Positions 1 through 32,000 of a stretch of DNA of 32,000 bases are shown here, piece by piece; position 1 is the first letter of the stretch; every line of letters starts with the position of its first letter. The stretch is from contig JANQNC010000001.1 in NCBI GenBank assembly GCA_028279745.1, positions 1,020,001 through 1,052,000 of the forward strand. The letters run 5' to 3'. The notes under the pieces were generated by a model that worked only from the letters and a program-made list of their open reading frames with translations, had not been told where the DNA came from and searched no databases. Source of the DNA: Candidatus Nanoarchaeia archaeon. Its GTDB lineage: Archaea > Nanobdellota > Nanobdellia > Woesearchaeales > JANQNC01. The translations under genes and the position numbers were made by a program.

Positions 1-893
1 ATAAACCTATAAACATCAAGATGGCATATGCCTGCAATAGTGCAGGAAGTTGAAGCACCTCTGCCTGTTTTGAGTTCAGAATAATCTAATCCCAGATCAA
101 GTTTTATCCTGTACTTGTCAGCTCTGGCCTTGATGTACGGAAAGTCAAACTCATCACTAAAATAACCACAAAGAATATCTGGCTTTTTATCTGCAACAAT
201 TTTTTTGAATTTTTCAATCAGTTCAGCTTCAGAATCAACAATCTCCGCATCTTCATGATCATTTTTCTTCCAGGTAATTATTTTTTTGTAATCTTTCCCG
301 TATAGTGCAATCATTAAGATTGCATTTTCTTTTGGGTCGATCAGTGCAGTAGGATTGTAAGTTTCAATATCAAAAGCAATAATGTCTGGTTCAAAGTTGC
401 TATCTGAGTCAGTTGTTTTAATTTCTTTTACTTCGAAACATTCTACTTTTCCTTTCTCCACAGTTTTTTCAGCTTCAATATTGTAAAGATTAAATGGAAT
501 TATGTTTTTGTCTATAAGATAACGTCTAGTGAATAAGATATCGTATTCAAAACAATCTTTAACCAGGTCCCAATACTTAATTTCATTTCTCACTTTTGGG
601 ACGGACTTTGGAAGATCTGTGAACACTTTTAGGAACTCGTGTTCGACTTCAAGATGTTTTTTCTTTTCAGTTTCAACTTTGACAACTTTGAACTCATCAG
701 TCTGTAACTTTTCCAATTTAGCTTTAAGCTCATCAGGATTTTCTTTAGGCAAAACCCAAAAGTAAGGCTGGAAATCTTTTTCAACTAAACAAATCTGTTC
801 ACCTTTATCGGTTCGGCCATACAAATAAAGAAATGCTTTGTTATCAACCACTTTTTGGTTGATGTCGACAGGATAAAAGTTGAAGTTAACCAT
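1..893 (-). CDS. polB: Family B DNA polymerase, N-terminal domain plus 3'-5' exonuclease region (5' part of the gene; continues past the window start)
   Basis: Absent from the ORF track because it is open at the window edge. My minus-strand translation from the ATG at 893..891 reads MVNFNFYPVDINQKVVDNKAFLYLYGRTDKGEQICLVEKDFQPYFWVLPKE... It contains ExoI motif IIAFDIETYN and ExoII motif ILCGYFSDEFDFPYI, and no stop occurs down to position 1. Confidence 0.85.
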   Translation of the reverse strand, partial: MVNFNFYPVDINQKVVDNKAFLYLYGRTDKGEQICLVEKDFQPYFWVLPKENPDELKAKLEKLQTDEFKVVKVETEKKKHLEVEHEFLKVFTDLPKSVPKVRNEIKYWDLVKDCFEYDILFTRRYLIDKNIIPFNLYNIEAEKTVEKGKVECFEVKEIKTTDSDSNFEPDIIAFDIETYNPTALIDPKENAILMIALYGKDYKKIITWKKNDHEDAEIVDSEAELIEKFKKIVADKKPDILCGYFSDEFDFPYIKARADKYRIKLDLGLDYSELKTGRGASTSCTIAGICHLDVYRF

Positions 894-941
894 GGTGCTA
901 TCGAGGGATAGTTTGTATATAAAGGTTGTGTAGGAGTAGAA

Positions 942-1089
942 TGAGCTGGAGGGGACTTTCAACGCACCGCGTTGCAAGCTGCGAACACGGTGAGCATGTT
1001 TGAACCCCCGACCACTGGCTCACTTAGGAGCCGTTGTTTGAAACGGGGCCATATAAGACCAGCGCTCCACCAGACTAAGCTACCAGCTC
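942..1089 (-). tRNA. tRNA-Ile, anticodon UAU, with two introns (31 nt after position 37; 43 nt at the 3' side of the T-loop)
   Basis: The minus strand reads GAGCTGG TA GCTT AGTCTGGTG GAGC G CTGGT CTTATA [intron 1051..1021] A GCCAG TGGTC GGGGG TTCAAAC [intron 997..955] CCCCT CCAGCTC A. The acceptor stem is a perfect 7 bp and the exons sum to 74 nt. Intron borders were set by eye to restore the cloverleaf. Confidence 0.8.
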
Positions 1090-1120
1090 ATAACTTAGCC
1101 TAGTTAATGCGTTTCAAACG

Positions 1121-1130
1121 GTTATTTAAA
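1121..1130 (-). promoter_or_regulatory. Putative TATA box for tRNA-Ile
   Basis: The minus strand reads TTTAAATAAC, 32-41 nt upstream of the tRNA 5' end. A near-identical GTTATTTAAAA(A)G element lies upstream of tRNA-Glu at 8188..8200. Confidence 0.4.
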
Positions 1131-1155
1131 AGTTTTTGCCTTAAGATGCCTTAGA

Positions 1156-1347
1156 TTAAATGACCATTTCATCATCGTGTTCAGCGTCATGTTCTTCATC
1201 ATCATAATCTTCTTTTTCATCAAGAAAGGAATCGCAACTAGAACAGCAAGTAAAGAAACTATGATCACGCTGATTATTGCATATAATGCTGCTGACATAA
1301 TCTGATCTAGAGTATATCAGTTTAAACAAGTTATGAAAAGACTGCAT
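1156..1347 (-). CDS. Hypothetical small protein with an acidic His/Asp/Glu-rich C-terminus
   Basis: 63-aa ORF from the track ending in DEKEDYDDEEHDAEHDDEMVI. I recognise no family, and coding status is uncertain. Confidence 0.3.
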   Translation of the reverse strand: MQSFHNLFKLIYSRSDYVSSIICNNQRDHSFFTCCSSCDSFLDEKEDYDDEEHDAEHDDEMVI

Positions 1348-1527
1348 GTTGTTAATATGAGCAGGTCAGTTATTCTCTATGGGGGGAGAAAATTAAAACC
1401 TTTAATTTAGTAACAAAAAATGCTTATATGTCAAGTTGTGTAATATTAGGTGAGATAAGAAAGTGCAACTTAGAATTGTTTATTCCTATCTAAAGTTGGG
1501 TATGATCATAAAAAGGAGGTGTCGGTT

Positions 1528-2541
1528 ATGAAAACAAAAGAATTCTTTATTGTATCTGTAGTCTTACTTTCAGTATGGGTATTGTCTGGCTGTGTTTTGC
1601 AAGAAGGGGGGGTGAATATTTCTGAAGAACAGAATAGGCCTATAAGTCCTTATGAAGGCAAGAGAATACTGTATATTGATTCTTACCATGAAGGTTATGA
1701 ATGGAGCGATGGTATAACGGAAGGAGTGATAAAAACTTTGGAAGGTACAGGTGTCGAGCTTAAGATCCACAGGATGGATACAAAAAGAAATCCTGACGAG
1801 GAGTTCAAGAAGAAAGCCGCATTGGATGCGAAGAAGGTGATTGAAGGATTTGATCCTGATGTCGTGATAACCTCAGATGACAACGCATTCAAGTATCTTA
1901 TAATGCCTTATTACAAGGATGCAGACCTTCCTGTTGTGTTCAACGGCCTTAATTGGGATGCTTCTGTATATGGCGCACCTTATTCAAATACTGCAGGCAT
2001 GGTCGAGGTGAGCTTGACTGTGCAATTGATAGAAACCCTAAAAGAATATGCAGATGGGGAAAAAGTCGGATATCTTTCTGCAGACGTCCTGACTGAAAGG
2101 AAGAATCTAGAATATTATTCAAAACTCTTTAATCTTAATTTTGACAAGCAGTACTTTGTAACAAACATGGGCGATTGGAAAGATAAGTATCTGAAACTAC
2201 AAGACGAAGTTGACATAGTTATCTTCGAGAACAGCGCAGGAATAACAGACTGGGATGAGATGGAAGCGGAAACTTTTGCTTTAGATAACATAAAGGTGCC
2301 AGTAGGAACAACTAACCCATGGGTTATGCAAAGTTCACTTTTAGGCCTTACAAAGGTACCATACGAGCAGGGTGAATGGGCCGCGCAGACTGCCCTTGAG
2401 ATAGTTGACGGAAAGTCTCCTTCAGATATCCCGCTTGTAACAAATAAGAAGGGAGGAGTGTTAGTCAACCTTAAGGTTGCAGACAAATTGGGGGTCATAG
2501 TAAGTTCAGACTTGTTGAAAAACGCAGAATTTATTGAATAG
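1528..2541 (+). CDS. Lipoprotein, ABC-transporter-type periplasmic solute-binding protein (ABC_sub_bind/BMP-like fold)
   Basis: Signal peptide with lipobox VLSGC. The ILYIDSYHEGYEWSDGITEGV motif is typical of this solute-binding family. The track start (GTG 1519) lies inside the SD AGGAGGTG (1514..1521), so the ATG at 1528 is the likely start. Confidence 0.7.
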   Translation: MKTKEFFIVSVVLLSVWVLSGCVLQEGGVNISEEQNRPISPYEGKRILYIDSYHEGYEWSDGITEGVIKTLEGTGVELKIHRMDTKRNPDEEFKKKAALDAKKVIEGFDPDVVITSDDNAFKYLIMPYYKDADLPVVFNGLNWDASVYGAPYSNTAGMVEVSLTVQLIETLKEYADGEKVGYLSADVLTERKNLEYYSKLFNLNFDKQYFVTNMGDWKDKYLKLQDEVDIVIFENSAGITDWDEMEAETFALDNIKVPVGTTNPWVMQSSLLGLTKVPYEQGEWAAQTALEIVDGKSPSDIPLVTNKKGGVLVNLKVADKLGVIVSSDLLKNAEFIE

Positions 2542-2547
2542 TTCAAA

Positions 2548-3507
2548 ATGAAAAGATTCATAGACAAGATCAATCTCTCTATAGGAACAAAGATTATGGT
2601 AGGCTTGTCTATTATCATATTTATATTTGCCATTACCGCTTCACTGGCTTTAAATCAGGTAAATGATATCAAGAATCTTGCAGAAGATACAGTCCCTCTT
2701 AGTACAAATCTGGACTTTCTACATAAGTTTAGCTCATCTTTTGAGTCTTTAGAAAGAGATATAGACAAGTTTTTTTTGATCGGGTATATAGAATATAAAG
2801 AAAATGCTTATGCAGACCTGGACTCTATGTCAGATAATCTGGTCGAGTTAAGAAAATCTGAACGATACGCTCACACAGATAAATTAGATGTGATCGAAGG
2901 AGAGATAGATAACCTACAAGAGAACCTAAACACTTTAACAGATCTAGAGCGAAACATGGAGAATGCCCCACAGGTAAACAGGATCAGGGTATCATCTTAT
3001 GAGGGTATAGATATAATCAGGAGCAAGCTAGACTGCATGTTTTCTGAATCAAACGAGAAAGTACAATCTAATGTTCTGTTGCAAAGAGATATTGTTGTTA
3101 GGTTGAACAATCAGATTACAGTATTAAGCATATCCATCTTGGCGGTGGGGGTCATAGTAACTCTTCTTTTATCAAGGTCAATATCTCATCCGATCATCCA
3201 ACTAAAAGAATCGGCAGAACAGATCAGAAAAGGCAACTTGAATAATGAGATCGGAATAAAATCAAAAGATGAAGTTGGAGATCTTGCAAAAGCCTTTGAA
3301 GATATGCGCAGGGGGTTAAAAGACAGAAATCAACTATTGAATACAATACTAAAAGCACTTAAGGGTAAAGTGGGAGGAGTTGCTGCAATACCTCTCAGAA
3401 AAAGCATTGCAGACCTTTCGAAAAAGAACGAAAGGGTGCTTAGTTTACTTCCGAGGTCAATAGTAACTACAATAAAGAAGGAGTCAAAGATAAAAAAGAA
3501 AAAATAA
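2548..3507 (+). CDS. Membrane sensor-like protein: TM1, about 150-aa extracytoplasmic helical domain, TM2, HAMP domain, Lys-rich tail; no output domain
   Basis: HAMP signature SISHPIIQLKESAEQIRKGNLNNEIGIKSKDEVGDLAKAFEDMRRGL follows TM2 (ITVLSISILAVGVIVTLLL). The protein ends about 55 aa later in KKESKIKKKK, with no kinase, MCP or GGDEF module. It starts 6 nt after the solute-binding gene. Confidence 0.7.
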   Translation: MKRFIDKINLSIGTKIMVGLSIIIFIFAITASLALNQVNDIKNLAEDTVPLSTNLDFLHKFSSSFESLERDIDKFFLIGYIEYKENAYADLDSMSDNLVELRKSERYAHTDKLDVIEGEIDNLQENLNTLTDLERNMENAPQVNRIRVSSYEGIDIIRSKLDCMFSESNEKVQSNVLLQRDIVVRLNNQITVLSISILAVGVIVTLLLSRSISHPIIQLKESAEQIRKGNLNNEIGIKSKDEVGDLAKAFEDMRRGLKDRNQLLNTILKALKGKVGGVAAIPLRKSIADLSKKNERVLSLLPRSIVTTIKKESKIKKKK

Positions 3508-3649
3508 ATGTGTCTTTTTTGGACGTGAATCTTTTACTGTAATGCATAGAGTTTTTTGACTCGCATACATGAAGCATTCACACCAGTGCGTCATGAGCTC
3601 TTGTCAGCCCTAACAGATAAAAGAATAAGTTATACGAACGAGGTAAAAA

Positions 3650-4405
3650 ATGAAAAAAGAATGTCTGGATTATAAAAAAGCTATTGAGATCGCTCCAGGA
3701 ATATATTGGGTCGGTTATAACATCAAAAACAAATGGTTTCAGACAAATGCTTATCTTGTCGTTGAAGGAGATGAAGCTGTTTTGATCGATCCTGGAAGCC
3801 AGACTGATTTTTCAAAGGTCTTTACAAAAATAAAATCTGTCTGCTCCTTGAAAAAATTAAAACATGTTATTTTACACCACCAAGATCCTGATCTGTGCGG
3901 AAGCACATCAAAATTTGAGACAGTTGCTGAAATATTTATATACGTTCCTCAAAGAGCAGCTGTTTTTATAGACTTTTACGGGATAAACTCATTGATCAAT
4001 CCCATATCTCAAGATGGGGAAGTTCTGGAATTCAAGACAGGAAGAAAGCTAAGATTTTTCTTGACACCTTACTGTCATTCTCCAGGAGCGATGGTCACCT
4101 ATGACGAAAAAAGCAAGATCCTGTTTTCAAGCGACATTTTTGGAGCGTTCTATAACAGATGGGAACTATATGCTGATATGGTCGGTAACAAGACCCACCT
4201 AGAATCAGTCAAGTCTTTTATGGAACCTTACATGGCATCAAAAGAAGCGGTCATGAATTTCGTCAATAAGGCAGAAAAACTTAAAATAAAGATGATCTGT
4301 CCGCAGCACGGCTCAATAATCCGAAAAGATATATCTGGCTGGTTCGACAAATTAAAAAAAATGAGATATGGAACTGCGCTTAAAGAGGGGGAAACAGGAT
4401 TGTGA
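3650..4405 (+). CDS. Metallo-beta-lactamase-fold protein resembling the di-iron core domain of flavodiiron proteins (ODP-like); no flavodoxin domain
   Basis: The matches to FDP core motifs are:
- IAPGIYWVG...TNAYLV...AVLIDPG
- HHQDPDLCG at the HxExDH position
- TPYCHSPGAM
- LFSSDIFGAF
- ICPQHGSII
An SD (GAGGT) precedes the ATG. Confidence 0.65.
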   Translation: MKKECLDYKKAIEIAPGIYWVGYNIKNKWFQTNAYLVVEGDEAVLIDPGSQTDFSKVFTKIKSVCSLKKLKHVILHHQDPDLCGSTSKFETVAEIFIYVPQRAAVFIDFYGINSLINPISQDGEVLEFKTGRKLRFFLTPYCHSPGAMVTYDEKSKILFSSDIFGAFYNRWELYADMVGNKTHLESVKSFMEPYMASKEAVMNFVNKAEKLKIKMICPQHGSIIRKDISGWFDKLKKMRYGTALKEGETGL

Positions 4406-4413
4406 TGTTTCAC

Positions 4414-4442
4414 AAAGCACCTGCTGGTCCGAGTGCTTTTTT
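4414..4442 (+). terminator. Hairpin plus T-run downstream of the MBL gene
   Basis: AAAGCAC (4414..4420) pairs with GTGCTTT (4433..4439), and the sequence runs into TTTTTT. Confidence 0.45.
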
Positions 4443-4545
4443 GCATAGTAAAAGAGGCAATATGATGCTCTCAAGCTAGAAAATCGGTGGACTGCTTGCT
4501 TTCAAAAAAGAAGATTTATAAAAGGTAAGATTAAATAACAGAAAT

Positions 4546-5412
4546 ATGAGAAAAGTAGTTATCTTTTTAGCGGTTTTATTTATTTATTCTAGTTTTGCTC
4601 TGGCAGGTATTCCTGAGGACTGCGATATTAACATGATTAATTACTGGAAGCTTAATGAAACCTCAGGCAGTGCTATTGATTATGTTGGTGGTGATGACGG
4701 AACAGTAACAGGAGCAACACAAGGGGTTACAGGACAAGTTGATACTGCATACTATTTTGATGGAAGTGATGACTATATTAGTGCTGGCAGCTCTGTACTT
4801 TCAGGAAACACAGGACCTTTTACGGTATCTGCATGGTTCAATACAGACACTGTAACAGTACACTCTCAAACAATCGTTGCGAAAGATGACAGGACTCCAG
4901 GAAATTCAAAAAGAATGTTCCAGATACAAACATTTAATGATGATGTACTAGCTTATGTATGGGACGACTCAACAGGAGCCTATTTAGGAAAACAATTAAC
5001 AAACTATTTAATTCCAAATCAGTGGCATCATGTTGCACTAGTCTATCATGGAGGATCTGATGTACGTCTTTATGTTGACGGCACAGAAAGAACGACTGTT
5101 TTTTCAGGAGGAACATTCTCAGGGATAGATAATACTGATGCAAACTTTATGATAGGAATATTTAGTTTATCAGGATCTCTAACCAGAGATTTTAATGGAA
5201 TGATTGATGAAGTAACAGTTCACAACAAAGCTCTGGCCAGTTCCGAAGTTCAAGAATTATATGACTTAGGCAGTCAAAATTCCAGCTATTGTCCATCTTT
5301 TGTAGAACAAAGTGAAGTTCCTGAAGTAAACAGAAATCATACTGTTAAAAATTGGATCCTTGTCGCTATACTGGTTGCCTTGATCGGAATTATTTTTATC
5401 AAAAAGAACTAA
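4546..5412 (+). CDS. Secreted, C-terminally membrane-anchored LamG/concanavalin-A-like lectin domain protein
   Basis: Evidence for the call:
- An N-terminal signal peptide.
- LamG_3-type motifs: YWKLNETSGSAIDYVGG, AYYFDGSDDYI, FTVSAWF, WHHVALVY, LYVDG, FNGMIDEVTVHNKALASSEV.
- A C-terminal TM helix, WILVAILVALIGIIFI.
A TATA-like GATTTATAAAAGG lies about 25 nt upstream. Confidence 0.75.
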   Translation: MRKVVIFLAVLFIYSSFALAGIPEDCDINMINYWKLNETSGSAIDYVGGDDGTVTGATQGVTGQVDTAYYFDGSDDYISAGSSVLSGNTGPFTVSAWFNTDTVTVHSQTIVAKDDRTPGNSKRMFQIQTFNDDVLAYVWDDSTGAYLGKQLTNYLIPNQWHHVALVYHGGSDVRLYVDGTERTTVFSGGTFSGIDNTDANFMIGIFSLSGSLTRDFNGMIDEVTVHNKALASSEVQELYDLGSQNSSYCPSFVEQSEVPEVNRNHTVKNWILVAILVALIGIIFIKKN

Positions 5413-5488
5413 CCAAATAACCCGACGATTATTTGTAACCCTTAACTCATTTCTAAGCTAAACTTCCTAATATGAACACTAGGTACTA

Positions 5489-5500
5489 ATGCCCCCGCCG
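5489..5500. repeat. Direct repeat copy 1 (ATGCCCCCGCCG), identical to the 3' end of tRNA-Glu plus one flanking nucleotide
   Basis: An exact 12-nt match to 8025..8036 in the same orientation. This is a very GC-rich word in an AT-rich intergenic region. Confidence 0.6.
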
Positions 5501-5680
5501 CATTTAGAACATCCAGTTCTAGTCCTAAACGCATTTTTTTATCGTGATAACGGCTTAAAGGTACTGAGACATTTAAATATAAAAGGTTTTTGATTGACTT
5601 TTATGGATTGAAGAGTAAGTTGCCTTTTTCTGATTTAATTGAGGATATCTGAGAAGTATCTCTTTTTTGAGTCTTATATA

Positions 5681-6220
5681 CTATTTGAACGGAGATTTAG
5701 AAGAAAATTTATTGTTTAGGTATTTGTATATTTTAGTGAATTCATAGTTATTTATCAAAAAGTTGTCTGTGTTCTTTTTTAATTCTATGTCTAGTAAATT
5801 TAAATCAACATACTTTACATCTGCAACTTCATCTTTGTTGAAATTTATTTTTGATACTTCGATATCTGTCTGAATAACATATACTTTCAAATGTTCTGAA
5901 TTCTTGTTATTAGTATAACTATAAGAAGTAATGTGGTTTAAATCACTTTTATTAAAAATTAAGTTTAATTCTTCTTTGAGTTCTCTGATTGCAGCATCCA
6001 AACAGCTTTCATCAATTCTTACATGACCTCCAACGGAACAAGACCAAGTATTAGGATATTGTAACTTATTCAAACTTCTTTTTTGTAATAAAACTTTGCC
6101 TTCTTTGTTAAATATCCAAATGTTTACTGCTTCATGCCAAAGATTATTAGAGTGTGCTTTCTCTTTGCTACTTGTACCTGTGCGATTACCTATTTTGTCA
6201 AAAATATTAATTATTTCCAT
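5681..6220 (-). CDS. Nudix hydrolase (IDI-like subfamily fold) with a near-canonical Nudix box
   Basis: Nudix box GHVRIDESCLDAAIRELKEELNL fits GX5EX7REUXEEXGU except the final G is N. The upstream signature is LWHEAVNIWIFNKEGKVLLQKRSLNKLQYPNTWSCSVGGH. The track ORF starts at 6253. Alignment with the N-terminus of the upstream paralogous domain favours the ATG at 6220 (MEIINIFDK), which lies 1 nt after the upstream stop at 6222..6224. Confidence 0.8.
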   Translation of the reverse strand: MEIINIFDKIGNRTGTSSKEKAHSNNLWHEAVNIWIFNKEGKVLLQKRSLNKLQYPNTWSCSVGGHVRIDESCLDAAIRELKEELNLIFNKSDLNHITSYSYTNNKNSEHLKVYVIQTDIEVSKINFNKDEVADVKYVDLNLLDIELKKNTDNFLINNYEFTKIYKYLNNKFSSKSPFK

Positions 6221-6221
6221 T

Positions 6222-7796
6222 TTATTGATGATCTGGTTTAATGCAAAAATCATTAAAATACTCTTCTTTATTTATTTTATAATGCAAGATACTGTCTAAG
6301 ACCGGGCTCTTATACAAATCTCCTTTTGTTAAAACAGTATAGTTTTCATCTTTAGCATTACAAAAACAGAAAACATGACCTTCTTTCTTATTAAAAAATC
6401 TAATAGAGGATATTGCTTTTGTACATTTATTTTTTTCATTACACTGTTCACAAACTTTTTGAAATCTAAAATTTTGGTTAAATACTTTTACTGTAAGTTT
6501 ATTGCCTTTAGCATCTTCATAATTGCATATTTCAGTTGCACCTGGCACTCTTATTGTTATATTTTTCTTTTTAACTTTTAATTCATTAAGAATCTTTTTA
6601 ACAGTCTCTGTAGAACCTTTTATTCTACCATTTGATCTGTCTCTTTGCATTCTTGGCTCTATGCCGTTTTCCCAACACCATTTAATGAAATTTAAAGCAT
6701 CGTTAATATCTGTTAGTCCTGAACAAACAACATTTGTTTTTATGGTTGTATCATAATTCTGTTTAAGCATCAAAACGCTTTTTTTAATAAGGTTATTACG
6801 GTTGGGGTCGACAGTTTTATAATTTTTTATTAATTCAGTTCTAATTTCATTATTTTTATCTAAGGGGGTGTAACTAAATGTTAATTCGTCGATGCAGTTT
6901 AGTTTATACAATTCTTTAATAACATCAACATCAATCAGATTAGTAACGATATTAATTTTGAAATTATTTTCTTTTAACTTAATACAAATCTCCATTAGAT
7001 CTTTGCATAGAGTGGGTTCTCCACCTGTAAGATGTATTGTATTATAATGAAATTTTTCTCTGAAATCGTTTAACATTTTAATTAAATCTTCAGAGTATGA
7101 AAAATCAATCATACTTTCACTATTAATCTCAGGGCTAGAAAAATTTCCTTTTTTATATATGCAAAATTCACAATTAAGATTGCATCTTTCAGTTAAAACC
7201 ATTCTTAAAGCAGGTTCATTCTCTAAAACAACTTCATCAAAAATACCAAAAGGGGTCTTGTATTTCTTTTTTAATATAACTTTGTCTAACAGATCATTAA
7301 GAATAGACAATTCTTGATCTTGAATGAAAATATTTCTTAATTCAGACAGTTTACAGTATTTTATTTCAGAAATTTCTTTTTTATTCATGTTTAAACTCTG
7401 AATAGAAACATCTTCAAAAAATACAAGAACATTAACAAACTCATTATTGATTAAAACTTCGCCCTCAGTTGTGGTCTGAGTAACTTGTTGCTTATATCTA
7501 AACTTATTAGCAACACTATTTAAAGAAAAACCCAATTCATTTTCTATTTGTTTTCTAGCAGATTTTTCTAGACTTTCGCCTGAAATCAGATGACCTGCAC
7601 AACTACATGTCCAAGTATCAGGCCTTATCTTCTTTGTAGACGTTCTTTTCTGAACTAATAACTCATTATTTTTATTAACGATCCAAACATGAATTGATTC
7701 ATGCCATAGCCCTTTCTCATGAATCTCCTGTTTTGATAAAACTTTACCAGTTGATTCTCCCTTCTCATTTAAAACGTCTAAATATTTAACCCCCAT
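6222..7796 (-). CDS. Fusion protein: N-terminal Nudix-fold domain with a degenerate Nudix box, plus a radical SAM domain with a MoaA/twitch-like C-terminal Cys cluster
   Basis: N-terminal domain, aa 1 to about 170:
- Nudix-fold signature LWHESIHVWIVNKNNELLVQKRTSTKKIRPDTWTCSCAGH.
- Its box GHLISGESLEKSARKQIENELGF has RE replaced by KQ and EE replaced by NE.
Radical SAM domain:
- CX3CX2C motif CNLNCEFC, encoded at 7161..7184.
- GGE motif HLTGGEPTL.
- C-terminal cysteines VCEQCNEKNKC ... IRFFNKKEGHVFCFC.
A leaderless-type TATA lies about 24 nt upstream at 7820..7827. Confidence 0.8.
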   Translation of the reverse strand: MGVKYLDVLNEKGESTGKVLSKQEIHEKGLWHESIHVWIVNKNNELLVQKRTSTKKIRPDTWTCSCAGHLISGESLEKSARKQIENELGFSLNSVANKFRYKQQVTQTTTEGEVLINNEFVNVLVFFEDVSIQSLNMNKKEISEIKYCKLSELRNIFIQDQELSILNDLLDKVILKKKYKTPFGIFDEVVLENEPALRMVLTERCNLNCEFCIYKKGNFSSPEINSESMIDFSYSEDLIKMLNDFREKFHYNTIHLTGGEPTLCKDLMEICIKLKENNFKINIVTNLIDVDVIKELYKLNCIDELTFSYTPLDKNNEIRTELIKNYKTVDPNRNNLIKKSVLMLKQNYDTTIKTNVVCSGLTDINDALNFIKWCWENGIEPRMQRDRSNGRIKGSTETVKKILNELKVKKKNITIRVPGATEICNYEDAKGNKLTVKVFNQNFRFQKVCEQCNEKNKCTKAISSIRFFNKKEGHVFCFCNAKDENYTVLTKGDLYKSPVLDSILHYKINKEEYFNDFCIKPDHQ

Positions 7797-7819
7797 TCAA
7801 AGTGGCATTTAAGTTTAGC

Positions 7820-7827
7820 TTATAAAA
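7820..7827 (-). promoter_or_regulatory. Putative TATA box for the Nudix-radical SAM operon
   Basis: The minus strand reads TTTTATAA, ending about 24 nt upstream of the ATG at 7796. That spacing fits a leaderless archaeal transcript. Confidence 0.35.
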
Positions 7828-8024
7828 TTATTCCAAATAAACTCCTACTGATTGCTGTCTCGGTGTGAACTAAAATTACTGAACTCCATGTTCAAGTCCC
7901 TGCGGAGAAGTAGAACTTCCAGATGAGTGCCCCTTCTAAATATTTTATACTATATAAGTTTAAGGCGTTACAAAAACGTTGAGAATTACCCTAAAAAAGG
8001 GTGGGGAGTCGTACCCCATGTTTT

Positions 8025-8036
8025 ATGCCCCCGCCG
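8025..8036. repeat. Direct repeat copy 2 (ATGCCCCCGCCG), overlapping the 3' acceptor end of tRNA-Glu
   Basis: An exact match to 5489..5500. Positions 8027..8033 are the acceptor 3' strand and 8026 is the discriminator base. Confidence 0.6.
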
Positions 8037-8146
8037 GGACTTTCGACATCACTAACGTTGAAAGCTACGAACGTCAGTGAGTATGTTCGAACCCGAGTCC
8101 CCAGATCGAAAATCTGGGATGATTGGCCGGACTACACCACAGGGGC
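8026..8146 (-). tRNA. tRNA-Glu, anticodon UUC, with one 46-nt intron at the 3' side of the T-loop
   Basis: The minus strand reads GCCCCTG TG GTGT AGTCCGGCCAA TCAT C CCAGA TTTTCGA TCTGG GGAC TCGGG TTCGAAC [intron 8084..8039] CCCGG CGGGGGC A. The GGTGTAGTCCGGCCAATCAT block is the conserved archaeal tRNA-Glu D-arm. Exons sum to 75 nt. Confidence 0.8.
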
Positions 8147-8290
8147 GGTTCAGATATTTTAGTCCTTTAACGATTTGAGTTCAGAAGTTATTTAAAAAGA
8201 TTTTGATTTGGTGGGGTATATCGATTATAATTCAAAAGCTTTATAAATGCCAAATCCAAAGAGTGTGTTTAACATACAAGTTAGAGGCTG

Positions 8291-10165
8291 ATGATGAAAA
8301 AACTGACATTACTATTAATGTGTTTAATTCTAAGTATTGGTATTGTTGCAGCAACAGGTGGAGGACATAAAGGGTATTGTGGCGATGGAAGCATAGATCA
8401 TTTTGAAGACTGTGATGACGGCAACACGGTAAGTGGAGATGGTTGCAGCAGATACTGTCTAATCGAATGTGTTTCTGGATCAGATTCAGACGGAGATGAT
8501 ATCTGTAATAATGATGATAACTGTCCTTACGACTTTAACCCAGGACAAGAAGATTTCAATAATGATGGAACAGGTGATGCCTGTGATAACGAATGTATTC
8601 TATTAAGCTTTGAAGAAGATCCAAACGGAAATCCAATACACGCAGGAACTGTAATAGATGATGAATTTGAAGATTGGGGAGTTAATGTGTATGTAATTAA
8701 TGCAGCAGCATCACACCCAGACGAAGCGATAATATTTAACTCATCAAATCCAACGGGTGGAGATCCAGACTTAGGAACACCAAGTAATATTTATGGGGGG
8801 CCAGGACTTGGATCTGGAGGAGAGACAAACAAGTACCCTTTACAAAACATATTGATCATTGCAGAAGATGATGTTGATAACAATAATGACGGGTTAGTTG
8901 ATGATCCAGATGATGAAGCAAACGGAGGGAACATCTACTTTAACTTTACAGATCCAGTAACTTTCAACTACATAAAAGTATTAGACATAGACGAACTAAG
9001 CTATAAAGATAAAGTAAAACTATACAATGAAGAAGGATATCTTATTGATTATGAACACATCATAGGTACAGGTTATGGAGACAACTCAGTACAAACAATA
9101 TATTTTGATACAGGAAACACAAGTGTAGCAAGAGTAAAACTTGTAGGAAGTGCAGGAGTAGATGATCTTTACTGGTGTCCATTAACACCACCTCCGGTAT
9201 GTGGAGATGGAGATGTAAACCAACTGAGCGAAGAATGTGATGATGGAAATGCATTTGATGATGATGAATGTACAAATGCATGTACCTTGCCAGTATGTGG
9301 AGACAGTATAGTTCAAGAAGGAGAAGAGTGTGATGATGGCAACCAAATAGATAATGATGCTTGCACTAACTCATGTATGCTGCCTTACTGTGGAGACAGT
9401 ATAGTTCAAGAAGGAGAAGAGTGTGATGATGGCAACCAAATAGATAATGATGAATGTACAAATGTCTGCTCTTTACCAGTGTGTGGAGACAGCATAATCC
9501 AAACAGGTGAAGAGTGCGATGACGGAAACACGATAGATGAAGACGGATGCAGTGATGTATGTCTGATAGAATATTGTGGAGATAACATATTACAAACAGA
9601 CTTAGGAGAACAGTGTGACGATGGAAACAACATAGACAGCGACGGATGTTCAAGCACATGTGTTCAAGAATTCTGTGGAGACAATATTGTACAAGGAGCT
9701 CTGGGAGAAGAGTGTGATGACGGCAATAATGCTGATGGTGATGGATGTAACGCAATATGTAAAAATGAGTATTGTGGAGATGGAATACAACAGTCAGGCG
9801 AAGGATGTGATGATGGCAATACACAAGATGATGATGGGTGTTCAAGTACCTGTGATTTAGAGTACTGTGGAGATGGAATCTTACAACCTTTATCAGGAGA
9901 GGAATGCGATGACGGCAACAGTAACAATGACGATGGATGTTCAAACAGCTGCTTGCTTCCGGTGTGTGGAGACGGACAGGTACAAGGAGATGAAGAGTGT
10001 GACGACGGTAACTTAATAGACGGAGATGGATGCAGTTCAAATTGTAATGATGAATTCTACGGCGAAGAAGAAATACCTGAAGTAGATGCAGTATTTGTAT
10101 TTGCAGTTATGATAGCAAGCTTCATAGGATTTGTAGTGGGACAGAATAAGAAAAAACCATTATAA
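8291..10165 (+). CDS. Secreted, C-terminally anchored Cys-rich repeat surface protein (thrombospondin type-3-like Ca-binding repeat plus 10 CGDG...EECDDGN...DGCS..C repeats of the DUF4215 / Myxococcus cysteine-rich repeat type)
   Basis: Domain layout, N to C:
- Signal peptide.
- One Cys-rich repeat, YCGDGSIDHFEDCDDGNTVSGDGCSRYC.
- TSP3-like DSDGDDICNNDDNCPYDFNPGQEDFNNDGTGDACD.
- A central region of about 200 aa.
- Nine tandem 31-33-aa Cys repeats.
- TM helix VFVFAVMIASFIGFVV and a KKKPL tail. Confidence 0.8.
   Translation: MMKKLTLLLMCLILSIGIVAATGGGHKGYCGDGSIDHFEDCDDGNTVSGDGCSRYCLIECVSGSDSDGDDICNNDDNCPYDFNPGQEDFNNDGTGDACDNECILLSFEEDPNGNPIHAGTVIDDEFEDWGVNVYVINAAASHPDEAIIFNSSNPTGGDPDLGTPSNIYGGPGLGSGGETNKYPLQNILIIAEDDVDNNNDGLVDDPDDEANGGNIYFNFTDPVTFNYIKVLDIDELSYKDKVKLYNEEGYLIDYEHIIGTGYGDNSVQTIYFDTGNTSVARVKLVGSAGVDDLYWCPLTPPPVCGDGDVNQLSEECDDGNAFDDDECTNACTLPVCGDSIVQEGEECDDGNQIDNDACTNSCMLPYCGDSIVQEGEECDDGNQIDNDECTNVCSLPVCGDSIIQTGEECDDGNTIDEDGCSDVCLIEYCGDNILQTDLGEQCDDGNNIDSDGCSSTCVQEFCGDNIVQGALGEECDDGNNADGDGCNAICKNEYCGDGIQQSGEGCDDGNTQDDDGCSSTCDLEYCGDGILQPLSGEECDDGNSNNDDGCSNSCLLPVCGDGQVQGDEECDDGNLIDGDGCSSNCNDEFYGEEEIPEVDAVFVFAVMIASFIGFVVGQNKKKPL
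9197..10054 (+). repeat. In-frame tandem coding repeats (9 units of about 93-99 nt) inside the Cys-rich surface protein gene
   Basis: Units begin (V/Y/F)CGD... Units 2 and 3 share a perfect 64-nt stretch (9296..9359 equals 9389..9452, period 93 nt). Confidence 0.85.
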
Positions 10166-10312
10166 AAATACAAAGCTTTTAATAGGGATTCTTAATTCTT
10201 AATTATAAAATAGATTTGGAGGTTAAGTACAAGACATAGGAAAATTAAAAATTTTCCAGGGTTTAAAAGTTTTTCAAACTTTCAAACTAACTAATCTTGG
10301 AAGAAGCGCAGG

Positions 10313-10414
10313 ATGAAACGAAGTTCAAGACGTTGGAAAAAGAAACGACAGATGCGTTGGAAGTGGCAACGAAAAAGAATCAAGAAAGAAAAACGAAGAA
10401 GACTTAAGAAATAA
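10313..10414 (+). CDS. rpl41e: Ribosomal protein L41e (33 aa)
   Basis: Too short for the ORF track. My translation is MKRSSRRWKKKRQMRWKWQRKRIKKEKRRRLKK*. It matches the archaeal L41e pattern KRSSRRWKKK..MRWKW followed by an Arg/Lys-rich tail, as I recall it from Methanocaldococcus L41e. A TATA-like TTTAAAAG lies at 10262..10269. Confidence 0.75.
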   Translation: MKRSSRRWKKKRQMRWKWQRKRIKKEKRRRLKK

Positions 10415-10509
10415 ACTTAAATTCTAAAATTTTTTTACATATCTTAATCGTTTATAGAGGGTAAACTTCTCAAATTTAGCTAAAAAGCCCATATTTTAGG
10501 GATAGAAAG

Positions 10510-10519
10510 CTTTAAATAT
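10510..10519 (+). promoter_or_regulatory. Putative TATA box of the rRNA operon
   Basis: CTTTAAATAT lies about 105 nt upstream of the 16S processing stem. A second AT-rich candidate, GTATATAT, is at about 10645. Confidence 0.35.
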
Positions 10520-10623
10520 GACTGACTTTTCCTTCCAGAAACAAATCACCACCTTCTCTAAAAAAAGCTAATTTTAGCTTGTTTTTAGGTAAAAATGAAT
10601 GCTTAACATTATGTTAAGTACGA

Positions 10624-10637
10624 TTGAGTAAATGATG
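10624..10637 (+). other. 5' strand of the 16S processing stem (pairs with 12225..12238)
   Basis: TTGAGTAAATGATG is the exact reverse complement of CATCATTTACTCAA at 12225..12238. Together they bracket the whole 16S. Confidence 0.7.
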
Positions 10638-10724
10638 TGGAAATGTATATATCTTGTACGACAATTGATAGTTGTACCAAACGACATTTCCTTTAAGTTA
10701 AACTAATGGATATAATGCAACAAA

Positions 10725-12195
<1,471 letters not shown>

Positions 12196-12259
12196 TTATT
12201 TTTTTTAACGAAAAAATAAGCTAGCATCATTTACTCAAATTTTATGTTCATAACGAACT

Positions 12260-12389
12260 GGGCCCGTGGCTCAATGGTAGAGCGCTGCCCTTGCACATGC
12301 AGAAATGCATTCAAGTAAGGCAGAGGTTTCGGGTTCAAATCGGATACACAAAAAAGAGGTGTGGTCCGCTGAAAGTCCCGACGGGTCCA
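12260..12389 (+). tRNA. tRNA-Ala, anticodon UGC, in the 16S-23S spacer, with two introns (about 22 nt after position 37; about 36 nt at the 3' side of the T-loop)
   Basis: The sequence reads GGGCCCG TG GCTC AATGGTA GAGC G CTGCC CTTGCA [intron about 12296..12317] A GGCAG AGGTT TCGGG TTCAAAT [intron about 12341..12376] CCCGA CGGGTCC A. The G3:U70 alanine identity pair is present. Exons sum to 72 nt. Confidence 0.85.
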
Positions 12390-12523
12390 TTTCAAAATCA
12401 CAAATCAAATTCATAAATAATGAACGCAATTCAATATCACGAGTATATTGAATGAAGGGTTGAAGTTTTGCAGAAAATTATTTTTTGCAATGATGAATAT
12501 TTAAGCTCATATTCATTTTGATG

Positions 12524-12556
12524 AAACCATGCATAGGAAAAAACTTTTGTAGTCTC
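12524..12556 (+). other. 5' strand of the 23S processing stem (pairs with 15481..15513)
   Basis: AAACCATGCATAGG..CTTTTGTAG.CTC is complementary to GAGGCTACAAAAG..CCTATGCATGGTTT. The duplex has an internal bulge, as expected for a bulge-helix-bulge processing site. Confidence 0.7.
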
Positions 12557-12583
12557 TTTTACCTTTAGGTAAAAAGTTTCTAA

Positions 12584-15470
12584 AAAACTGTTAGGTGGAT
12601 GACTTGGCTCAAGACGCCGATGAAGGGTGTGACAAGCTGCACTATGCTCTGGCGAGTAGCAGGTATACATTGAACCAGAGATCCCCTAATGTGACTTCAC
12701 ATTAGATCCGAAAGGATAGGGAACGCGGTGAATTGAAACGTCTTAGTAACCGCAGGAAAAGATATCAAATGATATGCCGTGAGTAAAGGCGATTGAAAAC
12801 GGTATAAGGCAAACTGAATCCGGTACAGAAATGTATTGGAGATGTGGTCTGGCTGTTCTTTTATCTTAGCTAAAAGATCCGAAGTTTCTGGAAAGAAACG
12901 CCTTAGAGGGTGATAGCCCCGTAGGAGTAAGTTAGTAGATTTTGAATAGTTCAAGAGTAGTGTCAATTGGATATTTGGCATGAATATGGGAGGCATCAAC
13001 TTCCAACCTTAAACACGTCTTGAGTCCGATAGCAAAGGAGTACCGTGAGGGAAAGTTGAAAAGGACCCATAATAGGAAGTCAAAAGCCCCTGAAACCTAA
13101 CAGTTATAGTGGGGTACGGCTCTTCGGAGTTGTGCCGTGCGTTTTGAATAACGTGCCAGGGAGTTTAGTTAAGTGGCAAGGGTAATTCTGTTAAAGAAGC
13201 ACCCAGAGCGAAAGCAATAAGCCCGCAATTTATGAGGGGCAAGGTATGAAAATGCCTGAAGTCACTTGGCTAAGACCCGAAGCCGAGCGAGCTATTCTTG
13301 GGCAAGGTGAAGCGGAGGTTAGACTCCGTGGAGGCCTGCAGAGGTGCTACGGGCAAGTGCTCTTCTGACCTGAGAATAGGGGTAAAAAGCCAATCGAGCT
13401 CGGTGATAGCTGGTTCCTGTCAAAGTTGGCCGTAGTCAAGCCTCGGAGGAGATAACTAAGAGGGTAGAGATACGGATTTGAGATTTAGGGGAAGAAATTC
13501 CTCGGTTTCTTGTCCAACTCCAAATATTTTAGTGTCGTAGATTCCGGGAGACGGGGGGTAGGGGTAAGCCCTATTCCCGAGAGGGGAACAACCCAAACCG
13601 TGGTTAAGGTCCCAAAATATCGTTCAAGTGTTAAAGGGTGAAGAGTGTTTGTAACCATAGACAGCTGGGAGGTTAGCTTAGAAGCAGCCACCCTTCAAAA
13701 AGTGCGTAACAGCTTACCAGTCGAGGTTGCAAGCCTCTAAAATGGACGGGGCTAAAGCGATTACCGATACCACGGACTATCGCAAGATAAGTAGTAGACA
13801 GGCGTTCTGATAGGGCGGAAGCATCTTTACGAAAAGATGTGGACCTTTTAGAATTGAAAATCCTGGTGAGAGTAGGAACAGAGCAGAGTTAGAATCTCTG
13901 CCGCCGAAAGGGCAAGGGTTCCTTGACAATGCAAATCAGTCAAGGGTTAGTCGATCCTAATTCATCTCTTAACTGAATTGATGGAGAAAGGGAAGCAGGT
14001 TAATATTCCTGCACTGTTTAAGTATGAGTGGCAACACAAGTCTTATTTCTGACACTTTAGGATAGACCAACATATGATTAAGTATGCTAACCGGAGTAAA
14101 TCAAGGGAGTATTGTAATGATGAGAACTTGATCAAAACCGGGAATGGTACCTCGTATGAGGTATTTGATTGATTCCTTGAGTCCATGAAAAAGGAATAAG
14201 AATAAATCTTAAACATTCGTACCCAGAACCAGCACAGGTGCCCCTAGGTGAGTAGCCTAAGGTGTGAGGGACTAATCTACATAAGGGAATTCGGCAAATT
14301 CGCCCCGTGCCTTCGGTATAAGGGGTCCCTGACTTCGTACTTGCATAAGTGCGATGCTAGGGTTTAATAACTAGGTCGATCCGACTGTTTAACAAAAACA
14401 CAACTTACTGCTAGCCTGAAAAGGTGCGTACAGTAGGTGACGTCTGCCCAGTGCCAGTACTTCAAACTCCGTTCCAACGGAGCTAAGAGCTGGTAAACGG
14501 CGGGGGTAACTATAACTCTCTTAAGGTAACGAAATGCCTTGCCGTTTGATTGACGGCCTGCATGAATGGCGTAACGAGATCGACGCTGTCCCTATGTAGA
14601 TCCCCCTGAACACTCTTTTGCGGTGCAAAGGCCGCAGATTTCCAGTGGGAAGCGAAGACCCCGTGAAACTTTACTGTAGCTTGTTGTTGCGGTGTATGAT
14701 TCTTTGCACAGAGTAGAAAGGAGCTGTTACGCTAACGATTCCGGTCGTTAGATAGGCAACAATGTAACACTTTCCTTGGAATTGTATATCGCTAACCGGA
14801 TACTTGATATCCGAGACATCAACTGGTGGACAGTTTGGCTGGGGTGGCACCCCGTCGAAAATGTATCGATGGGGCCCAATGGTAAACTCATCCGATTTAG
14901 AAATTCGGAGTAGAGTGTAAGGGCAAAAGTTTGCCTGACAGGATCTGTACCAATACTAGATTCTGAGTAGAAATACTGGCCTAGCGATCCTCCGTACCTC
15001 CTTGATGGGGGTCGGGGATGACCGAAAAGTTACTCCGGGGATAACAGAGTTGTCGCGTCCGAGAGCTCATATCGACGACGCGGCTTGCTACATCGATGTC
15101 GGCTCTTCCTATCCTGGCCGTGCAGAAGCGGCCAAGGGTGGGGGTGTTCACCCATTAAAAGGGATCGTGAGCTGGGTTCACAACGCTGTGAGGCAGTTGG
15201 TTTGATATCTACTGGAAATGTCAGGTGTCTGATAGGAAGGATCTCCTAGTACGAGAGGAACGGAGTGTTCGAAGCCACTGGTGTATCGATTATCTAACAA
15301 GGTATGTTGAGCAGCTACGCTTTAGAGGATAAGTACTGAAAGCATCTAAGTACGAAACCTCCCTAGAAAAGAGACACTTTGAACACTTGTAAAAGACAAG
15401 TTTGATGGGATTGACGTGTAAGTACCAAGCTTCGGCGAGGTATTCAGCGTGCAATTACCAATAGTTCGTA
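12584..15470 (+). rRNA. rrl: 23S rRNA (archaeal), about 2.9 kb; ends are approximate (about +/-15 nt)
   Basis: Landmarks:
- GGTGGATGACTTGGCTCAAGACGCCGATGAAGG near the 5' end.
- Sarcin-ricin loop AGTACGAGAGGAAC at 15248..15261.
- Helix 1 pairing of about 12586..12596 with about 15457..15466. Confidence 0.95.
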
Positions 15471-15631
15471 CTTACTTTGTGAGGCTACAAAAGTTTAAAC
15501 CTATGCATGGTTTTATTTTTAATTTTTTAATTAAAAATTTATTTAAGAAAAAATTTATTTTAGCGATAGCTTTTATAACAAACAGAATATTTATAAAAGG
15601 ATTATCTAATAACTAATCTTTAGACTAAAAA

Positions 15632-16660
15632 ATGCACACTGAAAAAGAAATATTAGAGATGAGAACAGAGCTTGAGGAATGTCAAAATCCTTTATTCTTA
15701 TTTCATGATGACCAAGACGGTCTATGTTCATTCTTACAGTTATACAAATATAAACAAGACGGAACCGGAATAGTAATAAGCAATATGTCAAAGATGACAG
15801 ACTTTATTGTACGTAAGATAGAAGAATATGGAGTAGATAAAGTTTTTATCTTAGATATTCCTGTTGTAAAAGAAGAATTCTTTGAAAAAGTAAAAGTGCC
15901 AATCGTATGGATAGACCACCACGATGTTGTTGAGGTTGGTAAAAATGTTAAATACTTTAATGTTAAGAAGAACGACAAAAAAGCTTACGTTCCAGTCTCA
16001 TACACTTGTTACCAGGTTACGGAAGGGAAGTTTATGTGGACAAGCATGGTTGGATGTGTGGGTGATGCATTTATTCCACCATTCTATGAAGAGTTTTCTG
16101 AGAAGTATCCTGAACTGTTGCCTTCGGGTGTTAATGAGATGCCCGAAATTGTGATTAATACAAAACTAGGGACGTTGTTGAAGGTGTTCTCATTCGTGTT
16201 GAAAGGAGGGACAGCAGACATACGAAAATGCATTAAGATATTAACTAGGGTAAAAGAACCAAACGAGATATTGAAAAGAGAAACTGCACAAGGAAAATTT
16301 ATCTATAATCATTTTTACAGAATACATGAGAAATTTCAGACATTATTAGAAGATGCACTAAGTAAAGAGACAGATGGGAAAATATTAGTTTATGTTTATA
16401 CCGACGATAAAATGGCACTATCTGCAATGTTAGCAAATGAACTTTCTTACATAATGCCTGATCGTTTTATCATACTGGCGCGTTTGAAAGATGGGGAGTA
16501 TAAGATGAGTTTACGTTATTTTAAGAAAATACCTCCAGTTTTGAAGAAAGCACTTATTGGTGTGAATGGTAGAGGCGGGGGGCACGACTTTGCATGTGGT
16601 GCTGCTGTAAAAGAAGAAGACTTTGATAGATTTGTAGAAAACATAAGAAAACAACTTTAG
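15632..16660 (+). CDS. DHH/DHHA1 family phosphoesterase (archaeal RecJ/Cdc45-like)
   Basis: Motifs LFLFHDDQDGLCS, VWIDHHDV (DHH) and GRGGGHDFACGA (the DHHA1 GGGH motif). Confidence 0.75.
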   Translation: MHTEKEILEMRTELEECQNPLFLFHDDQDGLCSFLQLYKYKQDGTGIVISNMSKMTDFIVRKIEEYGVDKVFILDIPVVKEEFFEKVKVPIVWIDHHDVVEVGKNVKYFNVKKNDKKAYVPVSYTCYQVTEGKFMWTSMVGCVGDAFIPPFYEEFSEKYPELLPSGVNEMPEIVINTKLGTLLKVFSFVLKGGTADIRKCIKILTRVKEPNEILKRETAQGKFIYNHFYRIHEKFQTLLEDALSKETDGKILVYVYTDDKMALSAMLANELSYIMPDRFIILARLKDGEYKMSLRYFKKIPPVLKKALIGVNGRGGGHDFACGAAVKEEDFDRFVENIRKQL

Positions 16661-17583
16661 TTATTTATTATTTCTAGAATTTGATTTACATCTTTTGCTT
16701 GCATAATGTTGTTTCTTAACTTTTTTGCTCCTGTTAGTCCTTTCATAAACCACATGGCTTGTTGTCTTAGCTCAGTAAAACTTCTAAGGTTTTCATATTC
16801 TTTGTAGTATTTTAGGAACGTTTTGAATGAGTTGAGTTTTTCTTTTTCATCTTGTTCTAATTTATTGTTTAATATCCTTTTGAAGATTAAAGGGTCTCCA
16901 ATTGCTGCTCTCCCAATCATAACTGCATCACAATTAGCTTGTTTTATCAGGTTGTTATAATCTTTGTAATTTCTAACATCTCCGTTGCCAATAATTGGGA
17001 TGTTACATTGTTCTTTTGCTTTCTTAATTTCATTCCAGTCAGCTTTTCCACTATAACCTTGAGCTTTAGTTCTACCGTGTATAGCAATTGCATCTACCCC
17101 TAAATTTTCTAGAATTTTAGTTGTTTCTAGAGTGTTTATGCTCTTTTCATCCCAACCAATTCTAATCTTTGCAGTAACTGGTTTATTGGTGTTATCGATA
17201 ATTGGTTTAACTGCTTTCTTGATCTGATCTGGATGTTTAACTAAGAAAGAACCTGCTTTGCTTGCCAGAATATCTTTTTCAGGACAACCTAAATTAACGT
17301 CTAAGATGTCTGCTTTATCTTCTATAATATTAACTGCATCTTTCATTACGTTTGGATCTGAACCAACTAGTTGGATGCTTAATGGTTTTTCTTTTTTTAG
17401 GAAGCAGGTTTGTTTGATGACGTTGTCTGTGTTATTGGTGACTTGATTAATGTGAAGCATTGGTGTATTAACTAAACCAGCGCCATTTTCCTTGCATAGC
17501 AGTCTGAAAGAATAGCAGTTGACTGCAGCCATCGGCGCTAAGATAAGATTGTTTTCAAGTTTTACTTTACCTATTTTGAACAT
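16657..17583 (-). CDS. dus: tRNA-dihydrouridine synthase
   Basis: Motifs LILAPMAAVNCYSFRLL, NLGCPEKDILASKAGSFL and AIAIHGRTKAQGYSGKADW. Confidence 0.85.
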   Translation of the reverse strand: MFKIGKVKLENNLILAPMAAVNCYSFRLLCKENGAGLVNTPMLHINQVTNNTDNVIKQTCFLKKEKPLSIQLVGSDPNVMKDAVNIIEDKADILDVNLGCPEKDILASKAGSFLVKHPDQIKKAVKPIIDNTNKPVTAKIRIGWDEKSINTLETTKILENLGVDAIAIHGRTKAQGYSGKADWNEIKKAKEQCNIPIIGNGDVRNYKDYNNLIKQANCDAVMIGRAAIGDPLIFKRILNNKLEQDEKEKLNSFKTFLKYYKEYENLRSFTELRQQAMWFMKGLTGAKKLRNNIMQAKDVNQILEIINN

Positions 17584-17626
17584 GGTTATTGTGTTTAGAA
17601 TTTGATTTATTAAAGTTTGTAAAAAA

Positions 17627-17637
17627 GGGGGGGGGGG
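17627..17637. repeat. G11 homopolymer (C11 on the dus strand)
   Basis: AAAAAAGGGGGGGGGGGTTTT sits 44-54 nt upstream of the dus ATG, directly upstream of the AT-rich TATA-like segment. Confidence 0.9.
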
Positions 17638-17685
17638 TTTTGATATGTATTTTTTATAAACTAGTTAGATTGTAAAGAAACGTCC

Positions 17686-17934
17686 TTATTTTTGGTTAAT
17701 ATACTTTTTTAACTGTTGGTATGTGGATATAGCGTATCCAATACCTGTTCCTGCAAAACACGATGCTCCAGATAAAACAGCACCGAGAATTCTTCCTTTT
17801 TCTATATTAACTAAATAAGCAGCAGTTATACCTCCAGTTAAAACTCCCAGACCTAATCCTGCAATAAATCCGTCTAAACAAAGAGTTCTTGCTTTCTTTT
17901 TAATTTCCTTTTGGTAAGTTTCATTTATTTCCAT
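17686..17934 (-). CDS. Small membrane protein with two Gly-zipper TM helices
   Basis: 82-aa ORF with GFIAGLGLGVLTGGITAAYL and GAVLSGASCFAGTGIGYAI. It is the third gene of a tightly packed three-gene unit with 3-nt gaps. Confidence 0.55.
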   Translation of the reverse strand: MEINETYQKEIKKKARTLCLDGFIAGLGLGVLTGGITAAYLVNIEKGRILGAVLSGASCFAGTGIGYAISTYQQLKKYINQK

Positions 17935-17937
17935 TTT

Positions 17938-18267
17938 TTATTCTGATATTATTTCTGCTGGTTTGATCCTGTATTTTCTAATAATAATTCTATCTTTTTT
18001 TTCCAACAGTTGGTATGAGTCTGTTACTCGTTTTGCAACCTTATATTCAAGATATGTTTCATTTATTCCGTTGTGGTCTAAATCTTTTGTTACAATTTCT
18101 AATTTTGAGGGAGAGATATATCCTTTTTGTACTTTAATTATTTTTGGGTCTAGTGTTCTATCAATTTTATATATAATGCCTGCCATTCCTAAGACAAGGG
18201 TTAATATGGTAAGACCTAGCTTAACTGACTCTTTGGTTGTTTTTGTACAATAATCTTCATTACTCAT
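17938..18267 (-). CDS. Hypothetical N-terminally anchored small protein
   Basis: 109-aa ORF with one TM helix (LGLTILTLVLGMAGIIY) followed by a soluble domain of about 70 aa. Confidence 0.5.
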   Translation of the reverse strand: MSNEDYCTKTTKESVKLGLTILTLVLGMAGIIYKIDRTLDPKIIKVQKGYISPSKLEIVTKDLDHNGINETYLEYKVAKRVTDSYQLLEKKDRIIIRKYRIKPAEIISE

Positions 18268-18270
18268 TTT

Positions 18271-18675
18271 TTATCTTCTCTCAACTAAATCTTCGAGTAT
18301 TCTTCTGGCAGGTTCAGGAAGGGGTTCTATATCTAAAAAATCGCGTAAAACTTGTAAGTCTCTTTGGTCCGACCAAAATTTATTTTTTAGTTGTTCCTCA
18401 AGTTTATTATCGCTTAAATTGTCTTGAATTTGTCTCAAATAGGTTGCAGAAACATTTTCTTGAGTAATTCTTTTTCTATTCTTAGTTTCATGATAAACTG
18501 TATACTTTCCTGGGTTTAAGGAACTCCCCACCAATTCTACAGACGGTCCTAAAAAAGAAGATCTACTAAGCTTTACTTCTGTTGCATACCCAGATAAGGT
18601 TATATTAATTTTTAATGGTTCTATTAATGAGTAAAATCTTTCTTGATATTCAATTACACATTTCTCTTCATCCAT
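18271..18675 (-). CDS. Hypothetical soluble protein (first gene of the three-gene unit)
   Basis: 134-aa ORF. I recognise no family. Confidence 0.5.
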   Translation of the reverse strand: MDEEKCVIEYQERFYSLIEPLKINITLSGYATEVKLSRSSFLGPSVELVGSSLNPGKYTVYHETKNRKRITQENVSATYLRQIQDNLSDNKLEEQLKNKFWSDQRDLQVLRDFLDIEPLPEPARRILEDLVERR

Positions 18676-18798
18676 TTTACCTTCTCCTTGAATTTACTTC
18701 TTAACAATAATAACACATAACGCATATTTGATACTTTTTTCTTTATTTTCTTATTTTTACGTAATATTTATATATAACAAACATGTATTGTATATAAT

Positions 18799-19761
18799 AT
18801 GGCAGTAAAACTAGACTTAAAAGATAGAAAGATGCTGACTTTATTAGATGAAAACTCAAGAGTTTCAAATAGCCATATTGCTAAAAAAGTAGGACTTTCA
18901 AAACCAGCAGTAGAATATAGATTAAAAAGATTTGAAAAAAACAATGTTATATTTTCTTATTACAGCGTTATTGACTTTACTAAATTAGGATATTCCCAAT
19001 ATAAAGTTTATTTTAAATTTCAGAATGTAAGCTTAGAAGATGAAAAAAACATTATTAATTACTGGAATAAAACAAACAATTCTATATGGGTTGCACAAAT
19101 AAGAGGAAGATGGGATCTAACTGTTTCAATATTAGCAAAATCAAACTTTGAATTTGGAACAATCTTAAATAAATTCATGAATCAATATTCTAAATTCATT
19201 CTAGACAAAGATGTTCTACTGACAGAATACTCACCAATCTATTCAAGAGAATATTTAACAGAAACAAGACCGAATGAATTTGTTTATGGGATGCCCTCTA
19301 AACTATACGAATTAGATGATGCGGATATAAAAATTCTCAAAATAATTTCAAAAAGTGCAAGAATCTCAGTATTAGACTTAGTAAAAAAAACTGGATTAAC
19401 AAGAGACACAATCAATTATAGACTAAAAAAATTAATGAAAGAAAAACTAATTGTACAACACAGATGCTATCTAAATCTTAAAAACTTAGGAATAAACCAT
19501 TATAAAATAATCTTCAGAACAAAAAATCTTGATAAAATATCCGAGAAAAAAATAAAGACATGGGTCAGCCAACATAAGAAAGCAACGCAATTCCTCAAAC
19601 TTATTGGTTCATGGGATCTAGAGATAGAGTTTGAAACAGAAACTGAAGATGAACTGTACAAAATATTGACAGAAATAAGAAAGGAATTTTCTGATATAAT
19701 CAGAGATTTTGATATATTAAGAATAACTGAAACGTATAAGTATGATTATTTTCCTTTCTAA
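18799..19761 (+). CDS. Tandem (duplicated) Lrp/AsnC-family transcriptional regulator
   Basis: Two HTH_AsnC-like modules, each followed by an effector-like domain of about 100 aa. The first is LDLKDRKMLTLLDENSRVSNSHIAKKVGLSKPAVEYRLKRFEKNNVI. The second is LDDADIKILKIISKSARISVLDLVKKTGLTRDTINYRLKKLMKEKLI. Confidence 0.75.
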   Translation: MAVKLDLKDRKMLTLLDENSRVSNSHIAKKVGLSKPAVEYRLKRFEKNNVIFSYYSVIDFTKLGYSQYKVYFKFQNVSLEDEKNIINYWNKTNNSIWVAQIRGRWDLTVSILAKSNFEFGTILNKFMNQYSKFILDKDVLLTEYSPIYSREYLTETRPNEFVYGMPSKLYELDDADIKILKIISKSARISVLDLVKKTGLTRDTINYRLKKLMKEKLIVQHRCYLNLKNLGINHYKIIFRTKNLDKISEKKIKTWVSQHKKATQFLKLIGSWDLEIEFETETEDELYKILTEIRKEFSDIIRDFDILRITETYKYDYFPF

Positions 19762-19826
19762 AAAACCCACCTATTTTTTGGTATTCTAACAATTAATAAA
19801 GAAAACAACTAGTTTGCAGGGAAGAA

Positions 19827-21560
19827 TTATTTATCCAACAATCCCTTCAACTCATCCAACTCTTCCTTGATCAAATCAAAGCCTTTCTGCCAGAATTCTT
19901 CTTTGGTGATGTCAACGCCAACTTCAGAAAGTATTGTTTGTGGTGATTCAGATCCACCATAACCTAATATCTTGAAGTATTTAGGAATAAATTCTTTACC
20001 TTCTTTCTTATACATGTCATAAAGAGATAAAACCAACAAGTTACCAAATGCATAAGCATAACAGTAGAAAGGTGTGTGGTAGAAATGAGGGATGTATTTC
20101 CACTCATGTTGGAAAACTTCAGGGATTTTAACAACATCACCATACTGTTCCTCTAAGTTCTTCATATACAACTCATTCAGATCATGAACTGTTCCATTAT
20201 TGGCAATCAGAGCATGAGCATCTTTCTCAAAAATTGTGAAATAAGCTTGTCTGACAACAGTGCCATACAAATTATCTAAATCATTCATAATCAAATCAAT
20301 CTTTTCTTCATCAGTGGCATCTTTCAAAAATTTACTCTGAAGAAGCATCTCTCCAAAAGTAGAAGCGGTCTCAGCTAAAGGCAGACAAGAATGGAAATCA
20401 AAAATAGTTCTGTTTTGAGCTGCTAAGCCATGAATGCCATGTCCAAACTCATGAGCCATAGTAAAAACGTCTTTTCTTTTGTTCATGTGATTCAACAAAA
20501 TGTAAGGTGTAGTCTTGTTTGAAACCGTCCAACAGAAAGCACCACTTTGCTTATTTTCAGTCATATCACTAAACACATGCTCTTCATCAAAAATTTTCTT
20601 AGCCATATCAAAAGCTTGATCATTAAACTCTTTGTATGCGTCAAGAACAATCTTCTTAGAATCTTCATAACTGAACTCTTTAGCATCTTTAGAGAAAGGA
20701 GCATACAAGTCATATCTGTCCATATCAGTTAAACCAATAACCTTTGCTTTAAGCTTAAAATATTCTTGAAACAAACCAATATTTTTTCTAACTGTTTTTA
20801 GTAAAGCATCAACAGCTTCATCAGGCAAATCATTCCCTAAGTTTCTTGTAGAGATTGGGCTTTTGAACTTTCTAAGCTTAATACTTTCGTTCTTAACATC
20901 ATTAACGATAGTTCGGTAAATTTCACCTAAAACTTCTTCTTCATCCTTGTATCTTGAAAGAATTATGTCATAAGCTTTCTTTCTAACTTCTCTCTTAGGA
21001 TCTTTATAATGTTGAGTAACTTCTTCCTGAGGAACTTTTTTGTTGTCCCAATCAAATCTAAATCTATTTGTTACAAGATCATACATCCTAACCATAGCAC
21101 TTCCGCCCGTAAGATCTTTAAGATTAATAATCTGCTCTTCCTTTTCTTTAAGAGTATAAGGTTTGAATTGTCTAATGTTCTCTAAAGTATAATGGTATTT
21201 TCCAGAAGCTTTAATCAGTTCGTCAGCTTTTTTGTCATCTAAATCTTTGAACCATAAAGAGAAGAATAGCATCTCATTACCCAGATCTGTAAGAACTTCA
21301 TCAATCTTAGTTTCATGAGCAATGGATTTAGGATCTGCAGTGTTTTCAGTAAGTTTCAAGCCAGCATAAGCTCCAAGCTTCAGAGACACTTCAGAAAGAG
21401 CCTCTTTTTCTTTGATAATCTTCATGAAGTCTTCAGCAGAAATATCATCACTAAGAGTTTCTCTGTGTTTTTTGAAGTCTTCAGTTAGTTTTTTAACTTC
21501 TTCAATTAACTTTTCAGTATCTTTGAAATTGTAAATGTCTTCTAAGTTCCACATTGCCAT
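19827..21560 (-). CDS. pepF: Oligoendopeptidase F (M3B metallopeptidase)
   Basis: HEFGHGIH zinc motif and M3B-like length. The track start (GTG 21569) lies inside the SD GAGGTG (21567..21572). The ATG at 21560 (MAMWNLEDIY) is the likely start. Confidence 0.85.
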   Translation of the reverse strand: MAMWNLEDIYNFKDTEKLIEEVKKLTEDFKKHRETLSDDISAEDFMKIIKEKEALSEVSLKLGAYAGLKLTENTADPKSIAHETKIDEVLTDLGNEMLFFSLWFKDLDDKKADELIKASGKYHYTLENIRQFKPYTLKEKEEQIINLKDLTGGSAMVRMYDLVTNRFRFDWDNKKVPQEEVTQHYKDPKREVRKKAYDIILSRYKDEEEVLGEIYRTIVNDVKNESIKLRKFKSPISTRNLGNDLPDEAVDALLKTVRKNIGLFQEYFKLKAKVIGLTDMDRYDLYAPFSKDAKEFSYEDSKKIVLDAYKEFNDQAFDMAKKIFDEEHVFSDMTENKQSGAFCWTVSNKTTPYILLNHMNKRKDVFTMAHEFGHGIHGLAAQNRTIFDFHSCLPLAETASTFGEMLLQSKFLKDATDEEKIDLIMNDLDNLYGTVVRQAYFTIFEKDAHALIANNGTVHDLNELYMKNLEEQYGDVVKIPEVFQHEWKYIPHFYHTPFYCYAYAFGNLLVLSLYDMYKKEGKEFIPKYFKILGYGGSESPQTILSEVGVDITKEEFWQKGFDLIKEELDELKGLLDK

Positions 21561-21738
21561 AAAATACACCTCTGAACGTAGAAAAATAACTGGTTTATTT
21601 AAAGTTTACTTAGAAATGCATAAATTAAAAGTTAAATGGGGTGTTCCGCATTCTTTTCGATATTTTTCGGATTTTTTCACAGGTCACAGGACATTTTTGG
21701 ATGAACAGTTTATATGTTATTCTAACCTAAACTAATAC

Positions 21739-22470
21739 ATGGCAAAAAGACTAACTCGGCAAGAAATTAATGAAATCAATAAACTGATTGAAAAAGGGTT
21801 TTCTTTGAATAAAATAAGAGATGCCACTGGAAAATCAAAAACTACAGTTTATTATCACTTTAGACGATTTAAAGGGCCTACAGTTAAACCCATCACACTA
21901 AAATCTCATGATGAGGAACTAATTGGAGAGTTTATGGGTTTATTTGCAGGAGATGGTTGTTTGTATAAGACAAAAAATTATATTTATAGAGCTTATCTTT
22001 ACTTTAACATTATTGAGAAAGCTTTTGTTGATGAACTAATAAGTGAGGTCTTAATTAAACTATTTGGTAAAAAGCCAATGGTATTTAGAAAGGAGAACAG
22101 ATTAAACTTATGTTATTATTCTAAGAATATTCATGAGTTCGTTAAAGAATATCTGATTTGGGATAAGAGTTCAAGAAAAACATACTCTGTTAGATTGGCC
22201 AAAGAAAAACACACTTTTGAGTTTATGGTTGGATTTTTGAGAGGTTCCGTAGATAGTGATGGTTATTTCTCTAAGAATAGAATAAGTTTTGCTACTGTTT
22301 CTGAAGGGTTGATGAAAAACATTTCAAATTATCTATCTGAATTAAACATTTTACATTCTGTTAGGTTGTACAAAGAGAAAAGAGAGAATCGAAAAGACAT
22401 TTATCATATAACAATTTCTAAAAAAGATCATAAAAGATTTGTTAGTCTAATTAATCCCAGAAATAAGTAA
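21739..22470 (+). CDS. Free-standing double-motif LAGLIDADG homing endonuclease with an N-terminal helix-turn-helix domain
   Basis: Motif 1 is LIGEFMGLFAGDGCL. Motif 2 is FMVGFLRGSVDSDGYF, about 100 aa later. The N-terminal HTH-like segment is LNKIRDATGKSKTTVYYHFRRF. The gene is not embedded in an intron or an intein host. Confidence 0.8.
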   Translation: MAKRLTRQEINEINKLIEKGFSLNKIRDATGKSKTTVYYHFRRFKGPTVKPITLKSHDEELIGEFMGLFAGDGCLYKTKNYIYRAYLYFNIIEKAFVDELISEVLIKLFGKKPMVFRKENRLNLCYYSKNIHEFVKEYLIWDKSSRKTYSVRLAKEKHTFEFMVGFLRGSVDSDGYFSKNRISFATVSEGLMKNISNYLSELNILHSVRLYKEKRENRKDIYHITISKKDHKRFVSLINPRNK

Positions 22471-22479
22471 AAGGCTAAA

Positions 22480-22617
22480 TGCGCCGGCCGGGATTCGAAT
22501 TTCCGGATGTCTAGCCTTAGGACATCTCCCGGATATACGGCTTGGAAGGCCGCAGTCATTTACGGCACGTAAAGTGTCATAACTCAACTTCCCGTGTAGC
22601 CATTAGACCACCGGCGC
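22480..22617 (-). tRNA. tRNA-Gly, anticodon UCC, with two non-canonical introns (39 nt in the D-arm; 28 nt between the T-stem and T-loop)
   Basis: The minus strand reads GCGCCGG TG GTCT AATGGCT A [intron 22596..22558] GAC T GCGGC CTTCCAA GCCGT ATAT CCGGG [intron 22527..22500] TTCGAAT CCCGG CCGGCGC A. Exons sum to 71 nt and closely match the conserved archaeal tRNA-Gly sequence. The anticodon loop is uninterrupted. Confidence 0.75.
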
Positions 22618-22640
22618 GCATTTAGAAAAACTGGCAGTTT

Positions 22641-22650
22641 GTTTATAAAG
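22641..22650 (-). promoter_or_regulatory. Putative TATA box for tRNA-Gly
   Basis: The minus strand reads CTTTATAAAC, 24-33 nt upstream of the tRNA 5' end. Confidence 0.4.
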
Positions 22651-22659
22651 ATTATGCTT

Positions 22660-23253
22660 TTATCTGGGATGAAAGTATTTTCTATTTAGAGAAAGAAGTA
22701 TACAGGCCCCTAATGCTCCAAAGAAATTAAACAACAGATCAACGGCGTTATTCATGTAATCACCCACTTCTTCTGCAGCATTTAGAAAAACAACAGAAGT
22801 AAATTCAATGATCTCATTCAAAGAACCAAGACCTAGTGTCATCAGAACCAGAATGGTGTATAATAAGAAACTATTTTTCTTAATCTCTTCACTTAGATAA
22901 GGATTCAGTAAGTTATACAACACAAGTGTTATCGCAAACATACTTAGAAAATGAACTAGATTGTCATATCTAAACACATCCTGTATGAACCAAAGGTCAT
23001 AAAGTCTTATTCCGTCCATGTAGATATTGCCTCCAATAACATGCAGTACCCCTATGAGTGTTAATGCACCCAATAAAGGAACGGGAAGATTAACTCTCTT
23101 GTTTATTGATGTTATAGCAATGATAAGTATTGTAAGGATGAAGATGTAATATATGAATTCATAATTCTTATTGAACATAGAAATGATTGTGAATAAAAAT
23201 AGATAAAAAATTGTAAAATACAAAACAATGCTTGCTTTGGTTTTCTCTTGCAT
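22660..23253 (-). CDS. Polytopic membrane protein (possibly YjdF/DUF2238-like)
   Basis: 197 aa with about 6 predicted TM helices. Motifs YDNLVHFLSMF and NEIIEF, recalled from DUF2238. The family assignment is tentative. Confidence 0.5.
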   Translation of the reverse strand: MQEKTKASIVLYFTIFYLFLFTIISMFNKNYEFIYYIFILTILIIAITSINKRVNLPVPLLGALTLIGVLHVIGGNIYMDGIRLYDLWFIQDVFRYDNLVHFLSMFAITLVLYNLLNPYLSEEIKKNSFLLYTILVLMTLGLGSLNEIIEFTSVVFLNAAEEVGDYMNNAVDLLFNFFGALGACILLSLNRKYFHPR

Positions 23254-23333
23254 ATTGGAAGTAGATCTTATTTGCTATAAATATCTTACTCATTGTAGAA
23301 AAGTTTAAAATCAACAAACTATTAGTTAACAAT

Positions 23334-23657
23334 ATGAAAAGGAAACATGCTAAAAAGCCATCGGATCATGTAAAGATAGCAAAAGAAAGAATAAAGGAAT
23401 TATTCAAGCAAGCAGAAGATGCAACACAAACATACGCAAATAGGTATGTTGCACTAGCAAGAAAGATATCAATGAAGTATAAGGTTAAGTTTACACCTGT
23501 GCAAAAGAAGAAATTCTGTAAACATTGTCATGTTCATTTCAGGCAAGGTGAGAATTGTAGAGTAAGGACAAGAGACGGCAAATTGGTGTATTTCTGTATG
23601 GGGTGTGAGAAGTACATGAGATTTCCAACATTGAAGAAGAATTCTAAAAAGCAATAA
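23334..23657 (+). CDS. rnp4: RNase P protein component 4 (Rpr2/Rpp21 family)
   Basis: N-terminal helical region IAKERIKELFKQAEDATQTYANRYVALARKISMKYKV, then a zinc ribbon FCKHCHV...YFCMGCEKYMRFP. Confidence 0.8.
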   Translation: MKRKHAKKPSDHVKIAKERIKELFKQAEDATQTYANRYVALARKISMKYKVKFTPVQKKKFCKHCHVHFRQGENCRVRTRDGKLVYFCMGCEKYMRFPTLKKNSKKQ

Positions 23658-23779
23658 TTTAAGGGTTTGAGGGCTTCTAAAGGGCGTTTTGAACTAAGGA
23701 TAGAAACATTTATATATTAGTTATTATTACCCATAAGTAGTAAAAATGTTTAGGACTATAAAATCCGGATGGAGAAAAA

Positions 23780-23890
23780 ATGTACGAAGAAACCAACAAT
23801 CAAAAAAGAATAACATCAGAGGAATTCGTAGACAGACTTTCAAAGTCAGAACTATCTCCATCAGAAATGGATGAATTATTCCTAGACTAA
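23780..23890 (+). CDS. Candidate 36-aa acidic small ORF (overlaps an alternative 42-aa basic ORF at 23746..23874 in another frame)
   Basis: MYEETNNQKRITSEEFVDRLSKSELSPSEMDELFLD* is preceded by GGAG. The alternative MFRTIKSGWRKNVRRNQQSKKNNIRGIRRQTFKVRTISIRNG* starts 30 nt after a TATA-like box. I cannot tell which, if either, is translated. Confidence 0.25.
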   Translation: MYEETNNQKRITSEEFVDRLSKSELSPSEMDELFLD

Positions 23891-23964
23891 TCATAATCAA
23901 CCACCACCTCTATTTCCCCTCAAGGCGTCTTCGCGATGCCTAAAGGGGTTTTTTATGATCAAAA

Positions 23965-24180
23965 ATGGCAGACAAAAAAGAAATATATCAAACCGCACAA
24001 ACAATTTTAGGTAGGGCTGAGAATGCTTTTGAGAACGGGTATGGTACTAAAGCACAAAGAATGTACATCAACTCTTATGAACTGATGATGCGTGCAGAAC
24101 AGGAAGATCAAGCAGAAAAAGTTGCGGAAACATTCAAAACAAATTTTGGAAAAACAATTTTTGATGTTAAGTTAGGATAG
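23965..24180 (+). CDS. Hypothetical small helical protein
   Basis: 71-aa ORF. I recognise no family. Confidence 0.4.
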   Translation: MADKKEIYQTAQTILGRAENAFENGYGTKAQRMYINSYELMMRAEQEDQAEKVAETFKTNFGKTIFDVKLG

Positions 24181-24187
24181 TTCTATC

Positions 24188-24201
24188 AAAACATTTATAA
24201 A
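24188..24201 (+). promoter_or_regulatory. BRE/TATA-like element AAAACATTTATAAA upstream of the glycosyltransferase
   Basis: It ends 24 nt before the ATG at 24225. The same GAAACATTTAWATA word recurs at 23704..23716 and 26453..26466. Confidence 0.4.
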
Positions 24202-24224
24202 TTCTTTAAATGAAGGCTAATTAG

Positions 24225-25685
24225 ATGGAAGAGATTGCTAAAACTGAAGAGACTTTAAAGAAGTATAAGAAAGTAAGATTAAAAGATATACCAAACTTAA
24301 GATTTGGAGTATTACATTCTCAAGTGGGATTTGCAGATGGTGTTTCAATAGTGATGGATCAGATAGAGAAAACTATGTGCAAAAGAAGAAAAGTACCAGA
24401 AGCAAATTTCAGATATCTGGTTGGGAAATCAAAACACAAAAAAGAAAACATAACTGCGAGAGAGATACTGTGGCATAAACACCCTATTAACAACAAGATC
24501 CTAAGATTATTTGAGAAAGGGTACACACCAAAATTCAAAGGAAAGATAGAGGAAGCGATAGAGATAGCAAAGTGTGAGATAAGGGATTGGATAAAGAGAG
24601 AAAAAGTCGAGGTTATTATTGCGCACAACACTGCTCACCCTGTGAATTTCATAATGTCTGTAGCATTATCAAGATATTACCGAGAGACAATATTAAATGG
24701 AGATGAAACGCCAAAATATATCTTATGGTGGCATGACTCACATCTAGAAAGAGCAAGATTCAGCAATCCTTCACCAGGGATCAAAAACTATCTGCTAGAA
24801 GGCGTGCCAGGTCCATACCCTGAATATATAGTTTTCATAAACAGCACGCAGTATGGGATAGCAGAAAGGTATTTCCAGATCATAGATAAGATACGACCTG
24901 GTTATTTTGATGACATATTCGAAAGATATGACGTAATCTACAATACAACTAATACGTTTGTAAAATCATACGAAGAGGTAGAGAAAAAGGAAAGAGCATT
25001 GCATGAAAACTTCTTAGACTACTTTAACATGAAAGAGATCCTTTCAGAGAGGATAGAGTTGAATGATATCCAATTCGTATTACAGCACACAAGAGTAGTC
25101 CCAAGAAAAAGAATAGACTTTGCTTTGAAATACTGTTTTGAGCTAAACAAAGGGTTGAAGAAAGAGAAGTCAAAGAAAGCAGTGGTGTTATTTATTTCAG
25201 GACACAGTGGAGACGAGCTTGGAAATTACAAGAGAAAACTGATTAACCTGCATAAAAAACTAGCAAAACAGTACAAGACAGACAGAGTACATCTAATATT
25301 TGCAGAAGATTATGAGAGTGACATAAATTTTGAGGAGTTCCCTTTAATCATGGCAGAACTGGGAGGAATATCCACCTTCTTCAGCGAAGTAGAAGGATTT
25401 GGAAATAACTTGTTAGAGGTCTTAGCAAATGGATTGATACCTCTAGTTTACACATACCCTGTGTTTAAGTCAGATATAGAAAACAAAGGATTTAAGGTTG
25501 TGTCAGTATCGGACTTTGAAGTTACAAAAGAGTCTGTAGATGAAACATTAAGTCTGATAAGAAGCCCGCAAAAAAGAAGAAATTGGGTAAATCAAAACTT
25601 GACTGTATTGAAAAAATTCTTTTCACATAAAATCATTTCTAGAAAGCTAGCAAGAGCTATAATTCGGAAGAGGATAAAGAATTAA
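24225..25685 (+). CDS. GT-B fold glycosyltransferase (GT4-like)
   Basis: The C-terminal half carries the E-x-FG-x4-E type motif SEVEGFGNNLLEVLANGLIPLV. N-terminal signature FGVLHSQVGFADGVSIVMDQ. The acceptor and donor cannot be inferred. Confidence 0.6.
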   Translation: MEEIAKTEETLKKYKKVRLKDIPNLRFGVLHSQVGFADGVSIVMDQIEKTMCKRRKVPEANFRYLVGKSKHKKENITAREILWHKHPINNKILRLFEKGYTPKFKGKIEEAIEIAKCEIRDWIKREKVEVIIAHNTAHPVNFIMSVALSRYYRETILNGDETPKYILWWHDSHLERARFSNPSPGIKNYLLEGVPGPYPEYIVFINSTQYGIAERYFQIIDKIRPGYFDDIFERYDVIYNTTNTFVKSYEEVEKKERALHENFLDYFNMKEILSERIELNDIQFVLQHTRVVPRKRIDFALKYCFELNKGLKKEKSKKAVVLFISGHSGDELGNYKRKLINLHKKLAKQYKTDRVHLIFAEDYESDINFEEFPLIMAELGGISTFFSEVEGFGNNLLEVLANGLIPLVYTYPVFKSDIENKGFKVVSVSDFEVTKESVDETLSLIRSPQKRRNWVNQNLTVLKKFFSHKIISRKLARAIIRKRIKN

Positions 25686-26385
25686 CTTTTTTCTTTAGTT
25701 TTTGGTATAGGTTGTATGTTTCTGGATGTCTTCTTACTAAAACTGTATCCATCACAGAATGGAACATTCCGTCATTAAGGTAGGGGAGAAATTCTTGCCA
25801 ATCGCTATGTATTGCACTGTCCACAGGAGTTTTAAAATGCTCATTTTTAACCAAGAAGTTTGCACATTCAAAATCTTTTTTTAGCTGCTTATAGGTTTTC
25901 TTTATTTTTCTTTTCTCAAAAAAAGATAACTTGTTTTGTTCTTCATGGAATCTTTCGTGGGTTAGTACTTCATCAAATTTTTTATGTTCAAGCAATCTTT
26001 TAGGGATTAGTGTGCTGTTGCTTCGGGTCATCATAGTATAGAACGAACCTATCTCGAAATCACCATATCCTTGCTTTTCAAGTTCGTTAGAATACTGTTT
26101 TCTACTGCCCAAACTTAAGATTGCATAATTTACGTGTAGGCCAGTTGGCACACCCCCAATAACTATTCTTGTGAAAGTGTTGTATACGCTGTCAGGCAAG
26201 ACATATTCATTGTCTCTTAGTTTCTTTACGTCATCTGCATATCTGCTAAGATGTTTTTTGTAGCTGTCTTGATGTTTCATGGCTATGTTCATACTTACGC
26301 TTTTGATATGCGAAGCACAGCCTGCTGCAGATATTCCTATACCTATTGCAAGTAGGTATGGAAGTAGTTTTTTGGGTGCTTTCAT
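25657..26385 (-). CDS. Lipoprotein with a possible HExxH metallopeptidase motif
   Basis: Signal peptide with lipobox ISAAGC, and an internal THERFHEEQ. Its 3' end overlaps the convergent glycosyltransferase gene by 29 nt. Confidence 0.5.
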   Translation of the reverse strand: MKAPKKLLPYLLAIGIGISAAGCASHIKSVSMNIAMKHQDSYKKHLSRYADDVKKLRDNEYVLPDSVYNTFTRIVIGGVPTGLHVNYAILSLGSRKQYSNELEKQGYGDFEIGSFYTMMTRSNSTLIPKRLLEHKKFDEVLTHERFHEEQNKLSFFEKRKIKKTYKQLKKDFECANFLVKNEHFKTPVDSAIHSDWQEFLPYLNDGMFHSVMDTVLVRRHPETYNLYQKLKKKVNSLSSSEL

Positions 26386-26504
26386 GTAATTGGGGTGTTT
26401 GGGGTTATTTATAAACCTTTCTTATTTTACTACTTATAAGTAGTTAAAAAACGAAACATTTAAATAGGGGTTATGCATTCCATATATAAAAAACAGGTGA
26501 TAAA

Positions 26505-27125
26505 TTGAAAATAAAGATAATCTTAATGATGGTGGCATTACTGGCTTTACAGCTAGTTGCAGCAGCAGATTCAAGACCTGCAGGAATACCTTTACTGGCA
26601 TATGGACAGGTAGTTGATGAGGAAGGCAACAATGTGGATGCTACAGTTTTCATAACATCATACAATCCTTACACAAATGCAATAAATGTGCAGACAAGCG
26701 CATTAACGGGTGTACTAAAATCAGGATACTTCTTTACCAAATTACACACCGCAGGAACTGACTTAGTAGAAGCAGCTGCAGAAAAAGATGGAAAGGAAGG
26801 AAACACAATACACAAAATAACAGATGATGATAATTACAGATCATACTTTAAATTCAGAACAATCACATTGGGAGAGCAACAGATTCCACAAGCAACAATA
26901 GAGTTACAAGCAGGATGGAACAACATGATTCTGCCAATCACACCAACAGATAACTCAATAGAATCAGTATTAGCACCAGTACAGTACGACATAATCTGGA
27001 AAGAAGCTGGAAGTACACACATAGCGTACTCACCACTTGCACAAGCAGGAGAGTTTAACACATTAGAAGCAGGAGTATCATACTGGATCTATGTAAGAGA
27101 AGCTGTAACATTAACAATTTACTAA
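26505..27125 (+). CDS. Secreted hypothetical protein
   Basis: Signal peptide MKIKIILMMVALLALQLVAAA. TTG start preceded by AGGTGA at 26494..26499. The ATG at 26527 is an alternative start. Confidence 0.5.
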   Translation: MKIKIILMMVALLALQLVAAADSRPAGIPLLAYGQVVDEEGNNVDATVFITSYNPYTNAINVQTSALTGVLKSGYFFTKLHTAGTDLVEAAAEKDGKEGNTIHKITDDDNYRSYFKFRTITLGEQQIPQATIELQAGWNNMILPITPTDNSIESVLAPVQYDIIWKEAGSTHIAYSPLAQAGEFNTLEAGVSYWIYVREAVTLTIY

Positions 27126-28823
27126 TCACATTTCTTTAATAGCTTCGATACCCAAGAGTTCTAATCCATTCTTAAGAACTTGCCTGACACAATCAGTCAG
27201 AAGAATCCTAAACTCAGTCAAATGTTTGTCATCAGAAATTATTGGGTTGTGAGAATAGAAATTACTGAACTCCTGAGCTAAACTAATTAGATAATTTGCC
27301 AATAAAGAAGGTTTATAGTGAGAAGATGCATCAGCAATTACGCTGTTGAATTCTGAAAGCTTCGAGATTAATAATTCACTCCCTTCAGTTTTAGAAAAGT
27401 CAACATCAACTTTAACTTCTTCATTGTGTTTTTTCAACACAGAACAACATCTGGCATGAGCATACTGAAGATAAGGACCGGTTTCGCCCTCAAAAGATAA
27501 ACTTTCTTCAGGATCAAAAGTGAAATCCTTAATCGGATCTATTTTAATCATAAAGAACTTGATAGCTGCAAGAGCGATAGCTTTAGATCTTGATTCAAGT
27601 TCATCTGCTTCTATGTTTTCATGCCTTTTCTTAATCTCCTCTTTTGCAATATTGGAAACTTCACTAACTAAATCATCAGCATCAACAACATTGCCTTCCC
27701 TAGATTTCATCCTGCCAGAAGGCAAATTAACCATGCCATAACTTAGATGGTGACAATCTTTGGCAAAACTCATACCTAAAAGATCTAAAATCTTGAATAA
27801 CTGTCTGAAATGCAAGTCTTGTTCAGAAGCGACAACATAAACTGACTTGTCAATCTTAAAATCATCAAACTTCTTCTCAGCAAGGTAGATATCTTGAGTC
27901 ATGTACAGAGCAGTACCATCAGACTTAAGCAAAACTTTATCGGGAAGCTTGTATTCTTCAAGCTTAGCAACAACAGCACCTTCATCTTTCTCAAAAATTC
28001 CACCTGATAAGCCTTTTTCAACAACTTCTTTGCCAAATTTATACAATTCAGATTCATAATATTCCTTATCAAACTCAACACCTAGAGTTTTGTAAGTTGC
28101 TAAGTAACCATCATAGACCCATTTCATCATCTTTTTCCATAACTCTAAAACTTCTTCGTTGCCTGATTCCCAGTCAAGAACCATCTTATCAACATCTTCC
28201 TTAAGCTCGGGTTTTTCCTTTATAGCTTTCTTAAAATCAACATAACACTGAGCAACAAAATGATCGGGTTTAACGTCTGGTTCTTTACCTTCATGAAACA
28301 TCTTATAACCCAGCATTGCTTCAGCAACACCAACACCTCTGTCATTATTGACAGATGTTTTCACAACACTATAACCGTCTGCTTTAAGAATGCTAGAAAC
28401 AGAATTACCAAGCAGGATATTACGAACATGACCTAGATGTAATGCTTTATTTGTGTTAGGCGAACAAAACTCAACCATTACTCTTTGTTCTTTACTTTCA
28501 CTTTTACCATAATCATCTTTTTCTTCACTAATTTTCTTTAGGGTTTGGTCAGCAAGTGTCTTTGTGTTTGCAAAAAAGTTAAGGAAAGGTCCCACAGGAT
28601 TAGTGGATGCAAGAGCGTCATTAGCTGAAAAGTTAGAACTTAGATCTTTAGCAATCTCTTGAGGGGGTTTCCCCATATCTTTAGATAGTGTAAAACAAGG
28701 GAAAGCAATACTTCCCATTTGGGGGTCTTTTGGTTTTTCAAATAACTTCATAGCTTCTTCTTTAGATAGCTTTGTATGTTTGGCAATAAACTCAGATCCT
28801 GCATTAATTACAAAGTTAGTCAT
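27126..28823 (-). CDS. argS: Arginine--tRNA ligase
   Basis: HIGH-type motif NKALHLGHVRN and a class I ArgRS layout with a C-terminal DALR-like anticodon-binding helix bundle. Its ATG overlaps the enolase TGA stop (ATGA at 28820..28823). Confidence 0.9.
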   Translation of the reverse strand: MTNFVINAGSEFIAKHTKLSKEEAMKLFEKPKDPQMGSIAFPCFTLSKDMGKPPQEIAKDLSSNFSANDALASTNPVGPFLNFFANTKTLADQTLKKISEEKDDYGKSESKEQRVMVEFCSPNTNKALHLGHVRNILLGNSVSSILKADGYSVVKTSVNNDRGVGVAEAMLGYKMFHEGKEPDVKPDHFVAQCYVDFKKAIKEKPELKEDVDKMVLDWESGNEEVLELWKKMMKWVYDGYLATYKTLGVEFDKEYYESELYKFGKEVVEKGLSGGIFEKDEGAVVAKLEEYKLPDKVLLKSDGTALYMTQDIYLAEKKFDDFKIDKSVYVVASEQDLHFRQLFKILDLLGMSFAKDCHHLSYGMVNLPSGRMKSREGNVVDADDLVSEVSNIAKEEIKKRHENIEADELESRSKAIALAAIKFFMIKIDPIKDFTFDPEESLSFEGETGPYLQYAHARCCSVLKKHNEEVKVDVDFSKTEGSELLISKLSEFNSVIADASSHYKPSLLANYLISLAQEFSNFYSHNPIISDDKHLTEFRILLTDCVRQVLKNGLELLGIEAIKEM

Positions 28824-30052
28824 TCCTTAACAACCTCTTCAATTCTTAATAATTCATTAAGTTTAACAGTCCTTTCACCACCGCTAATACCTGTCTTGAT
28901 GATTGGGATATCAAAAGCAACTGCCAACTGGGCAATAGTCGAATCCTCAGTCTCACCAGACCTGTGAGAGATAACAGGTGTTATCTTGTTCTCTTTAGCG
29001 ATCTGTATGAATTCTCTAGTCTTAATCAAAGAACCAACCTGATTGGGTTTAACAATAACTGCACTAACGCTGTCATGTTCTATGGCTTTTTTTATCTGAT
29101 CAGGATTTGTAACACATAAATCATCACCACAGATTAAACAGTTGTTGACTCTTCTTTTAATCTGAGCAAAACCATCGAAGTCATCCTCGTTCAAAGGATC
29201 TTCAACATAGCTAAGATTATACTTTTCTATTAAGTCAACCACAAAATCGATCTGTTCCTCTCTTGTTAAAGACTTTTGAGGTTCATCATTCAAAAATTTG
29301 TTATAATTATATTTCTCTCCATCATATAGTTCTGAAGCGGCCATGTCAAGACCCAGTTTTATCTTAAAACCAAACTCTTTACCAACTTCAGCAGCAACTT
29401 CAGAAACAACATCTAAAATTTCCATGTTAGAAATATTAGGGCACCAAGCACCTTCATCAGTCTTGCCGCCTGTAAACTTAACATCTCTTTCCTGTAACTT
29501 TTTCTTAACTAAAGCATGAACTTTAGCGTTAGCAAAATAAGATTTGGAAAATTTATCAGATTCTAAAGATAGCAGTAAGAATTCCTGAATGTCTGGACTA
29601 TGGATTCCAGCATGAGCACCACCACCAACAACATTACCTAACGGTCTAGGCAAATGTCTTGCATCCGGGTTCAATAACATCCACAAAGGCTTATCGTTAC
29701 AGTTAGATAAAGCGCTAAGAATGGCGAACTCAATTGCAATAACAATATTTCCACCTATTTTTTCCCATTGGGGGGTATCATCAAACTCCCTAAGAGCATC
29801 TTCAACTTTTTGTAATTCATCAAAAGAGTTGATTTCCATATCAATCAATTTCTTTTTAACTTCGTCATTTACAAACTTAACAGACTCACTAACCTCTCCA
29901 GGGAAAGGTTTAGCCTCTAAAGTGCCCGTAGAAGCACCTGAAGGTGCAGAACCTCTGCCAACAAAACCTTCTGCATAAAAAACATCAACCTCAATAGCAT
30001 CTTGAGCTCGTGAATTAAGTATTTTTCTTGCTACAATATTTTTTATTATCAT
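28820..30052 (-). CDS. eno: Enolase (phosphopyruvate hydratase)
   Basis: N-terminus IIKNIVARKILNSRAQDAIEVDV and signature SHRSGETEDSTIAQLAVA. Confidence 0.9.
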   Translation of the reverse strand: MIIKNIVARKILNSRAQDAIEVDVFYAEGFVGRGSAPSGASTGTLEAKPFPGEVSESVKFVNDEVKKKLIDMEINSFDELQKVEDALREFDDTPQWEKIGGNIVIAIEFAILSALSNCNDKPLWMLLNPDARHLPRPLGNVVGGGAHAGIHSPDIQEFLLLSLESDKFSKSYFANAKVHALVKKKLQERDVKFTGGKTDEGAWCPNISNMEILDVVSEVAAEVGKEFGFKIKLGLDMAASELYDGEKYNYNKFLNDEPQKSLTREEQIDFVVDLIEKYNLSYVEDPLNEDDFDGFAQIKRRVNNCLICGDDLCVTNPDQIKKAIEHDSVSAVIVKPNQVGSLIKTREFIQIAKENKITPVISHRSGETEDSTIAQLAVAFDIPIIKTGISGGERTVKLNELLRIEEVVKE

Positions 30053-30107
30053 CTATTATCACCAACCCTAATCATTGATTGACTGTTTTTTAATGTTTCG
30101 TTTTTAT

Positions 30108-30159
30108 AGTAAATGGCTCTTGCCATTTACTAACTAGAAAAGGCCAGTTGGCCTTTTCT
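30108..30159. other. Two adjacent perfect 10-bp/4-nt-loop hairpins (or palindromic binding sites)
   Basis: AGTAAATGGC tctt GCCATTTACT occupies 30108..30131 and AGAAAAGGCC agtt GGCCTTTTCT occupies 30136..30159. They lie in the divergent eno / zinc-ribbon intergenic region. Confidence 0.6.
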
Positions 30160-30199
30160 ATTAGCAAGAGTTAAAAACTAAGAATATCATAATATAATC

Positions 30200-30367
30200 A
30201 TGAAAATAAAACTATGCCCGAAATGCAAGTCAGACAAAATTGAGCTATATGCAGCAGGGATAACAGGAAACTATAGATGCCGTAACTGCGATTATGTCGG
30301 GCCGTTGATTCTTGAGAAGGAAGTAGACGAAAGAGATTTAAAGAATAAAGATAAGAATACAAAATAG
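30200..30367 (+). CDS. Small zinc-ribbon protein (55 aa)
   Basis: Absent from the ORF track. MKIKLCPKCKSDKIELYAAGITGNYRCRNCDYVGPLILEKEVDERDLKNKDKNTK* has CPxC...CxxC. It lies 20 nt upstream of the transketolase gene. Confidence 0.5.
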   Translation: MKIKLCPKCKSDKIELYAAGITGNYRCRNCDYVGPLILEKEVDERDLKNKDKNTK

Positions 30368-30387
30368 ACAAAAAAAGAGGTCGGTAG

Positions 30388-31215
30388 ATGGATAAAGTAG
30401 AAAATATTGAAAAACTGAAGAGTATTTCTAAAGAGATCAGACTTAGCATAATGAGTATGTTGCATGAAGCAAAGTCAGGACACTCAGGAGGAAGTCTAGG
30501 AATGACAGATGTATTCACAACACTATTCTTCAACGTAATGAACCACAACCCAGAAGACCCAAAATGGGAAGACAGAGACCATTTTATTCTATCAAATGGA
30601 CATATCTGTCCTGTGTTATACTCAACACTTGCAGAAGCAGGATATTTTTCAAAAGATGAACTTAAGACTTTACGTAAATTTGGATCAAGATTACAAGGGC
30701 ACCCATCAAGAACGGATTTTGACTTGGTTGAGACTTCAACAGGCCCGCTTGGCCAAGGCATATTGGTTGCAGCAGGGATGGCAAAAGGACTAAAGATGCA
30801 AAATAAGAACAACAAAATATTTGTGTCAAGCTCAGACGGAGAACATCAAGAAGGAGCAACCTGGGAAACATTAATGTTTGCAGCAAAACATAATTTAGAT
30901 AATCTAATAGTTTTCATCGACAGAAACCAAATACAGATAGGGGGAAATACCGAAGACATAATGGAAATGGAATCATTAGCAGACAAACTAAGAGCATTCA
31001 ACTGGAACGTAATAGAGGCGGATGGACATAACTATGAAGAAATACTGAAAGCATTCAACCAGGCAAAAGAAAACAAAGGAAAACCCACAACAATAATATT
31101 CAAAACAACAATAGGAAAAGGAGTGTCATTCATGGAAGGAGATTATGAGTGGCATGGAAAAGCACCAAACGATGAAGAATACCAAAAAGCTGTTGAGGAG
31201 ATAAATAATGGATAA
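30388..31215 (+). CDS. tkt: Transketolase, N-terminal (TPP-binding) subunit
   Basis: Motifs GHSGGSLGMTDV and SSSDGEHQEGATWE. This is the split-gene arrangement typical of archaea. Confidence 0.9.
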   Translation: MDKVENIEKLKSISKEIRLSIMSMLHEAKSGHSGGSLGMTDVFTTLFFNVMNHNPEDPKWEDRDHFILSNGHICPVLYSTLAEAGYFSKDELKTLRKFGSRLQGHPSRTDFDLVETSTGPLGQGILVAAGMAKGLKMQNKNNKIFVSSSDGEHQEGATWETLMFAAKHNLDNLIVFIDRNQIQIGGNTEDIMEMESLADKLRAFNWNVIEADGHNYEEILKAFNQAKENKGKPTTIIFKTTIGKGVSFMEGDYEWHGKAPNDEEYQKAVEEINNG

Positions 31216-32000
31216 AGAAGCCACTCGTAAAGGATTTGGAAAAGCATTGGTAGAGTTGGGAGAGCTTAATGATAAAGTTGTAGCATTATCAGCAGATTTA
31301 ACAGAATCAACATCTTGCAAAGAGTTCAAAGAAAAGTATCCAGATAGATACATGGAGATGGGTGTAGCAGAACAGAACTCAATAGGTGTGGCAGCAGGAC
31401 TAAGCTTTACAGGATACATTCCATTTGTAACATCATTTGCAGTATTTATGCCTAACAGATGTTTGGATCAGATAAGAGTAAGTGTAGCATATAACAATGC
31501 GAATGTCAAAATAGTTGCGTCACATGCAGGACTAGTCACGGGGCATGACGGAGCAACACACCAAGCACTAGAAGACATATCTATAATGAGATCCATACCA
31601 AACATGACAGTTGTAGTTCCATGTGATTTTACAGAAGCAGTAAAAGCAACAAAAACAATAGCATACAGAGAAGGGCCTTGTTATCTGAGGCTAATGAGAG
31701 AAAAAACACCAAAGATAACAGATGAAAACACAAGATTTGATGTTGGTGTGGCAAACGTGATGAGAGATGGAGAAGATATTACTATAATTGCCTGTGGGGA
31801 GATGGTAAGTGCGGCATTAGAAGCAGCAGAAAGACTACAAGAAGAAAATATATCTGTTGCTGTTGTTAATATGCACACAATCAAACCGATAGACAAAGAG
31901 TGTATCTTAGGCTATGCAGAAAAAACAAAAGCGATAGTCACAGCGGAAGACCACCAGGTAAATGGGGGGTTGGGAAGTGCTGTAAGCGAAGTAGTAAGTT
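31208..32000 (+). CDS. tkt: Transketolase, C-terminal (pyrimidine-binding) subunit; 3' end lies beyond the window
   Basis: My translation from the ATG at 31208 reads MDKEATRKGFGKALVELGELNDKVVALSADLTESTSCKEFKEKYPDRYMEMGVAEQNSIGVAAGLS... The start overlaps the upstream stop by 8 nt. The frame stays open to the window end. Confidence 0.85.
   Translation, partial: MDKEATRKGFGKALVELGELNDKVVALSADLTESTSCKEFKEKYPDRYMEMGVAEQNSIGVAAGLSFTGYIPFVTSFAVFMPNRCLDQIRVSVAYNNANVKIVASHAGLVTGHDGATHQALEDISIMRSIPNMTVVVPCDFTEAVKATKTIAYREGPCYLRLMREKTPKITDENTRFDVGVANVMRDGEDITIIACGEMVSAALEAAERLQEENISVAVVNMHTIKPIDKECILGYAEKTKAIVTAEDHQVNGGLGSAVSEVVS

What the first reader, a model, noticed from the sequence alone, without database searches (positions are those of the whole stretch)
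955..997. Related T-loop introns shared by tRNA-Ile, tRNA-Glu and tRNA-Ala
Three unrelated tRNAs are interrupted at the same place, at or next to position 59/60-60/61 just 3' of the TTCRAAY loop. All three introns end in GAAAGT directly before the CCC of the T-stem 3' strand.

The Ile and Glu introns are clearly homologous:
- Ile (997..955): ATGCTCACCGTGTTCGCAGCTTGCAACGCGGTGCGTTGAAAGT
- Glu (8084..8039): ATACTCACTGACGTTCGTAGCTTTCAACGTTAGTGATGTCGAAAGT

The differences between them preserve an internal hairpin: CACCG/CGGTG in Ile versus CACT.ACGTT/AACGT.AGTG in Glu. This pattern suggests the intron spread between tRNA genes and that its RNA structure is under selection. The Ala copy is at about 12341..12376.
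Basis: seen in the sequence. Interest (0 to 1): 0.6.

Follow-up and report, generated by a model that had tools for sequence, protein, structure and literature searches.

The report
Related T-loop introns in archaeal tRNAs
Three tRNA genes of a small Woesearchaeota-type archaeon each carry a short spliceable intron in the T-loop. The Ile and Glu introns, plus an Arg intron elsewhere in the genome, are copies of one family whose core also occurs as a small insertion at other genes, whereas the Ala intron resembles them only in the ending that the splicing structure imposes.

Summary
Window 942-1089(-), 8026-8146(-) and 12260-12389(+) are tRNA-Ile(UAU), tRNA-Glu(UUC) and tRNA-Ala(UGC). Each carries an intron between positions 59 and 60: 956-998, 8040-8085 and 12340-12375.

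All three junctions form a bulge-helix-bulge (BHB) motif. Removing the introns gives canonical tRNAs.

The Ile and Glu introns are homologous, and tRNA-Arg(UCG) elsewhere in the genome is a third copy. Intron identity is 73-87%, against 53-62% for the host exons.

The Ala intron is not related (z about 0). It shares only the YGAAAG|U tail, which the BHB imposes.

The genome is a 1.30-Mb, 35.6% GC Woesearchaeota-like archaeon. At least 11 of its tRNAs have 59/60 introns. It has one alpha4-like EndA and an RtcB.

The same family sits at 59/60 of different tRNAs in other families of the order.

This is the Thermoproteales 'intron transposition' pattern in a new lineage.

One twist: the conserved core, CTCACTG(N)CGTTCGTA, lies at the edge of small inserts elsewhere too. 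Examples are 37/38 introns, protein-gene starts with a duplicated start region, and a tRNA 3' flank. This suggests spread at the DNA level.

No RNA evidence could be obtained.

The parts
942..1089 (-). tRNA-Ile(UAU) gene with two introns
   Evidence: After removing both introns, ARAGORN calls a tRNA-Ile (anticodon tat) and the spliced sequence is 74 nt. Rfam's tRNA model gives only 16.5 bits on the unspliced gene.
1021..1051 (-). Ile anticodon-loop intron (37/38), 31 nt
   Evidence: It passes the BHB filter, and the double splice gives tRNA-Ile.
956..998 (-). Ile T-loop intron (59/60), 43 nt, family A
   Evidence: Outer helix GGGGG/CCCCU. Central helix UUCA/UGAA. Bulges AA|C and AG|U. The inner helix continues into a long hairpin.
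8026..8146 (-). tRNA-Glu(UUC) gene
   Evidence: The spliced product is a 75-nt tRNA-Glu with anticodon ttc.
8040..8085 (-). Glu T-loop intron (59/60), 46 nt, family A
   Evidence: Central helix UUCG/CGAA with bulges AA|C and AG|U. It is 74% identical to the Ile intron and 87% identical to the Arg(UCG) intron.
8068..8081 (-). Conserved core of family A (CTCACTGACGTTCG)
   Evidence: Six copies with at most one mismatch occur in the genome, against 0.15 in shuffles. The core is invariant or nearly so across 10 family members from 8 genomes.
12260..12389 (+). tRNA-Ala(UGC) gene in the 16S-23S spacer, with two introns
   Evidence: The double splice gives tRNA-Ala (tgc) with G3:U70. Rfam gives a partial tRNA hit at 12260-12337.
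12296..12317 (+). Ala anticodon-loop intron, 22 nt
   Evidence: BHB filter and splice.
12340..12375 (+). Ala T-loop intron (59/60), 36 nt, not family A
   Evidence: Central helix UUCA/UGAA with bulges AA|U and AG|U. The inner helix is offset by one extra C. No similarity to family A.

Best explanation
The three segments are archaeal BHB introns inserted between tRNA positions 59 and 60.

Structure shown by the sequence: in the pre-tRNA the T-stem serves as the outer helix. T-loop bases 54-57 (UUCR) pair with the intron's YGAA to make the 4-bp central helix. A58-A59 plus the first intron base form the 5' bulge. The intron's AG plus U60 form the 3' bulge. The rest of the intron folds into a hairpin that supplies the inner helix.

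Splicing (inferred): the single alpha4-like EndA cuts in both bulges and RtcB joins the exons.

Family relations: the Ile(UAU), Glu(UUC) and Arg(UCG) introns are paralogous copies of one intron family, here called family A. The family has been copied between non-orthologous tRNA genes and is also found at 59/60 of other tRNAs in other families of the same order. This is the 'intron transposition' pattern described for Thermoproteales.

The Ala intron is an independent occupant of the same site. Its common ending is dictated by the BHB.
For: - BHB at every junction. MFE folds reproduce it for Ile, Ala, Gln and Arg(UCU).
- Spliced products are canonical tRNAs. Neither ARAGORN nor Rfam finds an intron-less copy of these isoacceptors in the complete 1.30-Mb genome.
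- The genome has one EndA with N- and C-terminal domains and an RtcB.
- Family A introns are 73-87% identical while their host exons are 53-62% identical. Alignment z-scores are 7-12.
- A covariance model of family A finds it at 59/60 in Arg-UCG and Glu-CUC (G058), Thr-CGU (G071), Arg-GCG (G007) and other genomes.
- Exon base 57 covaries with its intron partner, and 89% of cells are paired against 32-53% for slid controls.
- 59/60 introns with this tail occur in 25 of 41 genomes of the order (G000 included), with 2 hits to the reversed control pattern against about 75 real ones.
Against: - There is no RNA-level evidence.
- The MFE fold of the isolated Glu and Arg(UCG) T-arm segments does not show the BHB as the single best structure.
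- The G002 family member has an A-C mismatch in the central helix.
- The Ala junction has a one-base irregularity in the inner helix.
Confidence: 0.87

Rival explanations
1. The similarity among the introns is convergent. Any insert at 59/60 must pair with UUCR and form a hairpin, so no common descent is needed.
For: This holds for Ala: the z-score against family A is about 0 and only the YGAAAG tail is shared. The same tail is found on dozens of unrelated 59/60 introns.
Against: Ile, Glu and Arg(UCG) share 29-41 identical columns, including loop and 5'-strand bases that the BHB does not constrain. None of 1000 shuffles reaches the Ile-Glu score.
Confidence: 0.04
2. The loci are decaying tRNA pseudogenes with insertions, and the inserts are not spliced.
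For: Standard tRNA finders fail on them. There is no expression data.
Against: - Removing the inserts gives canonical cloverleafs.
- They are the only detected genes for these anticodons in a complete genome.
- tRNA-Ala lies in the rRNA operon.
- Exon and intron covary.
- The same layout occurs in many genomes of the order.
Confidence: 0.02
3. The family A intron is kept because the excised RNA has a job of its own, such as a guide or protein-binding small RNA. The comparison is the C/D-box RNA in archaeal tRNA-Trp introns.
For: The 5' half of the intron (ACUCACUG.CGUUCGUAGCUUUC) is nearly invariant across family-level divergence, while the 3' half changes.
Against: - No conserved C/D boxes are visible in the family alignment.
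- No Rfam family matches.
- The longest complementarity to the organism's own rRNA is 8 nt, which is typical of shuffles.
- The same core occurs in the reverse orientation (Ser-GGA intron) and at DNA insertion edges outside tRNAs. This fits a DNA-level signal better.
Confidence: 0.1

Closest known systems
Transposed tRNA intron families of Thermoproteales (Fujishima et al. 2010, as summarised in PMC4090602)
   Same: [quoted passage not shown] The introns are more alike than their hosts. The BHB requirement limits where they can sit.
   Different: The lineage is different: a low-GC Woesearchaeota-type DPANN archaeon, not Crenarchaeota. There is a single alpha4-like EndA rather than (alpha-beta)2 with the Crenarchaea-specific loop. 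59/60 is the site where most non-canonical introns were found. The family core also occurs outside tRNA genes.
[quoted passage not shown]
   Same: A non-canonical intron at 59/60 in a DPANN archaeon.
   Different: The ARMAN-2 motif is a relaxed hBH cut by an epsilon2 EndA with a specific loop. Here the motifs are strict or nearly strict hBHBh' and the enzyme is alpha4-like.
DPANN alpha4 EndAs linked to increased tRNA gene disruption (Kaneta et al. 2018, PMC5829648)
   Same: That paper notes alpha4-type EndAs in DPANN, including one Woesearchaeota genome. It also reports many disrupted tRNA genes and incomplete tRNA predictions.
   Different: According to my text searches of the paper, which covered only part of it, no intron families or shared intron sequences were described. 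Whether this EndA has the L3 loop could not be decided here.
Hairpin inserts with a duplicated gene end, and homing-endonuclease cassettes at tRNA genes
   Same: Small GC-rich modules occur in tRNA introns, tRNA flanks and gene starts, with a second copy of the gene end.
   Different: Those notes concern other modules. The family A core described here is a distinct sequence. The notes are unchecked leads, not published work.

Membership tests
Archaeal BHB (EndA-dependent) tRNA intron | Two 3-nt bulges separated by a 4-bp helix at the exon-intron junctions, flanked by helices (hBHBh') | tested here: met
   Geometric scan and folds. Pair counts: 90% and 89% of cells paired. Ala has one extra base in the inner helix.
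Archaeal BHB (EndA-dependent) tRNA intron | Removal restores a canonical tRNA | tested here: met
   ARAGORN calls Ile(tat), Glu(ttc), Arg(tcg) and Ala(tgc) on the spliced sequences.
Archaeal BHB (EndA-dependent) tRNA intron | Splicing endonuclease and RtcB ligase are encoded | tested here: met
   EndA: PF01974 at 99.5 bits and PF02778 at 46 bits in one 177-aa ORF. RtcB: 574.6 bits.
Archaeal BHB (EndA-dependent) tRNA intron | Intron is absent from the mature tRNA | not testable with these tools
Transposed intron family (Thermoproteales type) | Near-identical introns in tRNAs of different isoacceptor identity, more alike than their exons | tested here: met
   Introns are 73-87% identical and exons 53-62%. 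Hosts are Ile, Glu and Arg here, and Arg, Glu and Thr in relatives.
Transposed intron family (Thermoproteales type) | Copies at both canonical and non-canonical positions | tested here: met
   The first 26 nt of the own tRNA-Phe(GAA) anticodon-loop intron are nearly identical to the Arg(UCG) T-loop intron. A tRNA-Met in G023 has the core at the 5' edge of its 37/38 intron. The exact splice sites of the Phe intron are ambiguous.
Transposed intron family (Thermoproteales type) | Host belongs to Thermoproteales with an (alpha-beta)2 EndA | tested here: not met
   Record titles of the EndA relatives name Woesearchaeota or Nanoarchaeota. Only one EndA gene is found, and no beta subunit.
alpha4-type EndA | Single gene of about 180 aa with N- and C-terminal domains and no second subunit gene | tested here: met
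   Gap-free alignment to M. jannaschii 1a79 over residues 30-177. The oligomeric state itself cannot be tested here.
C/D-box sRNA-bearing tRNA intron | Conserved C (RUGAUGA) and D (CUGA) boxes | tested here: not met
   GUGAUG and CUGA are present only in the Glu copy. They are not conserved in the family alignment.
Group I / group II intron | Match to the ribozyme covariance models | tested here: not met
   No such Rfam hits in the window or in the fetched loci. The inserts are only 36-46 nt long.

The most novel reading that the evidence does not exclude
Family A introns are domesticated copies of a small DNA-level mobile insert. Its conserved end, CTCACTG(N)CGTTCGTA, lies a few bases inside one edge of the inserted segment.

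The same end is seen in these places:
- at 59/60 and at 37/38 of tRNAs;
- reversed in a tRNA-Ser intron;
- just after the start codon of protein genes, where a second copy of the ribosome site and start codon follows (two sites in G071, with an empty orthologous site in this genome);
- beside a duplicated tRNA 3' end (G081).

On this reading, archaeal tRNA 'intron transposition' in this order is the survivable outcome of a mini-element landing in tRNA loops. Only inserts that can form a BHB persist there. This would give the long-unknown mechanism of intron gain a concrete, testable agent.
Probability: 0.4. Interest if true: 0.78.

Novelty: new member of a known kind. Interest (0 to 1): 0.55.

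Why it matters
How archaeal tRNA genes gain introns is unresolved. [quoted passage not shown]

This genome and its order add a second, phylogenetically distant case of intron families shared between unrelated tRNAs. Here it comes with a plain alpha4-like endonuclease, which shows that a broad-specificity enzyme is not a precondition when the junctions are strict BHBs.

The core of the family recurs at insertion edges outside tRNA genes, with duplicated gene ends. This offers a handle for finding the agent that moves these sequences.

On the practical side, tRNA finders miss most tRNAs here: ARAGORN alone finds 15 in a complete genome. Annotation of such lineages needs BHB-aware splicing.

Tried and rejected
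- ARAGORN, with or without -i, on the raw sequence finds none of the three genes.
- A GC-island scan for structured RNAs was too noisy to use.
Only one- and two-intron combinations were completed, so the genome's tRNA inventory remains incomplete. Undecoded loci include those at genome 369035, 578232, 917854 and 981850.
- An EndA beta subunit was sought with PF01974, PF02778, NF007085, jackhmmer and phmmer --max. None was found.
- Ala against Asp introns: weak similarity only (z = 2.4, 28 of 1000 shuffles). I do not claim a family.
- A guide-RNA idea was tested and rejected: no complementarity to the organism's own rRNA beyond chance.
- The Rfam E-value search of 13 loci gave only tRNA hits.
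- A Y1 transposase (IS200/IS605) as the mobilising enzyme: none is present.
- An intron-less allele of the tRNA-Ile T-arm in metagenome contigs: no exact match, which is uninformative.
- tRNA-Phe intron boundaries could not be settled. One splice choice gives a strict BHB but a non-canonical anticodon arm. The other gives a canonical tRNA but a relaxed motif.

Full report
**What is there.**
ARAGORN finds no tRNA in the window. Rfam finds the rRNA operon and one weak partial tRNA hit at 12260-12337. Reading the three places shows complete tRNA genes with inserts:
- tRNA-Ile(UAU), window 1089..942 on the minus strand;
- tRNA-Glu(UUC), window 8146..8026 on the minus strand;
- tRNA-Ala(UGC), window 12260-12389 on the plus strand, inside the 16S-23S spacer.

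I wrote a scan for the BHB geometry: a 4-bp central helix, 3-nt bulges cut after their second base, and flanking helices. I removed each candidate and re-ran ARAGORN. This gives T-loop introns at window 998..956 (Ile, 43 nt), 8085..8040 (Glu, 46 nt) and 12340..12375 (Ala, 36 nt). It also gives anticodon-loop introns at 1051..1021 (Ile) and 12296..12317 (Ala). The spliced sequences are called as tRNA-Ile(tat), tRNA-Glu(ttc) and tRNA-Ala(tgc), and the Ile and Glu products are 74 and 75 nt. The junction is 59/60, not 60/61.

**Anatomy of the junction.**
In all three genes:
- The T-stem is the outer helix.
- T-loop bases UUCR pair with the intron's YGAA.
- The 5' bulge is A58-A59 plus the first intron base.
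- The 3' bulge is AG plus U60.

MFE folds of the isolated T-arm plus intron reproduce this layout for Ile, Ala, Gln and Arg(UCU). They do so less cleanly for Glu and Arg(UCG). The common ending 'GAAAGT' is thus helix, bulge and exon. It recurs on unrelated 59/60 introns: the pattern GGTTCRAA-N15-45-YGAAAGTCC matches in 25 of 41 genomes of the order (G000 included), with about 75 hits against 2 for the reversed control. The ending is a constraint, not a sign of kinship.

**Who is related to whom.**
After removing the constrained tail:
- Ile against Glu scores z = 7.3 (29 of 40 columns identical, 0 of 1000 shuffles as good).
- Ala against Ile, Glu or Arg scores z about 0.
- Ala against Asp scores z = 2.4.

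A third clear member is the 59/60 intron of tRNA-Arg(UCG) at genome 227816..227772. Within this 'family A' the introns are 73-87% identical, while the mature host tRNAs are 53-62% identical. The introns are therefore more alike than the genes that carry them. The structure is kept through paired changes, with 5 pairs changed on both sides among three sequences.

The first 26 nt of the anticodon-loop intron of tRNA-Phe(GAA) are nearly identical to the Arg(UCG) T-loop intron. So the family sits at two different tRNA positions in one genome. The Phe splice sites themselves stay ambiguous.

**The organism and its enzymes.**
The window lies in a complete 1.30-Mb, 35.6% GC genome. Relatives of its EndA carry titles naming Woesearchaeota, Nanoarchaeota or Nanobdellota.

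ARAGORN alone finds 15 tRNAs. After BHB splicing, at least 11 tRNAs prove to have 59/60 introns: Ile-UAU, Ile-GAU, Glu, Ala, Asp, Gln, Met, Arg-UCG, Arg-UCU, Pro-UGG and one called Leu-UAG. Three more are visible by motif.

There is one EndA gene of 177 aa with both domains. No second subunit was found by Pfam, NCBIfam, jackhmmer or unfiltered phmmer. The EndA aligns without gaps to the alpha4 enzyme of M. jannaschii over residues 30-177. It lacks the 6-residue insert of the N. equitans catalytic subunit. RtcB is present.

Kaneta et al. 2018 (PMC5829648) had already noted alpha4-type EndAs in DPANN lineages with many disrupted tRNA genes, and a 59/60 intron in ARMAN-2 tRNA-Cys. I could not decide whether this EndA has their 'L3' loop.

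**Relatives.**
A covariance model of the family A T-arm plus intron was run on 151 genomes of the order, G000 included. It matches in 67 of them at E <= 0.001. Most of those matches are unrelated 59/60 introns. That tally includes two unpublished genomes, G120 and G131, and no specific claim here rests on them.

True family A members, recognised by ACTCACTG(N)CGTT.G.., lie at 59/60 in:
- tRNA-Arg(UCG) and tRNA-Glu(CUC) of G058;
- tRNA-Thr(CGU) of G071;
- tRNA-Arg(GCG) of G007;
- undecoded multi-intron tRNAs of G147, G002 and G139;
- two further metagenome contigs.

In the 10-sequence alignment the 5' half of the intron is nearly invariant while the 3' half varies. Exon base 57 covaries with its intron partner (GC 5, AU 4, one mismatch). 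Overall 89% of cells pair, against 32-53% when the partners are slid.

tRNA-Glu(UUC) of G121 carries an unrelated intron at the same site. The site is therefore reused by different sequences.

**Where the evidence leads beyond the finding.**
The core CTCACTGACGTTCG occurs six times in this genome with at most one mismatch, against 0.15 in shuffles. The copies are:
- in the Glu intron;
- reversed in the anticodon-loop intron of tRNA-Ser(GGA);
- in an unassigned GC-rich region at genome 981892;
- in three copies of a longer element that begins with the hairpin CAGCYGGTTACGCTCRGCTGG.

That longer element also fills the 100-nt T-loop introns of tRNA-Met and two other tRNAs. Two of its copies also sit just after the start codon of a protein gene, each followed by a second copy of the ribosome site and start codon.

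In other genomes the core lies a few bases inside one edge of small inserts:
- at two protein-gene starts in G071, with a duplicated start region; the RpoL-like orthologue of this genome has an ordinary, empty start;
- at the 5' edge of a 37/38 intron of a tRNA-Met (G023);
- beside a duplicated tRNA 3' end (G081);
- in hairpin loops or between short direct repeats on metagenome contigs.

No Y1 transposase is present. Three LAGLIDADG ORFs exist, all next to multi-intron tRNA genes. No link between them and family A was shown.

**Comparison with what is known.**
The finding works like, and fits the defining features of, the intron families of Thermoproteales. Those are similar introns in different tRNAs, at canonical and non-canonical sites, gained by an unknown and presumably DNA-level process (PMC4090602).

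It differs in three ways:
- the lineage;
- the endonuclease type;
- the recurrence of the family core outside tRNA genes.

Full-text searches found no paper describing intron families in Woesearchaeota or other DPANN. Earlier notes of this scan had already flagged other mobile hairpin modules and endonuclease cassettes at tRNA genes of this same genome, and 'insert plus duplicated gene start' scars in other genomes. I used these as leads only.

**Verdict.**
Ala shares the site and the structural ending, not the sequence. The most likely mechanism is ordinary BHB splicing by an alpha4-like EndA and RtcB (inferred). The intron family has been copied between tRNA genes: the similarity pattern is shown, and the process is inferred. 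It is a new member of a known kind. It carries a plausible but unproven extension that the family derives from a small mobile DNA insert.

Noticed in passing
window 22481-22620 (-) and 21739-22470 (+): A further tRNA gene that ARAGORN misses. It reads as tRNA-Gly(UCC) with inserts in the D region and at about 53/54. Its 3' end abuts the stop of a 243-aa LAGLIDADG_3 ORF. The other two LAGLIDADG ORFs of the genome (near 1135169 and 1168834) also lie next to multi-intron tRNA genes.
   Followed up: partly
genome 995419-995550, 1199952-1200020 and about 673137-673201 (outside the window; loci L091, L095): A 70-130-nt GC-rich element that at the first two sites starts with the hairpin CAGCYGGTTACGCTCRGCTGG and at all three contains the family A core. 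The first two copies sit just after a start codon and are followed by a second, slightly different copy of the ribosome site and start codon. The third lies inside a 46-codon ORF, and no duplication was checked there. The same hairpin begins the 100-nt T-loop introns of tRNA-Met (70476), of a Trp-like tRNA (578338) and of the tRNA at 918023. In six other genomes of the order it also sits in T-loop introns or between a duplicated tRNA 5' end and the intact gene. There is no Rfam match.
   Followed up: partly
genome 70400-70460 and 578270-578330 (L084, L086): The anticodon-loop introns of tRNA-Met(CAU) and of the Trp-like tRNA contain C/D-box-like motifs (GCGAUGAGG ... CCGAUGAUA ... CUGA). This is reminiscent of the box C/D guide RNA in euryarchaeal tRNA-Trp introns.
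   Followed up: no
window 1052-1056 (anticodon region of tRNA-Ile): The tRNA-Ile has a UAU anticodon. From memory, this is unusual in Archaea, where AUA is normally read by an agmatidine-modified CAU tRNA. I did not check whether TiaS is absent.
   Followed up: no
genome 981850-982043 (L090): A GC-rich segment of about 190 nt upstream of a tRNA-Met contains an exact copy of the 14-nt core. It has no Rfam match and no ORF. It could be a heavily interrupted tRNA or another structured RNA.
   Followed up: no
genome 841496-841609 (L087): The tRNA-Phe(GAA) anticodon loop sequence CTGAAGA is followed, after the family A-like insert, by a second CTGAAA. Two splice choices compete. One gives a strict BHB with a non-canonical arm. 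The other gives a canonical tRNA with a relaxed motif.
   Followed up: partly
genome 517478-517580 and 369027-369068: ARAGORN's intron-less call of tRNA-Pro(UGG) is wrong at its 3' end, because the gene has a 40-nt 59/60 intron. Another 59/60-type junction lies just upstream of tRNA-Thr(GGU) in an undecoded gene.
   Followed up: partly
L001 1474-3006 (genome 758907-762167): The EndA gene is divergently adjacent to a 336-aa ORF. By its HxHxDH motif it looks like an RNase Z-type metallo-beta-lactamase, but it was not scanned against Pfam. If so, two tRNA-processing genes share one intergenic region.
   Followed up: no

Follow-up and report, generated by a model that had tools for sequence, protein, structure and literature searches.

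Radical SAM enzymes that rewrite nucleotides, among them MoaA, viperin, AbmM, QueE and OxsB, have each revealed new chemistry and have led to useful antiviral or antibiotic nucleoside analogues. Viperins and pVips are ddhNTP synthases that act on the ribose of NTPs; they often lie in mobile islands, have nucleotide kinases as partners and, to our knowledge, lack an auxiliary cluster. The substrate of AbmM is a cytidine diphosphate, and in deazapurine pathways QueE or TubB is followed by TubE and then by TubG. BlsE and DesII, like viperins and AbmM, use nucleotide-linked substrates; SuiB and SkfB are peptide maturases, and the tetraether synthase GDGT-MAS is an enzyme that modifies archaeal lipids.

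In MoaA, the GTP 3',8-cyclase, the GTP site has three conserved arginines, R17, R266 and R268, and the C-terminal Gly-Gly is essential (PMC12625886). AbmM is part of the biosynthesis of a nucleoside antibiotic, with its [4Fe-4S] cluster reported to be the sulfur donor, while the 4'-thiothymidine proteins ThmA-C combine a radical SAM enzyme, reported to be unrelated to AbmM, with a nucleoside triphosphatase that gives self-resistance (PMC12691670). In the tubercidin pathway a radical SAM enzyme, a phosphoribosyltransferase and a Nudix hydrolase (TubB, TubE and TubG) work together (PMC6112128). Both of these clusters show the same division of labour that we propose here for an archaeal cassette. 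They differ from it in that TubB is QueE-like and the radical SAM enzymes of neither cluster are family-level homologues of ours, in that the tubercidin cluster has phosphoribosyltransferase and Nudix together where the cassette family has them as alternatives, and in that neither has a counterpart of the degenerate Nudix fusion described below.

The cassette lies in a 32,000-nucleotide stretch of DNA from a Candidatus Nanoarchaeia archaeon, here called the window, and its features are collected in Table 1. Most likely this Nudix–radical SAM cassette makes an altered nucleotide and then trims it; that it is, as a whole, a small two-gene unit, horizontally acquired, for the radical modification of a nucleotide we regard as evenly poised. 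Open reading frames were read from the sequence at 6222-7796 and 5681-6253, both on the minus strand. At their junction (...CAT CAA TAA a ATG GAA...) the stop codon of gene 1 occupies 6222-6224, the spacer is the single nucleotide 6221, and the ATG of gene 2 lies at 6218-6220, as the predicted 1-nt gap demands. This start is supported by the orthologous Nudix protein of L002, which begins with identical MEII residues. The pairing of fusion and Nudix gene is also real, since in L002, an independent assembly, a fused orthologue with 56% identity (P0002; a protein identical to gene 1 is P0001) is again followed by its own Nudix gene.

Table 1. Features of the cassette and its surroundings (positions counted from the first nucleotide of the window).
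Feature	Position	Strand	Description and basis
Gene 1	6222..7796	-	524-aa Nudix-like + radical SAM fusion, stop codon included; ORF, Pfam NUDIX and Radical_SAM
N-terminal IDI-like Nudix-fold domain, about aa 1-160	7317..7796	-	Pfam NUDIX, NCBIfam IDI models, E. coli IDI
Degenerate Nudix box, aa 68-90, GHLISGESLEKSARKQIENELGF	7527..7595	-	Direct reading; REUXEE replaced by KQIENE
Radical SAM domain, aa 171-524	6225..7286	-	N-terminal beta-hairpin, partial TIM barrel, C-terminal beta-rich domain; AF2 model
CX3CX2C motif, C205/C209/C212, CNLNCEFC	7161..7184	-	Invariant in family; at least 92% conserved in 59-sequence alignment
GGE SAM-binding motif HLTGGEPTL, aa 255-263	7008..7034	-	H255-P261 invariant; aligns with MoaA RLTGGEPL
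Basic motif PRMQRDRS, aa 381-388	6633..6656	-	Family-specific; R382 aligns with MoaA R192
Auxiliary-cluster motif C449-x2-C452-x5-C458 ... R466 ... C479	6360..6452	-	Alignments
Gene 2	5681..6220	-	179-aa stand-alone IDI-like Nudix hydrolase; junction sequence, Pfam NUDIX E 8e-19
Intact Nudix box of gene 2, GGHVRIDESCLDAAIRELKEELNL	5960..6028	-	Direct reading; GX5EX7REX2EEXNU
tRNA-Glu(TTC), about 45-nt insertion in T-arm	8026..8146	-	ARAGORN after in-silico splicing; cassette directly 3'
12-nt direct repeat ATGCCCCCGCCG, distal copy	5489..5500	+	Exact repeat; proximal copy 8025-8036 is the tRNA-Glu 3' end

The motifs on which the original prediction relied for the radical SAM part, namely CNLNCEFC, HLTGGEPTL and VCEQCN...IRFFNKKEGHVFCFC (residues 448-479), are all present by direct reading. 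The assignment to the superfamily was confirmed by a Pfam Radical_SAM (PF04055) match to residues 199-308 of gene 1 (E = 2.4e-13; 51.1 bits, cut-off 29.5), by the CX3CX2C and GGE motifs with a partial TIM barrel, and by the top PDB matches, all of which are radical SAM enzymes. The AF2 model of the domain has a pLDDT of 92.5 and a pTM of 0.91. All 59 sequences of the alignment share cysteines C449, C452, C458 and C479, and conservation of R466 reaches 98%; within the family itself P381, R382, Q384, R385, D386, R387 and S388 are invariant, R382 being 83% conserved in the wider alignment.

A likeness to MoaA, also part of the original prediction, was borne out by Foldseek with the predicted structure and by profile comparison. 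MoaA (2fb2/1tv7) is the top Foldseek match of the radical SAM model (E = 2e-8, 351-373 columns, TM 0.52-0.58), and the MoaA structures 1tv7, 2fb2 and 2fb3 match best across the whole domain. Comparison of the family with MoaA by hhalign gives 98.8% (E = 4e-17), the alignment reaching the second-cluster CxxCN of MoaA, and a wider-family profile scores MoaA at 108 bits and AbmM at 99 bits, with all else far lower. The CX3CX2C and GGE motifs and the first two cysteines of the second cluster (CxxC with C449/C452) can be aligned, and equivalents of MoaA R17, K163, N165 and R192 are conserved in the family, R17 aligning with R198 of gene 1. The differences are nevertheless considerable. Identity is only 16%; the second cluster of MoaA has three cysteines, CX2CX13C, where the family has four, CX2CX5C...C; an additional beta-hairpin at the N-terminus sets the family apart from MoaA, as does the Nudix domain fused to two of its members. 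There is no equivalent of MoaA R266 because CNRxR is replaced by CNEKNKC in gene 1, and R268 may have its counterpart in R466 if an 11-residue insertion is allowed for, in an alignment judged by eye. MoaA has a C-terminal Gly-Gly, which is absent here, the family members ending ...P(D/N/E/K/I)(H/F)Q, and a Mob_synth_C domain (PF06463), which was found neither in gene 1 at E ≤ 0.1 nor in any of 59 relatives. The NCBIfam models of MoaA are missed by a wide interval (TIGR02666, 52.4 against 284 bits; NF001199, 44.1 against 231; TIGR02668, 42.6 against 325).

It is with AbmM (PDB 8wm2), the albomycin thiofuranose former, that the auxiliary cluster agrees. The pattern CX2CX5C-x-(E/K)...(L/I)R(L/V)...C matches residue for residue: hhalign (96.8%) places VCEQCNEKNKC...IRF against RCGTCRDAARC...LRL, so that C449, C452, C458 and R466 align with CGTCRDAARC...LRL of AbmM, and it is through the CX2CX5C motif that AbmM scores in the wider-family profile. 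The MoaA-type tail of the original prediction therefore stands as a conserved C-terminal cysteine cluster but not as to type, the four cysteines aligning with the twitch-type AbmM. Likewise, searches for the domains proposed for this tail gave no Mob_synth_C and no SPASM Pfam match, the latter in any of the 59 relatives; where the seven-cysteine SPASM motif (CX9-15GX4C...CX2CX5CX3C...C) has the cysteine of CX3C, gene 1 has Ile462. AbmM differs in reading FCHNEG where gene 1 has FCIYK, in the Glu after its third cysteine (Lys460 here) and in gene context, the albomycin genes being absent here. The family's own profile detects AbmM weakly (23.6 bits), the link becoming clear only through an intermediate cloud of proteins of about 320 residues or by hhalign, which counts against the reading of the cassette favoured here. 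One or other structural model also matched BlsE, viperins, AbmM, DesII, SuiB, SkfB, NifB and GDGT-MAS in Foldseek; that SuiB and SkfB score nearly as well as the viperins again counts against it, as does the possibility that four cysteines could ligate the auxiliary cluster fully and leave no open iron for substrate as in MoaA. Among the nucleotide-rewriting radical SAM enzymes the family forms a separate and deeply diverged branch with a four-cysteine auxiliary cluster.

Both Nudix modules find their top sequence matches in E. coli type 1 isopentenyl-diphosphate isomerase (IDI), YfcD and DR_0079. As predicted, the N-terminal part of gene 1 is a Nudix domain of IDI-like type whose box is degenerate: Pfam NUDIX (PF00293) matches residues 32-153 (E = 3.7e-11, 43.6 bits), the match to E. 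coli IDI in the PDB has E = 4.5e-10, and the box reads G68-x5-E74-x7-K82 Q83 I84 E85 N86 E87, so that the fold is matched while the catalytic glutamates of REUXEE are not retained. The boxes of DR_0079 and YfcD, in contrast, are not degenerate. The second fused copy, in L002, reads RQIKEE. Since REL(E/K)EE is retained in the unfused proteins closest to it and the change from E to Q is common to the two fused copies, the degenerate box is a derived state. With the first glutamate of REUXEE lost in both known copies, the domain probably no longer hydrolyses its ligand, to judge from the box itself; the L002 domain may keep some hydrolytic activity. Thus the box is degenerate and derived as had been proposed, but 'non-catalytic' should be read as a probable property of the domain, given RQIKEE in the second copy. 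The full-length model of gene 1 is poor (pLDDT 67) and the mutual placement of its two domains is not readable from it.

Gene 2, by comparison, has the near-canonical box expected of it, GX5EX7RELKEELNL, and matches PF00293 with 68.4 bits, as a Nudix hydrolase should. The same type of box is found in DR_0079, an active pyrimidine NTP diphosphatase with the same final G-to-N variant (PMC5389931). Gene 2 is 47% identical to the Nudix protein that follows the L002 fusion. Its description as a paralogue of the fused domain holds loosely: both are IDI-like Nudix proteins, but they are only 31% identical, and the fused domain is equally near to unfused SCAGH-type Nudix proteins (30-34% identity).

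An exhaustive search of roughly 15 billion proteins found about ten sequences of the radical SAM family, which is about as rare as protein families get, and only two occurrences of the Nudix–radical SAM fusion. The architecture was put forward as one without a characterised pathway, and the family is indeed uncharacterised and extremely rare, with negative results for membership of MoaA, viperin and IDI. An enzyme handling nucleotides or PRPP is directly adjacent in seven of ten independent contexts. In four of them (the window, L002, L003 and L177) it is a Nudix protein, drawn from at least three Nudix lineages, and in three (L005, L008 and L009) an OPRT-like phosphoribosyltransferase from two lineages, so that the Nudix partner is conserved in part of the family and replaced in another. 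In an eighth context, L099, an HD hydrolase lies about 0.5 kb off, outside a tRNA-His bracket. For L097/L098 and L178 no nucleotide enzyme is within reach, which counts against a nucleotide substrate. The pairing is, however, conserved in the second fused copy and recurs with unrelated Nudix lineages, and for this reason a nucleotide-type substrate is the best reading; with partners that vary between Nudix, OPRT-like and HD proteins, the candidates for the substrate come down to a short, testable panel of nucleotides. A BrnT/BrnA toxin–antitoxin pair adjoins the L099 member and a recombinase adjoins the L097 member.

A mechanism for such a substrate can be sketched. Fold and profile comparison show that the C-terminal 354 residues of gene 1 make up a radical SAM enzyme belonging to the MoaA/AbmM lineage, and the cluster bound by CX3CX2C is expected, from the superfamily, to cleave SAM to a 5'-deoxyadenosyl radical. 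From a nucleoside di- or triphosphate, possibly a pyrimidine or cytidine nucleotide, the radical may take a hydrogen atom, the ribose being the likeliest site; the conserved basic residues R198, K353, R382/R385/R387, K437 and R466 are putative substrate contacts, and a second [4Fe-4S] cluster, with C449, C452, C458 and C479 as predicted ligands, would lie beside the substrate. The fused Nudix-fold domain probably binds or presents the diphosphate-bearing substrate, or senses it; this would be a new case of a hydrolase fold reused for substrate binding. Gene 2, probably translationally coupled to gene 1, would be an active Nudix pyrophosphohydrolase that turns the product, or an activated form, into the monophosphate, for tailoring or self-protection by analogy with TubG and ThmC. 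The product might serve as an antimetabolite or a specialised metabolite, or be an antiviral nucleotide. The fullest version of this proposal is a mobile, self-contained unit making a new ribose-modified nucleotide (possibly of cytidine), in which a pseudo-Nudix domain captures or gates substrate for a twitch-type radical SAM enzyme, a partner pyrophosphatase releases or detoxifies the product, and the product is an antiviral or antimicrobial analogue in small-genome archaea; this we offer as a possibility, and a doubtful one. Were the product a bioactive nucleotide analogue, viperin-like or nucleoside-antibiotic chemistry would be extended to these organisms.

The substrate might instead be a free base, or a sugar phosphate derived from PRPP. 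Following the deazapurine pathways, the radical SAM enzyme would construct or change this base or sugar phosphate, and the OPRT-like partner would load it onto PRPP or, in other genomes, a Nudix protein would remove phosphates. The OPRT-like phosphoribosyltransferases in three contexts suit this idea, the tubercidin pathway unites the same three enzyme types (PMC6112128), and QueE is among the Foldseek matches. It is unlikely, however: phosphoribosyltransferase and Nudix never co-occur beside a family member and so look like alternatives rather than consecutive steps, fold and auxiliary cluster are nearer to MoaA and AbmM, whose substrates are intact nucleotides, than to QueE, and no FolE or QueD-type genes were found nearby in the ORF scan of the window.

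Improbable, too, is an isoprenoid or lipid diphosphate, with the IDI-like domains binding IPP, DMAPP or a prenyl or CDP-linked lipid for modification by the radical SAM enzyme. Both modules resemble type 1 IDI most, and equivalents of IDI H25, H32, H69, E87 and E116 are present in a pairwise alignment with the fused domain. GDGT-MAS is the best PDB sequence match of the family profile and also a top Foldseek match, but the match spans only about 100 core residues. The IDI models score under their cut-offs (NF002995, cut-off 127: 80.2 bits for gene 1 and 85.9 for gene 2; TIGR02150, cut-off 105.8: 63.7 and 80.3 bits), and in place of the catalytic Cys67 of IDI gene 1 has Ala and gene 2 has Gly, although an equivalent of E116 persists; gene 1 also has Asn for E114. 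Lipid-type genes near two members, CMAS in L178 and PEMT/ICMT with a CDP-alcohol transferase downstream in L003, count for a lipid and against a nucleotide, while the Nudix proteins beside the L003 and L177 members fall outside the IDI-like group and OPRT-like partners misfit lipid chemistry.

We give little credence to a viperin-type antiviral enzyme that makes 3'-deoxy-3',4'-didehydro-NTP or a similar chain terminator from a mobile defence islet. Viperin structures match the model (Foldseek E about 1e-6), the islet adjoins a tRNA gene, and the toxin–antitoxin and recombinase genes noted above might be read in the same way. Yet the sub-threshold matches reflect the shared core only, the C-terminal domain being different: NF038283 gives 50.3 bits against a cut-off of 180, and PADLOC pVip gives 53 bits over model positions 4-159 of 257. 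The four invariant extra cysteines of the family find no such counterpart in viperins, and the partners are Nudix proteins and phosphoribosyltransferases rather than nucleotide kinases. A Nudix hydrolase degrading an NTP product would also counteract a chain terminator, no defence genes were recognised among the ORFs scanned in the window, and searches of phage, plasmid and IMG/VR collections found no family member. PADLOC also returned the candidate system PDC-S07, through its generic Nudix model (33.6 bits). None of the results directly supports the antiviral or nucleotide-signalling role of the original prediction. Finally, a SuiB/SkfB twitch/SPASM-type peptide or protein maturase, or a divergent MoaA still serving molybdenum cofactor synthesis, is most improbable, for although SuiB and SkfB stand just under MoaA in Foldseek and MoaA is first by fold and profile, the former would sit with a conserved small precursor ORF, a RiPP recognition domain or a SPASM domain, none of which was found, and the latter is at odds with the low MoaA scores (52 bits against 284), with the lack of Mob_synth_C, C-terminal Gly-Gly and R266 equivalent, and with the absence, as predicted, of other molybdenum cofactor genes among the ORFs scanned across the 32 kb (at least 120 residues, or at least 100 for positions 1-2600).

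The cassette looks horizontally acquired, lying in a low-GC islet 3' of an intron-containing tRNA-Glu and bracketed by a 12-nt repeat. The AT-rich character of the islet was correctly foreseen, GC between the repeats being 0.287 against 0.364-0.366 in the flanks. The claim that it is flanked by tRNA genes applies to one side, since the other flank has only the 12-nt copy of the tRNA-Glu 3' end. The tRNA gene is missed by default ARAGORN and by Rfam, and is called by ARAGORN, as tRNA-Glu(ttc), only when 43-48 nt are removed in silico. The 12-nt repeat has two matches in the window against 0.01 expected.

Gene 1 of the cassette (524 aa) comprises a Pfam NUDIX domain (aa 32-153) and a Radical_SAM domain (aa 199-308), while gene 2 (179 aa) encodes a stand-alone Pfam NUDIX protein. 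The fusion and the motifs described in the original prediction were all found: the sequence of gene 1 contains CNLNCEFC, HLTGGEPTL and a cysteine-rich C-terminal stretch. The proposed two-gene arrangement with a 1-nt gap can be read directly at the junction, CAA TAA a ATG, where a single spacer base separates the stop codon of gene 1 (6222-6224) from the start codon of gene 2 (6218-6220). A sigma-70 promoter scan gave background level, the sigma-70 model being uninformative for an archaeon. At locus L002, in an unrelated metagenome assembly, a 535-aa fused protein 56% identical to gene 1 is directly followed by a 171-aa Nudix gene, so the fusion is neither an assembly nor a gene-calling artefact. 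The residues MEII open both gene 2 and its L002 orthologue. Fusion and pairing thus occur in another genome and, since both genes are intact in the window and at L002, the decay that was looked for in relatives is not apparent.

The distribution of the family, the sequences related over the radical SAM domain of gene 1, was assessed in several databases. A word-indexed search of 5.8 billion clusters retrieved only eight proteins related over this domain, two of them fused; a protein identical to the gene 1 product is recorded from a 1.30-Mb contig. When 1.84 billion cluster representatives were searched exhaustively with an HMM, five clusters came out below E 1e-30, plus fragments; the score then falls from 260 to around 115 bits, and the best near-full-length match after this gap scores around 100 bits. 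One family member is present among 185,579 GTDB species representatives and three further members come from JGI metagenomes; searches of IMG/VR, GenBank phages and PLSDB plasmids yielded no member. A 57%-identical member lies on a Firmicute-like contig (L003/L004); this and the scattered occurrence of the family favour horizontal transfer between domains.

The radical SAM domain reaches none of the curated NCBIfam cut-offs; its best score is with MoaA (52 bits vs 284), and prokaryotic viperin (50 bits vs 180), NrdG2 and Tes give the other top scores. Comparison of the family with genuine MoaA using hhalign gives 98.8% probability, with an alignment running from the LR(M/I)xLT strand to the CxxCN of the second MoaA cluster. 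A full-length AF2 model from eight sequences was poor (pLDDT 67) and served as a first look only; the model of the radical SAM domain from a 59-sequence alignment reached pLDDT 92.5 and pTM 0.91. Its best PDB matches by Foldseek are MoaA structures, over the full length (E 2e-8, TM 0.52-0.58), after which rank SuiB, SkfB, BlsE, NifB, viperins and GDGT-MAS. The BFVD viral structure search returned generic radical SAM matches only.

The proteins scoring around 100 bits belong to a large cloud of ~320-aa MoaA-like proteins, likewise under all cut-offs. When family and cloud are aligned, four cysteines are invariant (C449, C452, C458 and C479; gene 1 numbering) and N355, K437 and R466 are also common to both. 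The combined profile strongly matches two solved proteins only, MoaA (108 bits) and AbmM (PDB 8wm2; 99 bits), the latter alignment passing through the CX2CX5C...C motif. For the eight-member family, hhalign gives 96.8% against AbmM, with VCEQCNEKNKC...IRF aligned to RCGTCRDAARC...LRL. On these alignments gene 1 combines a MoaA-like scaffold with an auxiliary-cluster motif of AbmM (twitch) type. The original description, a MoaA-like tail with a twitch domain not excluded, was close, since the CX2CX5C...C motif matches AbmM on such a scaffold, but the motif is not strictly MoaA-like. In albomycin, AbmM replaces the ring oxygen in the sugar of the nucleoside with sulfur, its own Fe-S cluster being reported as the sulfur donor (PMC12691670). 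Specific to the family are an N-terminal beta-hairpin (Y179, T181, G184, F186), the motif PRMQRDRS at aa 381-388, and Lys460 where AbmM and 81% of the cloud carry Glu.

The module lies outside the MoaA, viperin and IDI families. A true MoaA was rejected for lack of the Mob_synth_C domain (absent also from 59 relatives), the C-terminal Gly-Gly and the CNRxR segment, all described as essential for MoaA (PMC12625886). Viperin and IDI proper were likewise rejected, each on a defining feature, and a RiPP maturase is unlikely because precursor peptide, RRE and SPASM domain are all absent. Molybdopterin genes, the lack of which had been pointed out, and recognised defence genes are absent among the window ORFs scanned, and PADLOC gave no system-level match; an antiviral role of the cassette is speculation.

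Where REUXEE is expected, gene 1 has KQIENE in its Nudix box and gene 2 has RELKEE, confirming the replaced box in the former and the near-canonical one in the latter. Type 1 IDI is the nearest match for both modules, yet both fall under the IDI cut-offs and the catalytic Cys67 of IDI is missing, gene 1 having Ala and gene 2 Gly at this position. Among unfused proteins, those closest to the fused domain (P0009-P0012; 30-34% identity) have the motifs SCAGH and INNEF in common with it but, unlike it, carry canonical REL(E/K)EE boxes. The fused copy at L002 has RQIKEE and, judging from these boxes, the Glu-to-Gln change at the first glutamate is a derived feature common to both fusions, with the window copy having degenerated further. 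The first glutamate is the general base in MutT mutagenesis, and Gln at this position lowers kcat by about four orders of magnitude. Ligand-binding Nudix domains without enzymatic activity are a recognised class (PMC5389931). Gene 2, predicted to be a paralogue of the fused domain, is a distant one, since the two are only 31% identical. Its box is of the form GX5EX7REX2EEXNU, the variant known for DR_0079, a diphosphatase of pyrimidine nucleoside triphosphates that prefers cytosine nucleotides (PMC5389931).

The strongest indication of function comes from genomic context. The family was recovered in ten independent contexts (see the table) and in seven of them a nucleotide- or PRPP-handling enzyme is directly adjacent; the HD gene of L099 makes an eighth. 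As fewer than 1% of prokaryotic genes are Nudix genes, an adjacent Nudix in four of the ten contexts is, by our own estimate, far beyond chance. At least twice, a non-orthologous Nudix has taken the place of the partner. No OPRT-like homologue was found within the window.

Features of the cassette and its surroundings in the window, and neighbours of the radical SAM gene at family loci in other assemblies
Locus	Feature	Position or spacing	Strand or orientation	Basis or detail
Window	Two ORFs of the cassette	5681-7796	-	ORF scan
Window	tRNA-Glu(TTC), ~45-nt interruption in T-arm (non-canonical intron position)	8026-8146	-	In-silico splicing
Window	Exact 12-nt direct repeat ATGCCCCCGCCG	8025-8036 and 5489-5500		Last 12 nt of tRNA-Glu; just beyond gene 2
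Window	16S rRNA gene	10725-12195		Rfam
Window	16S-23S spacer tRNA	12260-12337	+	Rfam, 31 bits only; not found by ARAGORN
Window	23S rRNA gene	12570-15481		Rfam
Window and L002	IDI-like Nudix	Downstream		Nudix domain also fused
L003/L004	139-aa MutT-like Nudix	104 nt downstream		Firmicute-like contig with CotJA/B and SLH genes
L177	Divergent 154-aa Nudix			Canonical box
L008	289-aa OPRT-like PRTase	Downstream	Same strand	
L009	278-aa homologue of the L008 PRTase		Divergent	31% identity, E 1e-25
L005-L007	Different 292-aa PRTase-like protein	2-nt gap	Convergent	
L099	BrnT/BrnA; HD phosphohydrolase	Upstream; nearby		
L097/L098	Small unknown ORFs and large serine recombinase			
L178	CMAS-type and other methyltransferases			1.8-kb contig

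What these contexts most simply have in common is a nucleotide, as substrate or product. That it is a cytidine or pyrimidine nucleotide we offer as conjecture, on several weak hints (AbmM, the DR_0079-type box, the orotate-type PRTases and the CDP-alcohol phosphatidyltransferase downstream in L003). The lipid-type genes near the L003 and L178 members are unexplained by the nucleotide model. In L003 (11729-14001) PEMT/ICMT, CDP-alcohol phosphatidyltransferase and SDR genes lie downstream of the family member, and in L178 (2-469) a CMAS cyclopropane-synthase-like methyltransferase lies 22 nt upstream.

In tubercidin synthesis a radical SAM enzyme acts alongside TubE, a PRPP transferase, and TubG, a Nudix hydrolase with a tailoring role (PMC6112128). 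In the three-gene 4'-thiothymidine cluster the radical SAM enzyme is accompanied by a kinase and by a nucleoside triphosphatase that by itself gives self-resistance (PMC12691670). As these precedents show, a pyrophosphatase beside a nucleotide-modifying radical SAM enzyme can be a tailoring or an immunity enzyme. The best reading of the cassette, to which we give roughly an even chance, is a radical SAM module that modifies a nucleotide and comprises a fused Nudix domain, probably non-hydrolytic, and a Nudix partner predicted to be active. The interpretation first put forward is partly supported in this form, its MoaA-like tail being better described as AbmM-like. A more distant AbmM-like radical SAM gene (~320 aa) was seen in a Parcubacteria MAG (L011, 6632-12742), where its neighbours encode an S66 (MccF/LD-carboxypeptidase-type) peptidase, a class II aminoacyl-tRNA synthetase paralogue and a PLP enzyme; the set looks like an aminoacyl-nucleoside antibiotic cluster.

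The cassette had been described as a tRNA-flanked, AT-rich islet. Its GC content is indeed low, at 28.7% compared with 36.4-36.6% in the flanks and 34.4% in the non-rRNA window, and its strand is opposite to that of its neighbours. Flanking by tRNA holds on one side, where the tRNA-Glu lies directly upstream of the cassette. This gene was recovered only by brute-force in-silico splicing: neither default ARAGORN nor Rfam at gathering and E-value thresholds found a tRNA beside the cassette. There is no second flanking tRNA, since the same splicing procedure found nothing in 5400-5690 or 7790-8010.

The 12-nt repeat occurs in two copies only in the 32 kb, with 0.01 matches expected in the window and, bracketing the low-GC cassette, looks like an att site. 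Integration at the 3' end of a tRNA gene has this geometry; the repeat, however, is short, and no integrase lies between its copies. The cassette may plausibly be a decayed element or one that was moved in trans. It also lies between the arms of a 16-nt inverted repeat with 94% complementarity (5450-5465 just beyond gene 2 and 7811-7826 just upstream of gene 1), which may be due to chance. tRNA genes are found next to other family members too. In L002 (117-350) three tRNA-like repeats of ~70 nt lie in tandem before a tRNA-Ser; in L097 (3284-4634 and 7366-8525) a seven-tRNA array precedes the radical SAM gene and the large serine recombinase comes after it; and in L099 (5099-5172 and 7448-7520) a near-identical tRNA-His pair brackets BrnT/BrnA and the radical SAM gene.

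The window is archaeal chromosomal DNA, and its housekeeping genes include those for arginyl-tRNA synthetase, enolase, the transketolase N-terminal subunit, Dus and a DHH phosphoesterase. The weak detection of the spacer tRNA, together with the interrupted tRNA-Glu, suggests that atypical tRNAs are present in this genome. Between the tRNA-Glu and the rRNA operon, 8291-10165 (+) encodes a 624-aa secreted or anchored protein with nine DUF4215 cysteine-rich repeats (CGDG...CDDGN...DGC). Elsewhere in the window, at 21739-22470 (+), a free-standing ORF of GC 0.288, outside any rRNA or intein host gene, carries HTH_38 and LAGLIDADG homing-endonuclease domains.
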